From the NCBI GenBank assembly GCA_045606505.1, contig JAZUSC010000050.1, positions 35,320 to 99,319 of the forward strand: a stretch of 64,000 nt of DNA. Reading direction: 5' to 3'. The stretch comes from Oscillospiraceae bacterium (GTDB taxonomy: Bacteria > Bacillota > Clostridia > Oscillospirales > Ruminococcaceae). Made by a program: the position numbers and the translations under genes. The first letter of the stretch is position 1. Every line of letters begins with the position of its first letter. The notes beneath the pieces are model-generated. The model ran no database searches. It was given only the letters and a program-made list of their open reading frames with translations, and was not told the DNA's origin. Below are positions 1-64,000 of the stretch, piece by piece.

Positions 1-50
1 CAAAACAAAACCCCACAGCTTATGCTGTGGGGCAAATGATATTCACATCA

Positions 51-962
51 TTACTTTCTGCACACGATAAACTCGATCCTGCCGAAAGAGAACTGCAATC
101 CAACGGAAAGACCGTTTGTAAGACCGATAGCAGCATCAACACGAGCCTCCTGCGGAGTGAGGTCAAGCTCAATATTGCGTGAGTTTGACATATTTACTGC
201 AAACAGACCGTTTTGGAGATTAAGGAACTCGCCGACACAAGCCTCAACGAACTCGTCAACCTGTTCAAACAGACCGAATTCTTCAAGATCACCGTCCTCC
301 TCATCGCTGGAATCAACAGCATAACGGGAAGCAAGCATTGCAAAAGCCGAAGCGTCGCCGCCGATAGCTGTGTATGCTCCCATTTTACCTGTAAGATCCT
401 GTGAGCAAAGGTGTTCGCACTTCAATACGGAGTTCTTTGTGCAGCCTGCAAGTACGAAATCGTCACCGATAAAGCGGATAGCGTTTCTTGTAAGCAGCAT
501 TATGTACTCGATATAGAAATCCTTGTCCTCGTCATTTTCAAGATCAAAGATCGAGATGAGGTCTTCTGCAAATGCACCGTCGCCATTCTCGTCACCTGCA
601 AAGGAGGCACTCTTCTTATAAGCGATAAGTGTATCCTCAAACTGCTGATTTGTGATGTATCCGAGATCAATAAGGGCCTGTCCCAGAACAATGTTTGCTG
701 TCTTCTGTCTTGAAAGCAGCTCTACGACCTGCTCCTGTGTGAGGAAGCCCATATCGATAGCGATATCACCGATACGCTTGTCTACGTGCTTTTGCTCTGC
801 GTGGACAGCCTCGACCTGAGCGGCATTCATATATCCTGCGTCAATAGCAAGTGCACCAAGCTTTGCACTGGTATTGGACTTAACTTCAAGTGCCTTTCCG
901 AGCTGCTCGCTGGTAATGACATTATTATTTAAAAGATAGTGTCCGAAAAGTTGTGTAAACAT
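51..962 (-). CDS. CheX/CheC-family phosphatase with N-terminal tandem MshEN-like repeats
   Basis: Four 24-aa repeats with 5-aa linkers (e.g. KLGALAIDAGYMNAAQVEAVHAEQ, RIGDIAIDMGFLTQEQVVELLSRQ); C-terminal E-x2-N-x21-P motif (GEFLNLQNG...LDLTP); directly downstream of a CheY-like gene. Confidence 0.75.
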   Translation of the reverse strand: MFTQLFGHYLLNNNVITSEQLGKALEVKSNTSAKLGALAIDAGYMNAAQVEAVHAEQKHVDKRIGDIAIDMGFLTQEQVVELLSRQKTANIVLGQALIDLGYITNQQFEDTLIAYKKSASFAGDENGDGAFAEDLISIFDLENDEDKDFYIEYIMLLTRNAIRFIGDDFVLAGCTKNSVLKCEHLCSQDLTGKMGAYTAIGGDASAFAMLASRYAVDSSDEEDGDLEEFGLFEQVDEFVEACVGEFLNLQNGLFAVNMSNSRNIELDLTPQEARVDAAIGLTNGLSVGLQFSFGRIEFIVCRK

Positions 963-981
963 TTAGTGTATATTCCCTTTC

Positions 982-1359
982 TTATTTTTCAGTAAGCTTA
1001 GAAAGCACCTTATTTACGTCATCATCACGTACGGGCTTCTGGAGGAACTCATACGCTCCTGCCTTGATAGCACTTACAAGGTGGCTCTGTGTGCCGATAG
1101 TGGACGCCATTACGACCTTGGCATCGTTATCGAATGCCTTGATCTCCACAAGTGCGTCAAGACCTGTCTTAACGGGCATAACGATATCCATAAATACAAC
1201 ATCGGGCTTGTTCTCTTTATAAAGTTCAACAGCCTGTACACCGTCCTTAGCCTCGATAATAGTGGTGATACCTGCCTTTTTAAGAACATCACTCAGTTTT
1301 CTTCTGACGAGAATAGAATCGTCACAGATCAAGACTTTAAGTTCTGAAATATTCATCAT
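982..1359 (-). CDS. Single-domain CheY-like response regulator
   Basis: ICDD acidic pocket, VFMDIVMP phospho-Asp, FLQKP; no output domain. Confidence 0.9.
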   Translation of the reverse strand: MMNISELKVLICDDSILVRRKLSDVLKKAGITTIIEAKDGVQAVELYKENKPDVVFMDIVMPVKTGLDALVEIKAFDNDAKVVMASTIGTQSHLVSAIKAGAYEFLQKPVRDDDVNKVLSKLTEK

Positions 1360-1606
1360 CTTATCCCTTTCGTATATAGCTGATACCGCAGCCTAAATTT
1401 ATATTCACATTATACTATAACCGAATAAAAAATACAATAGCTTTATGTTAAATTCGTTTATAAAGGACAACAAATCCAAAAAATAGTTGGTAGTTTTGCA
1501 CAAAACTGTTATTATTACTTCGGCAAATATGCATTTACTGTACCTCACATAAAACATATTAAGGCATATAATGTAGAGAAATGCTACATTTACGAGGTGA
1601 AACTTT

Positions 1607-1828
1607 ATGAATACACTTAATGATATAGAGATAGGAAAGACCGCCGTTGTAAAAAAACTGCTGACCCACGGGACTATGCGTCGCCGTCTGCTGGATATAG
1701 GTCTTATTGAGGGTACACCCGTGCAGTGCATAGGAAGAAGTCCCTCAGGCGACCCGAGGGCTTACCTTATAAGAGGTGCCGTCATAGCGATACGCTCCGA
1801 GGACTGCGCCGAGATAATCACATACTAG
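1607..1828 (+). CDS. feoA: Ferrous iron transport protein A
   Basis: RRLLDIGL..G..V....SPSGDP..YLIRG..IAIR pattern; upstream of feoB. Confidence 0.95.
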   Translation: MNTLNDIEIGKTAVVKKLLTHGTMRRRLLDIGLIEGTPVQCIGRSPSGDPRAYLIRGAVIAIRSEDCAEIITY

Positions 1829-1837
1829 GAGGGGAAA

Positions 1838-3913
1838 ATGCAGGATAAACTACTTATCGCCGTTGCGGGAAACCCGAATGTGGGGAAAAGCACACTTTTC
1901 AATGCACTGACGGGACTTCATCAGCATACGGGAAACTGGACAGGAAAGACCGTCGCTGCCGCCGAGGGGGAATTTAAGACAGAACGGCACAGCTATCGTC
2001 TGGTGGATATCCCAGGGACTTACTCGCTTATGCCTCATTCTGCCGAGGAGGAGGTCGCACGCAGCTTTCTATGTTTCGGAAAGCCTGATATATGCATTGC
2101 CGTATGCTCTGCGGTGTGCCTTGCGAGAAGTCTTAGCCTTGCATTGCAGGTAATAGAGCTGTGTCCACACACGATAATCTGCGTAAACCTTATGGACGAG
2201 GCGAAACGCAAGGGTATATCAATAGACCTGAAACTACTGGAAAAGCGGCTCGGAGTACCTGTAATAGGGACTTCCGCACGTGACAAGGTGACATTGCAGG
2301 CTCTTACGAGAGTGCTTGACAGCATTGCAGACGGAGAAATACTCCCCTCCCCTGTTGCCACAAGATATCCAGCCACTATCGAAACAACCGCCGCCACTGT
2401 CGAAATGGCTGTAAAGCAGCGTTTTGGGAAAGAGATAAACAATCGCTGGACTGCTCTTAGGTTGCTCGAAAACGACAAGGCACTCCGCCGTGAGCTTTCC
2501 CGTAGATACAGCATTGACCCTCAGACCGACGAGGTGCTTTTTTCCGCCGCAGAAAAGGGACGGAATATTCTCGCTGCCGAGGACATCACCGCAGACCGCT
2601 TCAAAGATATAATAGCCTCGGCTTTTGTCAGAAGTGCCACCGATATATGCGACGGTGCGGTAAAAAACAGCAAGTCCTCTGACAGCTCATTTGACAGAAA
2701 AGCTGACAGGATACTTACAAGCCGAAGATTCGGCTATCCGATAATGATACTTCTGCTGCTTGTCATCTTCTGGATAACGGTAACAGGGGCAAATTATCCG
2801 TCACAGTGGCTGCAAACGGGACTTTTCTGGTTAGGTGACAGACTTTCGGAATTGCTGCTGTACTTCGGAGCGGCGGAATGGCTTAGAGCCATTATCGTTG
2901 ACGGAGCGTACAAAGTCCTTGCGTGGGTGGTGTCTGTTATGTTGCCGCCTATGGCGATATTTTTTCCGATGTTCACGCTGCTTGAAGACTCGGGCTATCT
3001 TCCACGGATAGCATACAACCTCGACAAGCCATTCAAGAAATGCTCCGCCTGTGGAAAACAGGCTCTTACAATGGCTATGGGGTTTGGCTGTAACGCCGCA
3101 GGAGTGGTCGGCTGTCGGATAATCGACTCTAAACGGGAGCGTCTGATTGCAATGCTGACAAACAGCTTTGTCCCCTGTAACGGACGTTTTCCCACACTTA
3201 TTGCGATAATATCTATGTTTTTCGCAGGGGCCGTGGGAGGTTTTCTCGGCTCGGTGTGGTCGGCTCTGCTGCTGACCGCTGTAATTCTGCTGGGAATAGG
3301 TATGACATTTGCAGTTTCAAGACTGCTGTCCAAAACTATCCTCAAAGGAGAGCCGTCATCATTTACACTGGAATTGCCGCCCTACCGCCGTCCGCAGATC
3401 GGAAAGGTGCTTGTCCGAAGCGTACTCGACAGGACTTTGTTCGTCCTCGGAAGAGCCGCCGTTGTTGCCGCCCCCGCCGGTGCGATTATATGGATACTCG
3501 CAAATGTTAATATCGACGGCATAACACTGCTGTCACACTGCACTGCCTTTCTCGACCCGTTTGCACAGTTTCTGGGGCTTGACGGGGTAATCCTTATGGC
3601 ATTTATACTGGGACTTCCCGCAAACGAGATAGTTATCCCCATAATCATTATGTCATATATGGCACAGGGAAGCATTACAGAGCTTGACCTAACGCAGATG
3701 AGGGAGCTTTTCATCTCAAACGGCTGGACTTGGGTCACCGCTGTAAGCACTATGATGTTTTCACTTATGCACTGGCCCTGCTCCACAACTATCCTTACCG
3801 TAAAAAAAGAGGCGGGTGGCTGGAAATGGGCGGTAATCTCCGCAATTCTCCCGACCCTTGTGGGAATGATAGTGTGCTTTCTTTTTGCAAGTATCGCCAA
3901 GATGTTCCTGTAA
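1838..3913 (+). CDS. feoB: Ferrous iron transporter B
   Basis: GNPNVGKS, GNWTGKT, DIPG and NLMD GTPase motifs; gate motifs GFGCN, FTLELPPY. Confidence 0.96.
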   Translation: MQDKLLIAVAGNPNVGKSTLFNALTGLHQHTGNWTGKTVAAAEGEFKTERHSYRLVDIPGTYSLMPHSAEEEVARSFLCFGKPDICIAVCSAVCLARSLSLALQVIELCPHTIICVNLMDEAKRKGISIDLKLLEKRLGVPVIGTSARDKVTLQALTRVLDSIADGEILPSPVATRYPATIETTAATVEMAVKQRFGKEINNRWTALRLLENDKALRRELSRRYSIDPQTDEVLFSAAEKGRNILAAEDITADRFKDIIASAFVRSATDICDGAVKNSKSSDSSFDRKADRILTSRRFGYPIMILLLLVIFWITVTGANYPSQWLQTGLFWLGDRLSELLLYFGAAEWLRAIIVDGAYKVLAWVVSVMLPPMAIFFPMFTLLEDSGYLPRIAYNLDKPFKKCSACGKQALTMAMGFGCNAAGVVGCRIIDSKRERLIAMLTNSFVPCNGRFPTLIAIISMFFAGAVGGFLGSVWSALLLTAVILLGIGMTFAVSRLLSKTILKGEPSSFTLELPPYRRPQIGKVLVRSVLDRTLFVLGRAAVVAAPAGAIIWILANVNIDGITLLSHCTAFLDPFAQFLGLDGVILMAFILGLPANEIVIPIIIMSYMAQGSITELDLTQMRELFISNGWTWVTAVSTMMFSLMHWPCSTTILTVKKEAGGWKWAVISAILPTLVGMIVCFLFASIAKMFL

Positions 3914-3991
3914 AAAACGCAGATACCCTTGTTTTCCTCCGTGTTTTGTGGTAGAATAAACAAAACATTCACCCAAAAACGGAGGAACGAT

Positions 3992-6073
3992 ATGGAACGC
4001 TGGCTTGACAAATCACTCACTGCCGAGGAACGTGCGGTGGCTCTCACCGACAGCCTTACTACCGAACAACAGGCAGAACAATTAAGATACAACGCACCTG
4101 CTATCCCACAGGCAGGACTTCCCGCATACAACTGGTGGAACGAGGGTCTGCACGGAGTTGCAAGAGCAGGTACCGCAACGATGTTCCCGCAGGCTATCGG
4201 ACTTGCGGCGGCTTTTGACACGGAGCTTATGCACGATGTTGGCAGAGTGACCTCGACCGAGGCAAGGGCAAAATACAACGCCGCCCAAAAGCAGGGCGAC
4301 TGCGATATATACAAGGGTCTTACACTGTGGTCACCGAATATAAACATCTTCCGTGACCCACGCTGGGGCAGAGGTCACGAAACCTACGGCGAATGCCCCT
4401 ATCTCACTGCACGACTTGGCGTGGAATTCACAAAGGGGTTACAGGGTGAGGGAGAATTTCTCCGTACCGCCGCCTGTGCAAAGCATTTCGCCGTACATAG
4501 CGGCCCTGAATCGCTAAGGCACGAGTTTGACGCCTGTCCCTCTAAAAAAGATATGGAGGAGACCTATCTTCCCGCTTTTAAGGCTCTGATAGAGGAAGCT
4601 TATGCCGAGGGCGTAATGGGTGCATATAACCGTGTCTACGGTGAGCCGTCCTGTGCGAGCGGATTTCTCTTCGACAAGCTGAAAGAGTGGGGATTTGACG
4701 GATATTTCGTGTCCGACTGCTGGGCGATACAGGATTTCCACGCACATCACTGCGTTACAGCGACTGCTCCCGAATCTGCCGCTATGGCTCTGAAAGCAGG
4801 CTGTGACGTAAACTGCGGCAGCACATATCTAAGCATACTGGAAGCTCTTGATAAAGGTCTTATCTCAAAGGAGGATATTCGCAAAGCCTGTATACACGCT
4901 CTGCGTACAAGGATAAGGCTGGGACAGCTTGACAGGACAGAGTTTGACGATATCCCCTACGACATTATCGCCTGTGATGAGCATAAGGCGGTATCGCTGA
5001 GGTCGGCTGAAAACTCCGCTGTGCTGCTGAAAAACAACGGCGTACTTCCCCTTAACAAGGAGAAGATAAAGACTATCGCTGTAATAGGCCCGAATGCGGA
5101 CAGCAGAGCGGCACTGGAAGGCAACTACAACGGTACTGCTGACCGATACATCACCTTTCTGGAGGGCATACAGGACGAGTTTTCGGGTCGTGTGTTGTAT
5201 GCGGAGGGATGTCACCTCTTTAAAGACCGTTGTCAAGGACTTGCTGTTTCGGGCGACCGCTATGCGGAGGCTGTTTCGGCGGCTGAAAATTCGGACATCA
5301 TAATAGCTTGTGTGGGGCTTGACGCTTCCTTAGAGGGTGAAGAGGGTGACACAGGAAACGAGTTTGCCTCGGGCGATAAGCCTGACCTAAGACTTCCCGA
5401 AAGTCAGCGTGTTCTTCTTAAAAAGCTCCGTGCTGTCGGAAAGCCGCTTGTCGTGGTACTTGCGGCAGGAAGTGCTATAAACATCGAAACAGACTGCGAC
5501 GCACTGCTTGATATGTGGTATCCCGGTCAATTCGGCGGCAAGGCACTTGCGAATATCCTTTTCGGCAAGGTCTCTCCCTCAGGAAAGCTGCCTGTTACAT
5601 TCTACAAGAGTGCAGATAAGCTCCCCGACTTCACCGATTACTCAATGAAAGACCGTACCTACCGCTATACAAACAGCGAAAATGTGCTGTATCCTTTCGG
5701 CTACGGACTTAACTACTGCCGTTTCACCTGCAAAGACCTGTCTTACGAAAACGGCACTGCACGGCTCACTGTTACAAATGAAGCTGAAAGCGGCTCTGCG
5801 GAGGAGGTAATTCAGCTCTACATCAAAGGTTACGACAAAAACGATGTTCCGAACCATACGCTGTGCGGCTTTAAACGAGTATGCTTAAACGCAGGAGAAA
5901 GCAGGGAGATAGAGTTTAGGCTCTCCCCCTCTGCCTTTGAAACAGTTGACGAAAACGGTACAAGAGCCGTATGCGGAAAACACTTCACACTGTATGCGGG
6001 AATATCTCAGCCCGACGAATTAAGCGAAAGCCTTACCGGGGTCAGCTGTATAAAAACGGAAATATTTTTCTGA
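3992..6073 (+). CDS. GH3 beta-xylosidase/beta-glucosidase
   Basis: WWNEGLHGVA, FRDPRWGRGHETYGE, KHFA, VSDCWAI (nucleophile Asp), C-terminal FnIII-like domain; start moved to the ATG after GGAGG RBS. Confidence 0.93.
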   Translation: MERWLDKSLTAEERAVALTDSLTTEQQAEQLRYNAPAIPQAGLPAYNWWNEGLHGVARAGTATMFPQAIGLAAAFDTELMHDVGRVTSTEARAKYNAAQKQGDCDIYKGLTLWSPNINIFRDPRWGRGHETYGECPYLTARLGVEFTKGLQGEGEFLRTAACAKHFAVHSGPESLRHEFDACPSKKDMEETYLPAFKALIEEAYAEGVMGAYNRVYGEPSCASGFLFDKLKEWGFDGYFVSDCWAIQDFHAHHCVTATAPESAAMALKAGCDVNCGSTYLSILEALDKGLISKEDIRKACIHALRTRIRLGQLDRTEFDDIPYDIIACDEHKAVSLRSAENSAVLLKNNGVLPLNKEKIKTIAVIGPNADSRAALEGNYNGTADRYITFLEGIQDEFSGRVLYAEGCHLFKDRCQGLAVSGDRYAEAVSAAENSDIIIACVGLDASLEGEEGDTGNEFASGDKPDLRLPESQRVLLKKLRAVGKPLVVVLAAGSAINIETDCDALLDMWYPGQFGGKALANILFGKVSPSGKLPVTFYKSADKLPDFTDYSMKDRTYRYTNSENVLYPFGYGLNYCRFTCKDLSYENGTARLTVTNEAESGSAEEVIQLYIKGYDKNDVPNHTLCGFKRVCLNAGESREIEFRLSPSAFETVDENGTRAVCGKHFTLYAGISQPDELSESLTGVSCIKTEIFF

Positions 6074-6078
6074 AACTC

Positions 6079-6107
6079 TTGACAAACATAAAAAACTATG
6101 CTAAAAT
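6079..6107 (+). promoter_or_regulatory. sigma-A promoter of the thiT leader
   Basis: TTGACA-17 bp-TAAAAT with extended -10 TG. Confidence 0.75.
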
Positions 6108-6118
6108 AATCACGGACT

Positions 6119-6222
6119 GAACGGGGAGCTTCAATGGTGTTTCACCGCCGAGGCTGAGAGTGTGCAGGTCACAGCACAGACCCTTATACCTGATTCGGAT
6201 AATGCCGACGTAGGAAATAATG
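6119..6222 (+). promoter_or_regulatory. TPP (thi-box) riboswitch
   Basis: GGGGAGC...GCTGAGAG...GACCC...ACCTGATTCGGATAATGCCGACGTAGGAA consensus upstream of a thiamine transporter; ends approximate. Confidence 0.95.
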
Positions 6223-6242
6223 TTCTGTATTTTAGACATTAC

Positions 6243-6273
6243 AAGCGTGCTGATATCCGTCGGCACGCTTTTT
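6243..6273 (+). terminator. Expression-platform terminator of the TPP riboswitch
   Basis: Stem aagcgtgctga/tcggcacgctt followed by a T run. Confidence 0.8.
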
Positions 6274-6387
6274 GTTACGACGAAAAAATCTGATAAAGTA
6301 TACAGCCCGAAAAAACGTATCTACGGTTTCGGGCTGTTTCTTTTAGGCATTCGCAGACAGGAGATCAGTTCGGAAAGGAAAAATGCT

Positions 6388-7011
6388 ATGAATAATTCTA
6401 ACATAGATACTGCAAACAAAACGCAGAATAACAATCACTCCAAGATATCCGCCCTTGTGGAGGGTGCAGTTATGGTGGCTCTTGCAGCTGTATTAAGCTA
6501 CATAAGGGTATTTCATCTGCCGTGGGGCGGCTCGGTAACGCTTCTGTCTATGCTGCCGATTGCAATTTACAGCATAAAACACGGCGTTGTGAACGGTCTG
6601 TTTGCTGCTTTCGTGTTCTCTCTGATACAGCTTGGACAGGGTGCTGTTGACGGTCTTTTCGGCTGGGGACTTACTCCTGTTATGCTCATTGCCTGCATAA
6701 TGCTTGACTACATTCTTCCGTTTACGGTGCTGGGTCTTTCGGGAATGTTCCGCAAAAAAAGTACTGTCGGCTGGATAACAGGCACTGCTGTCGCTGTGAT
6801 ACTCCGCTTTGTTATGCACTTTTTAAGCGGCGTTGTGATATGGCACTCCGTAGGAAAACTTTGGGAGGATTTCATTACCGACAACGAATATCTGTACAGC
6901 CTTTGCTATAACGGTGCGTATATGCTGCCTGAGCTTATCTTCACACTTGCGGGTGCGGTGGCTCTGTTCAAGATACCGCAGACAAGAAAGCTGATAATCG
7001 GCACTAAGTAA
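6388..7011 (+). CDS. thiT: ECF-type thiamine transporter S component
   Basis: EGAVMVALAAVLS, LPWGGSVT, LDY, RFVMHFLSGV..W, YNGAYMLPE; TPP riboswitch upstream; start at the ATG after GAAAGGA. Confidence 0.88.
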   Translation: MNNSNIDTANKTQNNNHSKISALVEGAVMVALAAVLSYIRVFHLPWGGSVTLLSMLPIAIYSIKHGVVNGLFAAFVFSLIQLGQGAVDGLFGWGLTPVMLIACIMLDYILPFTVLGLSGMFRKKSTVGWITGTAVAVILRFVMHFLSGVVIWHSVGKLWEDFITDNEYLYSLCYNGAYMLPELIFTLAGAVALFKIPQTRKLIIGTK

Positions 7012-7072
7012 TATCGGCGAAATGCACAAGGGGACAGGTAGTTTCGGGAAAATATTCCTATAAGCTTAACGG

Positions 7073-7101
7073 TTGACAAAACCGCCCTTAACGTATATAA
7101 T
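7073..7101 (+). promoter_or_regulatory. sigma-A promoter of glnA
   Basis: Perfect TTGACA-17 bp-TATAAT. Confidence 0.85.
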
Positions 7102-7109
7102 ATATTACA

Positions 7110-7168
7110 GAAACAACGGCGTTTCGACAAGGGTATATCATACCCTGTCATACGCCGTTTTTATATTT
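7110..7168 (+). promoter_or_regulatory. Attenuator-like leader hairpin upstream of glnA (candidate ANTAR substrate)
   Basis: Long stem aacggcgt..gacaagggtat/ataccctgtc..acgccgtt plus T tract, mutually exclusive with the gaaac-AACGGC-gtttc hexaloop stem. Confidence 0.6.
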
Positions 7169-7180
7169 CGGAGGTATTTT

Positions 7181-9274
7181 ATGTCAGAGAAATTCAATGT
7201 GGTAGAACAATTCGGTATTGATGTGTTTAACGAGGGCACTATGCGTCAGCGTCTGCCTAAGAACGTATATAAGCAGCTGAAACAGACCATTGCGGAGGGC
7301 ACTCAGCTTGACAGCAGCATTGCTGATGTGGTTGCAAGTGCTATAAAGGACTGGGCTATCGAAAAGGGTGCAACACACTTCACACACTGGTTCCAGCCTA
7401 TGACAGGAATCACTGCTGAAAAGCACGACAGCTTTATCACTCCCGTGGGCGACGGCACTGTTATTATGGAATTCTCGGGCAAGGAGCTTATCAAGGGCGA
7501 GTCTGACGCCTCCTCCTTCCCCTCGGGCGGTCTGCGTGCCACATTCGAGGCAAGAGGCTATACAGCGTGGGACCCTACCTCCTACGCATTTGTAAAGAGC
7601 GGCTCACTTTATATCCCCACCGCATTTTATGCATACTCGGGCGAGGCACTGGACAAGAAAACTCCCCTGCTGCGTTCTATGGATATAGTATCCGAACAAG
7701 CTCTGCGTATACTCCGTCTTTTCGGCAACACAACATCTAAGCGTGTAGTTCCTACCGTAGGTGCGGAGCAGGAATACTTCCTTGTTGACAAAAACACCTA
7801 CGACAAGCGTAAAGACCTCATCTTCACAGGAAGAACGCTTTTCGGTGCTCCCGCTCCCAAGGGACAGGAGCTTGACGACCACTACTACGGCTCTATCAAG
7901 GCAAGAGTGGCGGACTATATGAAAGACCTCGACGAGCATTTGTGGAAGCTTGGTATCGCCTCCAAAACAAAGCATAACGAGGTAGCTCCCGCACAGCACG
8001 AAATGGCTCCTATCTTCGGCCCGTGCAACCTTGTTTGCGACCAGAATCAGCTTACAATGGATATTATGAAAAAGGTAGCACTGGAACACGGTCTTGTGTG
8101 TCTGCTCCACGAAAAGCCCTTTGCAGGTATCAACGGCTCGGGTAAGCACGACAACTGGTCGCTGTCCACAGACGACGGACAGAATCTTCTCGACCCCGGC
8201 TCTTCCCCTATGGAGAACGCACAATTCCTTACATTCCTCACCGCTATCATCAAGGCAGTAGACGAATACCCCGAACTGCTCCGTATGTCCGTCGCAACAG
8301 CAGGTAATGATCACCGCCTTGGTGCAAACGAAGCTCCTCCCGCTATCATCTCCATATTCCTCGGCGAGGACTTAGAGGCTATCATTGAACATCTTATTGA
8401 CGGCACAAAGTACACCTCAAAGAGCGGTACTATGTTCAACGTGGGCGTATCCTCTCTCCCCAGCTTCCCTATGGATACCACAGACAGAAACAGAACATCT
8501 CCCTTTGCTTTTACGGGAAACAAGTTCGAGTTCAGAATGTGCGGTTCTTCCCTCAATATATCAGGTCCCAACACCGTGCTGAATACTATCGTTGCAAACG
8601 CACTGAAAGAGTTTGCAGATGAACTTGAAAAGGCAGAGGATTTCAACTCCGCACTTAACGACCTGCTTGTAAGAACTATCCGTGAGCATAAGAGAGTTAT
8701 CTTTAACGGAAACGGCTATGGAGAAGAATGGTTTGAGGAGGCTGAAAACAGAGGACTTCCGAATTTCAGATCCACTATTGACGCTATCCCTTCCCTCACC
8801 TCTCCGAAGAGCATAAAGCTTTTCACAAAGTTCGGTGTATACAGCGAGATAGAGCTTCACGCAAGAGAGGACGTCTACCTTGAAAACTACGCAAAGGCGA
8901 TAAACATTGAGGGTCTTACCGCCGCAGATATGGTAAGGACAGAGATACTCCCTGCTGTTATGAAGTACACAAAGGACGTCTGCGATGCCGCCGCAAGTAA
9001 AAAGGCTATCGGCATAGAGCCTTCTGTGGAACTTGCACTTGCTGCAAAGCTCAACTCACTTACGGTGTCCCTCAGCGGTATGGCAGATACCCTCAGCAGT
9101 GCTATCGTTAAAGCACAAGCTGTCGAGGAGGCATACGCAAAGGCAGTATGCTACCATAACAATGTGTTCACCGCAATGCAGAGCCTGCGTGCAGTGGTAG
9201 ATGAGCTGGAAACCCTCGTGGGAGAAAAATACTGGCCCTATCCCACATACGATGAGTTGCTTTACAATATCTGA
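7181..9274 (+). CDS. glnA: Glutamine synthetase type III
   Basis: HFTHWFQPMTG..AEKHD, DASSFPSGGLR.TFEARGY, EKPFAGINGSGKH, RNRTSPFAFTGNKFEFR; start after GGAGG. Confidence 0.96.
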   Translation: MSEKFNVVEQFGIDVFNEGTMRQRLPKNVYKQLKQTIAEGTQLDSSIADVVASAIKDWAIEKGATHFTHWFQPMTGITAEKHDSFITPVGDGTVIMEFSGKELIKGESDASSFPSGGLRATFEARGYTAWDPTSYAFVKSGSLYIPTAFYAYSGEALDKKTPLLRSMDIVSEQALRILRLFGNTTSKRVVPTVGAEQEYFLVDKNTYDKRKDLIFTGRTLFGAPAPKGQELDDHYYGSIKARVADYMKDLDEHLWKLGIASKTKHNEVAPAQHEMAPIFGPCNLVCDQNQLTMDIMKKVALEHGLVCLLHEKPFAGINGSGKHDNWSLSTDDGQNLLDPGSSPMENAQFLTFLTAIIKAVDEYPELLRMSVATAGNDHRLGANEAPPAIISIFLGEDLEAIIEHLIDGTKYTSKSGTMFNVGVSSLPSFPMDTTDRNRTSPFAFTGNKFEFRMCGSSLNISGPNTVLNTIVANALKEFADELEKAEDFNSALNDLLVRTIREHKRVIFNGNGYGEEWFEEAENRGLPNFRSTIDAIPSLTSPKSIKLFTKFGVYSEIELHAREDVYLENYAKAINIEGLTAADMVRTEILPAVMKYTKDVCDAAASKKAIGIEPSVELALAAKLNSLTVSLSGMADTLSSAIVKAQAVEEAYAKAVCYHNNVFTAMQSLRAVVDELETLVGEKYWPYPTYDELLYNI

Positions 9275-9286
9275 TGCTCTAAATAC

Positions 9287-9324
9287 AAAACAGCGGTACC
9301 GCCTAAAAACGATACCGCTGTTTT
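9287..9324 (+). terminator. Intrinsic terminator after glnA
   Basis: aaaacagcggta/taccgctgtttt stem. Confidence 0.8.
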
Positions 9325-9372
9325 ATTCATTCCGTGTATTGACAAGTGTGTTCAGATATGATAATATATATC

Positions 9373-9505
9373 CAAAGCCAACGTTATTAAAGCCCTGTGG
9401 CGATAGGAGTTGCAGCACACTGAATAAACGTTGGCTTTACCTATATCTTCATATACTATTTCATTATTCTGAAAGAGCTGACCTTTTGGGTCGGCTCTTT
9501 TATTT
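9373..9505 (+). ncRNA. Candidate orphan small RNA
   Basis: Own promoter (TTGACA 9339-9344, 17 bp, TG-n-TAATAT 9362-9367), perfect 12-bp stem 9374-9385/9427-9438, own terminator 9472-9505, no credible ORF. Confidence 0.55.
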
Positions 9506-9717
9506 ATCTATCTGCTGCGTACAGGTCAGCCTGCGAAGTCGGGGAGTTATTATCTGTCTGTGGGGTATATCTGTAATACATTGTAACTAAAATGTAAACT
9601 TTGCTATAAAATATAACTGTTTTTATTACAAAACGGTTACACTTTTGTCCAAAGCCTTGAAATCGAAGCTGTCTTAATATATAATATAATAAATTTCAGA
9701 AAACGGAGGTATATTGT

Positions 9718-10839
9718 ATGAAATACCGCAGAAAGCTGTTCTCCGTAAAAGATCCTTACGACATAAGCTCTACCGCCGGGCTTTTCCTTTCCGCTGTAAA
9801 GGAAGGCTGTACATTCCACTATACCCATTGTCCCGAATACAAAAAAGCACTTGACAGCAAGGGTTTCTCACCTGATATGCTGAATGCTTACGAGGATATA
9901 GCAAAGCTTCCATTTCTGCCCACCGCACTGTTTAAGCGGCACGAGATATTCTCCCTGCCAAAAAACAAAATAGCAGTAAAGGCAACATCGTCCGGTACAA
10001 AGGGTATTTTCAGCAATATCGGATTTGACCTTGGCGGACTATGGTGTGGCCTTAAAATGACCATAAGAGTCACTTCTCTGCGAAAGCTGATATCTCCTTT
10101 ACCTGTAAACTACATAGTTTTCGGCTATAAGCCGCACAGAAAAAACAAGACCGCTGTTACCAAGACTGCATTCGGTGCAACGCTTTTTGCTCCCGCACTG
10201 AGGCGTACCTATGCTCTTAAATTTGACGGCGAAAAATACACGCCCGATCTTGAAAGTGTAATTACAGCTATACAAAAATACAGTCGTTCACGCTTCCCTA
10301 CGAGATTTATGGGCTTCCCCTCCTACACCTATTTTGTAATGAAGCTTATGGAGGATCGCGGCATTTCTGTAAATCTCCCTCCAAAATCTATAATAATGCT
10401 TGGCGGCGGCTGGAAACAATTCTATCTTGAACAGGTGGACAAAAGTGAATTCTACCGTCTTGCAAAGAAAACACTTAATGTTGACGAATGCAATATCGTG
10501 GAATTTTTCGGTGCAGTAGAACACCCTATTCTCTACTGCGACTGTAAAAACCACCATTTCCATATTCCTGCATACAGCAGGGTTATAGTGCGTGATGTGC
10601 ATACTTTAAAGCCACTGCCGAACGGAAAGACAGGACTTGTAAACCTGATAACGCCTATGGTCAAGGCAACTCCCATTCTGAGTGTTATGACAGATGACCT
10701 GGGAGTTATCCACGACAGTACCGAATGTGGCTGCGGTATAGATTCACCCTATCTCGAAATAATCGGCAGAGTAGGATTGAAGGACATCAAGACCTGTGCT
10801 GCGGGTGCAGCAGAGCTTTTAAAGGGGGCAATAGAATGA
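9718..10839 (+). CDS. LuxE-family acyl-protein synthetase
   Basis: FLPTALFK, TSSGT, EFFGAVE, SVMTDDLG, GRVG..DIKTCA (C-terminal Cys). Confidence 0.85.
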   Translation: MKYRRKLFSVKDPYDISSTAGLFLSAVKEGCTFHYTHCPEYKKALDSKGFSPDMLNAYEDIAKLPFLPTALFKRHEIFSLPKNKIAVKATSSGTKGIFSNIGFDLGGLWCGLKMTIRVTSLRKLISPLPVNYIVFGYKPHRKNKTAVTKTAFGATLFAPALRRTYALKFDGEKYTPDLESVITAIQKYSRSRFPTRFMGFPSYTYFVMKLMEDRGISVNLPPKSIIMLGGGWKQFYLEQVDKSEFYRLAKKTLNVDECNIVEFFGAVEHPILYCDCKNHHFHIPAYSRVIVRDVHTLKPLPNGKTGLVNLITPMVKATPILSVMTDDLGVIHDSTECGCGIDSPYLEIIGRVGLKDIKTCAAGAAELLKGAIE

Positions 10840-12119
10840 TACTTGCCAAAGGAAAGATATTTCCATCTGAAAAGCAGGACGAGATACTCTCCGTACTGGA
10901 AACAGATATAAATGATACCCTTCTCACAAAAAAGCTCTTACAGGAAACGGTCATTGCAGCGTTTGATAATTTAAGCAGAAAAATAAGCGAGGGCAGATTT
11001 GACAAGCTTATCACTTCTATCGGCATTGAGGGTGCAGAAAAATATGCTCAGATTGCCGCCAAAATGCTGAGCCGTGAAAATATAGAGCACAAAATACAAA
11101 CAGAGCTTGGCACAACTCCCGATAAGACCTCTCCCCCGCACGGTCTTAAAACTGTAAAAATACGCCGTGAGCCGCTTGGCGTACTGTTTCACATTGCCGC
11201 AGGAAATGTAGATATCCTGCCAGCATTCAGCGTTGCGGAGGGACTGCTTACAGGCAACATAAATATACTAAAACTCCCGCAGGCAGATAATGGTCTTACC
11301 ATTGAGATATTACATCAGCTGCTTGAAGAAGAGCCTGCTCTTACAGACTTTATATACGTATTTGATACGCCTTCATCAGATATTACAGCTATGCGGAAGA
11401 TGGCAGAGCTTTCAGACGGTATAGCCGTATGGGGCGGTAATGAAGCAATAAGTGCGGTACGCCGCCTTGCCCCTGACGGAGTGCGTATAATAGAATGGGG
11501 ACACAAGCTTGGCTTCTGCTACATCTCGGGATACTTAAACAAAGATTCGGAGCTGATTGCTCTTGCAGAGCATATTATGGCTACAAAGCAGCTTTTATGC
11601 AGCTCCTGTCAGGTGGTATTCCTCGATACCGACAGCTTTGAGGAGGTAAAAAAGTTCTGTACGGAATTCCTGCCGTATCTTGAAACAGCTGCCAAAAAAT
11701 ACCCTGTAACAGAAATAGGTGCTGTCGCAGAAATAACACTGCGTCGCTATACCGACACTCTGGAAAAAGATATCTACGGCGAGTCTCAGACAAAGCAGGT
11801 GCTGTTTCAGGGAGAAAACACCTCTCTTACAGCCTGTACAGACAGCACACTTGAACTTTCATATATGTACGGTAACTGCCTTGTAAAGCCTCTACCGAAA
11901 CAGGATATGATGACAGAACTAAGGAAAAGCAAGGGAGTGCTTCAAACGGCAGGACTAATATGTACTGCCGAAAAACGCAAGGAACTTACCGAGCTACTGA
12001 TACACTGCGGTCTTACCCGTATTACTACGGCAGAAAATATGTCCGAGAATTTCAGCGGAGAGGCCCACGACGGAGATTACGCACTGCAACGATATACTAA
12101 GATAGTAAATATAGAATAA
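10836..12119 (+). CDS. LuxC-family acyl-CoA reductase
   Basis: PLGVLFHIAAGN, VWGGNEAI, EWGHKLGF, QLLCSSCQ, HDG..ALQRY; ATGA overlap with the luxE-like gene. Confidence 0.85.
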   Translation: MILAKGKIFPSEKQDEILSVLETDINDTLLTKKLLQETVIAAFDNLSRKISEGRFDKLITSIGIEGAEKYAQIAAKMLSRENIEHKIQTELGTTPDKTSPPHGLKTVKIRREPLGVLFHIAAGNVDILPAFSVAEGLLTGNINILKLPQADNGLTIEILHQLLEEEPALTDFIYVFDTPSSDITAMRKMAELSDGIAVWGGNEAISAVRRLAPDGVRIIEWGHKLGFCYISGYLNKDSELIALAEHIMATKQLLCSSCQVVFLDTDSFEEVKKFCTEFLPYLETAAKKYPVTEIGAVAEITLRRYTDTLEKDIYGESQTKQVLFQGENTSLTACTDSTLELSYMYGNCLVKPLPKQDMMTELRKSKGVLQTAGLICTAEKRKELTELLIHCGLTRITTAENMSENFSGEAHDGDYALQRYTKIVNIE

Positions 12120-12123
12120 CAAT

Positions 12124-12152
12124 ATACCGTCCATAATATATGGGCGGTATTT
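12124..12152 (+). terminator. Terminator after the luxC-like gene
   Basis: ataccgtcca/tgggcggtat stem. Confidence 0.65.
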
Positions 12153-12213
12153 CCGTTTTCTATGTATCATCTGGAAATTCATTACAAAAATAACATTTCA
12201 TAAATGTTAAGAT

Positions 12214-12220
12214 TTCGACA
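12214..12220 (-). promoter_or_regulatory. Spo0A box upstream of spo0A
   Basis: TGTCGAA on the minus strand; a near-match TGTCGGA at 12288-12294. Confidence 0.55.
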
Positions 12221-12411
12221 AGGTTTGTCAGGATATGACCCTGAAAAGCGAGATAACAGGCGTCTTAAATGGCTTTATTATCGCATTTGTCGGAGTTTTG
12301 ACGTAATTTTTGTCTACTGGAATTTATTTGAAATATTTTCCAAAACCCTCTTGAAATTTTATCCAGTATATGGTAACATAAGATTGTAAAAAATACATTG
12401 GAGGTCTTAAA

Positions 12412-13188
12412 ATGACGAATCAGATCAAAGTACTTATCGGAAATGACACCGCCGACTGCGGTATGGCTTGGGCAGGAGCAATGAAGGCTGCCGGAATGTA
12501 TGCTATCACCCGACGCTGTGACGGAAACTCGGTGCTTAATTCCATTAAATCAGAAGCTCCCGACGTTGCAGTGCTGGACGAGAAGATGCCCTTCTGCGAC
12601 GCTATCGAAGTTATCCGCCGCCTGAAAGTGGAAAAGAAATACGTTCCCGCTGTTATAATCGTTACCAACATCAGCAATCCACAGCTTGAACGTGACGCTA
12701 TGAACGCAGGAGCTTCCTGTGTACTGGTAAAGCCTGTTGACCCTCAGTTCCTTGTAAGCAGGATATCCCAGCTCTGCGGCTTTGACAACGAGCCTACCGC
12801 AACCCCCGACGAGACCGACCTTGAATGTGCAGTTACCGAGATAATCCATCAGGTTGGCATTCCCGCCCACATAAAGGGCTACCACTATCTTCGCACTGCG
12901 ATAATGCTCTCCGTAAACAACGACGAAATGATAAACTGCATTACAAAGCTGCTGTATCCCACTGTTGCAAAGAGATACCAGACTACCTCCTCCCGTGTGG
13001 AGAGAGCTATCCGCCACGCTATCGAAATTGCATGGGACAGGGGCGACATTGACGTGCTGACAAGGATATTCTCCTACACAGTACACACATCACGAGGTAA
13101 GCCCACAAACTCAGAATTCATCGCACTTATAGCAGACCATTTAAGACTGAAATTCAAATCAAGGACTGCTGTACCTGCTTACAGATAA
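12412..13188 (+). CDS. spo0A: Sporulation master regulator Spo0A
   Basis: Receiver domain plus GIPAHIKGYHYLR, TTSSRVERAIRHAIEIAW, KPTNSEFIA. Confidence 0.96.
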   Translation: MTNQIKVLIGNDTADCGMAWAGAMKAAGMYAITRRCDGNSVLNSIKSEAPDVAVLDEKMPFCDAIEVIRRLKVEKKYVPAVIIVTNISNPQLERDAMNAGASCVLVKPVDPQFLVSRISQLCGFDNEPTATPDETDLECAVTEIIHQVGIPAHIKGYHYLRTAIMLSVNNDEMINCITKLLYPTVAKRYQTTSSRVERAIRHAIEIAWDRGDIDVLTRIFSYTVHTSRGKPTNSEFIALIADHLRLKFKSRTAVPAYR

Positions 13189-13190
13189 CA

Positions 13191-13221
13191 ATACCGCCGC
13201 AGATTTTTTCTGCGGCGGTAT
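13191..13221. terminator. Bidirectional terminator between spo0A and the EamA gene
   Basis: ataccgccgcaga/tctgcggcggtat inverted repeat between convergent genes. Confidence 0.8.
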
Positions 13222-13227
13222 ATCATA

Positions 13228-14115
13228 TTATCCGGAAATAATCTTCGGCTTTCTGTTGTTATATCTGAACATCACATAGGCTGCGGCGATTATTATTCCG
13301 TAGCCGATAAAGCTGAGCCAGTCGGGGATCTGTCCCATAACAATAAATCCGACCAAAGCGGAGAAGATTATCTGCGAATAATCGTAGATAGAAACCTCCT
13401 TTGCAGGTGCGTAGGAGTACGCCGCTGTGATACAGAACTGTGCCACTGCCGCACTGAGTCCTGCACCTACCAGCATAAGGAACTGGAACATCGTCATCGG
13501 GTGGTAATCAAACAGAACAAAGGGCAATGCCGCAAGTGACGAGAACGCCGAGAAAAAGAATACCACATAGTAGCTCTTGACGCCCTTCTTCGTTGCACGG
13601 CGTACAAAGGTGTAAGCCGCTCCCGCACACACTCCGCCGATAAAACCTGCTATTGAGGGAATAAGCTCTGCATTCTGAAAGCTTGGCTTGATTACGAACA
13701 TCGCTCCCACAAAAGCGGTGAGAATAATTATCCACTGCACTTTGTTTGCCTTTTCTTTCAGCAGAAACACCGAAAAGATTATCGCAAAAAACGGCGACAT
13801 CTTGTTAAGGAGAGAGGCGTCCGACAGATTGAGCCGTCCCAGTGCGTAGAAATTACAAAGCACTCCTGCGTAGCCTACGGCTGAGCGTAAAAACAGGTCT
13901 AGTCTTGCACCCTTTTTGGGAATAACGCTCTCCTTATTCTTAATCATTACTCCACTTGCAACGATAAGTGCGAAAAAGTTCCTGAAAAAGGTCTTTTGAA
14001 CAGTCGGCACATCTCCCGAAAGATTCACGAACATATTCATAAACGAAAAGAACAACGCCGAAGTCACAAGCAGAAGTATCGCCTTATGCAGAGGTTTCAT
14101 TTCTTTTTTTGCCAT
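13228..14115 (-). CDS. EamA/DMT-family transporter
   Basis: About 10 hydrophobic segments in two repeats, SPFFAIIFSVFLLKEK. Confidence 0.88.
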   Translation of the reverse strand: MAKKEMKPLHKAILLLVTSALFFSFMNMFVNLSGDVPTVQKTFFRNFFALIVASGVMIKNKESVIPKKGARLDLFLRSAVGYAGVLCNFYALGRLNLSDASLLNKMSPFFAIIFSVFLLKEKANKVQWIIILTAFVGAMFVIKPSFQNAELIPSIAGFIGGVCAGAAYTFVRRATKKGVKSYYVVFFFSAFSSLAALPFVLFDYHPMTMFQFLMLVGAGLSAAVAQFCITAAYSYAPAKEVSIYDYSQIIFSALVGFIVMGQIPDWLSFIGYGIIIAAAYVMFRYNNRKPKIISG

Positions 14116-14943
14116 TTATATCTTACCTATCTCATTTATGTAATACGGCAATGCAAGTTCAAAATGCACACCGTAAAAACGCTTGTCGGGGGCTTCTACC
14201 GTCAGCCGCACCGCCTCGTAGGAAAATCCCACGGCGATATCAAGTGCCTTGTTATAGTCCGCTCCACGCATTACAGCACCGAGGAAGGCGGCAGACATTA
14301 TATCTCCCGTGCCTGCAATAACTATATCCTCGTGGGGCATAAGGCTGTTATGGAAATGCTGTCCGTCAAAGCCTACCGCTCCTATCCTGTCACCCGACCT
14401 TATACCTGTGATGAAAGCATAGCCTCCGCAGAGGGAATACAGTTCACACAGCATATTCTCTATATCACTGCGACTTATGTCGGGAGAATATTCCTTTCCG
14501 AGAAGCAGACAAGCCTCCGTTAGATTCGGGGCAAGGATATCCGCCTTTTCACACAGCTTTATCAAGTGCTGTGGATAATCTTCTGAAAGTCCAGAATAAA
14601 TACGTCCGTTGTCGCCCATTACAGGGTCAACAAATATGAGCGTATCATTCCCCTTGAAGTCATCTATAAAATCAGAGATAAGCTCCATTTGACGTATACT
14701 TGCTATATAGCCCGTATATATTGCGTCAAAATCTATACGCTCACGCTTTAACTGTCTGCCTACGGGGATAAGCTCCTCCGTAAGGTCTTTTGAATAAAAG
14801 CTCTCAAAACCCGTATGATTGGACAGAAGTGCCGTAGGGATAGCACAAGCCTCCACACCTGCCGCTGAAATAACAGGCAGTGCCGATGTGAGCGAGCATT
14901 TTCCCACGCAGGAGAAATCCTGTATCGTTACTATTCTTTTCAT
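14116..14943 (-). CDS. pdxK: Pyridoxal/pyridoxamine kinase
   Basis: IQDFSCVGKCSL, DAIYTGY, VDPVMGDNG, PNLTEA, GTGD. Confidence 0.88.
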   Translation of the reverse strand: MKRIVTIQDFSCVGKCSLTSALPVISAAGVEACAIPTALLSNHTGFESFYSKDLTEELIPVGRQLKRERIDFDAIYTGYIASIRQMELISDFIDDFKGNDTLIFVDPVMGDNGRIYSGLSEDYPQHLIKLCEKADILAPNLTEACLLLGKEYSPDISRSDIENMLCELYSLCGGYAFITGIRSGDRIGAVGFDGQHFHNSLMPHEDIVIAGTGDIMSAAFLGAVMRGADYNKALDIAVGFSYEAVRLTVEAPDKRFYGVHFELALPYYINEIGKI

Positions 14944-14947
14944 AAGG

Positions 14948-15871
14948 TCACTCCGCAAACATCTCGGATGAGAGATATCTCTCGCCCGTATCAGTGAGTA
15001 TCACTGCGATATTCCTGCCGCTGTATTCGGGCATCTTTGAAAGCTTTAAAGCCGCCGCAAGTACCGCACCGCTTGAAATACCAACAAGTATGCCCTCTGT
15101 CCTTGCGATAAGTCTGCCGCACTGAAAAGCCTCCTCGGTTTCGGCGGTGATTATCCTGTTGATAAGGGACTTATCCAGTACCTCGGGGATAAAATTCGCA
15201 CCTATTCCCTGTATTTTGTGGGGAGCGGCTCTGCCCTCGGAAAGAAGCGGAGAATCAGCAGGCTCTACCGCAACTATCTGTATATCGGACTTCTGCTCCT
15301 TTAAATACCTTGCCGCACCTGTAAGAGTGCCGCCTGTGCCTACACTTGCAACAAAAACATCTATATCGCCGCCCATATCACGCCAAAGCTCAGGACCTGT
15401 TGTTTCGTAATGAGCAAGGGCATTCGCCTTGTTCTCAAACTGACCCGGGATAAAGCCGCCGTATTCACGGCAAAGCTCCTCCGCCTTTGCAATAGCTCCT
15501 TTCATTCCCTCTGAGCCTTTGGTCAGCACCACCTCCGCACCGTAGGCACGGATAAGCTTTATACGCTCCACCGACATTGTGTCGGGCATCGTCAGTATCA
15601 CACGGTAGCCTTTACTTGCACCGACAGCCGCAATACCTATTCCTGTGTTGCCGCTGGTAGGCTCTACGATAACGCCGCCCTGTTTAAGAAGTCCACGTTT
15701 TTCAGCGTCTACTATCATATACAGAGCTACCCTGTCCTTTGCACTGCCTGCGGGATTTGACCGTTCAAGCTTTGCGTAAAGCTCAGCCCCGGCACCGCAC
15801 TCCTCCGCAAAACGCTTTAAATGCAGCGTCGGAGTACCTCCGATAAGCTGAGTAATATTTTCAGCAAGCAT
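14948..15871 (-). CDS. cysK: Cysteine synthase A
   Basis: NPAGSAKDR (PLP Lys), EPTSGNTG, GTGGT, HKIQGIG, DTGERYLS. Confidence 0.95.
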   Translation of the reverse strand: MLAENITQLIGGTPTLHLKRFAEECGAGAELYAKLERSNPAGSAKDRVALYMIVDAEKRGLLKQGGVIVEPTSGNTGIGIAAVGASKGYRVILTMPDTMSVERIKLIRAYGAEVVLTKGSEGMKGAIAKAEELCREYGGFIPGQFENKANALAHYETTGPELWRDMGGDIDVFVASVGTGGTLTGAARYLKEQKSDIQIVAVEPADSPLLSEGRAAPHKIQGIGANFIPEVLDKSLINRIITAETEEAFQCGRLIARTEGILVGISSGAVLAAALKLSKMPEYSGRNIAVILTDTGERYLSSEMFAE

Positions 15872-15899
15872 TGTTATTCTCCTTTGTATGTTCACACAT

Positions 15900-18803
15900 T
15901 TATTTCTTCTTTTTATGGTCGCCAAGCCATATCTTCAATTCCGCTATCAGACGTGAAATATCGAGCGGCTTTGCAATATGTCCGTTCATTCCTGCTTCCT
16001 TTGCCTCTTTTATATCATCAACAAAGGCGTTTGCTGTCATTGCTATTATCGGAATGGTGAGTGCGTCTTTTCGTGCCAGTGAACGAATACGCTTTGTCGC
16101 ACCCAGTCCGTCAAGCTTTGGCATTTGCAGATCCATAAATATAAGGCGGTAATATCCCTCGGGGGCATCGGAGAACATCTGCACCGCTTCCTCGCCGTTT
16201 TCGGCAAGTTCGGTCACGATATTAGCCTCCGCAAGGAATTCTGTTGCTATCTCCGCATTGAATTGCAGATCCTCCGCAAGAAGTACCCTAACGCCTCCAA
16301 AGTCGTAATCCGACATACGGGGCTTTACAGGTTCCTCCATAGATATTTCAAGGATACGGTTCTGATTGTGAGTTTCGCCACGCTTTAAGCACACGGTTAT
16401 CTCAAAAACAGTACCCTTTCCCTCTTCACTGTTTACAGTTATGTTGCCGTTCATCATACAGGCAATGTTAAGTGCGATAGCCATACCAAGACCTGTACCC
16501 TCAACTCGGGTAGTACGGTAGTCGTCTGCTCTCACGAACGGGTCGAACACCTTTGAAAGGAACTCCTTGGACATACCTATACCATTGTCACGCACAGTAA
16601 ACATATAGCGGCTGACGTCCATTCTGTCGGGTTCAAGCTCCTCTGCGGCAAAATAGATATGACCGCCCTGAGGTGTATACTTTATCGCATTGCCGATAAC
16701 GTTCATAAGAAGCTGTCTTAGTTTTAAATGGTCGCCGTTTACAGCTGTACGCATATCGCCGATATTCACTTCAAGAGTATGTCCCGCCTTATCTACAAGT
16801 GGTCTTACAAGATTAAGCGTGTTGTCGATGAACTGCCGCAGATCGAACTCCTCGGTTGCAAGTTGGGTCTTGCCGCTCTCAATAGAGCTGAGGTCAAGCA
16901 CGTTGTTGATAAGTTCCAGCAGATGTCTGCCCGAATACTCTATCTTATTCATACAATCCATAACACGCTCACGGTCGTCGATATGCTCCTGTGCTATCGC
17001 CGCCATACCTAAAATTGAATTAAGCGGTGTACGGATATCGTGGCTCATCTGCGACATAAACAGCGTCTTTGCACTGTTCGCCCTCTGTGCCTGATAGAAT
17101 GCGTCACGGAGTGCCTGCTCTATACGCTTGTTTCTTTCGCTTTCGTTTGTAACGTTCTTAACATAGGTAAGTCCCCATATCTCGCCTGTCTGCAAGTCCT
17201 TTGTAAGGATTACCGCCTCACGGAATACGCCCTTTTTCCCCTTTGCAACGAACTCATACTCAAAATCGAATGAGCGGCGGTTGCTGTTAAACATATCGAT
17301 AAGGGAGGCTGTATTAAAGCTCTTTCTGAAACTCTCCGCCTCCGCCTCGGAAGTAAGCATAGTAGATTTTCGGTTAACATACTCGTTATAAGAACAGGGA
17401 CAGCTGAGTCCGATAATAGGAAGCAACGGGTCTATGCCCTTTGTTTCTATTACCTCATCATACATAGTATCTGTCGTAACGTTGTATGTATACATTGCAA
17501 TAGCCGTGGAAAGGATAGCCTGCTTGTACTGACTCTCGGAGCGGAGTGCAAATTCAAGCCTTTTCTTGTTGCTTATCTCCCTTTCCTTTTCGGTGTTTAT
17601 CTGCTGTATCATAAGGATAGCGGTGAGCGGCTCGCCGTCCTCGTCATAGGCTGAGCAGAAAGACTGTACTCTCACCCATTCGTATTTACCTGTTGTGTGG
17701 TTCTTGTGACGTATCTCCGCCTCGATAGTCTTTTCACCTGTTGAGAAGATACGTTTCATATTTGCAACAAGGAACTTGTCATACATCTCGTCACGCTCTT
17801 CCTCACTGCAATCGCACATATATATATATCTGGCAAGAGCGTCGTCTGAAAAGCCTCTGTAATCAAACTCCTCCGCATATCTTCCGTCACCCGCCTCGGA
17901 GGAGTACATACGTCCCGTTTTCAGATTGATAAGGTCGATTATCTGATACGGCAGAATAAGTCCGTTGATAAGCTTTATCCTCATCGTTTCTTTAAAATCC
18001 GCACGGTGGTTATCGTTTATATCACGAAAAACAAAGAAGTGCTTGTACTTCTGGGCAAGTGCACTCTTAAAACGTACAAAGCGTATACTCATCCACCTGT
18101 ACTTTCGTGTAGATGGGATAAGACAGCGGAATTCCTCCCTGCGTTCATCAGTACCGGTCTTGAAATAATGGAGCAGCGACTTTCTTGTACTCGCCTCGTC
18201 AAAACGTTCTACCTCCTCACGGGCGATAAGCCCCGAAACAGTATCACGCCACTGGTCATAGGTAAAGTTCTTTCCAAGCACCGCACCTATATTAAATACG
18301 TCTTTTAAAAGCGTAAGGGTATTTGTTTCAAGGTCGCAAAGTCCACACACAGCAAAGCTGTCCACCATTGCCTCGGCAAGCATATTGCTAAGCAGCAGGC
18401 TGTCGGACTCCTGTTCCTCTTCCTGTTTTAGCAGGCTCACTTTAAAATATCCCCTTATCATATAGTTTTCATCTGTGCCATCGGTATGGATACCCACTGC
18501 CATAAAATCTATCCAACCCACAGTGGGATGATTCCACTTGAATTTCGACTCTGCTTTAAGTCCCTTTGCACAGTTTGCTACGCCAAAGCTCACTGCTTTT
18601 AAACCGTCCTCGTCTATGCGGCTGAAAAAACCTTCAAGCTGCTGCTGTGGTGTTTCACACATCACAAGTCCGACCTGTCGGCAGAAATCCTCGTCAGTAT
18701 ACAGAGCGTATGGCTTACCGTTTTTTATCTCCATAGAAAACAGACCCGTCAATGTGCCGTTTTCAGGCATACCGGGAATTGTGGAAAGCTGTATGTTATC
18801 CAT
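15900..18803 (-). CDS. Soluble hybrid sensor histidine kinase/response regulator with PAS-like input domains
   Basis: MSHDIRTPLN H-box, GNAIKYT, DNGIGM, GTGLG, receiver LAED..MDLQMP..AKP; no obvious TM segment. Confidence 0.92.
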   Translation of the reverse strand: MDNIQLSTIPGMPENGTLTGLFSMEIKNGKPYALYTDEDFCRQVGLVMCETPQQQLEGFFSRIDEDGLKAVSFGVANCAKGLKAESKFKWNHPTVGWIDFMAVGIHTDGTDENYMIRGYFKVSLLKQEEEQESDSLLLSNMLAEAMVDSFAVCGLCDLETNTLTLLKDVFNIGAVLGKNFTYDQWRDTVSGLIAREEVERFDEASTRKSLLHYFKTGTDERREEFRCLIPSTRKYRWMSIRFVRFKSALAQKYKHFFVFRDINDNHRADFKETMRIKLINGLILPYQIIDLINLKTGRMYSSEAGDGRYAEEFDYRGFSDDALARYIYMCDCSEEERDEMYDKFLVANMKRIFSTGEKTIEAEIRHKNHTTGKYEWVRVQSFCSAYDEDGEPLTAILMIQQINTEKEREISNKKRLEFALRSESQYKQAILSTAIAMYTYNVTTDTMYDEVIETKGIDPLLPIIGLSCPCSYNEYVNRKSTMLTSEAEAESFRKSFNTASLIDMFNSNRRSFDFEYEFVAKGKKGVFREAVILTKDLQTGEIWGLTYVKNVTNESERNKRIEQALRDAFYQAQRANSAKTLFMSQMSHDIRTPLNSILGMAAIAQEHIDDRERVMDCMNKIEYSGRHLLELINNVLDLSSIESGKTQLATEEFDLRQFIDNTLNLVRPLVDKAGHTLEVNIGDMRTAVNGDHLKLRQLLMNVIGNAIKYTPQGGHIYFAAEELEPDRMDVSRYMFTVRDNGIGMSKEFLSKVFDPFVRADDYRTTRVEGTGLGMAIALNIACMMNGNITVNSEEGKGTVFEITVCLKRGETHNQNRILEISMEEPVKPRMSDYDFGGVRVLLAEDLQFNAEIATEFLAEANIVTELAENGEEAVQMFSDAPEGYYRLIFMDLQMPKLDGLGATKRIRSLARKDALTIPIIAMTANAFVDDIKEAKEAGMNGHIAKPLDISRLIAELKIWLGDHKKKK

Positions 18804-18927
18804 AGTTCCTCTCCTTTTTTATCCTAAAATCGCAGGGCAAATGCCCTGCGAGATATATTTTTCCTGTATTTTGTAATACAATCATTATACGCCTGTAAAG
18901 GCATTTTGTCAAGGTAAAAGCATCCTG

Positions 18928-19299
18928 TTACCATACCCACGGGCGGGTGAACCATAGCGAAAATCTGTCTGCACACATTATCGCAGCACTTACAACGATC
19001 ACCGCAGGAACAGCCACAGCAGGGATAAGCGTCCACAGCCTTGAAACTCCCCTTTTTCTGTGCCACAGAAGATATAGTAGCAGATTGGCCGCTATCGGTA
19101 TAACAACAGCCGCCGCAAGAAAGCACATACCTGCCACAAAGTCCTGCCCGTAAATAACGCTGTCACGGTCGCCCTCAGGAGAAATGAGCGGACCGTAGCT
19201 AAGACATAATGTTCCGAGCATCCAGAGAAAATACTCCACAGGAATAAGCACTGCGTTTATTATCACCGAAATAAGCTTTGGAGCAATATTTTCTTTCAT
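18928..19299 (-). CDS. Small 3-TM membrane protein, paralog 3 of a tandem array
   Basis: RBS GAAAGGGAG; shares the P...N.LL...H.K.GVS..W..PA motif with the two upstream ORFs. Confidence 0.75.
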   Translation of the reverse strand: MKENIAPKLISVIINAVLIPVEYFLWMLGTLCLSYGPLISPEGDRDSVIYGQDFVAGMCFLAAAVVIPIAANLLLYLLWHRKRGVSRLWTLIPAVAVPAVIVVSAAIMCADRFSLWFTRPWVW

Positions 19300-19312
19300 C
19301 GACAACTCCCTT

Positions 19313-19669
19313 TCACCAGTTCCATCTTGCAGTTGAAAAACCGTCACCGACGCTTATTACATAGATAAGTATAAGCAGAAGTATCACAGATGAAAATATT
19401 ACAGCTGGCACTATCGCCCATTTTTTCGATACTCCGAACTTCTTATGAAGCTTTGAAAGCAGAAAATTCACTATTATAGGCAGAAGTACGCTGATAATAA
19501 AAACAAATATACCTATACTGAAATAGTTACCATCAATAGTATATGGTGCCATAAAAATTCTGAACGGAACTGTAAACAAATATCCTATCAGACAAAGGAA
19601 TACCGACCCCGCCGCCGTGATGATATTGACTATGACCGAAACGACCTTTGCAGCTGTGCTGTCCTTCAT
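19313..19669 (-). CDS. Small 3-TM membrane protein, paralog 2 of a tandem array
   Basis: RBS GGAG; LLPIIVNFLLSKLHKKFGVSKKWAIVPA. Confidence 0.75.
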   Translation of the reverse strand: MKDSTAAKVVSVIVNIITAAGSVFLCLIGYLFTVPFRIFMAPYTIDGNYFSIGIFVFIISVLLPIIVNFLLSKLHKKFGVSKKWAIVPAVIFSSVILLLILIYVISVGDGFSTARWNW

Positions 19670-19710
19670 AACAATCACTCCATTCTTAAGAACTTAAGCT
19701 ACACCGTATA

Positions 19711-20040
19711 TCAGCACCACAAAGGCAGCACATAATACAGCGTTGCGGCAATCGTCACTGAAGAAATGATGATTGCAGGAATAATTGACCACCATCTTGA
19801 AACATCGTTCTTTTTATGCCATATCCGCAAAAGATAATTCACGCCAAGTGGCAAAAGAATGCTTACAGCAAGATGGGATATCCCTATAATGATCTCGATA
19901 GTAGTTATCGTTCTCTCGCCGTCAATTCCCGAATCCGAAATAAAAGCAAAATATCCTATGGTCCAGAAATAACACGAAACAGGCAGAGAAGCGATGTTTA
20001 GCACCACAGATAATATTGCTACTTTGGGTTTGTTTTTCAT
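19711..20040 (-). CDS. Small 3-TM membrane protein, paralog 1 of a tandem array
   Basis: RBS GGGAG; LLPLGVNYLLRIWHKKNDVSRWWSIIPA. Confidence 0.75.
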   Translation of the reverse strand: MKNKPKVAILSVVLNIASLPVSCYFWTIGYFAFISDSGIDGERTITTIEIIIGISHLAVSILLPLGVNYLLRIWHKKNDVSRWWSIIPAIIISSVTIAATLYYVLPLWC

Positions 20041-20057
20041 AGCATTCTCCCAGGGAG

Positions 20058-22436
20058 TTATTTAAGCTCTACTACTGTAACTCCCGCCTCGCCCTCGCCG
20101 TAAGCACCAAGACGGTAGCTCTTTACAGAGGGGTGGCTCTTTAAAGCCTGATGTACGGCGGCTCTTAACGCACCTGTACCCTTGCCGTGAATGATAGTAA
20201 CGGAATGGATACCGCCAAGGATACAGCCATCAATGAAACGCTCTACCTCCATTACTCCCTCGTCGCCCATCATACCGCGGATATCAAGTTCAAGTGAACT
20301 TTTACGCTCCATATTGGATCTAAGCTGCTTTTTCACCTTGCCGCCAACGGGTGCGGACTGCTTTTTCTTATTTTCGATAAGGCGGAGATTCTTCTGGTTG
20401 GTCTTTACCTTCATCATTCCCACCTGTACAAAGCATACGCCCGACATATTCGGTACGGTGAGCAATGTACCCTCCTTCTTCGTGTCGGCAAGCATTACGC
20501 TGTCGCCTGCTTTAAGCGGTCTTGGGAGTACATATTCCTCGGTGCGGCGTTCCATAACAGGGTTTGCCTCATCGTGCATACGGTTCAGCTCGCCGCCTAC
20601 CTTACCCTTTGCGGCAGAGTATTTCTGACGGAACTCCTCCTTGTCCTTGACTTTTTTAAGCTCGTCAAGTTCATTTAACAGCATATTTGAGCGGAAACGT
20701 GTTTCCTCGATAATGCTCATCGCACGCTGACGTGCGTTTTCAAGTTCCTTTTCTTTCTGAGCTTCAAGTTCGGACAACTTCTGTTTAAGCTCGCTCTCGG
20801 TCATCTTTGCGTTACGCTCGGAGATAGCCACGCTCTCTTTAAGCTCCTCAAGCTCCTGACGGGATTTTTCCAGTGCGTCGACTACCTGCTCGAAACGTTT
20901 ATTCTCGCTGCTTACAAGGCTCTCCGCACGCTGAATTACAAAGTGCGGCATACCAAGCTTTGAGGATATCGCAAATGCGTTGGATTTACCGGGGACTCCC
21001 ACGATAACACGATATGTGGGCTTTAAAGTGTTTACGTCAAACTCACAGCAGGCATTCTCAACCCCCTCAGTTTCCAGGGCAAACATCTTTACCTCCTGAT
21101 AGTGGGTCGTTGCCACTACCTTTGCGGAGTATTCCTTTAACTGCGTTAAGATAGACACCGCTAGTGCCGCACCCTCTACGGGGTCTGTACCGCTTCCAAG
21201 CTCATCTATCAGCACAAGAGAACGCTCGTCGGCTTTCTCCAATATCTTTATAACATTCGTCATATGCGAGGAGAATGTGGACAAACTCTGCTCGATGCTC
21301 TGCTCGTCGCCTATATCCACATATATTCCGTTGAATACACCCACAACACTTCCGTCGCCTGCGGGTATCATAAGGCCGCACATAGTCATAAGGGTGAGCA
21401 GTCCCACTGTCTTTATGGCTACCGTCTTACCGCCTGTATTAGGACCTGTGATGATAAGGCTGTCGTAATGTTCGCCTATTTCCACGGAAATAGGGACTAC
21501 TGTATCTGCATTTATGAGAGGGTGACGTGCGTTATTTAGGATCACTTTCGGCTCGTCTGATATCTCTGCCGCCACGCCCTTCATCTTTGCACCAAGGTTA
21601 GCCTTTGCAAAGTAAAGTTCAAGTATCTCCGCAAGACGGAAGTTATTTGCAATGCTGTCTGCATTTTCGCCTACCTGCTCGGACAGTTCACGGGTGATAC
21701 GCTCTATCTCCGCCTGCTCACGGGCTTTCAGCACTCGTATCTCATTGTTTGCCTCCACAACACTCATAGGCTCGATAAAGAAGGTCTGTCCCGTAGCGGA
21801 AGTGTCGTGCACAAGACCGGGGACTTCATTCTTATACTCGGAGCGGACAGGTACAACGTATCTTCCATCACGCATAGTTATGATATTCTCTTGCAGATAT
21901 TTCTGCGTGGATTTGTTCTTTACAAGTTTGTCAAGCTGCTCACGGATATTAAGTCCCTGTCTTACTATCCTTTTACGGATAGAGGAAAGCTCCGCACTTG
22001 CTCCGTCAGACATCTCCTCCTCGGAGATTATGCTCTCGGAGATACGCTGCTCCAATGTCTTTATCGGGTACAGCTCACTGAAATACATATCAAGGCTGTT
22101 TTCTATTCCCGAGCACTGGCTGTACCAGTCACAGAGCATACCTGTTTCACGGAGTATCTCCGCAACGTCCAGCAGCTCACGGAAAGACAGTGCAGAGCCA
22201 CTCTTACAGCGTTTTAGTGAGCCTTGTATATCCTTTATCTTTCTGAAACGGGGTGTGCCGAATTTCGCAGACAGCGTGAATGCGTCGTCGGTCTTTTTTA
22301 ACTCTGTACGCATCTTCTCACCGTCGAATATCGGCTTTAATTTAAGTGCCTGCTCACGACAGGTATCGCTGTATGTCTGAGCCGCAAGAAGTTCAAGTAT
22401 CTTGTCAAGTTCCAGTTTCTTATAATATTTGTTCAT
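20058..22436 (-). CDS. mutS2: MutS2 endonuclease / collided-ribosome splitting ATPase
   Basis: ITGPNTGGKT, DIGDEQSIEQSLSTFSSHM, DELGSGTDP, coiled coil, KOW, Smr domain (LDIRG..IIHGKGTGALR). Confidence 0.96.
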   Translation of the reverse strand: MNKYYKKLELDKILELLAAQTYSDTCREQALKLKPIFDGEKMRTELKKTDDAFTLSAKFGTPRFRKIKDIQGSLKRCKSGSALSFRELLDVAEILRETGMLCDWYSQCSGIENSLDMYFSELYPIKTLEQRISESIISEEEMSDGASAELSSIRKRIVRQGLNIREQLDKLVKNKSTQKYLQENIITMRDGRYVVPVRSEYKNEVPGLVHDTSATGQTFFIEPMSVVEANNEIRVLKAREQAEIERITRELSEQVGENADSIANNFRLAEILELYFAKANLGAKMKGVAAEISDEPKVILNNARHPLINADTVVPISVEIGEHYDSLIITGPNTGGKTVAIKTVGLLTLMTMCGLMIPAGDGSVVGVFNGIYVDIGDEQSIEQSLSTFSSHMTNVIKILEKADERSLVLIDELGSGTDPVEGAALAVSILTQLKEYSAKVVATTHYQEVKMFALETEGVENACCEFDVNTLKPTYRVIVGVPGKSNAFAISSKLGMPHFVIQRAESLVSSENKRFEQVVDALEKSRQELEELKESVAISERNAKMTESELKQKLSELEAQKEKELENARQRAMSIIEETRFRSNMLLNELDELKKVKDKEEFRQKYSAAKGKVGGELNRMHDEANPVMERRTEEYVLPRPLKAGDSVMLADTKKEGTLLTVPNMSGVCFVQVGMMKVKTNQKNLRLIENKKKQSAPVGGKVKKQLRSNMERKSSLELDIRGMMGDEGVMEVERFIDGCILGGIHSVTIIHGKGTGALRAAVHQALKSHPSVKSYRLGAYGEGEAGVTVVELK

Positions 22437-22572
22437 TTTTTACCTCTTTTTCATACTGCACTATACACAGTAACGCATTGCCATAGTGATCCATTTTCTA
22501 TTATATATTATTGTTCCACCAATGTCAACTATATAAAAATGTCCGACAGCAGTTTACTGTCGGACACTGTAA

Positions 22573-23403
22573 TTATTCTTTCTGGCTGCCACAGCTCATA
22601 CAGAAACCACTTGCTGCATCATTTTCCATACCACAGCCTCTGCACTGCCACTTTGCAGCAGAAACAGGCTTTGCGAGTTGTACACCGCCTGTTGCATTGC
22701 TTTCAGCGGGCTTTGCAAGGTTCACAGACGACATTGCAGGCTCAACGGGAGCAGCACCAATGGAGGGCATTTCAGTCGGGCCGCCTACGGACTGCATCTC
22801 AGAGCCAACGGGTGTGGGAACGCTGCTGTATCTTGTGGAAGTAGCCTCGGGACGGAGGTTGTCAACACTGGGATTGTATGTACTTGCAGAGCTTACAGTG
22901 TTAGAATAGCCGCTGCTGATGAATATCTTTGCGAACATCTTGATAAGAGCAATAGTAACAGTGATAGATACTATCGTGCCGGGAACACCGGGATCCACAC
23001 CCATAATAATACAAGCAACTGCGTCAACAACGCTTATTATTATACTTACAATATAATAGAATATCATAGTCAGATAAGCGGGTCTGAACTTTATGATAAC
23101 AAGCACAGCATTGATAAGACCCCATACCTTAACAGCAATGAATATAGGGATAAACACATTGAAGAAATTCATCCAGTTAATAACTTCCATATATTCACTG
23201 GGCATATATTCGAGTGCCTCTTCGCCGTACATCGCAATGACCTCGTTGATAGGATCCATTACCGACTTCATCTCGTTGTAATCACCCGATGTCATTGCAA
23301 TATTGATGATAGCAAGAATTATCGTAATGATAGATAAGATAAGTACAGTGATATAATCACCCTTTGCCATATCCTTAATAAATAAAGGCTTTGAATTAGA
23401 CAT
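22573..23403 (-). CDS. Membrane protein with low-complexity linker and C-terminal zinc ribbon
   Basis: About 4 TM segments, P/S/A-rich linker, WQCRGCG..N....FCMSCG. Confidence 0.75.
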   Translation of the reverse strand: MSNSKPLFIKDMAKGDYITVLILSIITIILAIINIAMTSGDYNEMKSVMDPINEVIAMYGEEALEYMPSEYMEVINWMNFFNVFIPIFIAVKVWGLINAVLVIIKFRPAYLTMIFYYIVSIIISVVDAVACIIMGVDPGVPGTIVSITVTIALIKMFAKIFISSGYSNTVSSASTYNPSVDNLRPEATSTRYSSVPTPVGSEMQSVGGPTEMPSIGAAPVEPAMSSVNLAKPAESNATGGVQLAKPVSAAKWQCRGCGMENDAASGFCMSCGSQKE

Positions 23404-23511
23404 AATATTTACCTCTTTTCATAAATAATTACCAATTTCTCGCTTTTGCACTTTACCACATTACAAAAGCAATTACATTATACACCAAACCGTTTATTTT
23501 GTCAACATTTT

Positions 23512-24267
23512 TCACTTAAACGGAGAAATAAGCTTTTTATAGTAGTCGAGGGCAGGAAAGCTCCTTTCGGTGCGAGAGAGAAAGTAGCTCTCCGTCACAC
23601 GGGACAGCACCGCCGCACTGTCGCCCGAAATACGAAATCTGAACGCCCTGTCAAGCGGAGAATAGAGGATATTCCTCATAGCCGAAAGAGTATCGGGCGG
23701 CAGCACGAAGTATCTTCCGCCGTATTCTCTGTCAAAACAATCGCCGCAGACAAGCTCTCCGCTGTCGGGAAGAAAGAACATCTCGTTATGCTCGTAGCAG
23801 CCGCAGTTAAGACAAGCTCTGAGGTCGGGACAGTAGCCAAGCATCGACGTATATCTTAGTTCAAACGCTGAACGTACTGTTTCAAGCCGCTCAGCCTTCA
23901 CCGCCTCAAAAAGAGCTATCGCAAAAAAACGCACAATACTGTCCTGCATCTGCTCCTGAGGGGTGCAAAATCTCACCGCCTGTGCAAAATACGTGGCAAG
24001 TGCAAGTATCTCGATAGAAGAGCCAACCTCGTGAAAGCTGTACTTCGGCTTTGCACTGTTTACGGTATATCTCAGTTTTGTCTTGTTAAGACAGAATGTG
24101 GAATACGCAAACAGCGAAGCAGAGGACAACAGCGGACTGTTTATCTTCTTTGCACCGTGTGCGGAGGCCTCTATAATGCCCTGTTCATCGGTGAGGATAT
24201 CTATAAAACAACTGTTGTCGCCGACCTCACGTCTGCCGACAACTATGCCGTCGTATGTGAAGAACAT
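23512..24267 (-). CDS. recO: DNA repair protein RecO
   Basis: OB-fold start, GAKK, C4 zinc motif CLNCG...CGDC; follows era. Confidence 0.92.
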   Translation of the reverse strand: MFFTYDGIVVGRREVGDNSCFIDILTDEQGIIEASAHGAKKINSPLLSSASLFAYSTFCLNKTKLRYTVNSAKPKYSFHEVGSSIEILALATYFAQAVRFCTPQEQMQDSIVRFFAIALFEAVKAERLETVRSAFELRYTSMLGYCPDLRACLNCGCYEHNEMFFLPDSGELVCGDCFDREYGGRYFVLPPDTLSAMRNILYSPLDRAFRFRISGDSAAVLSRVTESYFLSRTERSFPALDYYKKLISPFK

Positions 24268-24328
24268 TATTTCACCTCCGTAAATATATCAAACGACGGC
24301 CTCTCTTAGTCCGCCCGAATGATAGTTA

Positions 24329-25228
24329 TTATTCATCAGCAAGACCCATATCTGCTATAAACCGCTCCCTGTTACGCCAGTCCTCCTTGACCTTTACGAA
24401 GCATTGAAGATTTACCTTAGCCTGTAAAAGCTCCTCGATGTCCTTTCGTGCCATAGAGCCGATCTGCTTTAAACGCTCGCCGCCCTTACCGATTATCATA
24501 CCCTTGTGGCTGTCTTTTTCGCAGATGATGACAACTCCGATGTCGATAAGCTCTGCACCGTTCTTTTCACGGCTCTTGAAGCTCTCGATATCCACCGCAA
24601 CACCGTGGGGTATCTCCTCCTGCATCGTCCACAGTATCTTTTCACGCACTATCTCCGCACACATAAAACGCTCGGTACGGTCTGTTGCAATATCATCGGG
24701 GAAGAAATGCTCCCCCTCCACCGCATACTTTTCAAGTATAGGCATTATCTTGTCGGTATTTATGCGGTTCTTTACGCTTATGGGGATTATCTCCGCAAAG
24801 TCGTACAGCTCGCTGTACTGCTGGATTATACCAAGCACTTCGCTCTTTGATTTAAGCAGGTCTATCTTATTAAGGAGAAGAATTACCTCCGTACCGTGAC
24901 TTGCAAAGCTACGGATAAGGTCCTGCTCGATAGCAGACAGCTTTTTGGTAACGTCCGCCATAAGGATAGCACAGTCTACATCGTCAACGCTTGTGCGGAT
25001 AGACTTCACCATATGCTCGGACAACTTTGTCTTTGCCTTGTGCATACCGGGGGTATCGATAAATACATACTGGATATCACCCTCGGTAAGTACACCGTTT
25101 ATACGGTTTCGTGTGGTCTGCGGCTTTTCGCTGACGATAGATACCTTTTCACCCACCAGCAGATTTGTGAGGGAGGATTTTCCCGCATTCGCCCTGCCTG
25201 TTATTGCTATAAATGCATTTTTAGTCAT
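24329..25228 (-). CDS. era: GTPase Era
   Basis: GRANAGKS, QTTRN, DTPG, NKID, KH domain IIGKGG. Confidence 0.97.
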   Translation of the reverse strand: MTKNAFIAITGRANAGKSSLTNLLVGEKVSIVSEKPQTTRNRINGVLTEGDIQYVFIDTPGMHKAKTKLSEHMVKSIRTSVDDVDCAILMADVTKKLSAIEQDLIRSFASHGTEVILLLNKIDLLKSKSEVLGIIQQYSELYDFAEIIPISVKNRINTDKIMPILEKYAVEGEHFFPDDIATDRTERFMCAEIVREKILWTMQEEIPHGVAVDIESFKSREKNGAELIDIGVVIICEKDSHKGMIIGKGGERLKQIGSMARKDIEELLQAKVNLQCFVKVKEDWRNRERFIADMGLADE

Positions 25229-25230
25229 TG

Positions 25231-26169
25231 TTATGCCTTTCCCTTTAACTCTTTCAACATTTTAACGTGAGGTATTCCTGCCTCCTCAAAAGGCTCGGAA
25301 ACTGTTTTGTAGCCGTTTCTCTCATAAAAGCTCTTTGCCTCAAATTTTGAGTCAAGCTCTATACGGGATATTCCCTTTTTACTATAAAAATCCTCGACAA
25401 AACGTAGTGCCGCACTACCCATACCGCTGCCTCTGTACTCTTTAAGCACACAGAAACGCTGTAAAACGACAGCCTCTCCCCTGTGCATACAGCGGAAAGC
25501 ACCGACAGGCTCACCTGCCTTTGCTATAAGAAAATGGTCGCACACGCCGTCAAGGATATCATTTTCGTCACGCTCTATTTCAGCGGAAACTCCACGCTCC
25601 TTTATAAACACATCCTCACGCATTTTAAGACACTTATTCAAGGTTTCCGTATCCTTTGCAGGAATAGTAACGTATTCATCTTTTCTCTTACGCACCAGCT
25701 CTATCGCTTCCTTGCCGCTGATATGCTCTATCTCCATTTCAAGTATGCAAAGCGGAGGGAATTCCCTCTGTATAGCTGTTTTTCTTGACTGCTCACTGTC
25801 ATTAGGATTGAATTTAACTGCGATACGCTCTATTGCACGGAGCTTTTCAGTTTCATCCTCGATTATGCGTACCTTTCCGAATACTATAACACTGCGGAAA
25901 TAGGTTGTGTACTCCTGCGGCACGAGCTCATCGCTGTCAACAACACAGAATGAAACCTTTGAACAGTTTTTCAAAGCGTCTATCTTGTGACCGCTCTTCG
26001 CACAGTGAAAATATATCTTTCCGTCACTGTAATCATAATTCAGCGGCACTGCATAGGGATATCCGTCATCGCCCGAAAGGGCAAGTACGCCGTATTTCCC
26101 TCTTTTAAGGATATCACGACTCTCACTGTCTGAAAGCTGCTGCTTTGCTCTACGCATAGGTCTGAACAT
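25231..26169 (-). CDS. NimA/pyridoxamine 5'-phosphate oxidase-like domain fused to a GNAT acetyltransferase
   Basis: N-terminal YPYAVPLNY..YFHCAKSGHK..VSFCVV; C-terminal RFCVLKEYRGSGMG..FYERNGY..EAGIPHVKM. Confidence 0.85.
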   Translation of the reverse strand: MFRPMRRAKQQLSDSESRDILKRGKYGVLALSGDDGYPYAVPLNYDYSDGKIYFHCAKSGHKIDALKNCSKVSFCVVDSDELVPQEYTTYFRSVIVFGKVRIIEDETEKLRAIERIAVKFNPNDSEQSRKTAIQREFPPLCILEMEIEHISGKEAIELVRKRKDEYVTIPAKDTETLNKCLKMREDVFIKERGVSAEIERDENDILDGVCDHFLIAKAGEPVGAFRCMHRGEAVVLQRFCVLKEYRGSGMGSAALRFVEDFYSKKGISRIELDSKFEAKSFYERNGYKTVSEPFEEAGIPHVKMLKELKGKA

Positions 26170-26179
26170 TCTCTACCTC

Positions 26180-27328
26180 TCAAACTTCCTGTCTGCGTTT
26201 GTATTCCAGCCTGAATTCCTCAAAAACAACGGGCATATCCTCGGAGAATTCATATCCGAACTCCGCACCGTTTCTTATAAAGAAATCCCTGTGCTTTTCT
26301 CTCCACTCCTCAATAGAGCTGTACCCGACCTTTTTTGCCTGTTCGGGAGTAATCTCGTTAAACGGAATAATCTGCACCCTTGTTACCTTTATAACGCAGT
26401 ACGGAATTCCGTCCCAGTCGGTGACAACGCTGTATTCGTCTTTCTTCGGGAGTGGTTCACCGTCTACCCTGTATGCCGCCAACGAATGAACTGCGGCTCT
26501 CTTTTTTCCTCTAAGCACAAGCTTTAATATCCTGTCCGATTCCTCGTTATCTCTGCCAAAACGAAATACCTCTGAGCATTCTGCGTCCTCCGAAATCTCC
26601 TTTGCACTAAGAAATTCCGCCCAGAAATCCTGCAAAATGCCGTCCATATATTCCTCGTGCATATCGGGACGCTTTTCTGCTGTGACCCTGAGTGCCGCCT
26701 TTCGCTGCCACTCGGTTATCTTCTTGTGGTCGCCTGTGAGAAGCTCCTCGGGGACTTCTCTGCCACGCCACTCCCTCGGCATAGTGTACTGGGGATATTC
26801 AAGCAGACCGTTGTAGTGGCTCTCTATACTGTAAGCGTCCTCGTTTGGAAGTACGCCCTTTTGCAGCCTTGCAACAGCGTCCGCAACGATAAGTGCGGGA
26901 AGCTCGCCGCCTGTAAGCACATAATCGCCGACAGAAAGCTCCTCGCATTCAAGCTCGTCAAGGACACGCTGGTCTATGCCCTCGTAGTGTCCGCAAAGCA
27001 GGATAAGTCCCTCCTCTGCGGCAAGTTCCTTGACCTTAGCCTGCGTCAGCACCTCGCCCTGTGGGGACATATAGATTATACGAGGACGTTTTTTATGCTG
27101 TGAGATTATATCCGCAATACAGTCATACACAGGCTGAGCCTGCATAACCATTCCAGTGCCGCCGCCGTAGGGCTTATCGTCCACCTTGCGGTGCCTGTTT
27201 TCTGTGTAGTCACGGATATCGTGGGTGTATATCTCGATAAAGCCGTTCTTTATCCCTCTTCCCACTATGCTTTCATTAAGAACGCTGTCGCACATATCCG
27301 TGAACAGCGTTGCAATATCAATCCTCAT
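26180..27328 (-). CDS. trmD: tRNA m1G37 methyltransferase TrmD with a C-terminal ASCH domain
   Basis: DDKPYGGGTGMVM, MSPQG, CGHYEGIDQR, GDYVLTGGE, LEYPQYT; extra ~155 aa FG..LVLRGKK..VVTDWDG.P..W...H..FF..VVFEEF. Confidence 0.93.
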   Translation of the reverse strand: MRIDIATLFTDMCDSVLNESIVGRGIKNGFIEIYTHDIRDYTENRHRKVDDKPYGGGTGMVMQAQPVYDCIADIISQHKKRPRIIYMSPQGEVLTQAKVKELAAEEGLILLCGHYEGIDQRVLDELECEELSVGDYVLTGGELPALIVADAVARLQKGVLPNEDAYSIESHYNGLLEYPQYTMPREWRGREVPEELLTGDHKKITEWQRKAALRVTAEKRPDMHEEYMDGILQDFWAEFLSAKEISEDAECSEVFRFGRDNEESDRILKLVLRGKKRAAVHSLAAYRVDGEPLPKKDEYSVVTDWDGIPYCVIKVTRVQIIPFNEITPEQAKKVGYSSIEEWREKHRDFFIRNGAEFGYEFSEDMPVVFEEFRLEYKRRQEV

Positions 27329-27830
27329 CGAAAAGTCCCGGCAGAGGACGGATAAGCATCTCCCCGCCCTCGATATCTGTCTTTATAACTACCTCGTCGA
27401 TACAGGGGAACATAAGCTCCGTGCCGTTCTCCTTTCTTATGGAGTACACGTCACTTGCACCGTTCTGGTACACGTCTGTTATCTTACCGTATTCAACGCC
27501 TGTATCAACGTCCTTTACCATAAGTCCGATAATGTCCTGAATAAAGTACAGACCCTCTTCAAGCTCTGCATCGTCCCTGTCCATATACAGTATCTTTCCG
27601 ATAACAGGCTGTGCCTGTTCAATGGTGTCGATACCCTCTATCTTCATCACCACGATATTCTTGTGGGGGTAAGCCCTTGTAACGTGTATCTCGGTCTTGC
27701 CCTTGTCAAAGTAAAGTGTATCAAAGTCGCACAGCACCTCTGCACTGTCGCAGTAATACTGTGCCCTTACCTCGCCACGAATTCCCTGTGTTGCTACTAT
27801 CTTGCCTATTTCGAGAAATTGTTTTTTCAT
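27318..27830 (-). CDS. rimM: Ribosome maturation factor RimM
   Basis: IGKIVATQGIRGEV, YFIQDIIGL, GASDVY; adjacent to trmD. Confidence 0.95.
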   Translation of the reverse strand: MKKQFLEIGKIVATQGIRGEVRAQYYCDSAEVLCDFDTLYFDKGKTEIHVTRAYPHKNIVVMKIEGIDTIEQAQPVIGKILYMDRDDAELEEGLYFIQDIIGLMVKDVDTGVEYGKITDVYQNGASDVYSIRKENGTELMFPCIDEVVIKTDIEGGEMLIRPLPGLFDED

Positions 27831-27839
27831 AGTGTCCTC

Positions 27840-28160
27840 TTATTCATTTGGATATACTTTTGTACAGTTGAAAAGCAGCTCCCTTTCATTCTCGGATATG
27901 TATATTTCAGCAGCCGCTGTCAAGTCGTTGCCGCAAAACTTTTCGCTCTGAAACAGCTTTACAAGCAGCTCTGCACCCTCGGAAGCATTTTCAGCGTTCA
28001 ACCATACTGCCGCACTTCCGTCAGGACTGAAATAGCCATAATCGCCGTCCGCTATCATTCCTCCCGAAACTTGTTCTGCCCTTTCAACAATACGGTCTGA
28101 TATTCCTAAATCAACCTTTTTCAGCTTTTTTATATCAAGCTTTACTATTATAGTCTGCAT
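27840..28160 (-). CDS. Hypothetical protein, paralog of the upstream ORF
   Basis: Shares MQTI, NDL, AEIYISEN and NCTxVYP.E with 28166..28483. Confidence 0.75.
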   Translation of the reverse strand: MQTIIVKLDIKKLKKVDLGISDRIVERAEQVSGGMIADGDYGYFSPDGSAAVWLNAENASEGAELLVKLFQSEKFCGNDLTAAAEIYISENERELLFNCTKVYPNE

Positions 28161-28165
28161 AACGT

Positions 28166-28483
28166 TTACTCCTCAGGATATACCCTTGTGCAGTTATCTA
28201 TACTTTCACAATCATTCTCCGAAATATAGATCTCTGCACTTTGGGATAAATCATTTTTGAGAAACTTCTTTTTTCTGAACAGCTTTACGATCAAAGGATA
28301 GCTTTCCCTTGCGTTTTCTGTTTCAAGCCATATTCCCATAGAGTTATCGGGTAGATAATCAAATCCGTTATCCGTTATAATCCCGTTTGTTACCTCTTCT
28401 ATCTTGTCCGGGACAATATATCTTAGGTCAAGATCGGGATTTTTCAGTTTTGAGGGTGAAAGCCTTATCACTATCGTCTGCAT
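28166..28483 (-). CDS. Hypothetical protein, paralog of the downstream ORF
   Basis: Start overlaps the hisS stop; same shared motifs. Confidence 0.8.
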   Translation of the reverse strand: MQTIVIRLSPSKLKNPDLDLRYIVPDKIEEVTNGIITDNGFDYLPDNSMGIWLETENARESYPLIVKLFRKKKFLKNDLSQSAEIYISENDCESIDNCTRVYPEE

Positions 28484-29709
28484 TATAAATTCACCTTGAT
28501 TATCTCGTCAAAGCCCTGCTGCTTTACTCTGCTGTATACCTTGTCTATCTTCTTGGGGTTAGGCACGAGAACAAGCGTTACATCGCTGTCTGCTTCAAGC
28601 TCGGAGGACTTTGCGATAGCGTCAAGGATATCCTCGCTCTTATAGAGGATAGCTGTCTTTTTGCGTGTGCCTGCAAGCTGGATATTGTTCTCCTGTACAA
28701 TGGAGAAGATACGCTCAAAGCCAATGGAGAAGCCTACCGCAGGAACTGTATCGCCTGTAAATCTGCCGATGAGGTTATCGTAACGTCCGCCGCCTGCAAC
28801 TGTGCCGCCGAACTGCTTACTTGCTACCTCGAATACTGTGCCTGTATAGTAGCCCTGACCTCTTACAAGGGAGGGGTCGAACTCAACGGTGTAGCCGTCA
28901 GACAGCTTGTCTGCTGTTTCAATAATGGTACGAAGCTGTTCGAGAATATCCTTTGCATCCTCGGAACAGTACTGTGCCATATCATCAAGGGTCAGTCTGC
29001 CCTTTTCAAGCAGGGCTGTGAGTGACTTTATAGCCTCCTCGGGCATACCCTTTTCGGTAAGCTCTGCGGCAACACCCTCTGCACCTATCTTGTCAAGTTT
29101 ATCAAAGGACACGGAAACAGTATCAAGGCACTCCTCGGGGAAGCCCATTGTCATAAGGGAGTTACGCAGTACACGTCTGTCGTTTACACGCACTGTAAAC
29201 TCGCCTATGCCTATCTTGGTAAGAGCCTTTGCGGTAACGGAGATAAGCTCTATCTCATTTACATAACTGTCAGAGCCTAAGATATCTATATCACACTGCA
29301 CGAACTCACGAAGTCTGCCACGCTGGGGACGCTCTGCACGGTATACCTTGTCTATCTGGATTACCTTAAAGGGGTTTGGCAGACTGTTGCGGTTGTTTGC
29401 GTAGTAACGTGACAGGGGGAGTGTAAGGTCATAACGAAGTCCTAAGTCGCACAGCTCCTTTTCGTCAACGGGAGTCTTAGCAAGGGCGGAGGCAAGTTTG
29501 TCGCCTCTCTTCATAATGCGGAAGATAAGGTTGAGGTTATCGCCGCCGTCACTCTTGTCGAGGTTCTCTGCACTCTCAACAGCGGGAGTGTAGATGCGTG
29601 TAAAACCGCTCTTTGTATAGGTGTCGAGAATGATGTTCATAAGGCGGTCACGCTGAGCCGCCGCTTCGGGAAGGTATTCCTGCATACCCTTCTGAGGTTT
29701 GATGTTCAT
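28483..29709 (-). CDS. hisS: Histidyl-tRNA synthetase
   Basis: LRYDLT, YRAERPQRGRLREFVQCDID, LVRGQGYYTG, GGGRYD. Confidence 0.9.
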   Translation of the reverse strand: MNIKPQKGMQEYLPEAAAQRDRLMNIILDTYTKSGFTRIYTPAVESAENLDKSDGGDNLNLIFRIMKRGDKLASALAKTPVDEKELCDLGLRYDLTLPLSRYYANNRNSLPNPFKVIQIDKVYRAERPQRGRLREFVQCDIDILGSDSYVNEIELISVTAKALTKIGIGEFTVRVNDRRVLRNSLMTMGFPEECLDTVSVSFDKLDKIGAEGVAAELTEKGMPEEAIKSLTALLEKGRLTLDDMAQYCSEDAKDILEQLRTIIETADKLSDGYTVEFDPSLVRGQGYYTGTVFEVASKQFGGTVAGGGRYDNLIGRFTGDTVPAVGFSIGFERIFSIVQENNIQLAGTRKKTAILYKSEDILDAIAKSSELEADSDVTLVLVPNPKKIDKVYSRVKQQGFDEIIKVNL

Positions 29710-29812
29710 AGTTGTTTTTCCTTTCGTAATTAAGTTCTTTTTTATAGCATAAATATACTTTTATATCATACCATAATTCTCCGTAAAAATCAAGCAGATC
29801 ACCACATAAAAC

Positions 29813-29844
29813 AAAAAAGCGTACCCATAGCACAGGTACGCTTT
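29813..29844 (-). terminator. Terminator after mgsA
   Basis: aaagcgtacc/ggtacgcttt stem with a T tract on the minus strand. Confidence 0.75.
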
Positions 29845-29862
29845 ATTTTCCGAAAATAATTC

Positions 29863-30261
29863 TTAGCTACGCATATATTCACGCCAGTCAAGGTCGCCAC
29901 GTTCAAGGGCGTGAATAAGTGCCTCAGCTGTTGCAATATTGGTAGCAACGGGAATATTATGCACGTCGCAAAGACGCAGAAGATTTATATCGTTCGGCTC
30001 GTGTGACTTTGCATTGAGCGGGTCACGGAAGAATATGAGCAAGTCGATCTCGTTGCAGGAGATACTGGACGCAAGTTGCTGATCGCCGCCCTGAGAGCCG
30101 CTTAAAAATCTCTGGATATGTAATCCTGTGGCTTCGGAAACAAGCTTACCGGTAGTACCTGTTGCACAGATACTATGTCGGCTGAGTACACCGCAGTATG
30201 CGATGCAGAACTGAACCATAAGCTCTTTCTTGGAATCGTGTGCGATAAGTGCGATATGCAT
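29863..30261 (-). CDS. mgsA: Methylglyoxal synthase
   Basis: [36 protein letters not shown]. Confidence 0.95.
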
Positions 30262-30282
30262 TTGGAGTTCCCTCCCTAAAAT

Positions 30283-31020
30283 TTAGTTTATGTTGATAGT
30301 CAGCGGAACTTCATCGCCGACAATTCTTCTTGCGATAGCTGCGTAAGCCTTTGCACCGCCACAGTTGGGAGGAAGAGGCTCACCCTTTGCACCGCAAACC
30401 TTGATATTTACGTCCTCAGGTACAACACCGATAAGCGGGATACCTACGTTATCCATAACCTCGTCAAGGTCGTAGAGGATATCCTCGTCCTTGAAGTTGG
30501 GGCTTACCTTGTTGATAACAAGACGCTGGTTTGTACAATTCTTTACATAAAGGAAGTCAGACAGGATAGCACCGTCACGTACACAGACTGTATCAGGTGT
30601 CGTTACCATAAGGATAAGCTCAGCAGCCTTGATAACGCTGAATACGGAACTGCCGATACCTGCGGTATCCATAATGATGTAGTCGAAGTGCTTACGCATC
30701 TCCTCACATACTTCCATAATCTTTTCGGGATTTATCTCAATAAACGGGTTTCGTGTAGCACATACAAGATACAGATTATCTACACGGTCTACCTTTGTGG
30801 TGGCTGTGAGGATATCTATTTTGCCCTCTAAATATTCACCGATGTCGTGCTTTACCTTATCCTTGATGCCAAGCATAATATCCTGACATCTCAGACCGAA
30901 GTCAAGCTCCACTACAAGAGTCTTCTTACCGAGTGACGCAAGTGCAGTCGCAACATTGGCTGATGTTGTAGACTTACCTGTACCGCCCTTACCCGCAGTT
31001 ACTGCAATGATCTGTGACAT
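30283..31020 (-). CDS. minD: Septum site-determining ATPase MinD
   Basis: Deviant Walker A GKGGTGKST, ELDFGLRCQD, VTTPD..CVRDG, VPED. Confidence 0.85.
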   Translation of the reverse strand: MSQIIAVTAGKGGTGKSTTSANVATALASLGKKTLVVELDFGLRCQDIMLGIKDKVKHDIGEYLEGKIDILTATTKVDRVDNLYLVCATRNPFIEINPEKIMEVCEEMRKHFDYIIMDTAGIGSSVFSVIKAAELILMVTTPDTVCVRDGAILSDFLYVKNCTNQRLVINKVSPNFKDEDILYDLDEVMDNVGIPLIGVVPEDVNIKVCGAKGEPLPPNCGGAKAYAAIARRIVGDEVPLTININ

Positions 31021-31216
31021 ATCTTTCCCCTCTCTGAGCATAAAGCTCTGTCTTTCTATATCGCATAGAAATCATTATATTATTATCTGATATCATTTTA
31101 TCACAAAAAAAACAATATGAAAAGACCTTTTTGTTAATATTGCAAAAATTTGTGAATTTTCAGCAATAAACACAAAAAATTTTTGTGCATTATGCAACAC
31201 ATTCTTTGGAAACGTC

Positions 31217-33268
31217 TTACAATGCGTCAACAGCGTTTCCGTCCTCATCGTATTCGGGATCAAATTCGCCCGTAACGTAAGCACCGATAATGTTTGCCGC
31301 AATGTGACGGCTGTACTCAGCCTCCTCCATAAGCACACCGAAGGCTATTTCGGGATCGTCAGCAGGATAGAAACCGACTATTGCAGAATTGAACACATCA
31401 ACGCTCTTCTGCGGAGTACCCGTCTTGGTTGCGACCTCGCCGCCTACTCCCTTGTAGTCGTAGATGTTCACCCACATTCCATCAACAATGAAGTTTGCGG
31501 AGTTGGATACCATTTTCATACCCTCTGTTACAGTTTCAAACACCTCTTTATACTCCGACATATCCTCCGCAACGACAGGCTTTGTTTCGCTGATAAGCTC
31601 TGTATAGTCGTAGTTGTAAACAGCCTTTACGATGTACGGCTTGTAGCGTATGCCCTTGTTTGCAATGGTCATAGCCTGCACCGCCATATGGAGAGGCGTT
31701 AAAAGTGTTTCAGACTGACCTATTCCTGCCTGAACGATATCGCCGTTGTTCCAGGTGAGTCCCAGCTTTTCGTAAACCTCCATAGAGGTCATCTGACCTG
31801 TTTCCATACTAAGCTCAAAGCCAAGGTCTGTGCCTACTCCGAATCTTGCCGCCCAGTTAGCGAGAGTATCTATTCCCATAAGCCTTGCTGTTTCGTAGAA
31901 GAAGATATTGCAGGAGTGCCGCAGAGCGTTCTCCACGTCAAGGTCGCCGTGACCCGAGCGAAGATGACAATGCGGAGTAAAACCGCCGCCGTAATGATAA
32001 TAAGTACCGCCGCAATAAATAGCGGTCTCATCGGTTATAACTCCCTCAGCAAGACCGGCTGTTGCAGTTATTGTCTTGAAGGTAGAGCCGGGGCGGAAAG
32101 TTCCGCTCAAAGCACGGTTGAAGATAGGCGAATCCTCTGCATTCAGCACTGCCTCGTAATTCTCGACAAGCTCGTTTATATCGTAGCCTGGGGTACTTGC
32201 AAGTCCAAGCACTGCTCCTGTCTTTACGTCAAGCACTACCGCCGCACCTGTTGTACACTCCTTACCTCTTGTATCCTGAGTGTAATGTGGAGAATGCATA
32301 AAGTTTACATAGTGTTCCAGTATATGTTGGAGATTTTTCTGAAAATTGCTGTCAATAGTCAGCATTACGCTGTTTCCGGCGACAGGCTCTTTGGTTATCT
32401 CGTCGGCAAGTTCCGTTCCGTCTGAGCTTCTGGTGATCGTTCTTGTACCACGCTCACCTCTCAGAGTGTCTTCCAGTGCGGATTCCACGCCCGAAAGACC
32501 GATAATGTCATTCATCGTGTAACCTGAGCTTTTAAGCTCTGCATACTCCTCGGCGGAGATTGCACCGACAGTACCTCTGATATGGGGAGCAAGCTCGCCG
32601 TCAAGGTATACCCTGCTCCAATCCTCAGTAATGTCAACTCCCGGGAGAAGATGACTGAGCTCTTTCAGTTCAAGCACCGTCTTATCCGAAATATCCTTTG
32701 CCAGTACATATTTATTCTGATAGGAGAAGTCCTTTATCTGCATCTCGTAACGAACGCCTGCAATATAGCGACGCATCTGCTCGTCGTAATCCTCGGATAT
32801 CTCATAGGTCTTGTAAAGCTCGTGCATACAGTTTTCCACCGTAGCATAGACGCCGAGGTTAAGCTCCTTTCTGAGCGTGTCTATCTGAGTATCCTTTCCC
32901 GAAAGGAATGTATAGGGTGCAGTCTTTGATATGGGGATAGATTCGTTCCATTCCTCGCCGTTTTCGATAAGTACCGTCAGCACACGGTATATTATCTCAT
33001 TCTCCGTACCCGTTGTAAGTGACGACCTTTGGAGATTAACGCTGTAACTTATCTTGTTTGTGTTTATGACGTTGCCGTTGCAGTCGGCTATCCTGCCCCT
33101 TGCCGCCTCGATATCCTGACGTGCGGTATAGGTGCTTTTGGTAAGTGCAAGATACATCTCACCGTCGGCTATCTGTATTTCAAGCAGCCTTAATCCGCAC
33201 ATAAACGACGCTACTATAACAATAGCCGCAAGTACTGCGGAACGTACGAAACCCGAAAATTTTGACAT
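31217..33268 (-). CDS. Class B penicillin-binding protein (PBP2/MrdA-like)
   Basis: AARGRIADCNG, PGSTFK (SxxK), HSCN (SxN), KTGT; follows mreD. Confidence 0.92.
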   Translation of the reverse strand: MSKFSGFVRSAVLAAIVIVASFMCGLRLLEIQIADGEMYLALTKSTYTARQDIEAARGRIADCNGNVINTNKISYSVNLQRSSLTTGTENEIIYRVLTVLIENGEEWNESIPISKTAPYTFLSGKDTQIDTLRKELNLGVYATVENCMHELYKTYEISEDYDEQMRRYIAGVRYEMQIKDFSYQNKYVLAKDISDKTVLELKELSHLLPGVDITEDWSRVYLDGELAPHIRGTVGAISAEEYAELKSSGYTMNDIIGLSGVESALEDTLRGERGTRTITRSSDGTELADEITKEPVAGNSVMLTIDSNFQKNLQHILEHYVNFMHSPHYTQDTRGKECTTGAAVVLDVKTGAVLGLASTPGYDINELVENYEAVLNAEDSPIFNRALSGTFRPGSTFKTITATAGLAEGVITDETAIYCGGTYYHYGGGFTPHCHLRSGHGDLDVENALRHSCNIFFYETARLMGIDTLANWAARFGVGTDLGFELSMETGQMTSMEVYEKLGLTWNNGDIVQAGIGQSETLLTPLHMAVQAMTIANKGIRYKPYIVKAVYNYDYTELISETKPVVAEDMSEYKEVFETVTEGMKMVSNSANFIVDGMWVNIYDYKGVGGEVATKTGTPQKSVDVFNSAIVGFYPADDPEIAFGVLMEEAEYSRHIAANIIGAYVTGEFDPEYDEDGNAVDAL

Positions 33269-33286
33269 TTTGCCTCCAAATATATA

Positions 33287-33982
33287 TCAGCCTTTGTAAA
33301 GGCTCTTCCTCGTTTCTATAAGGTGCTTTACCCTTGCACAGGCATTAAGGTGCAGCATTGTATGTCTTGTGGGCGGCATAAGCAGAAGTCCCGCAATATC
33401 CTTACCCGACCAATAATCAAGCAGCCACAGCGACTGTTCCTTGTCAGTAACTCCGCCACACTCCGCTATCCTTATTATATCCTCCTGTGATACCTTTCGC
33501 CGCATATCTTCATAAGAGAGTGCCGCAACAACATCTCTTGTACGAGCGGCAACAACATTCCTATAATCCAGCAATGCTTTTACATCTGCCGCTTTGCTGA
33601 AATCTATCATCTCTTCATCGGTCATTGCGTTGCCCGTGTCTGTCACTGGTGAGCCTATACGCTCCCTCCAACTGTCGTCAAACAGCTGTTCATTCCGTGC
33701 GATAAGCATATTGACCGTGATGTCCTCTATACGGGCGATATGCCACAACGACCAGGCTATCGTTTCATCCTTTGCAGTGGGCATTACAGCGAAGCTGCTT
33801 TCGGGCAGACCGCAAAAAAGTCTGCTTACCTCATTGTCACAGCCGCCGTACACACAGGGCATATTGACCGCAGCGTGTATCTCTGAAAACAAAGACTTAG
33901 CCTGTTCCAAATATTCCTTTTTGCGTATTATCCTGCTCAGTGCCGAGTGCTTTTCGCTGAGTCCCGCCCCGAAGTATTTCAT
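33287..33982 (-). CDS. DinB-family protein
   Basis: TIAWSLWHIARIED and RHTMLHLN provide a His triad typical of DinB four-helix bundles. Confidence 0.75.
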   Translation of the reverse strand: MKYFGAGLSEKHSALSRIIRKKEYLEQAKSLFSEIHAAVNMPCVYGGCDNEVSRLFCGLPESSFAVMPTAKDETIAWSLWHIARIEDITVNMLIARNEQLFDDSWRERIGSPVTDTGNAMTDEEMIDFSKAADVKALLDYRNVVAARTRDVVAALSYEDMRRKVSQEDIIRIAECGGVTDKEQSLWLLDYWSGKDIAGLLLMPPTRHTMLHLNACARVKHLIETRKSLYKG

Positions 33983-33988
33983 AACAGG

Positions 33989-34588
33989 TCACTCTCTCAC
34001 TATCTCTGCGTTGTCCTCTGCTGTCTGTGCGGATTCTTCAAGGCGACGCTGCTCCTTAGGACGCATCTTCACAGATATCAGCCACACAAGGAGATAAACA
34101 GGCAGAGCCGCAACCACCGCACCGATATATGCGGGAAGCAGCGAGCGTACAAAGGTTATGCCCGACTCCGCACCCTCCCATACCCAGTGACGGAAAAGGA
34201 AATCAAGAAAGCACATAAATACCGTAACCGCAAGGTTGAGTATAAAATGACTCAGGATATTCCTCTTTATATAAAACTGGGAAAGTATCGAGATAACAGG
34301 ACACAATGCAAGTAACCACAACGAGGAAAAACCCGCCATAGCTCCTGAGCCTATGTCCATCATAAGTCCGCAGAATACACCGAAAACGGCTGCCGCAAGT
34401 TCCCCTTCAAACATTGCAACAGCAGTCGCAAGGGGTATCAACAGCAGGGGGCAAAAGCCCTGCATAAGCGGATTTGTAAACCATAAATAAAAAATGAGCA
34501 AAGCTGTCGCATAGAGAAGCCAACGCAGAAATCCACGCAGCATCACTCTCCGTGACCGTGCCTTGCTCCTGGAAGATATCATTTTCAT
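33989..34588 (-). CDS. mreD: Rod shape-determining protein MreD
   Basis: Hydrophobic, FGVFCGLMMD motif, follows mreC. Confidence 0.8.
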   Translation of the reverse strand: MKMISSRSKARSRRVMLRGFLRWLLYATALLIFYLWFTNPLMQGFCPLLLIPLATAVAMFEGELAAAVFGVFCGLMMDIGSGAMAGFSSLWLLALCPVISILSQFYIKRNILSHFILNLAVTVFMCFLDFLFRHWVWEGAESGITFVRSLLPAYIGAVVAALPVYLLVWLISVKMRPKEQRRLEESAQTAEDNAEIVRE

Positions 34589-34599
34589 AATCTATCCTT

Positions 34600-35463
34600 T
34601 TAATCTGTTATACCAAAGGAAAGTCCCTTACCGTCGAAATCTACTACGGCAAACACTGTAACAGCGTCAAAGCTGTTTTCCGTCGGCTCTATAAGTGCGT
34701 GTTTGGAAAGTCCGTTGGGGTCGTCATATACCTCTTTTACAACACCCACGATAACGCCCTTAGGGAAAAGTCCGCTGCCGCCCGATGTGGCAACGATATC
34801 GCCCACCATTATGTCGGCGTCTTTAAGGATATTGCTCATAAGGCAAAGTCCATTCTGTGCACTTGTAAGGTCGTTTTCGATAACACCTGTCGCCTTAGAC
34901 CTCATAGAGAAAACACCTACGCTCATCTGAGGCGAAAGCACGGTGGTCACCCTTGAATAGTTAGGAGCTATCTCAGATACCCTGCCGATAAGTCCCACAG
35001 GGGTGATTATAGGGTCGTACAGAGAGATACCATCGTCGCTGCCCCTGTTTATCGTAAAGCCGCCGTAGATATCATTTGCATTTCTTGCAACGATATCGCA
35101 GGGGTCGGAGAATACAAAGCTTTCATTCTCCTCTTTAAGACCCAGCATTTCTCTAAGCAGCTTGTTTTCCTCTTTAAGTTCCTCGTAGTCAACGGTAGCC
35201 TTGTACATCTCGCTTAATTCCGCACGCAGCTCGTCATTCTGCTGCTTGTAGCTGTCAGCATTGACAAGCTTGTCGATAAAGCCGCCTACTCCGTCCGAGA
35301 TAGCGTTTGCCGCTGTAACAAAGGGATAAGTAACTGTATTTATTATCTGCTCGGGTACTGTTGCAAAGCCTCCCGAAACAGCCACATAAGTCAGAAGACC
35401 CAACAAGAGAGCCGCAATGCCTATGAGAATTTTAAACTTTACGCTATGAAAAAACTCTTTCAT
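34600..35463 (-). CDS. mreC: Rod shape-determining protein MreC
   Basis: N-terminal TM, coiled coil ENKLLREML, INRGSDDGI, GLIGRV, TSGGSGLFPKG. Confidence 0.93.
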   Translation of the reverse strand: MKEFFHSVKFKILIGIAALLLGLLTYVAVSGGFATVPEQIINTVTYPFVTAANAISDGVGGFIDKLVNADSYKQQNDELRAELSEMYKATVDYEELKEENKLLREMLGLKEENESFVFSDPCDIVARNANDIYGGFTINRGSDDGISLYDPIITPVGLIGRVSEIAPNYSRVTTVLSPQMSVGVFSMRSKATGVIENDLTSAQNGLCLMSNILKDADIMVGDIVATSGGSGLFPKGVIVGVVKEVYDDPNGLSKHALIEPTENSFDAVTVFAVVDFDGKGLSFGITD

Positions 35464-35533
35464 TACTCTCCCCCGATAATTCCTCTATCTTAACACAGGG
35501 ATACGGCTGCCCATATCCCTGTGTACATTTCTA

Positions 35534-36553
35534 TCAATAAATGCTGTCGTCCTCGCTGAGTACGTCTTCAAGCTTGTCAATATTTTCAAGAACCTTGCCT
35601 GTACCGTCTGCTACGCAGTCAAGGGGATGCTCTGCAATCTTTACAGGCATACCTGTTTCCTCGTGGATAAGCATATCAAGTCCTCTGAGAAGTGCACCGC
35701 CGCCCGCAAGCATAATGCCGCTCTCGATAATATCCGCAGCAAGTTCGGGGGGAGTCTTTTCAAGAGTTGTCTTGATAGCCTCGATAACGTGTGCAAGAGG
35801 CTCGGAGATAGCCTCACGTATCTCCTCGCTGGTAACGGTGATGTTCTCAGGCAGACCGTTGAGCAGGTTTCTACCCTTGATATCCATTACAGGCTCATTA
35901 TCGCAGGTCTTGTATGCAGAGCCGATACCTGTCTTGATGTTTTCCGCTGTTCTCTCACCGATAAGGAGATTGTACTTCTTCTTGATGTAGTTGATGATAG
36001 CAGAATCAAAGTCATCGCCTGCTACTCTCTCGGAACGTGCTGTTACGATACCGCCGAGGGAGATGATAGCAACTTCACTTGTACCGCCGCCGATATCAAC
36101 GATCATACTGCCAACAGGTTCAGCAACGGGAAGTCCAGCACCGATAGCAGCAGCCATAGGCTCCTCGATAATGGAAACACGCTTTGCACCTGCGTTCTGT
36201 GCAGCCTCTTTAACGGCACGACGCTCTACCTCTGTAACGCCAGATGGGATACAGATGATAACTCTTGCTCTGCCTCTGCCTTTGAGAGCCTTTTTAATGA
36301 ACTGTTCAAGCATACTGGAAGTCATATCGAAGTCTGCGATAACGCCATCCTTTAAGGGTCTTACAGCAACGATAGAGCCGGGAGTACGACCGATAACGTC
36401 CTTTGCCTCTTGACCTACATAGCGTACGCATTGCAGCTTCTTATCCACCGCAACAACGGAGGGCTCACGAATGATGATGCCCTTGCCTCTCATATATACC
36501 AGTGTGTTTGCGGTACCGAGGTCGATACCGATATCCTTGCTTATTCCGAACAT
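35534..36553 (-). CDS. mreB: Actin-like rod shape protein MreB
   Basis: [44 protein letters not shown]. Confidence 0.97.
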
Positions 36554-36742
36554 ACTTCTTTCTCCTTATATATAAATTAACAATTTTTATCGACAGTTAT
36601 GCCATATTAAACATCAACTAATTATACCACTATTTTGTGCAGAGGGCAATATATTATTTACATCAAATTTTTCGCTGAAAAAAGTTTTTTTTGGTACTTT
36701 ATCATAACGCATTGCTAAACAAAGCACCAAAAACCTTTTAAA

Positions 36743-38770
36743 TTACTCCGCTCCCCTGAAATACAATCCCCTTGTAAGGCTTCCTGAGGGCTTTTTATCG
36801 TGCAGATACATATCAAGCACAGGTGCAAGTTCTTTTTCATCTGTGAATTTCAGAAGTGCGAAATCAAACTGCGAAAGAGCATTCTGCTTGTCGCTCATAA
36901 TAAGCAGGTCGGGATTTAAAAGCTCTACGGAGTTTCCGCCGCAAAGTATCGGCATTTCATTTCCACGGCGGTCTTTTATACTTTTTCCACAGGGAGTTTC
37001 CGCATTACAAGTAGCACCGCCCGATATGGGACATCTCCTCATAGCCATAAGCGGAAGTCTGCCGTAGGCAAGTATTCCCCTCGGTACACCGCACTGTATC
37101 TGTGAAAGCTGAGCTACTGTACCCTCAAAGGAAAGCGTGATATCCGAAAGACCGAAATCCTCATAGAAATCTGCGGCATAGCTGTTTATTACATTGAGCC
37201 TGTAACCGCCCAGTATCTCAAAACCCTCTTCCTTTAAAAGCTGTGCGTGACCCAGTGTATGGGCAACACCCTTTGTAAATCCCGACTTTTTCAATATCTT
37301 TAAGCGGTTTCGTATCTCGTCCTCGCAATCTGCAAGAAACAGCGGAGGCACTACTGCAATACGGTCTTTCTGCTCTGTGTTTTCGCAAAGCAGCTTTATG
37401 GGTGCGTAGATAATCTCAAAGGGCAGCGACAATGCCTGTCTTAGCTGCTCACCGTCTGCCACCTCCGCACGATATCTGAGCCTTCCCGTGCTGCGTTTCT
37501 TCTGCGGTAAAGGTCTTTGCTCTGAAATTTTGTATTTCGGAGTATTCCTTTCAAGAATGAGTCTGTCAAGCTGCTCGCAAAGTGCTCTGCGGAGTGCGTT
37601 AAGCTCCGCCGCGGGAATAAACAGTCCCTCGTCAACATCTGCGGATATCTCACCCGCATAAAACTGAGTGCCGCCAAGCTTTGACATACGCTCAACAATG
37701 CTATCCTCTGTTGCCGCCGTCTTCTGAGCCGTCTGCGGCACCGCACCTGTAACACTTGCATAGATACCGCCGCACCTTGCACCGGCTGTAAGCGGCTGTC
37801 CTGCCTCAGCAGTGGTGTGGATATCCACGGACAAACGTGGCAGCTCGTCCTTGTACAGAGCTTTTATACCGCTCAAAGCCTTTGCGGAATTCTCCACGTC
37901 CTCCCTTGTGCGTATACCCTGCATATCCGACATAGTACCTGTAAAGTAGCTGTCGGTAAGTCCGCCCCTTGAAAAAATATCGCCAAGCCTTTCCTTATCG
38001 TAAGGCTCTCCCGCAAGGGACTTATAACAAGCGTCCGCTGTACAGGCAACATATTCGGGTCGTTTCATTCTGCCCTCCGTCTTAAAGGAGGCTATGCCCA
38101 TATCTGCCAACTCGGGGAGATGTGGTATTATCGAGCTATCTTTAAGCGAAATTACATTGTGCCTGTCGCCACAGGTGAAATCCAGTCGGCAGGGCTGAGC
38201 ACAAAGCCCCCTGTTACCGCTTCTGCCGCCGAAGATACTGCTCATATAGCACTGACCGCTTATCGACACGCATAATGCACCGTGTACGAATATTTCAAGC
38301 TCTGTATCCGTGTTATCCTTTATATGTTTTATCTGCTCCTTTGAAAGCTCACGTCCAAGCACAACACGGGAGAAACCAAGCTGCTCCGCCGCTTTCACTC
38401 CGCAAACACTGTTGAGGGTCATCTGTGTAGATGCGTGTATCGGCATATCGGGACAAACGCTTTTTAACAGAGCCGCCGCACCCAAATCCTGAATTATAAC
38501 ACCATCAACACCACATTCAGCAGCCGCTTTTACACAGGAGATAAACTCCTCCACCTCGCTATCAAATATTATTGTGTTGAGAGTAACATACAGCTTTACG
38601 CCACGGCGGTGACATTCCTCACAGGCTGTTTTAAGTTCCTCAACAGAAAAATTTTCGGCATTTTTACGTGCCGAAAACTGTTTCATTCCAACGTAAACTG
38701 CGTCGGCACCCGTATTGAGTGCCGCCGCAAGACTTTCCATACTTCCGCAGGGGGATAAAATCTCACTCAT
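36743..38770 (-). CDS. U32-family protein with C-terminal extension (RlhA-like RNA hydroxylation factor)
   Basis: GADAVYVG, EIFVHGALCVSISGQC, SGNRGLCAQPCR (Fe-S Cys), EGRMK, TRGLY. Confidence 0.88.
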   Translation of the reverse strand: MSEILSPCGSMESLAAALNTGADAVYVGMKQFSARKNAENFSVEELKTACEECHRRGVKLYVTLNTIIFDSEVEEFISCVKAAAECGVDGVIIQDLGAAALLKSVCPDMPIHASTQMTLNSVCGVKAAEQLGFSRVVLGRELSKEQIKHIKDNTDTELEIFVHGALCVSISGQCYMSSIFGGRSGNRGLCAQPCRLDFTCGDRHNVISLKDSSIIPHLPELADMGIASFKTEGRMKRPEYVACTADACYKSLAGEPYDKERLGDIFSRGGLTDSYFTGTMSDMQGIRTREDVENSAKALSGIKALYKDELPRLSVDIHTTAEAGQPLTAGARCGGIYASVTGAVPQTAQKTAATEDSIVERMSKLGGTQFYAGEISADVDEGLFIPAAELNALRRALCEQLDRLILERNTPKYKISEQRPLPQKKRSTGRLRYRAEVADGEQLRQALSLPFEIIYAPIKLLCENTEQKDRIAVVPPLFLADCEDEIRNRLKILKKSGFTKGVAHTLGHAQLLKEEGFEILGGYRLNVINSYAADFYEDFGLSDITLSFEGTVAQLSQIQCGVPRGILAYGRLPLMAMRRCPISGGATCNAETPCGKSIKDRRGNEMPILCGGNSVELLNPDLLIMSDKQNALSQFDFALLKFTDEKELAPVLDMYLHDKKPSGSLTRGLYFRGAE

Positions 38771-40002
38771 AATGTAAGCTGTCCGTCCTCTAACATTTCA
38801 TTAAGCTGCTTATTAAGAGAATCGTTTGTGCGTTTAAGCTCTTTGTTTTCCTTGTCTGCTTTTTCCGCCTTTGTTTTAAGCTCCTCGCACTCCTTTTCAA
38901 GTGCGGTAAGCTTATCCATAGTTTCACGCACACTGTCGCCAAGTGCTTTAAGGGCGGCATTCTCACTCTCCGCCTGAGAATACTTTACCATAAGTTCTTC
39001 AAGCTTGTCAGCCTTACCGCTTAGCTCTGCCACCTTGTCGGCACTTGCACGGAGCTGCTGCTTTACAGTATCCTCAGACTTTTCAAGCTCTGCACACTTT
39101 GCTTTAAGCTCTTCATTCTCCTTTGAGAGGGAGTCTGCTCTTGAAGCCGCACTTGTACAAGCTTCCTCATAATTCTTTACCTTATCGTTAAGCTCGGCAA
39201 TCTGCTTATTAAGAGCCTTGCTGCCTGCGTCTGTCTTGTCGGAGTCTGCTTTAAGCTTTGCATTCTCCTTTTCAAGCTCCTTGATACGCTCCTCGGCACG
39301 TTTCTGCTGCTCGGAGCTGCTGTTACCTGCCTTTTTGACCTCTTCGGAAAGGCGGATATTCTCCTCCATAAGCTTTTCTGCCTCGTCTGCGTCCTTTTTA
39401 AGGGCGGCGTTTGACTTATTCAGTTCCTCTACGGTCTTATTAAGCTCTGCTATCTTCTTATCGTTTTCGGATATCTTTGCAACGCTGTCCTTAGCCTCGG
39501 AAACAAGACGCTCGTTACGCTCTTCAAGGCTGCTTACCTGCTTACGGAGAGCCTCTGCCTCCTTTTCTGCCTTTTCAGCGGAGGTCTTGTCCTCTCTTGC
39601 CTTTTTAAGCTCTTCCTCGGCAAGAAGATTTTTCTGCTCCAATTCCTCTATCTTCGTTTTCGCAGCCGCAAGCTCGTCGCTTTCCTTTTTAAGCTCTGCA
39701 TTTGCAGCTTTGAGAGCGTTATTCTCCTCAATAGCCTTTGCACCCTGCTCGGAAAGCTTTAAAAGCTTTTCATTTTCCTGTCTGAACTTTTCGACCTCAT
39801 CTAAAACATCACGCTTTTCGGACAAAAGGTCAAGTGCTCCATAAATTGCAGCGTCCTCTTTTTCTATATAATCAAAGGAAGTGCAGAATTCCGAAATACG
39901 TCTTTCTATCTCCCTTGCGTCATTTATGAGCTGATTTGCGTCATCTGTCATAAGGTTGTAAAATTTACCGCATATCTTGACAGTAACTTTTTCGTTAAGC
40001 AT
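38767..40002 (-). CDS. ZapA-domain protein with a long coiled-coil extension
   Basis: VTVKICGKFYNL...AAIYGALDL ZapA-like head; ~340 aa of E/K/A heptads; overlaps the U32 gene. Confidence 0.75.
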   Translation of the reverse strand: MLNEKVTVKICGKFYNLMTDDANQLINDAREIERRISEFCTSFDYIEKEDAAIYGALDLLSEKRDVLDEVEKFRQENEKLLKLSEQGAKAIEENNALKAANAELKKESDELAAAKTKIEELEQKNLLAEEELKKAREDKTSAEKAEKEAEALRKQVSSLEERNERLVSEAKDSVAKISENDKKIAELNKTVEELNKSNAALKKDADEAEKLMEENIRLSEEVKKAGNSSSEQQKRAEERIKELEKENAKLKADSDKTDAGSKALNKQIAELNDKVKNYEEACTSAASRADSLSKENEELKAKCAELEKSEDTVKQQLRASADKVAELSGKADKLEELMVKYSQAESENAALKALGDSVRETMDKLTALEKECEELKTKAEKADKENKELKRTNDSLNKQLNEMLEDGQLTL

Positions 40003-40182
40003 TGCACACATTCCTTTCAATAAGATGTATAATAAAGTCAGACTGCTCGCACGAACAGAAAAAATCATATATTACTATTATATATCACTTTACAGATGTT
40101 TGCAAGTGTTTTAAAAAAATTTTAAGTATTCCCAATAAAAAAGTCCTTTTCAACGTTATAGCTTATGAAAGGAGTGATACAG

Positions 40183-40686
40183 ATGACCGATGAGGAGCTC
40201 CGTGGTCTGCTGAAACTTATCAGAGCGGGTGACGTCAAAGCCTTTGAAAGCCTGTACAACGGGCTTTCCGCACCCGTTTTCACAATAGCTTTAAGGATAA
40301 CAAACGACCGTACCCTTGCTGAGGATACCGTACAGGAGGTATTTATAAAGCTTTACAAGTCGCCGCCAGACGAAAAAATCAAAAAACTTCGTGCGTACAT
40401 ATTCAAGACAGCGAGAAACAAAGCCCTCGATATGCTGAGGACTAGTCCCACGCACATAGATATCGACGAATGTACCGACATTGCCTTTCCGCAAAGGGAG
40501 AGCCGACAGGATATCGCAGAGGCCCTTTCCACGCTTTCGGAAAGCGACAGGAGTATCGTCACACTGCATATAAACGGCGGACTAAAATTCCGTGAGATAG
40601 CGGAGATTACAGGAAAACCGCTGGGTACTGTGCTATGGCGGTACAGACAAGCTATATCTCAGCTAAGAAAACTGTTATCCGAGTAA
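40183..40686 (+). CDS. ECF sigma factor
   Basis: GDVKAFESLY, AEDTVQEVF, region 4 LKFREIAEITGKPLGTV. Confidence 0.92.
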   Translation: MTDEELRGLLKLIRAGDVKAFESLYNGLSAPVFTIALRITNDRTLAEDTVQEVFIKLYKSPPDEKIKKLRAYIFKTARNKALDMLRTSPTHIDIDECTDIAFPQRESRQDIAEALSTLSESDRSIVTLHINGGLKFREIAEITGKPLGTVLWRYRQAISQLRKLLSE

Positions 40687-40706
40687 CACCTTTAAGGAGG
40701 TCTACA

Positions 40707-41723
40707 ATGAGATTACAAAAAACTTTCATATTATCCGCACTTGTGCTATCCCTTATGGGAGGTACTGTTGCCAACGCAGAGGAATATGCTACCACAACCG
40801 CAGCCTCACTATTGACAGACGTTATTGAGGTAATGCCCGAGGAAGAGTTTATCAAGGATATACCCGAAACAGACAACGAGTATGCTGTTTCCTCCCCCGA
40901 AGAAAACGAAGTACAGCTTGGCAGCGAGGATATCATCGACCCGAACGAGAACACTGCTGTTGCAGATGAACTTAATATCCCCGAGCCTATCGGTGAGCAA
41001 GGGCGAGGCGACTGTCTTAACCTTGAAAACTACTACTTTGAAAACGGCTATCCCGAATATTTATCCTTTGTATTCGTCTATGATAAATTCCTTGACGAAA
41101 ACGAGGAGATCGTGCTTCTGGCTTCAGCAGGTCTTACAGAAATGTCGCAGGAGAATATCGACGCTATCCTTGACATAGCGGACGACAGCTGTTATATCAC
41201 ATTCTCTGAGTGGAAATACAGCTATACTGAACGCAAGGCGGTCTACGACGAGATAAAAGCTATGGAAAGCGAAGATCTCCACGTGTGGCTTGCCTATGAC
41301 GACCGTGTAAGCGTGAACGTTTTGGACGCTTCTAACCTTGAAAAATACCGTGAATTGTTTTCGGAAAAATACGGCGACATAGTAACAGTTGACTGCATTA
41401 TAGCTGAGGACAGCATAGTTGAGGACGGCGGAGCTGTGATCACACCCGGACTTGGCACTATCACGACTACAGGCGTAATCACTGAACCCACAGAGCAAAA
41501 CAACACCCATACAATACTTATCATCGCTATAAGTGCGGCACTTCTGCTACTGATAACAGGCGGTGTGTATCTGCTGCACAAAAGCAAGATGAGGATATCC
41601 TCTGACGGCACTGCCGCCGCAAGTGTTAAGCTTACAAACGCAGATATTGAAAAAACTGTCGCAGACAGCGAGGAAAAGCCGTCAACAGAACTTAAAGACA
41701 AGATAATGAGGGAACTAAAATAA
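40707..41723 (+). CDS. Acidic exported protein with a C-terminal membrane anchor (putative anti-sigma partner)
   Basis: Signal peptide ending VANA, acidic body, TM ILIIAISAALLLLITGGVYLL, ~50-aa tail; RBS AAGGAGG, 20 bp after the ECF gene. Confidence 0.75.
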   Translation: MRLQKTFILSALVLSLMGGTVANAEEYATTTAASLLTDVIEVMPEEEFIKDIPETDNEYAVSSPEENEVQLGSEDIIDPNENTAVADELNIPEPIGEQGRGDCLNLENYYFENGYPEYLSFVFVYDKFLDENEEIVLLASAGLTEMSQENIDAILDIADDSCYITFSEWKYSYTERKAVYDEIKAMESEDLHVWLAYDDRVSVNVLDASNLEKYRELFSEKYGDIVTVDCIIAEDSIVEDGGAVITPGLGTITTTGVITEPTEQNNTHTILIIAISAALLLLITGGVYLLHKSKMRISSDGTAAASVKLTNADIEKTVADSEEKPSTELKDKIMRELK

Positions 41724-41727
41724 ACAT

Positions 41728-41757
41728 AATGGCAGGGATACATTTTTCCCTGCCATT
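41728..41757. terminator. Terminator between the ECF operon and the hydrogenase
   Basis: aatggcaggga/tccctgccatt. Confidence 0.75.
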
Positions 41758-41837
41758 TTAGTCCAAATATTATTTTCGATACCAAAACGCCCCACTCTTT
41801 CGAGCGGGGCAAATTTGTTTATTCAGTTATCCTGCAA

Positions 41838-43577
41838 TTACTTGCTGAGCTTCTGAGCCTTGTAAGATGTGTGCAGGATCTCGTGAGCCTTGTGGCTGTT
41901 GGGTTCGCCGAGGAACTCATCATAGAGAGCCTTAACATCGGGGTTCTCGTGAGAGAATCTCAGTGTGTTAGCCTCGTCGATGCCGTAGAGAACCTTAGCT
42001 CTATCAGCACGGATATCTGTAAAGTTGCGAACCTCAGCAGGCTGAATGATCTGACCGCCGCCGTTTACGCAGCCGCCGGGACAACCCATAACCTCGATGA
42101 AGTGGTAGTTAGCCTCGCCAGCCTTAACCTTCTTGAGGAGAGCCTTAGCGTTTGCAAGACCGGATGCGATTGCAACCTTAACTTCCATACCAGCAACGTT
42201 GTATGTTGCTTCCTTGATGCCTTCTACGCCACGAACTTCCTTGAACTCGATAGGAGTGCCGTCCTTCTTGCCTTCAAGTGTCCAAACAGCTGTACGGAGA
42301 GCAGCCTCCATAACGCCGCCTGTTGCACCGAAGATAACAGCAGCACCTGTACCTGTGCCGAGAGGGCTGTCGCACTTCTCATCAGGAAGAGCGTTGAACA
42401 TAATACCAGCCTTCTTGATAAGGCGAGCAAGTTCTCTTGTTGTGATAGAAATATCAACATCGGGAACACCTGCTGCATTCTGGTCATCTCTGCCAAGCTC
42501 GAACTTCTTAGCTGTACAAGGCATTACAGAAACGCTTACGATATTCTTGGGATCGATACCGTTCTTCTCTGCGAAGTAAGTCTTTGTAACAGCACCGAAC
42601 ATCTGCTGAGGAGACTTGCAAGAAGAAAGGTTGGGAATAAACTCAGGGAAGTAGTTCTCGCAGTAGCGGATCCATCCGGGAGAGCAGGATGTGATCATAG
42701 GCAGTGTGCCGCCGTTCTTAACTCTGCCGAGGAACTCGTTAGCCTCTTCCATAATGGTGAGGTCAGCGGAGAAGTTGGTGTCAAATACTCTGTCAAAGCC
42801 GAGGCGACGGAGAGCAGCAATCATCTTGCCCTCTACGTTTGTGCCAACAGGCAGACCGAATGCTTCACCGAGAGATGCACGAACTGCGGGAGCAGCCTGT
42901 ACAACAACGAACTTCTCAGGATCTGCGATAGCATCGAGAACCTTCTGAGTATCGTCCTTCTCAGAGAGAGCACCTACGGGACAAGCTGTGATACACTGAC
43001 CGCAGGATACACAAGCTGTTTCAGCGAGAGGCATATCAAATGCACAAGTGATCTCTGTTGCGAAACCACGCTCGTTAGCACCGATAACGCCGATGCCCTG
43101 TGTCTTAGCACAAGCCGCTGCACAACGACGGCAGCTGATACACTTGCTGTTGTCACGGTACATATGTGCTGCACTGCAATCAACATCGGAGGGAGTCATA
43201 TCACCGGAGAAGTTATTAGCGTCAACGCCGTACTCCTCGCAGAGTGTCTGAAGCTCACAGTTACCGCTTCTTACACAGGAAAGACATTCCTTCTTGTGGT
43301 TGGAGAGCAGCAGTTCCAGTGTTGTCTTTCTGCTCTCGATAACCTTAGGAGTAGCAGTAAAGATCTCCATACCCTCGTTAATAGGGTATACACAGGCAGC
43401 AACAAGACTTCTAGCACCCTTTACCTCTACAACGCAGATACGACATGCACCGATAGCGTTGCTCTCCTTGTGGTAGCAGAGGGTAGGAATTCTGATACCG
43501 GCAAGACGACAAGCTTCAAGGATAGTAGAACCCTTGGGAGCCTGACAGTCAATACCGTTTATTTTAATATTAACCAT
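41838..43577 (-). CDS. hydA: [FeFe]-hydrogenase catalytic subunit (HydA/HndD, group A3-like)
   Basis: H-cluster motifs TSCSPGW, MPCTAKKFE, EVMGCPGGCVNGGGQ; N-terminal 2Fe-2S, His-ligated and 2x4Fe-4S motifs. Confidence 0.96.
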   Translation of the reverse strand: MVNIKINGIDCQAPKGSTILEACRLAGIRIPTLCYHKESNAIGACRICVVEVKGARSLVAACVYPINEGMEIFTATPKVIESRKTTLELLLSNHKKECLSCVRSGNCELQTLCEEYGVDANNFSGDMTPSDVDCSAAHMYRDNSKCISCRRCAAACAKTQGIGVIGANERGFATEITCAFDMPLAETACVSCGQCITACPVGALSEKDDTQKVLDAIADPEKFVVVQAAPAVRASLGEAFGLPVGTNVEGKMIAALRRLGFDRVFDTNFSADLTIMEEANEFLGRVKNGGTLPMITSCSPGWIRYCENYFPEFIPNLSSCKSPQQMFGAVTKTYFAEKNGIDPKNIVSVSVMPCTAKKFELGRDDQNAAGVPDVDISITTRELARLIKKAGIMFNALPDEKCDSPLGTGTGAAVIFGATGGVMEAALRTAVWTLEGKKDGTPIEFKEVRGVEGIKEATYNVAGMEVKVAIASGLANAKALLKKVKAGEANYHFIEVMGCPGGCVNGGGQIIQPAEVRNFTDIRADRAKVLYGIDEANTLRFSHENPDVKALYDEFLGEPNSHKAHEILHTSYKAQKLSK

Positions 43578-43599
43578 AATTAACTGTTCCTTCCTTTCA

Positions 43600-45495
43600 T
43601 TAGCCCTTAACGATAGCCTTGAACTTACAGCTGTCGATACAAGCTCCGCACTTCACGCACTTGTCAGTGTCGATAGTGTATGCAGCAAGTTTCTTGCCGG
43701 GAGCAACATAATCTGTCTGTGTGATAGCACCAGCGGGACACTTCTTAGCACACATACCGCAGCCGAAGCAGCTGTCCTTGATGATGCTGTACTGCAACAG
43801 ATCCTTACATACGCCAGCGGGACACTTCTTGTCCTGAACGTGAGCGATGTACTCGTCCTTGAAGTAACGCAGTGTGGAAAGAACGGGGTTGGGAGCAGTC
43901 TGACCAAGACCGCAGAGTGCATTGTCCTTGATGTAGTAGCAGAGCTTTTCGAGCTTGTCAATATCTTCCATAGTAGCCTTACCGGAAGTGATCTTCTCGA
44001 GCATCTCATACATACGCTTTGTACCGATACGGCAGGGTGTACACTTACCGCAGGACTCATCAACTGTGAATTCGAGGAAGAACTTAGCGATATCAACCAT
44101 ACAGTTGTCCTCATCCATTACGATAAGGCCGCCGGAACCCATCATAGAGCCGATAGCGATGAGGTTATCATAATCGATCGGAATATCAAGGTGCTCGGGA
44201 GGGATACAACCACCGGAAGGACCACCTGTCTGAGCTGCCTTGAACTTCTTACCATTGGGGATACCGCCGCCGATCTCTTCGATAACGGTACGGAGAGTTG
44301 TACCCATAGGTACTTCAACCAGACCTGTGTTGTTGATCTTACCGCCTACTGCGAATACCTTTGTACCCTTGGACTTCTCAGTACCCATAGCAGCGTGCCA
44401 GTCAGCACCGTTAAGAATGATTTGGGGAATATTAGCATAAGTCTCAACGTTGTTGAGAACTGTGGGCTTGTCGAACAGACCCTTTACTGCGGGGAAAGGA
44501 GGACGGGGACGGGGCTCGCCTCTGTTACCCTCGATAGAGGTCATAAGTGCGGTTTCCTCACCACATACGAACGCACCGGCACCAAGTCTTAAACCAAGAT
44601 GGAAGCTGAAATCTGTGCCGAAGATGTTGTCGCCTAAGAGACCCTGCTCCTCAGCCTGGTCGATAGCCTTCTGAAGACGTCTTACAGCGATGGGGTACTC
44701 TGCACGAACATATACATAACCCTGGTTAGCACCGATTGTGTAACCAGCGATAGCCATAGCCTCGATAAGAGCATGGGGGGCACCCTCGAGAACGGAACGG
44801 TCCATAAATGCACCGGGGCCGCCCTCGTCGGCGTTACAACAAACATACTTCTGATCTGCGTCCTTAACGAGATCCTTAGCAAGCTGCCACTTTCTGCCTG
44901 TGGGGAAGCCCGCACCGCCACGGCCTCTCAGACCGGAGTCGAGCAGACAGTTTACAACATCGTCCTGGCTCATAGATGTCAGAACCTTGTAAAGTGCCTG
45001 ATAACCGTCACGAGCTATGTACTCATTGATGTTTTCGGGGTCGATAACACCGCAGTTACGCAGAGCAACACGCTGCTGCTTAGCATAGAATGCAGTATCG
45101 TTGAGGGACTTGATTGTGTCGCCGTCAACAGTTTCCTCATAGAGGTACTTCTTAACGGGGTTGCCGTTCTTTAAGTGCTCCTCTACGATCTCGGGGATCT
45201 TCTCAACAGAAGCGTGAGCGTAGAAAGAACCCTCGGGATATACGATCATAATAGGACCGCGTGCACACAGACCAAAGCAGCCTGTTGTAATTACATTTAC
45301 CTTGTCCTGAAGACCTGCCTTAGCGATCTCTTCCTTCAGGCATTCAACAATTTTCTTGGAGCCGCTGGAATCACAGCCTGTACCGCCGCAGATGAGGACA
45401 TCCTTGTCGCCTGTGTCTTCACAGTTGATACGGGTCTTAACGACCTCGACTGTGCTTTCCTTAACAGCGTTAAGCTCCGCAATAGTCTTAATCAT
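43600..45495 (-). CDS. hydB: NuoF-like NADH/FMN subunit of a trimeric (likely electron-bifurcating) hydrogenase (HydB/HndC)
   Basis: GLRGRGGAGFPTG, AFMDRS, GAGAFVCGEETAL, ESCGKCTPCR, two C-terminal 4Fe-4S motifs. Confidence 0.95.
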   Translation of the reverse strand: MIKTIAELNAVKESTVEVVKTRINCEDTGDKDVLICGGTGCDSSGSKKIVECLKEEIAKAGLQDKVNVITTGCFGLCARGPIMIVYPEGSFYAHASVEKIPEIVEEHLKNGNPVKKYLYEETVDGDTIKSLNDTAFYAKQQRVALRNCGVIDPENINEYIARDGYQALYKVLTSMSQDDVVNCLLDSGLRGRGGAGFPTGRKWQLAKDLVKDADQKYVCCNADEGGPGAFMDRSVLEGAPHALIEAMAIAGYTIGANQGYVYVRAEYPIAVRRLQKAIDQAEEQGLLGDNIFGTDFSFHLGLRLGAGAFVCGEETALMTSIEGNRGEPRPRPPFPAVKGLFDKPTVLNNVETYANIPQIILNGADWHAAMGTEKSKGTKVFAVGGKINNTGLVEVPMGTTLRTVIEEIGGGIPNGKKFKAAQTGGPSGGCIPPEHLDIPIDYDNLIAIGSMMGSGGLIVMDEDNCMVDIAKFFLEFTVDESCGKCTPCRIGTKRMYEMLEKITSGKATMEDIDKLEKLCYYIKDNALCGLGQTAPNPVLSTLRYFKDEYIAHVQDKKCPAGVCKDLLQYSIIKDSCFGCGMCAKKCPAGAITQTDYVAPGKKLAAYTIDTDKCVKCGACIDSCKFKAIVKG

Positions 45496-45542
45496 AAGCT
45501 TAATCCTTCCTGTTTCGTTAAAATACTTTTATTTATCAGCGA

Positions 45543-46037
45543 TCATTCATATTTGTCGAGGATGCTCTGAACATCGTCAACGGTAAGGTTACCGTAAACG
45601 TCCTCGTTTACTGTAAGTACAGGGGCAAGACCGCACGCACCGATGCAGCGGCAAGCGTCCAGAGAGAACTTACCGTCAGCGGTGATCTCACCGCCCTTGA
45701 TACCGAGTATCTCAGAGAACTTGTTAAAGATGTCGCCGGAGCCCTTAACGTAGCAGGCAGTACCAAGACAGACAGAGATTCTGTACTTGCCCTTGGGGTT
45801 GAGAGAGAACTGTGCGTAGAATGTTACAACGCCGTAAACCTTTTCAAGCGGGATGTCCATACCCTCGGCGATCATTGTCTGCACCTCGATAGGGAGATAG
45901 CCGTAGATCTCCTGTGCTTTCTGCAGCACGGGCATCAGAGCACCACGGTCATCCTTGTGTTCAGCGATGACAGCCTTGAGCTGTGCTTCCTGTTCAGCAG
46001 TTCCGGCAAAAGGAACTGCACACTTTTTAAAAGCCAT
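45543..46037 (-). CDS. hydC: NuoE-like 2Fe-2S subunit (HydC/HndA)
   Basis: VYGVVTFY, VCLGTACYVKG, CIGACGLAPV. Confidence 0.95.
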   Translation of the reverse strand: MAFKKCAVPFAGTAEQEAQLKAVIAEHKDDRGALMPVLQKAQEIYGYLPIEVQTMIAEGMDIPLEKVYGVVTFYAQFSLNPKGKYRISVCLGTACYVKGSGDIFNKFSEILGIKGGEITADGKFSLDACRCIGACGLAPVLTVNEDVYGNLTVDDVQSILDKYE

Positions 46038-46288
46038 TTTTTAGCCTCCTTAATATTTTCACCGCCCTTGGGCAGTTGTTGCTGTACTTTCCGTTACACA
46101 CGGAAAACCCGCCGATTTTTCAGCCTCGGCGGAATAAATAGTCAACCGCTGGATATCCTCTCGGACATAGTCACGGTATGATAATAAGATTATAACATAT
46201 TCCCGTTAAAAAATCTACAAAATTCCGCTTTTATTTTTTCGGTAATTTGTAGAAAAATATTCTGACAAATTGTACCCTTTGCACAAAT

Positions 46289-46306
46289 TTGTCAATAAAA
46301 TCACAA
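46289..46306. promoter_or_regulatory. Candidate Rex operator upstream of hydC
   Basis: TTGTCAA-TAAA-ATCACAA, 2 mismatches to TTGTGAA-N4-TTCACAA. Confidence 0.45.
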
Positions 46307-46427
46307 ATACATTCAGATAGTCAAAACTAACTGTTTTCCGATTTAACAGGCTAACATTTCAGTGCAATCTACACAAACAATACAAGGGCGGTATCCTCCG
46401 CCCCTGTGATATAAGTATTTTGATATA

Positions 46428-48011
46428 TCAGCTGTTTCCTGCCGCATTCTGTACAGGAAGTCCATTCTTGTAGCTTGTCATAAAGATGTCAAAGCCCTCT
46501 GTTCCCGCCTTATTAGGAGAGGCTGTGCTGCTCTCCATAGCGGCAAATACCTTGCTGTCAAGGAATACAGGCAGACTTTCGCCGCTGTTCTCGTTCATAT
46601 ACGCCGCAAGGAGAGCCATTCCCCAGGCTCCACCCTCGCCCGCTGTTTTCATAACCGAAACATCTGTTCTGAATGCGTCTGCCATATACTGCTGAGCAAC
46701 GCCCTCCACCTTGAACAGACCGCCGTGACCCATAAGTCTGTCAACAGGGACTTTCTCGTTGTTTGTGAGGATATCCATACCTATCTTCAATGTAGCCATT
46801 GCTGAATAAAGCTGTGCCCTCATAAAATTAGCCAGGTTGAACTTTCCGTCAGGTGTACGGAAATACATAGGTCTTCCCTGCTCAACTCCTGCAACAGGCT
46901 CACCCGAAAGGAAGTTATAAGCAAGCACTCCGCCGCAGTCAGCGTCCGCTTTGAGGGTATTTCTGTAAAGCATAGTATACAGGTCGCCCTTAGAAATCTC
47001 TGTTCCCGAAAGCTGTGCGAACTCCCCGAAAAGCTTTACCCACGCATCAAGCTCGGAGCAACAGTTGTTACAATGTACCATTGCAACAGGCTTTCCGTCA
47101 GGAGTAGCTACTACGTCTATCTCAGTGTACACGTTTTTAAGAGGTTTTTCAAGCACCACCATAGAAAATATGGAAGTACCCGCAGATACGTTGCCCGTCC
47201 TCGGAAGAACGCTGTTTGTTGCAACCATTCCCGTACCAGCGTCGCCCTCGGGAGGACACATCGGAATTCTGCCCTTTAACTTGCCGCTGGGATCAAGCAT
47301 CTTTGCACCCTCATCAGTTAGGACAGCACCCTTTGTTCCTGCTGCCTTTGACTTGGGGAGGATATCTCTGATATTCCAGCTGTAACCGTAGGGATCCATA
47401 AGCTCTTCAAACTTTGTGAGCATTTCTTCATTATATGTACAGCTGTCGCTGTCGATAGGGAACATTCCCGCAGCCTCGCCCGCACCAACTGTACGTTCTC
47501 CTGTCAGAAGATAGTGGATATATCCTGCAAGGGTCGTGATACTTGCAATCTCGGGAACGTGCTGTTCACCGTTAAGCACCGCCTGATAAAGGTGAGATAT
47601 ACTCCACCTCTGCGGGATATTAAATCCGAACAGTTTTGTCAGCTTTTCCGCCGCCTTTGCTGTGGTGGTATTTCTCCACGTTCTGAAAGGTACTAAAAGC
47701 TTATCCTCCTTGTCAAAAGCAAGGTAGCCGTGCATCATAGCGGAGATTCCCATTGCTCCTACTGTTTCAAGGTCTGTATCGTATTTCTCTCGAACATCAC
47801 GCACAAGGTCAGCATAACTGCCCTGTAATCCCGATATCATCATCTCCCGAGAATATGTCCAGTAGCCGTTTTCAAGCTTGTTCTCCCAATCGTATGCACC
47901 AGACGCTATGGGAGAATAGGTGTCGTCGATAAGTACTGCCTTAATTCGTGTAGAGCCGAACTCTATACCAAGATATGTTCTGCCGCTTTTAATCTTTTCA
48001 ACTGTCTGCAT
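46428..48011 (-). CDS. FGGY-family pentulose kinase (ribulokinase/xylulokinase-like)
   Basis: LGIEFGSTRIKA, PFRTWRN, PEGDAGTGM, GHGGLFK, EGGAWG. Confidence 0.9.
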   Translation of the reverse strand: MQTVEKIKSGRTYLGIEFGSTRIKAVLIDDTYSPIASGAYDWENKLENGYWTYSREMMISGLQGSYADLVRDVREKYDTDLETVGAMGISAMMHGYLAFDKEDKLLVPFRTWRNTTTAKAAEKLTKLFGFNIPQRWSISHLYQAVLNGEQHVPEIASITTLAGYIHYLLTGERTVGAGEAAGMFPIDSDSCTYNEEMLTKFEELMDPYGYSWNIRDILPKSKAAGTKGAVLTDEGAKMLDPSGKLKGRIPMCPPEGDAGTGMVATNSVLPRTGNVSAGTSIFSMVVLEKPLKNVYTEIDVVATPDGKPVAMVHCNNCCSELDAWVKLFGEFAQLSGTEISKGDLYTMLYRNTLKADADCGGVLAYNFLSGEPVAGVEQGRPMYFRTPDGKFNLANFMRAQLYSAMATLKIGMDILTNNEKVPVDRLMGHGGLFKVEGVAQQYMADAFRTDVSVMKTAGEGGAWGMALLAAYMNENSGESLPVFLDSKVFAAMESSTASPNKAGTEGFDIFMTSYKNGLPVQNAAGNS

Positions 48012-48023
48012 AAACTATTCTCC

Positions 48024-49319
48024 TTACTCGTTATTTGCAAAGGCAAGAACTGCAAAATATGATTTTTCGCCCTCCTCAACCTTTATTTCTACCGTATGCT
48101 GTGCATACTCGTTTTCATCAATGATGTATGCGGTGACGGGGTTATTCCAGCCGTCGCTCATATTTGAGGATACTGTCTTGTACAGCTCTCCGTCAACGTA
48201 TATCTGTGCGTCTGCGAACAACTTGCTGTTGTTTGCTTTGAATACCATAGCAAGTTTTTTACAGCTTATATCAAACTTAATAGAAGCACCTGTATCCGCC
48301 CTGTACTGCCAACCATTCGGGAAGCTGTTGTGGGCATTCATCTCCTTGAAGCCTGTTATCTCGGGCTTGAGATCCACGCTGTCAAAGTAGTGCATATTCA
48401 TATAGTCATCGCTGAACACAGCATCGGGGAGAGTGTTATCCACATCGCCCTTATTTGCGTCTATGTTGGGAATTACCTGCTCGTAATAATTGATGACAAA
48501 ATCACGTATCATCTTTCCGCCCTCAACGTGGGGGTGGGACTGGTCGCCTGAATAATCAGACCAGCTCATTCTGCCCTCCTGCATTTCTACCCATATAGAA
48601 TCGGGCAGGCTTATCATAGGCAGACCGTAATTCTCGCCTATCTGTGTCATATGAGGCTGACAGGTGTGACCGCTCTCTACTATCGTAAACAACAGGACCA
48701 CTGCGATATCCCTCTCGTCTGCAAGGAGAGTGCGTACAAGGGACTCGTATGCGGTCTTGTATATCATCTCTGTGCCGTCGTTTACCGCAAACTCAACAAA
48801 AACGATATCGGGGTCGTAAGCGAGTACATCACGTTCAAGGCGGACATTTCCAAGCACGGATGGTGTGCCGCTTATTCCCGCATTGACGTAGTTAACCTTC
48901 GCAGAGGGAAACTGTTCATTAAGCCAGGTCGTGGACATCTTCGCCCATTTCTGATCCTCTTCAAGGACAAGGTTGTCGTGGTAACCCTCTGTGATAGAGC
49001 CGCCTATGTATGCGGCGGTTATCTCCTCGCCGTTTGCCGCTCTGCTGAGGACATTTGCCATACGTGTCATATCGCCTGTGGTTATGAGCGAACGCTCTAC
49101 CATAAGGTCGTATATCTCCTCCTCAGAGAGTTTGGAATAGTCTATCTCCTCGGGTACGGAGGACTCCTCTGCTACGCTGTCATTTGGAGTACGGCTGTCC
49201 TCTGTGACAGCAGAGCTTTCATCTACCGCCGCCGATGTATCGGACTCTGCCGAATTATTACAGCCACAGGCTGTTACTACCATAGAAGCGGCAAGTAAAG
49301 CCGCAAGAAATCTCTTCAT
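48024..49319 (-). CDS. SGNH/GDSL-family esterase lipoprotein
   Basis: Lipobox TACGC; blocks GGSITEG, NAGISG, EFAVND, DQSHP. Confidence 0.85.
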   Translation of the reverse strand: MKRFLAALLAASMVVTACGCNNSAESDTSAAVDESSAVTEDSRTPNDSVAEESSVPEEIDYSKLSEEEIYDLMVERSLITTGDMTRMANVLSRAANGEEITAAYIGGSITEGYHDNLVLEEDQKWAKMSTTWLNEQFPSAKVNYVNAGISGTPSVLGNVRLERDVLAYDPDIVFVEFAVNDGTEMIYKTAYESLVRTLLADERDIAVVLLFTIVESGHTCQPHMTQIGENYGLPMISLPDSIWVEMQEGRMSWSDYSGDQSHPHVEGGKMIRDFVINYYEQVIPNIDANKGDVDNTLPDAVFSDDYMNMHYFDSVDLKPEITGFKEMNAHNSFPNGWQYRADTGASIKFDISCKKLAMVFKANNSKLFADAQIYVDGELYKTVSSNMSDGWNNPVTAYIIDENEYAQHTVEIKVEEGEKSYFAVLAFANNE

Positions 49320-49357
49320 TATTAAATCTCCTTAAAATTATTATCCTAAGCCGTCAG

Positions 49358-50287
49358 TCAGGCGGCAGCTTTGTTTTCTTCTTTCACCGCAACGGGAGTG
49401 TAGCCCTTTTCTTCAAGCAGAGTTAGTATATCCTCTCCGACATAGAAATGTGCCGCCCCCACAAAAAGGAATAAATCCTCGCCCTTTTGCAGGTATTCGG
49501 CAGCCTTGTCCGCCATAACACGCTGACGTGAGTCATACATAAGCTCCTGCATTTCGCTGCACTGGGTTTCAAGTCCTTCCGATATCTCATCAAAAAGTTC
49601 CAGCTTTCCGAAATACTCCTCATCAAAACTGCTCCAAGCAGCGTAAAGCTTATTCATTTCAGCTATCTGTCCTTTATAGTTTTCCTCTCCTATACAATCA
49701 CTGAGAGTAAGCAGCTGCAACTCCATAGGAATATCCGACATCATCTCATACTGAAACGAGTAGCTTTCAAGCGGCACTTTCTTTTTTCCGTCCTTTTTTG
49801 CAAGGTCAAAAAAATACATATCAGAGCCTTGCTCGGCTGAAATTCCGCATTCCTCTATTATATCGGACGAAAAAACAGAAGCCCAGTAGTATGGGATATA
49901 GCTGTCAAGATAGCTTGAATAAAGTCCCTTGCTTTTCATAAACTCTACTGTTTCTGCATAGTCCTCTCCAAGGCACTGTTTTGCGGTCATTCCGTCGTCA
50001 TACAGAAGATGTTTTATTCCCTGCGTCATATCGTCCGTATCCTCATAGTCAAGCTCAAAGGCTACCGTATCGCAGCTATCGAAAGCCTCCATAATGTAAT
50101 CGGGATAGGTGATATCCTGCTTTACAGCGTGCATTGTACCAAGAAGATACACAGTGCCGCCCGTGTTTTCATCGATAACCTTCCAAAAGGGCGGTGTGAC
50201 CTCAGTCTTTTCCGCAGAGCTGTCGCCTGCCGCACAGCCGCACAATGATAAGGTAAGCACACAAGCGGCAATTATCCTTTTAATCAT
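49358..50287 (-). CDS. TraB/GumN-family lipoprotein
   Basis: Lipobox LCGC; FWKV..VYLLGTMH, AFEL, FVGAAHF. Confidence 0.85.
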   Translation of the reverse strand: MIKRIIAACVLTLSLCGCAAGDSSAEKTEVTPPFWKVIDENTGGTVYLLGTMHAVKQDITYPDYIMEAFDSCDTVAFELDYEDTDDMTQGIKHLLYDDGMTAKQCLGEDYAETVEFMKSKGLYSSYLDSYIPYYWASVFSSDIIEECGISAEQGSDMYFFDLAKKDGKKKVPLESYSFQYEMMSDIPMELQLLTLSDCIGEENYKGQIAEMNKLYAAWSSFDEEYFGKLELFDEISEGLETQCSEMQELMYDSRQRVMADKAAEYLQKGEDLFLFVGAAHFYVGEDILTLLEEKGYTPVAVKEENKAAA

Positions 50288-50499
50288 TCTGCGACCCTTT
50301 TAAGCAGCTCCTCACAAGCGTCGTTTTCAGAGAAATGCTCCGTAAGGTCCATACGCTCGCCGTCCTCGTTGTAATATACCAGCCACTTTCCGTTTTCTTC
50401 GATAAGACAGGTACGCTGCTCGTCATCTGCTCCGACAGAATAGAAATAATGGGGTACGTCAAGCTCGAATAGTTTTACTTTTAATTCTGCAATGCTCAT
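50284..50499 (-). CDS. Small acidic hypothetical protein (immunity-like)
   Basis: RBS GGAGG; coupled to the traB-like gene; C....W.VYY.E.GER..F.E..AC pattern. Confidence 0.7.
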   Translation of the reverse strand: MSIAELKVKLFELDVPHYFYSVGADDEQRTCLIEENGKWLVYYNEDGERMDLTEHFSENDACEELLKRVAE

Positions 50500-50513
50500 T
50501 TTTATGTCCTCCG

Positions 50514-51122
50514 TTATATTATACGTCCGCTTATCTCAAATGTAGGGCCTTTCTGCCACAGGAATGTTGACAGGATTATCTCAAAGCCCTCACCAGGGCC
50601 GCACATAAAGTCTGCGGGTCTTCCCTTGGGCAATCCGTAACCCGCCAGCAGATTTGTTATAACTCCGCCGTGGGTGACCACTGCCGCACGGGTAACGTCC
50701 TTAGCCATCATATCACTGAATATCACATCAAGTCCACTTATGCAACGAAGTGAGAAGTCCCCGAATTTCTCGCCATTCGGAGGACAAGCCTCGATTCCGC
50801 CCTTTATCCACTGCACATACTCGGGTAGGTCTGCAATATCGCTCTGCTTTTTTTCCTCGAAATCTCCGAAGTCCATTTCAGCTATCTCGTCAACTATCAT
50901 AAGCTGCCTGTCGGGATAGATTATGTCCGCCGTTTCAAGGCACCGTTTCAGCGGTGAGCTGTAAACTTTCTGTACAGGCGGATAGACCTCCATATCCGTA
51001 AGAGAGCGTATAGTATCAACGCCCTCCTTACAAAGGGAAAGGTCTGTCTGACCGATATACTTGCCGTCAAGGTTTCCCTGTGTTATTCCGTGACGTATCA
51101 GATACAGATAATAGTTTTTCAT
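50514..51122 (-). CDS. Histidine phosphatase (phosphoglycerate mutase/CobC-like)
   Basis: LIRHG, SSPLKRC, EMDFG, VVTHGG. Confidence 0.9.
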   Translation of the reverse strand: MKNYYLYLIRHGITQGNLDGKYIGQTDLSLCKEGVDTIRSLTDMEVYPPVQKVYSSPLKRCLETADIIYPDRQLMIVDEIAEMDFGDFEEKKQSDIADLPEYVQWIKGGIEACPPNGEKFGDFSLRCISGLDVIFSDMMAKDVTRAAVVTHGGVITNLLAGYGLPKGRPADFMCGPGEGFEIILSTFLWQKGPTFEISGRII

Positions 51123-51225
51123 TTTTACCTCCATTGCAGCCCTCATCACCGCTAAAAACCGCATTATAATGCGGAATTATGAATAATATCCTAGAGAGCT
51201 GTCATTTTTTTGTTAAATATGACAC

Positions 51226-51254
51226 TTTACAAAACGAAATAATAAAGATATAAT
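51226..51254 (+). promoter_or_regulatory. sigma-A promoter of the XRE regulator
   Basis: TTTACA-17 bp-TATAAT. Confidence 0.7.
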
Positions 51255-51395
51255 ATACATTATGGAATTATGTTGGGGGCTTGTCTGCTTTTTTGCATCC
51301 TAACCCCTACTCAAACAGACGAAATATATTAAATTCCGACCTATCAAGGCGTATCCCCTGCGGATACGATGACTGAAAACCTAGGAGAAAATATA

Positions 51396-52061
51396 ATGAA
51401 CAAGGACTTTCCACGCATTCTGACACATCTGCGTAAAGAACGTAAACTAAGTCAGAAGCAGGTGGCGGCAGACCTTAATGTTACGCAGGCTGTGCTGTCA
51501 CACTATGAAAACGGAAAACGCAGATGTAAGCTTGACTTTCTACTTCTGGTAGCCGATTATTACAACGTTTCTATTGATTATCTTCTCGGCCGCTCACCTA
51601 TGAGTACAGGTGCTATCGTTTCAGAGCAGGAACTTCCTGAAAGCACCGCCTCCGAAAAGTACGACGGTCCTATCTCGGGTGCAAGTACATTCTTCCAGAA
51701 AAAGCTGCTTACAAACGCTATCGAGATAATCTTCTCACTGCTTATCAAAACAAAGAATACCGAGCTTTCAAAGGCTGTATATTCTTATCTTTCACTTGCT
51801 GTTTACCGCAGTTTCAGAATGGTTCACGGTGCAGGAAAGAACAATGACGAGAACACATTCAGTATTCCTGCTGACAGCGTTTCGGGGCTTACCTTCGCTG
51901 CTATGTCGGTAGAGGATATCAAAGCAAACAAAGCGTCAACAAACGGCTCAGAGGACGATGTACTCACCACAGCAAGACTCGAAAGCGATTATCCCGCACA
52001 GGCTGCGGCACTTCTCAACATCGTTAAAACTTCCGAACAAAAACTGGACAAGCTTAACTAA
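51396..52061 (+). CDS. XRE-family HTH transcriptional regulator
   Basis: LRKERKLSQKQVA..L..TQ..LSHYENGKR, YNVSIDYLLGR. Confidence 0.9.
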   Translation: MNKDFPRILTHLRKERKLSQKQVAADLNVTQAVLSHYENGKRRCKLDFLLLVADYYNVSIDYLLGRSPMSTGAIVSEQELPESTASEKYDGPISGASTFFQKKLLTNAIEIIFSLLIKTKNTELSKAVYSYLSLAVYRSFRMVHGAGKNNDENTFSIPADSVSGLTFAAMSVEDIKANKASTNGSEDDVLTTARLESDYPAQAAALLNIVKTSEQKLDKLN

Positions 52062-52104
52062 ACAAAATCAAATATCCCAAAGACGGCTTTATTGCCGTCT
52101 TTTT

Positions 52105-53535
52105 TTATGCCGTATCGGTCTTTTCGCCCTTTCCTGTACGCTTATTTATAAACAGCTTTACAGCATTCGTACAGCTTCGGAAGTTTATCGCAACTATAAC
52201 AAGGAAAAGTACACAGTTGACAACATTCTGTATCACTCCGTAAGGAAGGAACATCACCGACGCACCCATTACAGATATAACAGCAAGGTTCACTCCAAGG
52301 GATACAAAATTCACCTTCATATAGAGATACTTTTTAGTATCGAAATAACGGTAGATGTAAACAGCAAGATAGCTTACGAGTGTGGCGATCGCCGCACCTA
52401 TAACTCCGATAGTGTTCAGCAGCACCACATTCAGCACGATATTTACACCCGCTCCCACGCAGGAGGAGGCAAGTGTGTGGGTTGTCTTGTTACTCGCTTC
52501 GTAGATACTACCCATAAAGCTTGAACAGGACTGAAACAGTACCGCAATAAGCAGACAAGGAAGATAGAAGTATGCAAACTCAAAGCCCTCACTTCCGAGC
52601 AGCGGCATTATTATAGGTCTGAAAACCAGCAGTATTCCCGCAACAAGGAACGCCATAAGCGTCTGCATCATATTGAAAACATTACTGTAAAAGTTGGATA
52701 TGGTACGGGAGTTTCGCTCTGTTATAGCGGACATATTCCACGCCTGCATAAAAATTCCCACCACTATCGCTGCAAGGTTCGGGAATTTGTACGCAAAGGA
52801 GTAGACGCCGTTTGCATCGCTTCCATAAATAGCCGTTACCATAAATGTATCTGATACGTTTATCACCCACCACATTATCGTTGTGGGGATAAGCGGAATG
52901 CTGTAACGTATCATAGCATTGCGGAGCATCTTATCATTTCCGAAAGGACGATATTTCTGCAGAAGTTTCGCCTTTATGCAAAGGAAAATGATAGACACAG
53001 TATCTCCCAGTGATACTGACAGAACATAGCCCACTACTCCCATATTAAACACACCAAGCAGCAGCAGATTGAACAGCACTGTCGCAATGGTGGTGATAAT
53101 TCCGTCAATGGCAAAGGTCTTTACGTGTCCTCTCGCACGAACATAGATAGCACAGATATGCTTTATACTGCCCGTGCAGACATACATAAATATGAGCCAC
53201 TCATAGCCTTTCAGCATTTCGATAAAGCCTATCAGCGGAACGAACGCCGCAAATATGATAAGCCCTATCACACCCACATTTATACCTATCGAAAGCACGT
53301 GTCTGCCGTTGTTTGCCTTGTCAAGACCAAAGCGAAGCACGCCCTCGCTGATGGAGAGCGTTACCACAGATATCAACAGTGCAGATGCGTTGACGATATT
53401 TGTAACATCGCCGTAGCCGTCCGTACCGAGCATACTAGTGTAGAATTTGAGCATTACATACACAAGCAGCTTCGAGCCGAACTGACCTATCGCCAATACC
53501 AGCGTGTTGCTGGCAAGCTTCTGGTATTTATTCAT
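52105..53535 (-). CDS. Wzx-like polysaccharide flippase (MOP family)
   Basis: About 12-14 TM segments, NTLVLAIGQFGSKLL, YSIPLIP, GIYSFA-like motif, IGAAIAT. Confidence 0.85.
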   Translation of the reverse strand: MNKYQKLASNTLVLAIGQFGSKLLVYVMLKFYTSMLGTDGYGDVTNIVNASALLISVVTLSISEGVLRFGLDKANNGRHVLSIGINVGVIGLIIFAAFVPLIGFIEMLKGYEWLIFMYVCTGSIKHICAIYVRARGHVKTFAIDGIITTIATVLFNLLLLGVFNMGVVGYVLSVSLGDTVSIIFLCIKAKLLQKYRPFGNDKMLRNAMIRYSIPLIPTTIMWWVINVSDTFMVTAIYGSDANGVYSFAYKFPNLAAIVVGIFMQAWNMSAITERNSRTISNFYSNVFNMMQTLMAFLVAGILLVFRPIIMPLLGSEGFEFAYFYLPCLLIAVLFQSCSSFMGSIYEASNKTTHTLASSCVGAGVNIVLNVVLLNTIGVIGAAIATLVSYLAVYIYRYFDTKKYLYMKVNFVSLGVNLAVISVMGASVMFLPYGVIQNVVNCVLFLVIVAINFRSCTNAVKLFINKRTGKGEKTDTA

Positions 53536-53561
53536 TCTAAAACCCGATGTCTTTTTTTAGT

Positions 53562-54017
53562 TTAGTTTTCTCTCAGTTCTTTGAAAAAGCGTGTAAGTAT
53601 CTCGCCGCACTGTTCTTTCAGCACACGGCTTCGTACAAAGGGAATATGGGTGAACCGCTCTTCAAACAGATTCACCACCGAGGCACAAGCACCGTTCTTA
53701 TCATCAAAGGCACCGTATACCACCCTTTTCAGACGGGAGTTCATAATCGCTCCCGAACACATAGGACAAGGTTCAAGCGTTACATACAGTGTACAGCCGC
53801 ACAGCCGCCACTGTCCTAGACGTTTTGCCGCCTGCTCTATCGCAAGTACCTCTGCGTGGGCAATAGGAGAGCACAACATCTCACGCTGATTGTACCCCTC
53901 ACCTATTATCTCCCCCTCGGGAGATACCACCACAGCACCCACTGGGATCTCGCCCAAAGCATAAGCCTTTTCGGCGAGTTCCAGTGCTTTCAGCATATAT
54001 TCCTCGTCAAGGGTCAT
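53562..54017 (-). CDS. tadA: tRNA-specific adenosine deaminase
   Basis: GEIPVGAVVV, HAE, TLEPCPMCSGA. Confidence 0.93.
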   Translation of the reverse strand: MTLDEEYMLKALELAEKAYALGEIPVGAVVVSPEGEIIGEGYNQREMLCSPIAHAEVLAIEQAAKRLGQWRLCGCTLYVTLEPCPMCSGAIMNSRLKRVVYGAFDDKNGACASVVNLFEERFTHIPFVRSRVLKEQCGEILTRFFKELREN

Positions 54018-57000
54018 ATCTTCACTCTCTTGAATGCCTGTACTATTACAGTAAGAGCGAGCCAAGCAAGATTATACAGCGAAATATAGAAAGCGTTGAG
54101 CATATCGAAGAAATTAAAACCTGTATTGCTGTAATAGGGCGACATCGTAGAATTAGGGTCTACCCTGTCAGCAAGGTTGTAATTTCCGAAGAATGCAAAT
54201 ATCAGCACAAGCAGTATGCCCAGTGCAATTCCTGCTATCTGCATAGCACAGCCAAGCTTTATCTTCTTACACAGAGCCTTTGAACCATTTACAGCGGCAG
54301 AAAGCGAGGAGAAGCTGCCGTCACAGGATACAGCGGCACTTCCCTTGGGAACATACTTTGTACGTTCCTCAAACTCGTCGTGAGCCTCATAAGGAATGAT
54401 GTGAACGTTCTCAGCGGGTATCTCGAAGATCTCACCGATAACGCCGTCTGTGATCATACCGTCAACTGTCTTGATGACAAGGCTTACGCCATTCTTTACA
54501 AGCAGATTTACATGATGCTTTATCTGAGAGTTTGCTGTAAGGTCTACAAGGAACACCATACAAAGCTCGCCTGCAACGGCAAGATAAACCACTTCGCTGT
54601 TGTTCTTGTTTACAGCGGATACCTTTTTCATTTCAGGAACAGAGATACCGTGGGACTTCATATGGTCACGGTTGCCAAGCAGCACACGTCTGCTTCCTAT
54701 CCAGCCCATAACACCAAGGTTGCTCTCATATACGCAGTTGCTTACCTTTTTGAGCAGTGTGGATTTCAGGTTGAGCATATTAAAGAATGCCTCAGCAAGA
54801 ACGCTGTCTGTTGTTACAGCAAGACTTGCCGCATAGATGATAGCCTCGTCTATACGAACCTGCTGTGTACCTCTTGAACCATTCTTTGTGTAATCCCAGA
54901 TGCTTACCTTGATAGAGTTAGACGGGAAAAGAGATCTTGCCTCAACCAGCACCGCAGAGGTATCGTTTACCTCCTCCACAGCGGTGTAACCAAGCACCGC
55001 AGCACCCTTACCCACAAGATTTTTAGAGGCGGAGAGCATAGGCAGCATAACTGTAAGCGTACCGATAAAGGTAGCTCCTACCGCAAGTACCGCAGAAGCT
55101 GTATTTACAGCAAGTGCAACGTTATCCATAGCGTAGTTGCTTATGGACATAAAGTAGGTCATAAGTCCGCCGCCGAGAGCCGCAACAAGCACAGCAGGGG
55201 CAATAAACTTTGAAAGTCTGTCTGAGATATCCTCGCAATAGGTGGAGATGATAAAATCACAGAGAAGCTCTGTCTTACGCATAGAGGCAATTACAGGGAT
55301 ACCTGTACCTATGCCCTTTGCAAGCTTATCTGCACCCTCGTCGCTGAAACACTCCATAAAGTATTTGCTGCGGTCACCCGATACGAAGGCAAAATTACGC
55401 TGTGCAGCCTTTACCGTGCAAAGCTTAGAAACAGTGTTAAAGCAAAGACAACCGAGGGATACTATAAGATAAACGTGAACATTGTCAGTCACTAACATAG
55501 AGGGCTTTGCAAGATATGCTATCATAGCACCGATAGCACCGATATGTGCAAACGCACACAACGTATCCCCGTCGGGTCTTAGCTTGACAAGTCTTGAAAG
55601 ACCGTTTGTCACAACACTTGAACAAGCAGCAAAGCTTAAAATACCCACTACCAGATTTGTATAAAGGAAATTTTCTACGTTAAATTTATTGCAAAGACCC
55701 GAAAGGATCGGAATTCCCTCTGCATTGAGCCTGAAAACAACACTTGCCGCAATGGAAAATACCATAAGAACAACAAGTATCATCAGTCTTCCGAAAAGAC
55801 CCTTTGACGCACGTCCCAGACGGTCGATGATGACATTTTCATCGTCAAGGTCGATAACTTCTTCCTCTTCCTCGTCGAAATCGTCATCTTCCTCCTCAAC
55901 ATTGTCAAGCTCATCGTCGATATCTTCAAGCATAAAGCTGGATATCCTGCGTTTTTTACGTGCCGCAAGTTCGTCCGCCTCACGGACAGCGGCTACGGGG
56001 TCTGTTGTATGGAGAATGCTTGTATCTACAAGCTGCTTTTCATAATCGATATTCAGTGCGTGGGGTGGCAGCTGTGCAGGGTCAGAAAGGTCGGTCAGGG
56101 TAACGGTACGCTCTGCCTCCTTCTCCTTTTCACGCTGTTCTTTTAGCTTACGATTGAGTGATGCCACAAGTGCCTCATTGCTGCGACGCTGCTTTGCTGT
56201 TGCAAACTCCTTAACATCATCACCGTGGGCAGGTGCAGCAGGCTTCAATACGTTATCTATTCTGTTTTCGCTCTCACCCTTTTTACGTGAGGTAACAGGA
56301 GAATACTCCTTAACGTGCTCCTCCTCGCCACTGGAAAGACGTTTCAGGTCGTTTCCTGCAACCGCAAGTGTATCGCCCGAAACAGAGTTTTCGGCGTTCT
56401 TTACTTCCTCCGCAGCCTTTGCACGGGAGTCCATAGGATTTATGGAATCAAGCAGATCCTCGGGGGATTCTGCCGACATATCCGCTTCAAGCAAGGCACG
56501 GTTTATCTCCTCGATACGCTGCTGTTTGCGTATCTGCTGGGTAGCGGTTGTAACAAGGTCGCCCCTTGTATGGAAGATGATATCATCGTCCTCGCCCGCA
56601 ACATCGGGCTTAACATAGGGCTGTACAAATTCGCTCTCCGGCTCTACGTACTCGATATTTTTAGCCACACCAAGCTCGGCTGTTTCCGCAAACATTGCGG
56701 CAGCCTCCTCGTGGGTGGTTATCTCAGCGGTATCCGCATAACGCTGTACCGCGATCTCCTCTGCAAGTTCCTCAGCAGCCTCGTCTACCTCGGCGTCTGC
56801 TTTTGCAAGCATAGCCTCCTTTGCGGCTCTCTCCTGCTCTGCAAGGCGGCGTTTTTCCTCCTCGATAGCACGAGCCTCTTCTTCAAGACGCTTTTTCTCC
56901 GCAGCGGCAGCAGCCTTTTTTTCCTCTCTTGCACGACGCATAGCCTCCGCCTCAGCCTTTTCACGTTCCTGACGCTCTCTGCGACGCTGAGCCTCCGCCT

Positions 57001-57268
57001 GCCTTTCCTGTGCCTTTTTCTCCTTTGCAGCCTGTGCGGCAAGAGCGATCTCCTTCGCACGACGCTGTGCGGCAAGTTGTTCCTCCTGCTCTGCGGCGAG
57101 TATCTCCTCCTCTGTGCGACGAGGCTTTACACCCGAGCGACGCATAGCCTCATCAAGCTCACTGCCGCCGATTATCTCAGTTACACTGTCAGTGTGAGCA
57201 GTAGGCTTGTCGCCATCACGTCTTCGGTCTATTTCCGCTAGAATATCATCAATATTATAATCTGACAT
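54014..57268 (-). CDS. Degenerate P1B-type ATPase-like membrane protein with a long acidic/coiled-coil N-terminus
   Basis: P1B-like landmarks (DGDTL, DRLSKFIAP, AVLAVG..TL..P, LLGNR, VYLAVAG) but no DKTGT, CPC, TGES or GDGxND. Confidence 0.65.
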   Translation of the reverse strand: MSDYNIDDILAEIDRRRDGDKPTAHTDSVTEIIGGSELDEAMRRSGVKPRRTEEEILAAEQEEQLAAQRRAKEIALAAQAAKEKKAQERQAEAQRRRERQEREKAEAEAMRRAREEKKAAAAAEKKRLEEEARAIEEEKRRLAEQERAAKEAMLAKADAEVDEAAEELAEEIAVQRYADTAEITTHEEAAAMFAETAELGVAKNIEYVEPESEFVQPYVKPDVAGEDDDIIFHTRGDLVTTATQQIRKQQRIEEINRALLEADMSAESPEDLLDSINPMDSRAKAAEEVKNAENSVSGDTLAVAGNDLKRLSSGEEEHVKEYSPVTSRKKGESENRIDNVLKPAAPAHGDDVKEFATAKQRRSNEALVASLNRKLKEQREKEKEAERTVTLTDLSDPAQLPPHALNIDYEKQLVDTSILHTTDPVAAVREADELAARKKRRISSFMLEDIDDELDNVEEEDDDFDEEEEEVIDLDDENVIIDRLGRASKGLFGRLMILVVLMVFSIAASVVFRLNAEGIPILSGLCNKFNVENFLYTNLVVGILSFAACSSVVTNGLSRLVKLRPDGDTLCAFAHIGAIGAMIAYLAKPSMLVTDNVHVYLIVSLGCLCFNTVSKLCTVKAAQRNFAFVSGDRSKYFMECFSDEGADKLAKGIGTGIPVIASMRKTELLCDFIISTYCEDISDRLSKFIAPAVLVAALGGGLMTYFMSISNYAMDNVALAVNTASAVLAVGATFIGTLTVMLPMLSASKNLVGKGAAVLGYTAVEEVNDTSAVLVEARSLFPSNSIKVSIWDYTKNGSRGTQQVRIDEAIIYAASLAVTTDSVLAEAFFNMLNLKSTLLKKVSNCVYESNLGVMGWIGSRRVLLGNRDHMKSHGISVPEMKKVSAVNKNNSEVVYLAVAGELCMVFLVDLTANSQIKHHVNLLVKNGVSLVIKTVDGMITDGVIGEIFEIPAENVHIIPYEAHDEFEERTKYVPKGSAAVSCDGSFSSLSAAVNGSKALCKKIKLGCAMQIAGIALGILLVLIFAFFGNYNLADRVDPNSTMSPYYSNTGFNFFDMLNAFYISLYNLAWLALTVIVQAFKRVKI

Positions 57269-57295
57269 CGTTCTTCTCCTAACTATCCTGACCGT

Positions 57296-58027
57296 TTAAC
57301 GGTGCTTTACAACTTCATACATAAGTATTCCCGCCGATACCGAGGCATTTAGCGAGTTTATCTTGCCATACATTGGCAAAGAAAGTATCATATCACAGTT
57401 TTCACGAACAAGTCTGCCAAGCCCGAAACCCTCAGAGCCTATCACAAGTGCAATGCCGCCTGTAAGATCAGCCTTGTCGTAGGGAGTGCCGTCTGCCTCT
57501 GCACCGAACACCCATATATTCTCTTTTTTAAGCTGCTTTATAGTATCAACAAGGTTAGGAACTCTTGCAACTTTGAGCCACGCAGCCGCTCCCGCCGATG
57601 TTTTGAACACCGTAGCATTAAGAGATGCACTTCTGCGTTTCGGGATTATCACTCCGTCTGCACCGGCAGCCTCTGCTGTACGGATTATTGCACCGAGATT
57701 GTGAGGGTCTTCTATCTCATCGGCTATGATGATAAAAGGCGGTTTGCCCTTTTCCTTTGATACGGCAAGTATCTCCTCCACCGTTGCGTATGACGCAGCA
57801 GCAAGGTATGCCGCTGTGCCGCCATGCTTTGAAGTGCCTGTCATAGCGGTGAGCTTTTCATCGCTTACCTCCTTGATGACAACGCCCTTCTGCTTTGCAA
57901 GGGGAATTATCTTTCCGAGAGATATGCCCTTCTGGACATATAATGTATCAAGCTCCGCGTCCGAGGTAAGAGCCTCCGTAACAGAATTTTTTCCGTATAT
58001 AATCTTAACTTCTGTCTTGTTATCCAT
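57296..58027 (-). CDS. rlmB: 23S rRNA Gm2251 methyltransferase (TrmH/SpoU family)
   Basis: YGKNSV, EDPHNLGAIIRTA, KTSAGA, IGSEG, SLNASVSAG. Confidence 0.92.
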   Translation of the reverse strand: MDNKTEVKIIYGKNSVTEALTSDAELDTLYVQKGISLGKIIPLAKQKGVVIKEVSDEKLTAMTGTSKHGGTAAYLAAASYATVEEILAVSKEKGKPPFIIIADEIEDPHNLGAIIRTAEAAGADGVIIPKRRSASLNATVFKTSAGAAAWLKVARVPNLVDTIKQLKKENIWVFGAEADGTPYDKADLTGGIALVIGSEGFGLGRLVRENCDMILSLPMYGKINSLNASVSAGILMYEVVKHR

Positions 58028-58210
58028 AATCTATCCTTTACATATTTTATATATAGATACTCATACTCCATTGTATTATATCACAAAACCAAAAATAATG
58101 CAATATACTGATTATAATATATTTTAAAAATATTTAATAATTATTCAGAAATGAGAATATTTCCCTTGCCGCACAAATATCGTATATAAAAAAGCAAGGA
58201 GGAATACATC

Positions 58211-58456
58211 TTGGGAATTACATTCGGCAAAAAACACGGCTCCGAGGACAATACTAATACCACACTCGCACGGGAATACATACAGCTCACCGAAAGACTG
58301 AATGAGATACGTACGAATTTCGACTTTGTAACCGATGAGGCGGCTGTTGACGCACTTATCTACGAGGAGAATGCAGTCCTTGCAAAACTGTCTGCTCTAT
58401 ACAAGGAAGCAAAGGCTTCGGGTAGCCGTTTGGAGATATACGAACTGAAAAAATAA
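58211..58456 (+). CDS. YaaL/DUF2508-like small protein
   Basis: RBS AAGGAGG before TTG; NFDFVTD...DALIYE..A....L.KEAK pattern. Confidence 0.65.
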   Translation: MGITFGKKHGSEDNTNTTLAREYIQLTERLNEIRTNFDFVTDEAAVDALIYEENAVLAKLSALYKEAKASGSRLEIYELKK

Positions 58457-58484
58457 ATTTTTTAAAAAATTTTTAAAAAAGTGC

Positions 58485-58513
58485 TTGACAAATCTATTTT
58501 GCTGTGGTATAAT
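58485..58513 (+). promoter_or_regulatory. sigma-A promoter of tRNA-Leu
   Basis: TTGACA-17 bp-TATAAT with extended TG and an AT-rich UP element. Confidence 0.85.
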
Positions 58514-58565
58514 CTAATAGTCGTCAGGACAGAGGAAATAAAAAACCTGAGGATACATAACAAAT

Positions 58566-58652
58566 GCGAGTGTGCTGGAATAGGCAGACAGGCTAGCTTG
58601 AGGTGCTAGTGTCCGTATAGACGTGTGGGTTCAAGTCCCGTCACTCGCACCA
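58566..58652 (+). tRNA. tRNA-Leu (anticodon GAG)
   Basis: Acceptor gcgagtg/cactcgc, anticodon arm ctagc-ttGAGgt-gctag, long variable arm, GGTTCAAGTCC, encoded CCA. Confidence 0.96.
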
Positions 58653-58678
58653 AAAGACCGCCCATCGGACGGTCTTTT
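58652..58678 (+). terminator. Terminator after tRNA-Leu
   Basis: aaaagaccg/cggtctttt. Confidence 0.75.
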
Positions 58679-58935
58679 ATTGTATTATGGCAATCTGTTT
58701 TTGCTTCGTAAAAACCGCTCACGCTCTCAGGTCGCTGAACGATTACTATGTTGTCAATATATACATATTCCGCTGTATCTTTTCCGAAGTAGATACAGCG
58801 GTTCTTTTTTTTATATTCTTTGCCTAACACCGCCATAATGTTTCGACTACTGTAATATATCACAGCGGATCCTTTGGTTATACAGTTTAACACAAATAAA
58901 GCCAAAATTTAGTTATCCAAAAACTGTCTGCTCTA

Positions 58936-58964
58936 TTGACACCTAGAAATATATGGGTTATAAT
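58936..58964 (+). promoter_or_regulatory. sigma-A promoter of the HD-GYP gene
   Basis: Perfect TTGACA-17 bp-TATAAT. Confidence 0.85.
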
Positions 58965-58997
58965 AATTATTAATAAAAATTATTCGGGAGGTGCAGT

Positions 58998-60398
58998 ATG
59001 AAAAAATTCAGCAAAGATATTGTTGCGATAATCTTCACAACGATCGCTTGTATAATTACATTTATTGCGATCACATTCTATTATTATTCTGTAAAAAACG
59101 AAAGCAACGTTATAAAGGAAGTCAGTTTTTCCGACGGAACTTTCAACGGAGAAATATACGCCCTTCCCGATTTTAATGTAAAGATCGGTCCACGAGGCGG
59201 CGATGCCGGAGCGTGGCTGAAAGATCCTATTCTGGGTGAAGATGGAAATGTACTTCACGGCCCCAGTGTAGGTATTATTTATGAGATGATCCTAACTAAT
59301 ACCTGTGATGCTGTTATCACCGATTGGACAGCGGATATTTATATGCCCGAGTTTATGTGGATAAACAACAACTGGAACGGTAAGCTGGAATTTCATCAGA
59401 CGAGCGACGGCACCGAGCGTGTTCAGATTATCGATCTGCGAGAATATCAGAGCGTTGAGATCGAACTTGACTATTACACAGACCATACAGGTCCTATGCT
59501 TCCGCTTGAAAAGGGCGATAGAATTGTTTACCGTCCCAGCAAAGCTGATAACGAATATCCTCTTGACCCGCCATCAGAAACCGAAGAAGTAAACGACTCA
59601 ACCATAGTTGGTTTTATCGTATATGTTCCTGACAAAGGGCTTGATTATGCACCGGTATTTGATGAAGTTATTTTCAGGTACCATTTAAACAAGAATATCT
59701 GGTCAGACCCGATATTCATAACTCTGGTAGCACTTGACGGTATGTGGCTTGTGTTGATCATAGGTCTTGTAATGTCCCATATCAGAGTAAGAAAACTGTT
59801 AAAACAGCAAAAACGTGACTCTCAGATCATTGAACAGTCGATCAAGACATTTATAAATTTCATTGAGGCAAAGGATCCTAACACCAAGGGCCATTCCGAG
59901 CGTGTGGCTGCGATAGCATTTGCACTCGCCAACGAAATGGGATATTCCTCGCAGGACTGCAACAACATACGCTGCATAGCCCTTATGCACGACTGCGGAA
60001 AAATAGCTATCCCTGTAAATATACTGCAAAAGCCCGACAGACTTACCGATGAAGAATATGAGATAATAAAGCGTCACACTACGATCGGCGGAGATATGCT
60101 GCGAGATTTTAACTCCATAAAGGATATGTACCTCGGAGCTCTTTATCATCACGAGCGTTATGACGGAAAAGGATATCCCAAGGGATTAAAGGGCGAGGAT
60201 ATACCTCTAATTGCACGTATCATCTGTGTTGCCGACTCACTTGATGCAATGAACAGCAACAGATGCTATCGCCAAAAGCTTACTAAGGAAGTGATCATAG
60301 ACGAACTCGAAAAAAATAAAGGTAAGCAGTTTGATCCCGAGATCGTTGAACATATCCTTAAACTGATAAAACAGGGCGTTGTAACAATAGGCGAATAA
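58998..60398 (+). CDS. Membrane-anchored HD-GYP cyclic-dinucleotide phosphodiesterase with an extracellular sensor domain
   Basis: Two TM segments flanking ~220 aa; EAKDPNTKGHSERV, MHDCGK, HHERYDGKGYP, VADSLDAM. Confidence 0.9.
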   Translation: MKKFSKDIVAIIFTTIACIITFIAITFYYYSVKNESNVIKEVSFSDGTFNGEIYALPDFNVKIGPRGGDAGAWLKDPILGEDGNVLHGPSVGIIYEMILTNTCDAVITDWTADIYMPEFMWINNNWNGKLEFHQTSDGTERVQIIDLREYQSVEIELDYYTDHTGPMLPLEKGDRIVYRPSKADNEYPLDPPSETEEVNDSTIVGFIVYVPDKGLDYAPVFDEVIFRYHLNKNIWSDPIFITLVALDGMWLVLIIGLVMSHIRVRKLLKQQKRDSQIIEQSIKTFINFIEAKDPNTKGHSERVAAIAFALANEMGYSSQDCNNIRCIALMHDCGKIAIPVNILQKPDRLTDEEYEIIKRHTTIGGDMLRDFNSIKDMYLGALYHHERYDGKGYPKGLKGEDIPLIARIICVADSLDAMNSNRCYRQKLTKEVIIDELEKNKGKQFDPEIVEHILKLIKQGVVTIGE

Positions 60399-60443
60399 AT
60401 ATCATTTATACTTATAATTATTGTAATGTCATAAAAACCAGAC

Positions 60444-60478
60444 AAACCGCTGAACAGTTTTGTTCGGCGGTTTTTTAT
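60444..60478 (+). terminator. Terminator after the HD-GYP gene
   Basis: aaaccgctgaaca/tgttcggcggttt plus T run. Confidence 0.8.
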
Positions 60479-60498
60479 TTGCAAAATAAAAATCCTGC

Positions 60499-60527
60499 TT
60501 GAATATATTTCGCTTGTGTGATATAAT
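60499..60527 (+). promoter_or_regulatory. sigma-A promoter of the alpha-galactosidase gene
   Basis: TTGAAT-17 bp-TATAAT with extended TG. Confidence 0.7.
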
Positions 60528-60568
60528 TGTTATAACATTTTAAACAAAACCGAAAGGACACCATTACG

Positions 60569-62839
60569 ATGAACCTTATAACAGCAAAAAAGATCAAAAA
60601 CGAGTACTCCCCCTACCGCTGGCAGGTAGGCGGAAACGACCCCTACACCGAAGAACTGACTATGTTCACCCTCAGCGGTAAGGGGGTTACCTACGCATTT
60701 GCGGCACTGGAAAGCGGTCACCTTGCACACGTCTATTTCGGTAAGCGTACTGACGATGACGACCTCTCCTATCTTCTCCGCCTTGACGAAAACCCCTATA
60801 CCCCCAAGGTAAACGAGCGAGATATGGGCACTTTTATGGACTCGACCCCCTTTGAGTACCCCTGTCACGGCATAGGCGACTATCGTGAGCCTGCCATTAT
60901 GCTTATGGACAACAAGGGAATGTCCTCCCTTGACCTGCGTTATGTTTCCCACGAAATAACAGCAGGCAAACCTATCCTTGAACAGAAGTTAGAGGACTGC
61001 ACTGTACAGCTCCCTGCTACCTTTGCGGCTGAAAACGAAGCTGAAACTCTTGCTGTCACACTGGAAGACAAGCGTACAGGTCTTAATGTTATACTCTACT
61101 ACACTGTTTTCGCTAACCTTGATGTCATCACAAGAAGCGTAAAGCTCATAAACAAAGGCACTGAGGCTTTTGATGTAAGACGTGTACTGTCAGGCTGTGT
61201 TGATTTCGATAATGACCAGTTTGATTTCATCACTCTCAACGGCTCCTGGGCAAGAGAGCGTGTTATGGAGCGTTGCCGCCTTCACCACGGAAAGCAGGGT
61301 GTTGACTCCGTAAAGGGCGAAAGCTCACACCAAAATAACCCCTTTGTGGCTCTTGTTTCCCACAACGCAAACGAGGACATCGGCGAGGCATACGGCTTCA
61401 ATCTTGTATACAGCGGTAACTTCTTTGCACAGGCTGAGGTCACACAGCACAAAAAGACCCGCCTTGTAATGGGTATCAACCATTTTGATTTCAGCTGGAA
61501 GCTCTCTCCCGAGGCTGAATTTACAGCTCCCGAGCTTGTAATGGTGTACTCCGCAGAGGGTATCGGCAATATGTCCCGCACCTTCCACGACCTGTACAGA
61601 CAGCACCTTATCAGAGGTGAATATAAAGACAAACGCCGCCCTATCCTTATCAACAACTGGGAGGCTACATACTTCAACTTCGACACCGATAAGCTTATTG
61701 ATATCGCAAAACAGGCGTCCTCTCTCGGTATTGAGATGTTAGTTATGGACGACGGCTGGTTTGGTCACAGAGATGCCGACAACAGTTCTCTCGGCGACTG
61801 GTTCGTTTATGAAAAGAAGATAAACGGCGGCTTAAAGTATCTTGTAGACGAAGTAAACAAGCTTGGTATGAAGTTCGGTATATGGTTTGAGCCTGAGATG
61901 ATCTCCCCCGACAGCGAGCTGTACAAGGCTCACCCCGACTGGGCTATACAGATAGCAGGTATGCCTATGACACAAAGCCGTCAGCAGTATGTGCTTGATT
62001 ACAGCCGCAAGGAAGTAAGAGATCACATCTACGGTATGATGAAGAAGATACTCGACAGTGCAAATATCGAGTACATCAAGTGGGATATGAACAGACAGCT
62101 TACAGAGGTAGGCTCTAACGCTCTCCCCTCTGACCAACAGAGAGAGCTGTGGCACAGATATGTTCTCGGCGTATACGATGTTATGGACAGACTGACTACC
62201 GATTATCCCTATATTCTGCTTGAAAACTGCTCGGGCGGCGGTGCGAGATTTGACGCAGGTATGCTGTTCTACTCACCGCAGATATGGACATCTGACGATA
62301 CAGACGCTATCGAAAGACTTAAAATACAGTACGGTACATCTATCTGCTACCCTGCCTCCGCAATGGGAGCTCACGTTTCAGACTGCCCCAACCACACCGT
62401 TGGCAGAACCACTCCCTTCTCCACCCGTGGAAACGTGGCTATGGTAGGTACATTCGGCTATGAGCTTGATGTTACAAAAATACCCGAACAGGACAGAAAC
62501 GAGATACCTGCTCAGGTAGAGATGTTCAAGAAGTACAATCCCCTTATCCGCACAGGCGACCAGTACAGGATAGGAAATGTGTTTGAGGACAATATGTGGG
62601 ACGCGTGGATGTTCGTTGCAAAGGACAAGAGCGAGGCGGTATTCACCTTTGTACAGGTGCTTGGCAGACCGAACTACGGCAGCCGCAGAATAAAGCTGAA
62701 GGGTCTTGACCCCGCAAAGAAATACAAGAACAGCGAAACAGGTGCGGTACATACAGGTGCGGCACTTATGAACTGCGGAATAAATGTTAGCCTCCACGGA
62801 GATTTCTCCTCTAAGGTAGTACACTTCACAGAAGAATAA
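60569..62839 (+). CDS. GH36 alpha-galactosidase
   Basis: ILINNWEATYF, VMDDGWFG, FGIWFEPEM, YIKWDMNR, ENCSGGG.RFD, WTSDDTD. Confidence 0.95.
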   Translation: MNLITAKKIKNEYSPYRWQVGGNDPYTEELTMFTLSGKGVTYAFAALESGHLAHVYFGKRTDDDDLSYLLRLDENPYTPKVNERDMGTFMDSTPFEYPCHGIGDYREPAIMLMDNKGMSSLDLRYVSHEITAGKPILEQKLEDCTVQLPATFAAENEAETLAVTLEDKRTGLNVILYYTVFANLDVITRSVKLINKGTEAFDVRRVLSGCVDFDNDQFDFITLNGSWARERVMERCRLHHGKQGVDSVKGESSHQNNPFVALVSHNANEDIGEAYGFNLVYSGNFFAQAEVTQHKKTRLVMGINHFDFSWKLSPEAEFTAPELVMVYSAEGIGNMSRTFHDLYRQHLIRGEYKDKRRPILINNWEATYFNFDTDKLIDIAKQASSLGIEMLVMDDGWFGHRDADNSSLGDWFVYEKKINGGLKYLVDEVNKLGMKFGIWFEPEMISPDSELYKAHPDWAIQIAGMPMTQSRQQYVLDYSRKEVRDHIYGMMKKILDSANIEYIKWDMNRQLTEVGSNALPSDQQRELWHRYVLGVYDVMDRLTTDYPYILLENCSGGGARFDAGMLFYSPQIWTSDDTDAIERLKIQYGTSICYPASAMGAHVSDCPNHTVGRTTPFSTRGNVAMVGTFGYELDVTKIPEQDRNEIPAQVEMFKKYNPLIRTGDQYRIGNVFEDNMWDAWMFVAKDKSEAVFTFVQVLGRPNYGSRRIKLKGLDPAKKYKNSETGAVHTGAALMNCGINVSLHGDFSSKVVHFTEE

Positions 62840-62847
62840 CAAAACGA

Positions 62848-62879
62848 TCCCCCTCACTCCGTTAAGGAATGAGGGGGAA
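62848..62879. terminator. Bidirectional terminator between alpha-galactosidase and the diguanylate cyclase
   Basis: tccccctca/tgaggggga inverted repeat between convergent genes. Confidence 0.8.
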
Positions 62880-62882
62880 TTT

Positions 62883-64000
62883 TTATACTACTACCTGATT
62901 TCTGCCTGAGGTCTTACCTTTATAAAGAAGTTCGTCTGCACGGTTTATGACAACTTCACTGTTCTCTCCGTTTTTCGCTGTGGAGATACCAAAGGTCATT
63001 GTAACATCAATATCCTCTCCGTCAAAACAGAAGTCCGTTTCACGTATCTCCTGCAAGAGCCTGTCCGCAATATCCTTTGCACCCTCTGTATCGTATTTCG
63101 GGATTATCATAAGGAATTCCTCACCGCCCCAGCGTGATGCGAAGCCGCCATTCTGAACCGAATAATTATTGAGGATAGCCGAAACATTTTTCAGCACATA
63201 GTCGCCCGCTGCGTGTCCGTAGGTATCGTTTATCTTCTTGAAAAAGTCGATATCTCCCATAATAACGGAATATGTAACCCGCTCTTCTATAAGGCGATCT
63301 ATCTTATTCCTGCAACCACGACGGTTAAAAAGCATAGTAAGCGGGTCACGTTCCACCATATCACGCAGATTATTCCGCACCTTAACAGCGTGTGACGAAA
63401 GCTCACCTATCTCGTCTGAACGCTTTATTGTTTTATCCGAAAGCCTTACAGAGAAATCACCGTCAGCAAGTTTGGCAAGAAAATGCTTGATATCTGTGAT
63501 ATCCGCAATTACGCTCCTTGTACTGAAAAAGCAGAATGCCAAAGCTATGATCAATGTCACTGCGGCAAGAACGATAAACCTAACCACTGCATCAACAGCG
63601 GTCGCCTCTGCACTTTCTATCGGCTTTCCCGCAAATATCATTCCCTGTACTTCTCCGCTCTGTGAAGAAATAGGAATATAATAACCCATATAGTAACGAT
63701 CGTTTACAAGAACTCTGGGATAAAGGTACTCACTACCGCCCTTTATGACCATTTCCGTTACCTCGTCAGCCGCCTTTGTGCCTACGGCAAGGCTTCCGTC
63801 AACATTCTTAACGCTTGTGAAAACACGGATATCGTTATAAAAAAGGGTGAAGTCCACGTCCTCCTCACAGGATACAACACCTGTAAGAGTGTTAAAATCA
63901 TCAGAACTTATCTCTGTATCACCTACAAGACAGACTTCCCCGTCATAACTTAGATCGCCCTCAAAATGAGAATTATAGATATTTCCAAAGGTACGGGCGG
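62883..64000 (-). CDS. Diguanylate cyclase with Cache-like, TM and HAMP input (5' end lies beyond the window)
   Basis: DPLTMLFNRR, DIDFFKKINDTYGH..GD, RWGGEEF; the frame stays open from 63857 to the window edge. Confidence 0.9.
   Translation of the reverse strand, partial: ARTFGNIYNSHFEGDLSYDGEVCLVGDTEISSDDFNTLTGVVSCEEDVDFTLFYNDIRVFTSVKNVDGSLAVGTKAADEVTEMVIKGGSEYLYPRVLVNDRYYMGYYIPISSQSGEVQGMIFAGKPIESAEATAVDAVVRFIVLAAVTLIIALAFCFFSTRSVIADITDIKHFLAKLADGDFSVRLSDKTIKRSDEIGELSSHAVKVRNNLRDMVERDPLTMLFNRRGCRNKIDRLIEERVTYSVIMGDIDFFKKINDTYGHAAGDYVLKNVSAILNNYSVQNGGFASRWGGEEFLMIIPKYDTEGAKDIADRLLQEIRETDFCFDGEDIDVTMTFGISTAKNGENSEVVINRADELLYKGKTSGRNQVVV

Follow-up and report, generated by a model that had tools for sequence, protein, structure and literature searches.

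c-di-GMP is the main bacterial switch between motile and attached life, and phosphorylated CheY (CheY-P) is the currency of chemotaxis. Links between the two are known and, to our knowledge, run mostly through separate PilZ or CheY-like proteins. What, then, is the role of a locus where a lone CheY is encoded next to a single protein that joins repeats of the MshEN type, known from c-di-GMP receptors, to a domain of the CheC/CheX/FliY phosphatase fold? We addressed this question in the genome of an Oscillospiraceae bacterium, starting from a stretch of 64,000 nucleotides (hereafter the window) of contig JAZUSC010000050.1.

The two genes are on the minus strand. The first, cheY (982-1359), encodes 125 aa, and the second, the fusion gene (51-962), encodes 303 aa. 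They are separated by a spacer of 19 bp (963-981), the same gap that had been given in an earlier, sequence-only reading of this DNA, in which no strand was stated. By sequence reading, the spacer carries a purine-rich, Shine-Dalgarno-like AAAGGGAA ahead of the second ATG. On the 3' side of the fusion gene, an intrinsic terminator (10-33, minus strand), with a 10-bp stem including 7 G-C pairs, a 4-nt loop, and then TTTGTTTTG, ends the two-gene operon. A consensus scan of the minus strand upstream of cheY revealed no convincing promoter. The neighbours downstream encode a zinc-ribbon protein, a ParA-like ATPase, and a 2-oxoacid:ferredoxin oxidoreductase, while a divergent feoAB is found upstream. 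Besides CheY, no conserved functionally linked neighbours could be identified in 67 related loci, save feoAB in a few close relatives. The operon stands alone.

The association with CheY is itself conserved. CheY is encoded directly upstream of the fusion gene in almost every one of the 67 loci (about 60), and in one Synergistaceae locus it is fused in, resulting in a single MshEN2-CheX-REC polypeptide. The CheY of the window is an orphan, stand-alone receiver. PF00072 matches residues 9-118 of its 125 with an E-value of 2.2e-25, and its best NCBIfam match is a CheY model (E 6.4e-30, under the equivalog cut-off). The expected residues can be read in it: the acidic pair D13/D14, the phospho-acceptor D58, the hydroxyl of S86 (followed by T87), the aromatic switch F105, and K108. 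Apart from it, the genome has a single close CheY, which belongs to the flagellar cluster (contig C57) and is 44% identical to the paired one.

We then turned to the fusion protein. Its residues 5-115 (618-950, minus strand) are composed of four blocks of 24 aa separated by linkers of 5 aa, exactly as previously described from the sequence: R1 (residues 5-28, LFGHYLLNNNVITSEQLGKALEVK), the linker SNTSA, R2 (34-57, KLGALAIDAGYMNAAQVEAVHAEQ), the linker KHVDK, R3 (63-86, RIGDIAIDMGFLTQEQVVELLSRQ), the linker KTANI, and R4 (92-115, VLGQALIDLGYITNQQFEDTLIAY). The four-motif array corresponds to two tandem MshEN_N modules, and the assignment to MshEN proposed earlier is borne out by several searches. 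The NCBIfam model NF053729 (c-di-GMP motif, MshE-related) matches the array in three stretches with 100 bits, for a cut-off of 38 (E 4.5e-29). Searches with phmmer matched MshE (5htl, 2.4e-6) and PilF (6f8l, 7.8e-7), and profile matches reach the c-di-GMP-bound structures of both proteins. AlphaFold predicts eight helices in residues 3-118 (model pLDDT 87), and Foldseek superposes the predicted array locally on 5htl with an rmsd of 0.7-1.2 A over 51-53 residues (probability 1.0). In the model, the array adopts a helical-hairpin bundle fold, as in MshEN_N. Two other candidates on the array, FumaraseC_C (20 bits, cut-off 32.5) and DUF4388 (17 bits, cut-off 25), were rejected as partial, sub-threshold similarities between helical hairpins.

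To assess the conservation of the array, we used 136 diverse representatives of the family, which are 27-47% identical to the window protein. The linkers keep their 5 residues in 135, 136, and 134 of them (linkers 1, 2, and 3, respectively). Motif position 1 is a K or R in 129/136 representatives for R2 and 111/136 for R3, position 24 is a Q in 133 and 130, respectively, and the G at position 3 is also kept in these two repeats. All four repeats retain the hydrophobic residues at positions 2, 6, 7, 17, and 21, except that R2 has a His at position 21 in most representatives (H54 in the window protein). R1 and R4 of the window protein have neither the basic first residue nor the terminal Gln. 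The sequence-only reading had rightly restricted these two features to repeats 2 and 3; they turn out to be a conserved trait, since canonical R2 and R3 flanked by degenerate R1 and R4 are the family-wide pattern.

Can such an array bind c-di-GMP? Wang et al. (2016) defined the motif as R-L-G..hh..G hh....L...L..Q, with a relaxed version [RKPN]hGxxhhxx[GAS]hhxxxxhxxxhxx[QNKRYWST] (PMC5013675). R3 fits it in full and R2 fits it except for His54 at position 21, whereas R4 (Val) and R1 (Leu) are off even the relaxed version at position 1, and R1 also at position 10 (Asn). In the same study, the hydrophobic residues were the most important for binding, their mutations each costing more than 10-fold, whereas changes of Arg9, Asp12, and Gln32 cost less than 5-fold, and XpsE, a homologue of MshE, was reported to have lost c-di-GMP binding. 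Because of the latter, similarity to the motif is no guarantee of binding. The array could then be a dimerisation or docking scaffold that does not bind c-di-GMP, in a protein that acts as a constitutive CheX dedicated to the paired CheY. The departures of R1 and R4 from the motif and the presence of H54 in place of a ligand-contacting Leu are in line with such a scaffold, and XpsE is an example of an MshEN fold that no longer binds. Yet, a mere scaffold would feel less pressure to retain ligand-contact residues, and those of R2 and R3 (K/R, G, Q, and the hydrophobic ones) are kept at the low identities given above. The exact 5-residue linkers, kept in at least 134/136 representatives, and the wide margin by which NF053729 is passed also argue against this explanation, which we regard as unlikely.

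If c-di-GMP is bound, the array may form one site from R2+R3, or two sites from R1+R2 and R3+R4. The Foldseek match to 5htl (35-36% identity) fits R2+R3; NF053729 scores both registers equally (46.7 bits for R1+R2 and 46.0 bits for R2+R3). The N-terminal domain of MshE of Vibrio cholerae (5htl) and the GSPII domains of PilF of Thermus thermophilus (6f8l, 8pfa) have the same 24-residue motif, 5-residue spacer, and helical hairpins, and R2+R3 is 36% identical to residues 9-61 of MshE and, in the model, can be overlaid on them at about 1 A. However, MshE and PilF have two motifs per module, on a secretion or pilus ATPase, whereas the window protein has four without a longer spacer, is attached to a phosphatase-type domain, and has outer motifs that have degenerated where the Arg and Gln would be.

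The array is followed by a linker (residues 116-146; 525-617, minus strand), with one predicted helix at residues 127-138 and a pLDDT as low as 63 over residues 121-130, and then by the CheX-type domain (residues 147-303; 54-524, minus strand). The latter carries the motif E245-x2-N248-x21-P270, in agreement with the E-x2-N-x21-P noted from the sequence, and its ExxN lies on helix 237-262. There is one active site, as in CheX, and not two, as in CheC and FliY, since helix 147-165 (DFYIEYIMLLTRNAIRFIG) lacks an ExxN. The best 13 Foldseek matches in the PDB are all CheX or CheC-like crystal structures (3hm4, 3iic, 6vpw, 3h4y, 3h2d, 1squ, 1xko, 3hzh), with E-values of 2.9e-8 to 1.5e-5 and a target TM mostly of 0.70-0.75. 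In a profile alignment, GEFLNLQNG falls on GELGNMTAG of the CheX of Thermotoga maritima with the proline also aligned, at an E-value (0.14) that is weak alone. The CheX/CheC assignment made earlier is thus supported by the fold and the motif. In profile searches, the MshEN part of that reading was found with the 100 bits given above, but the CheX part was not: the window protein has no match to Pfam CheX (PF13690, gathering score 27 bits) at E <= 1. The same model matches 31 of 42 homologues at this threshold (best 3.2e-6). Hence, as judged from the modeled fold and the motif, on which membership rests, this is a divergent CheX subfamily. Profile searches with this domain also returned bromovirus-type coat proteins (E 0.15-0.25); we rejected them, as the fold search gives only the CheX/CheC/FliY/FliM family.

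Classical CheX proteins are stand-alone, have about 155 aa, and lack a sensor domain. Compared with them, the window protein has an N-terminal extension of 146 residues, a motif spacing of x21, and an Ala at position -4 from E245, where the classical motif has D or S. It shares one ExxN helix, a conserved proline after this helix, and a partner CheY with the CheX of T. maritima (1xko, 1squ) and of Borrelia burgdorferi (3hzh, with CheY3-BeF3), and the predicted fold matches theirs with a target TM of 0.73-0.75, although sequence identity is only 14-17%. An acidic insert, SDEEDGDLEEFGLFEQVD (residues 219-236; 255-308, minus strand), is located directly ahead of the catalytic helix. The model shows it as disordered (pLDDT <50 at residues 220-230), and it is restricted to the closer relatives, the homologues of 288-291 aa having a gap of about 15 residues at this place.

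The lack of a Pfam CheX match and the Ala at position -4 raise the question of whether the domain is catalytic at all. The middle domain of FliM has the same fold without activity, and the CheX-like domain might similarly be a FliM-like or CheC-like adaptor, to which CheY or CheY-P would be bound, or by which it would be sequestered, depending on c-di-GMP. We find this very improbable: among the 136 representatives, the position of E245 is E or D in 131, that of N248 is N in 130, and that of G252 is G in 131, and these residues align with the ExxN of T. maritima CheX. P270 is kept in 108 representatives, and position -4 is almost evenly split between A (59/136) and D (58/136). In the fold search, CheX structures rank above those of CheC, FliY, and FliM, the latter being found lower in the list.

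The sequence-only reading treated the combination of these domains as unusual. This does not hold, since Wang et al. (2016, Nat Commun 7:12481, Suppl. Table 4 and Suppl. Fig. 3c) had previously listed it as "(MshEN_N)2-CheX", a predicted c-di-GMP receptor with Glov_2742 as exemplar and a distribution given as "Deltaproteobacteria, Firmicutes" (PMC5013675), which covers the host Clostridia genome. Glov_2742 (Geobacter lovleyi, ACD96455) has the same order, with four motifs starting at residue 5, 5-residue linkers, and then CheX. Its residues 1-116 align with the sensor region of the window protein without gaps (31% identity, 63% positives, E 5e-25). The two proteins have in common an F/L-F-G at the start of R1, the K-L-G, the His at position 21, and the Q of R2, the basic first residue and the Q of R3, and the aromatic end of R4. 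They differ by this identity of about 31% in the sensor region and by the insert of about 15 acidic residues before the catalytic helix, present in the window protein and its nearest relatives. NCBI gives homologues the name CheX. In the searched literature, we found no experimental or biochemical study of any MshEN-CheX protein, Glov_2742 included. A functional parallel comes from Vibrio cholerae, where Park et al. (2026, PNAS, PMC12799141) describe a c-di-GMP effector, PlzC, and a CheX-type CheY phosphatase in one pathway that sets motility behaviour, the control of CheX being reportedly distinct from the c-di-GMP-dependent role of PlzC in biofilm formation. PlzC is a separate PilZ protein that acts in trans, whereas here a sensor-type module is fused to CheX.

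We conclude, with a probability of about 0.62, that the operon encodes a dedicated CheY together with its own CheX-type phosphatase, the latter with an N-terminal predicted c-di-GMP sensor made of four MshEN motifs. A CheY-P phosphatase presumably gated by c-di-GMP is the best reading of the fusion protein. The single CheA of the genome would phosphorylate the paired CheY, and the CheX domain would speed the hydrolysis of CheY-P via E245 and N248, like the solved CheX proteins. c-di-GMP from the approximately 21 GGDEF proteins would bind the helical array, and this binding, transmitted by the linker helix, would alter the reach of the CheX domain to CheY-P or its action on it, so that the level of c-di-GMP would set the lifetime of CheY-P. 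The analysis establishes the identities of the domains, the conservation of the catalytic and ligand-motif residues, the operon, the pairing with and fusion to CheY, and the co-occurrence with CheA. In the scheme above, we infer that c-di-GMP is bound and at which stoichiometry, that the CheX domain is active as a phosphatase, in which direction the regulation goes, and which cellular output follows.

Which output might this pair control? The window has no cheA, cheW, or flagellar genes, as had been noted, and in the host genome the matches to CheW, CheA, FliM, and flagellin are all on other contigs (C26, C38, C42, C57). The search of the genome for flagellar and pilus genes suggested earlier revealed flagellin, FliM, and a PilB-like ATPase that itself carries an MshEN motif, in addition to one CheA and 21 GGDEF matches over the cut-off. 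The latter imply that the ligand c-di-GMP is available. The flagellar cluster also carries CheC and FliY, and a third phosphatase is therefore not obviously needed for swimming. We analyzed a sample of 201 genomes of the family, 30 with the module and 171 without. CheA is present in 29 of the 30 module-bearing genomes. FliM is found in 24/30 holders, compared with 60/171 non-holders. The module is present in 6 of the 7 genomes with CheA and without FliM, versus 23 of the 78 with both. Five of the six FliM-less holders are near-complete and also lack flagellin and FlhA, while they keep CheA, CheW, and adjacent PilB- and PilT-like ATPases. None of these five has a close CheY other than the paired one (E 1e-39 to 1e-41, the next best being 1e-12), and the Che cluster of one of them (G032), CheA-CheW-CheR-CheB-CheW, has no CheY. 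This implies that the output need not be the flagellum. The caution of the sequence-only reading over the output was thus justified, as the host has flagella and one CheA elsewhere in its genome, yet non-flagellate relatives keep the module.

These observations fit a pair that is the response-regulator branch of a non-flagellar chemosensory pathway, with type IV pili or adhesion as its likeliest target. Where the host is flagellate, like ours, the pair could provide a second output or else act as a phosphate sink, tuned by c-di-GMP, that competes with the motor CheY for CheA. The separate flagellar-cluster CheY and the PilB-like ATPase of our host are consistent with this possibility, which shares its biochemistry with the best explanation and differs from it in the output only. 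Still, the module remains enriched in flagellate genomes, no pilus gene is linked to it in the loci examined, and the non-flagellate genomes represent 5 genera only, relatives not being independent. Furthermore, PF00437 ATPases are nearly universal, and the presence of PilB- and PilT-like ones therefore proves little. A non-flagellar output is thus a tentative proposal, with the odds against it.

The window protein adds a member to a catalogued design and is not a new design. Relative to Wang et al. (2016), our analysis adds the family-wide R2/R3 pattern, the adjacency to or fusion with CheY, the co-occurrence with CheA, and the hosts lacking FliM. This is a large family, of which 293 clusters at 50% identity score E <= 1e-30, and it is common in gut and rumen Clostridia. 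In the non-flagellate ones among them, the pair might be, if the tentative proposal is right, the sole response-regulator and phosphatase output of a complete Che pathway (CheA-CheW-CheR-CheB), controlling a behaviour that does not involve flagella, for instance adhesion or the activity of type IV pili, with c-di-GMP setting the lifetime of CheY-P directly at the phosphatase. Our survey suggests that the module may serve chemosensory pathways, with outputs about which little is known, in bacteria that lack flagella. If true, a phosphatase with a fused receptor would connect c-di-GMP and CheY-P more directly than any link so far, because the second messenger would itself set the lifetime of the signal.

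The fusion protein, of 303 aa (51-962, minus strand), is encoded 19 bp behind the gene of a CheY-type single-domain receiver of 125 aa (982-1359, minus strand), and the ORF coordinates thus bear out the spacing behind a lone receiver gene given by the sequence-only reading. Directly past the stop codon of the fusion gene, a hairpin (33-10, minus strand) whose 10-bp stem has 7 G-C pairs precedes TTTGTTTTG, and 5' of cheY a 247-bp gap precedes a divergent feoA-feoB pair. Hence, cheY and the fusion gene form a two-gene operon. Beyond the terminator, left of the window (L003:14060-15253, minus strand; G000:C50:34059-35252), a 180-aa protein whose N-terminus bears a zinc ribbon is partnered by a 215-aa ParA/MinD-like P-loop protein (stop-to-start distance of only 3 bp). 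This gene pair has no conserved adjacency to the module, i.e., the fusion protein with its paired CheY, at the other loci.

Re-reading the translation reproduced exactly the four blocks of 24 residues with 5-residue linkers proposed for residues 5-115: R1 (residues 5-28), R2 (34-57), R3 (63-86), and R4 (92-115), joined in this order by SNTSA, KHVDK, and KTANI. Their assignment to MshEN held in an HMM search, since the NCBIfam model NF053729 (cyclic di-GMP-binding domain-containing protein, MshE-related; 53 positions, two motifs and a spacer) scored 100 bits (E 4.5e-29) for a cut-off of 38 bits. In the genome search, the same model gave 46.7 bits to the R1+R2 register and 46.0 bits to R2+R3. 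Using phmmer on PDB sequences, we found matches to Thermus thermophilus PilF (6f8l, 7.8e-7) and Vibrio cholerae MshE (5htl, 2.4e-6), with motifs 1 and 2 of the latter paired with R2+R3. The confident AlphaFold2 model, built from 42 homologues (mean pLDDT 87.4, pTM 0.80), has eight helices in residues 3-118, and Foldseek placed a piece of 51-53 residues on MshE with c-di-GMP (5htl; rmsd 0.7-1.2 Å, identity 35-36%), i.e., the predicted fold is related to MshEN. Identities to MshE over 53 positions, counted by hand, were 19 for R2+R3, 16 for R3+R4, and 15 for R1+R2; the identity of the Foldseek piece would thus fit the R2+R3 register.

In the description of the MshEN motif by Wang et al. 2016 (PMC5013675), the hydrophobic residues count most for c-di-GMP binding (>10-fold loss per mutation), changes of Arg9, Asp12, or Gln32 cost less than 5-fold, and the motifs are paired as R1+R2 and R3+R4. 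Because the hydrophobic residues outweigh the other three, two predictions stand: R2+R3 would form a single c-di-GMP site, or R1+R2 and R3+R4 would each form a weaker one. The same study lists a "(MshEN_N)2 - CheX" architecture in Deltaproteobacteria and Firmicutes (Supplementary Table 4), exemplified by Glov_2742 (ACD96455) of Geobacter lovleyi. Its sensor sequence (Supplementary Fig. 3c) aligns without gaps with Met1-116 of the fusion protein (31% identity, 63% positives, E 5e-25), and the two share a hydrophobic or aromatic first residue of R1, a His at position 21 of R2, and an aromatic last residue of R4. Literature searches returned no biochemical study of an MshEN-CheX fusion. The protein adds a member to this architecture, known since that 2016 survey.

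Exhaustive profile searching through 1.84 billion representatives identified 293 clusters (at 50% identity) with E <= 1e-30; among the matches listed, nearly all have 285-305 aa and full-length coverage. We analyzed conservation among 136 representatives of full length, which share 27-47% identity with the fusion protein. The 5-residue linkers are kept after R1, R2, and R3 in 135, 136, and 134 of them. R2 starts with K/R in 129 and ends with Q in 133, while R3 starts with R/K in 111 and ends with Q in 130. The first residue of R1 is F/Y/L in 124, the six most frequent residues listed there include none that is basic, and R4 ends with Y/F in all 136. As the same residues are kept across the representatives, the succession of degenerate R1, canonical R2 and R3, and degenerate R4 is a conserved design and not the decay of a single gene. 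One might think of the array as a scaffold that no longer binds a ligand, but this is less likely because the ligand-contact residues of R2 and R3 are conserved.

The E-x2-N-x21-P motif noted at the C-terminus is present as E245, N248, and P270. The CheX/CheC identity of this domain emerged clearly from the fold search, but the Pfam CheX model did not match the fusion protein itself. Each of the best 13 Foldseek matches in the PDB is the crystal structure of a CheX or CheC-like protein (E from 2.9e-8, target TM mostly 0.70-0.75), including 3hm4, 3iic, 6vpw, 3h4y, 3h2d, 1squ, 1xko, and the CheX-CheY3 complex 3hzh; FliY, CheC, and FliM structures rank lower. The Pfam model matched 31 of the 42 homologues at E <= 1 (best 3.2e-6). 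Several homologues carry the name CheX at NCBI and JGI. A domain-only profile aligned DEFVEACVGEFLNLQNG...LDLTPQ with DELALSAIGELGNMTAG...VDITPP of Thermotoga maritima CheX, where E245 and N248 fall on the ExxN motif (E 0.14, weak alone). ExxN is found on a single helix, which matches CheX and differs from CheC and FliY. Position 245 is E or D in 131 of the 136 representatives, 248 is N in 130, and 252 is G in 131. The domain could also be a non-catalytic CheY binder, which is less likely given this conservation of the ExxN residues. Directly ahead of the catalytic helix lies an acidic, partly hydrophobic insert, SDEEDGDLEEFGLFEQVD (residues 219-236; window 255-308, minus strand), disordered in the AlphaFold2 model and present only in closer relatives (forms of 301-305 aa, not those of 288-291 aa). 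It may loosely resemble the acidic peptides with which CheZ and FliM tether CheY. Outside the classical CheX motif, R163 (471-473, minus strand) and Q188 (396-398, minus strand) are kept in 132 of the 136 representatives and could be where the family makes a contact of its own, with the sensor array or with CheY.

We compared 67 related loci from genome collections, mostly of gut and rumen MAGs of Oscillospiraceae and Ruminiclostridium, with Peptostreptococcaceae, Desulforudis, and Synergistaceae. Among those with upstream sequence, nearly all encode a CheY homologue directly upstream of the fusion gene; two lack it (L058 and L060). These CheYs are 45-86% identical to that of the window and more conserved than the fusion protein. 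In a Synergistaceae MAG (JAITPZ010000028.1; L067:2461-3783, plus strand), array, CheX, and receiver form one 440-aa polypeptide (Response_reg at 316-426, E 3.5e-27), although the contig has only 4.9 kb and the fused frame may be an assembly error. We found no other conserved neighbour across the related loci examined. In one related Bacillota MAG, a convergent gene two genes downstream of the module encodes a 360-aa HD_5 (HD-GYP-type) protein (L059:6637-7719, minus strand); another probably has the same ORF, given its like layout (L070:6702-7784, minus strand), the domain scan covering L059. This neighbour, which the window does not have, may be a c-di-GMP phosphodiesterase.

The c-di-GMP-gated CheY-P phosphatase proposed from the sequence is supported as the best hypothesis, in which we infer ligand binding and all later steps. 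CheA would phosphorylate the paired CheY, and the CheX domain would remove the phosphate from CheY-P via E245 and N248. The helical array would bind c-di-GMP and alter phosphatase activity through the linker helix.

The window (G000:C50:35320-99319) belongs to a genome, G000, where the proposed search for flagellar or pilus genes found flagellin (contigs C26 and C57), FliM (C57), and a PilB-like ATPase that itself has an MshEN motif. The genome also has one CheA (C26), several CheW-domain genes, and 21 GGDEF matches over the cut-off, so ligand, kinase, and motor are all present. One of these matches, a GGDEF-domain protein of the diguanylate cyclase type, has its gene at the end of the window opposite the module (62883-63857, minus strand). 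The flagellar cluster of C57 includes classical CheC and FliY, and beside FliY another CheY, 44% identical to the paired one. The paired CheY and CheX come on top of this standard set.

Among 201 genomes of the same family, 30 have the module, 84 FliM, and 85 the CheA dimerisation domain. Module genomes have CheA in 29 of 30 cases and FliM in 24. Two other species of the window genome's genus lack the module, whose distribution is thus patchy. It occurs in 6 of 7 CheA-positive, FliM-negative genomes (G032, G037, G081, G152, G162, G183) against 23 of 78 with both, which is a lead and not a statistic, because the non-flagellate gut Clostridia concerned span just five genera, and related genomes do not count as independent. 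Five of the six (all but G037) are near-complete (95-99%) and lack flagellin and FlhA; they keep CheA and CheW, and have adjacent PilB- and PilT-like ATPases. Their only close CheY is the paired one (E about 1e-40; next 1e-12), and the Che cluster of G032, CheA (with P2 domain)-CheW-CheR-CheB-CheW, has no CheY. This suggests that a Che pathway driving no flagella can have the CheY and CheX pair as its output branch. In the flagellate G000, the pair may provide a second output, or act as a phosphate sink, tuned by c-di-GMP, in competition with the CheY of the motor for the only CheA.

Follow-up and report, generated by a model that had tools for sequence, protein, structure and literature searches.

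A gene that is near-universal in one gut and rumen Clostridia order (the Oscillospiraceae/Ruminococcaceae lineage) encodes a membrane protein, here called X, that evolved from a P1B (CopA-type) heavy-metal P-type ATPase and is very probably a non-catalytic, repurposed P1B module. The best explanation of its features, to which we assign a probability of about 0.6, is that X would be a dead-pump relic—a membrane anchor or sensor presenting a tethered peptide, and no transporter—that, as far as can be judged from sequence, no longer pumps and forms no aspartyl-phosphate. In the window (the whole 64,000-nt stretch of DNA analysed, to which all nucleotide positions refer), the ORF occupies 54014–57268 (1084 aa plus stop) on the minus strand, as do all genes and protein segments located below, and comprises a long N-terminal extension followed by the pseudo-P1B-ATPase.

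The last ~595 residues of X are homologous to P1B heavy-metal ATPases, and these are its best matches at the level of sequence, profile, and structure, the sequence and profile matches being to P1B ATPases only. The similarity is far beyond chance because it is found by phmmer against 3rfu (E 4.9e-5), by the X family HMM against canonical CopA (two blocks, E 2.4e-19 for block 1 and 4.7e-34), and by a Foldseek search of the PDB with the AF2 model (best E 2e-16, to 4bbj, with probability 1.00; TM 0.47–0.56). The model itself is confident (pLDDT 80.3, pTM 0.74); its top fifty Foldseek matches are all P-type ATPases, and the first thirteen are all P1B pumps, so that the P-type fold proposed by the original prediction is present in the predicted structure. 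Hydropathy and the AF2 model give X the P1B topology of CopA, ZntA, and ATP7B: eight helices, i.e. MA and MB plus the six core helices M1–M6, with M3 and M4 followed by P-, N-, and P-domain segments in order as an insert between M4 and M5. The motif equivalences that had been proposed from motif order were all recovered by alignment to CopA: PDGDTL aligns with PNMDTL (MB'/M1), DRLSKFIAPAV with (l)aDkiSgyFVP, LLGNR with iGN..lM, VYLAVAG with the corresponding N/P-domain strand, KTVDG with TGD, and IIPYE with LPxxK.

Along the module, a poly-acidic tract (residues 446–476; 55841–55933), disordered in the AF2 model, stands just before the first membrane helix, and Asp plus Glu make up 51% of residues 450–490. 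MA, MB, M1, and M2, including PDGDTL, span residues 490–619 (55412–55801; hydropathy, AF2, HMM block 1), and an actuator stub of two beta strands and short helices follows (residues 620–684; 55217–55411). M3 and M4 (residues 685–747; 55028–55216) contain a conserved P743. The strongly conserved P- and N-domain equivalents (residues 748–1000; 54269–55027) carry the family-specific invariant residues E848, G852, R861, G865, P878, Y895, and D936, and M5 and M6 (residues 1001–1084; 54017–54268; hydropathy, AF2), with a disordered loop between them, complete the protein.

Compared with P1B pumps, X is without DKTGT, CPC, SEHP, the PxxK lysine, GDGxND, and TGES. As had been claimed, the phosphorylation site is gone: in VLVEARSLFP (residues 773–782; 54923–54952; alignment to CopA), VLVEARSLF aligns with (v)vDKTGTL, EARSL occupies the site itself, and Glu776 replaces the phosphorylated Asp. 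Across the family this degenerate site has become the motif x-A-x-x-L-F-P, and DK[TS]GT is found in none of 149 representatives (0/149). Close orthologs that keep DKTGT, which might have marked X as a recent pseudogene, are thus lacking, and degeneration goes further still in divergent members, which have S, R, K, or T at the phospho-Asp position; intermediates keeping DKTGT or TGES are likewise lacking among the 149 representatives and twenty divergent orthologs. The metal-binding CPC is missing too, again as predicted: GATF (residues 731–734) stands at this site, and the family has [SA]-P-F there in about half of its members, with Cys mostly absent. In the N-domain, serines (S815, S822) align with the two residues of the SEHP region that bind ATP, His and Glu, and the lysine of PxxK (HAD motif III) is lost, its column holding L, M, or A. 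On two points the original prediction went too far. The GDGxND hinge (HAD motif IV) was called missing, but its Asp-Gly survives in X as CDGSFS while the rest of the motif is lost, and family-wide only the middle Gly is kept (128/139). TGES is indeed gone, but the actuator domain, also called missing, persists as a beta-hairpin stub of ~65 residues (~65 family-HMM positions compared with ~130 residues in CopA).

X also differs from P1B pumps at its N-terminus, where the HMA metal-binding domain is replaced by a non-globular arm with a conserved N-terminal peptide; no globular domain appears in this region of the AF2 model, and the N-terminal 489 aa, scanned against Pfam and NCBIfam, matched no model. 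The amphipathic start, E/A/R/K helix, and acidic tract originally described are all borne out by composition and AF2. The N-terminal motif, YNIDDILAEIDRRR (residues 4–17; 57218–57259), consists of an acidic amphipathic helix and, after it, a basic cluster. In the form [FY]S[VIL]DDILxE[IY], it lies within the first 45 aa of 119 of 139 family representatives, compared with 0.25% of shuffled N-termini. AF2 gives the peptide a helix at residues 6–17 with low confidence (pLDDT ~50), and the full-length model docks it nowhere with confidence. Within the same genome the motif occurs on X only, and on no other protein; a binding hub is therefore not inferable from it. An E/R/K/A-rich stretch (residues 53–157; 56798–57112) is modelled as an uninterrupted 105-residue helix (AF2, pLDDT 75–85), a single-alpha-helix-like spacer that is variable or absent in other members, and the arm as a whole ranges from ~110 to ~1080 aa across the family. 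A second conserved segment without a globular fold (TQQIRKQQRIEEINRALLEAD...NPMDSRAKA, residues 242–294; 56387–56545) forms near-invariant alignment columns and is helical throughout in the AF2 model.

From this architecture we propose that the dead pump module would serve as a membrane anchor, and possibly as a ligand- or partner-binding ‘clam’, whose N- and P-domains retain a [TS]-x-D motif and the glycines of GxG and GN, alongside new invariant polar residues. A flexible or stiff spacer would hold the N-terminal peptide, which would recruit or regulate a cytoplasmic partner at the membrane. ‘Membrane scaffold’ and ‘sensor’, both among the functions first guessed for X, are our preferred reading; that X actually works as a scaffold or sensor whose partner is recruited by the peptide has, in our estimate, slightly less than an even chance.

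The reported order rlmB–X–tadA–flippase is real: directly upstream of X lies a gene for an rlmB-type SpoU rRNA 2'-O-methyltransferase (57296–58027), and X is followed by genes for a tadA-type tRNA adenosine deaminase (53562–54017) and for a MOP-family (Polysacc_synt/MurJ-like) flippase (52105–53535), the last gene of the apparent operon. Immediately beyond the flippase stop codon, a GC-rich hairpin with a T-run (52079–52102, no strand assigned) marks the probable operon end. The ATG of X, at 57268, is 27 nt past the rlmB stop and is preceded by a ribosome-binding site, AGGAG, 8 nt 5' of it; at the other end, the stop of X and the ATG of tadA overlap as ATGA, confirming the overlap already described. 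The rlmB gene adjoins X and is co-oriented with it in 72 of 78 close loci and is directly upstream in all twenty-one divergent loci (21/21), making it the only neighbour of X conserved order-wide, and we infer that the two are co-transcribed. X sits among housekeeping genes and not, as P1B pumps do, in a metal operon; no metal-homeostasis genes were found near it.

One alternative that draws on this neighbourhood is that X belongs to another membrane machine as a regulatory or structural subunit, much as KdpB serves KdpA, its dead pump module contacting the partner within the membrane. The candidates would be the flippase, whose gene is the second downstream of X, or FtsEX, the ABC system of division. 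X–tadA–flippase is kept in 75 of 78 close loci, FtsE/FtsX lies a few genes downstream of X in 5–7 of 20 divergent loci, and the family has conserved polar residues at the membrane–cytoplasm interface (N611, K615, R621, N625). Order-wide, however, neither flippase nor FtsEX is adjacent, only rlmB, and tadA and the flippase follow X only in closer genera, which weakens the earlier suggestion of a flippase partner; we consider a subunit role unlikely. KdpB (P1A, of KdpFABC) is the second-best structural class for X and would resemble it as a small P-type module that serves another membrane protein and is not the main conduit, but KdpB has its full catalytic machinery (DKTGT, TGES), and its gene stands with those of KdpA and KdpC, whereas X has neither these motifs nor such partners nearby.

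What X has kept suggests another alternative, with similarly modest prospects: a nucleotide- or Mg2+/phosphate-binding sensor whose P- and N-domains close on a ligand without hydrolysis and pass this closure to the N-terminal arm, making X a pseudo-ATPase switch and not a passive scaffold. The TGD equivalent (HAD motif II) is retained as T934-V935-D936 (54461–54469; alignment), a site at which the family has [TS] in 126 and D in 136 of 139 representatives. The GxG and GN glycines shared with P1B pumps are also kept (G852 and G865 are invariant), and the N-domain, the most conserved part of X, forms together with the P-domain a region with new invariant polar residues (E848, R861, R867, H873). 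At the phospho-site, D or E is present in 87 of 139 representatives and 46 of 48 close relatives. Some members may retain Mg2+/phosphate or nucleotide chemistry, to judge from the alignment, because about half keep the phospho-site Asp and [TS]-x-D is nearly invariant. Against a sensor of this kind stand the SEHP region, where Ser is aligned with both adenine-binding residues (His and Glu), and a phospho-site column that also admits N, S, T, R, and K. This alternative overlaps the anchor-or-sensor explanation that we prefer.

It is far less probable that X is a still-active, highly divergent P-type pump that transports a new substrate by means of Glu776 or Asp and a non-canonical site. The whole fold is conserved under strong selection, and Asp occurs in about half of the family, but the nucleophile column is not conserved (D74 N15 S14 E13 T6 R6, n=139, i.e. 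Asp in 53%; K also occurs). Lys, Thr, Gly, and Thr of DKTGT are lost, the Lys being Ala in 99 of the 139 representatives, together with the motif-III Lys, GDGxND, and TGES; the actuator domain, which dephosphorylation needs, is only a stub; and the alignment leaves no conserved polar or Cys/His/Met site in M4–M6 of the family.

X is present in 196 of 201 genomes of its family and in 271 of 301 genomes of its order, covering all thirty families, and at E <= 1e-30 the X family comprises 718 clusters at 50% identity. In other Clostridia orders X was not found, the searches giving canonical pumps only. Among orthologs, dN/dS is 0.02–0.10 for the pump module and 0.03–0.21 for the N-terminal arm, and by this measure X is under strong purifying selection. 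These values, the fold, and the absence of DKTGT support the central original claim of an intact P1B scaffold without catalytic motifs. X has lost its catalytic parts yet is strongly selected and near-universal, and therefore should have a non-pumping job. The idea that X might be a pseudogene in decay, or a low-complexity region wrongly annotated as a gene, is suggested only by the missing motifs and by long antisense ORFs across the E/K-rich part, which show that composition alone can make ORFs, and is refuted, as the original prediction of an intact gene implied, by this distribution across family and order, a reading frame that stays open across hundreds of genomes, at identities as low as 22%, the low dN/dS of the pump module, the ribosome-binding site, and translational coupling to tadA.

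Few membrane enzymes have been studied as thoroughly as the P-type ATPases, which are usually defined by their phospho-Asp cycle. For as long as its bacterial order has existed, the X family has kept the whole fold but has shed the phosphorylation and metal sites and the actuator domain, and so is a natural experiment in what a P-type scaffold can do without catalysis. The apicomplexan guanylyl cyclases GC-alpha and GC-beta offer a parallel, as there too a P-type module was recruited into a protein that is not a stand-alone pump; the ATPase-like domain of GC-beta is more degenerate than that of GC-alpha. In these signalling and regulatory proteins a P4-ATPase-like domain is fused to the cyclase, and the catalytic Asp of GC-alpha is present and required (PMC7858053). 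The cyclases are eukaryotic, of P4 type, and enzyme-fused, whereas X is a bacterial protein of P1B origin with a disordered arm as its fusion partner. Bacterial division has membrane-tethered proteins built from a linker and a peptide, for example FtsZ, with its C-terminal linker and peptide, and ZipA, with its charged and PQ linker. They share with X a conserved short peptide and a long low-complexity spacer of variable length, but there is no sequence relation, and the X peptide is N-terminal and acidic.

More tentatively, and with the odds against it, X may found a class of pseudo-P-type ATPases in bacteria, as a membrane receptor or scaffold that defines its order and that would control an essential housekeeping process via its tethered peptide. 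If so, the dead module would sense a membrane or cytoplasmic cue, and the candidate processes would be rlmB-linked ribosome maturation or envelope growth and division. The conserved peptide could be used directly as bait in experiments to find the partner.

For the gut and rumen anaerobes of the Oscillospiraceae and Ruminococcaceae, X adds an uncharacterised near-universal membrane protein. Databases label it ‘hypothetical protein’, and a literature search turned up no account of a family like it. A model of the X family would allow its members to be annotated in thousands of genomes and prevent any mis-transfer of ‘copper ATPase’ labels. Scans of the whole of X gave no Pfam match at E <= 1, including PF00122 and PF00702, and no NCBIfam match; five other genes in the same genome matched PF00122 (E1-E2_ATPase), as X did not. 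Among thirty-one diverse family members, Pfam gave marginal matches (E ~0.003), to HAD in two and to E1-E2 in one.

The 1084-codon ORF X lies on the minus strand at 54014..57268, with AGGAG 8 nt 5' of an ATG placed 27 nt beyond the point where rlmB, for a SpoU/RlmB-type methyltransferase, stops. The TGA of X and the ATG of tadA, which encodes a TadA-type deaminase, overlap as ATGA, and a MOP-family (Polysacc_synt/MurJ-like) flippase gene and a hairpin (52079-52102) follow. The start of tadA is most likely this ATG, at 54017; the TTG at 54065, taken as its start in a mechanical ORF list (53562-54065, minus strand), is probably not the true one. X-family proteins carry the public name ‘hypothetical protein’. 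Pfam and NCBIfam scans of X gave no match at E <= 1, and only 3 of 31 diverse family members had any Pfam match, marginal at most.

The original prediction that the C-terminal module is built like a P1B ATPase was borne out by sequence and predicted structure alike. Searched with phmmer against PDB sequences, X matched copper pumps only, best of all Legionella CopA (3rfu, E 4.9e-5; residues 681-960 against CopA 335-603), and a profile from close orthologs found the same targets. A family HMM, made from 139 diverse members (representatives), was compared with a canonical CopA of another Clostridia order, L107, which has TGES, CPC, DKTGT, SEHP, and GDGIND. The match is split into two blocks, one covering MA-M2 (E 2.4e-19) and the other (E 4.7e-34) the end of the A-domain, then M3, M4, and the P and N domains. 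The predicted motif placements were reproduced: VLVEARSLF falls on vvDKTGTL and GATF on the CPC position of CopA in the phmmer alignment, and PDGDTL on PNMDTL in the first HMM block. The hydropathy profile has eight helices, ordered 4 + 2 + 2 as in P1B pumps. An AlphaFold2 model of the C-terminal 595 residues (48 orthologs as input; mean pLDDT 80.3, pTM 0.74) retrieved P-type ATPases as all of its top 50 Foldseek matches in the PDB, the first 13 being P1B pumps (CopA 4bbj [E 2e-16], 3rfu, 7r0g, ATP7B, ZntA, HMA4, CadA), followed by KdpB. The TM-scores of 0.47-0.56 are in the range to be expected when a modelled multi-domain protein is compared between conformational states.

The module derives from a P1B ATPase and has lost its phosphorylation, dephosphorylation, and metal-binding machinery. 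DK[TS]GT occurs in 0 of the best 149 representatives; among the 139, CPC is replaced by [SA]-P-F in about half, with Cys mostly absent, and the PxxK lysine has become L, M, or A. Glu and His of SEHP both align to Ser when the family HMM is set against CopA. The claim that the catalytic motifs are missing thus stands for DKTGT, CPC, and TGES, but the middle Gly of GDGxND is retained (128/139), and the actuator domain, ~130 positions in CopA, still has ~65. Also retained are [TS]-x-D (D in 136/139), the N-domain GxG and GN glycines, and P743 in M4. The most conserved part of the protein is the N-domain, with new invariant residues E848, R861, R867, and H873. The module would be a membrane anchor, perhaps still a P/N ‘clam’ that binds a ligand or partner. 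A less likely reading, a nucleotide or Mg-phosphate sensor, would suit the retained glycine framework and T-x-D, but the His and Glu are gone.

The expected order rlmB-X-tadA-flippase is kept in 78 loci of 39-76% identity (tadA 77/78, flippase 75/78, rlmB 72/78), the missing neighbours falling mostly at contig ends. In all of 20 divergent genomes, the gene directly upstream is rlmB, in the same orientation and often touching or overlapping X, but tadA and the flippase gene are absent beside X. Several divergent loci (L112, L113, L125, L126, L127) have, 3' of X, genes for an EF-G paralog, a small membrane protein, and an RsuA-type pseudouridine synthase, then a CdaR/PucR-like regulator, FtsE with a long acidic tail, and FtsX, all named by eye from the sequence and not by profile matches. 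On another less likely reading, X would be a subunit of a different membrane machine, the flippase or FtsEX, but neither adjacency is order-wide.

In the phospho-Asp column, the 139 representatives have D74 N15 S14 E13 T6 R6; in 99 of them Ala has replaced the Lys that comes next, and the next conserved columns (L129, F133, P120) form a new motif, x-A-x-x-L-F-P. Within the clade of X itself, 34/48 members have Glu at this site and 12/48 have Asp. The residue is Ser, Arg, Lys, or Thr in orthologs belonging to the order's other families, which indicates that the degenerate state is ancestral; no intermediates toward a canonical pump were seen among the members examined. Both the lack of conservation in this nucleophile column and the loss of the actuator contradict an exotic, still active pump. 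No metal-homeostasis genes were found near X. Metal efflux is covered elsewhere, since the genome encodes five ordinary P-type ATPases, of which two are P1B pumps with CPC/DKTGT/TGES/GDGxND. The five sit on contigs C17, C26, C40, C4, and C25 (L011-L015); L015 scores above the cut-off for the E1-E2 actuator model, its longest ORF lacks DKTGT, TGES, and GDGxND in a simple pattern search, and it may be another divergent P-type ATPase.

Selection on X is as strong as on a core gene within one order, which we infer to be the GTDB order containing the Oscillospiraceae/Ruminococcaceae families. Across 16 close-ortholog pairs, Nei-Gojobori dN/dS values lie at 0.02-0.10 in the module and at 0.03-0.21 in the N-terminal part. 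Full-length open-frame matches occur in 196/201 sampled genomes of the family (161/163 high-quality ones) and, at E <= 1e-40, X occurs in 271/301 genomes of the order (233/257 high-quality), none of its 30 families being without a match. Among ~290 genomes of other orders of the class, the profile matched only proteins of ~740-880 aa (E 1e-16 to 1e-27) with the two-block pattern typical of canonical pumps, leaving a clear gap between the weakest true member (1e-51) and the best outside match (1e-27). An exhaustive representative search gave 718 clusters (E <= 1e-30), the module being C-terminal in all. Low dN/dS, open frames, and order-wide presence refute a pseudogene, and the core of the original prediction, a P1B scaffold without catalytic motifs in an intact, selected gene, is supported. 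The NCBI record titles of 80 related loci name gut and rumen MAGs of Oscillospiraceae, Ruminococcaceae, Ruminococcus, or ‘Clostridia’. One ortholog (G520:C38:4497-6554) has a single in-frame TGA within an otherwise full-length match (E 2e-207); sequencing error, recoding, or a recent pseudogene may explain it. Locus L050 (CAVIFG010000049.1), titled ‘Escherichia coli isolate ... cleanbin’, holds an Oscillospiraceae-type X-tadA-flippase-HTH-phosphatase cluster; the likeliest explanation is mislabelling or contamination of the bin.

No prior description of such a dead P1B family was found in the literature. In concept, the closest precedent is a P4-ATPase module that forms part of guanylyl cyclases in apicomplexans; the domain of GC-alpha, however, is catalytically required (PMC7858053). 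The family appears to be a new, catalytically dead version of the P-type ATPase fold, and its interest rests on its breadth and its strong conservation.

The module is fused to a non-globular arm ending in a conserved acidic amphipathic peptide. The full-length AlphaFold model (pLDDT 70.2) is free of globular domains ahead of residue ~477. It shows a short helix (6-17), a single unbroken E/R/K/A-rich helix (53-157, pLDDT 75-85), isolated conserved helices (242-294, 362-385, 425-447), and a disordered tract with 51% acidic residues. The predicted amphipathic start, E/A/R/K helix, and acidic tract were recovered, but the supposed coiled coil is probably rather a single-alpha-helix spacer, because its hydrophobic residues are few. 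The extreme N-terminus reads [FY]-[SN]-[VIL]-D-D-I-L-x-E-[IY], then basic residues, a pattern found within the first 45 residues of 119/139 representatives versus 0.25% of shuffled N-termini, often with a second copy ~30 residues further on. Other families of the order have variants (FSLEEILDE, FSLDDIMREY), and some lineages have diverged. No other protein of the genome carries the motif. The arm spans ~110 to ~1080 residues from peptide to membrane, and the peptide would recruit or regulate a cytoplasmic partner.

A long antisense ORF (56315-57241, plus strand, 308 aa) covers the E/K/A-rich part of X. Similar ones (cluster c4) recur in L112, L115, L121, L122, L125, and L127, but only as a consequence of conservation of the low-complexity coding strand; rather than genes, they are probably artefacts of composition. 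Between rlmB and an HD-GYP gene lies an 81-aa ORF (58211-58456, plus strand) with a weak, sub-threshold DUF2508 match (E 4e-4, 20.9 bits against a cut-off of 22.5) and, 5' of it, a promoter-like site with a perfect TTGACA-17-TATAAT (58485-58513, plus strand).
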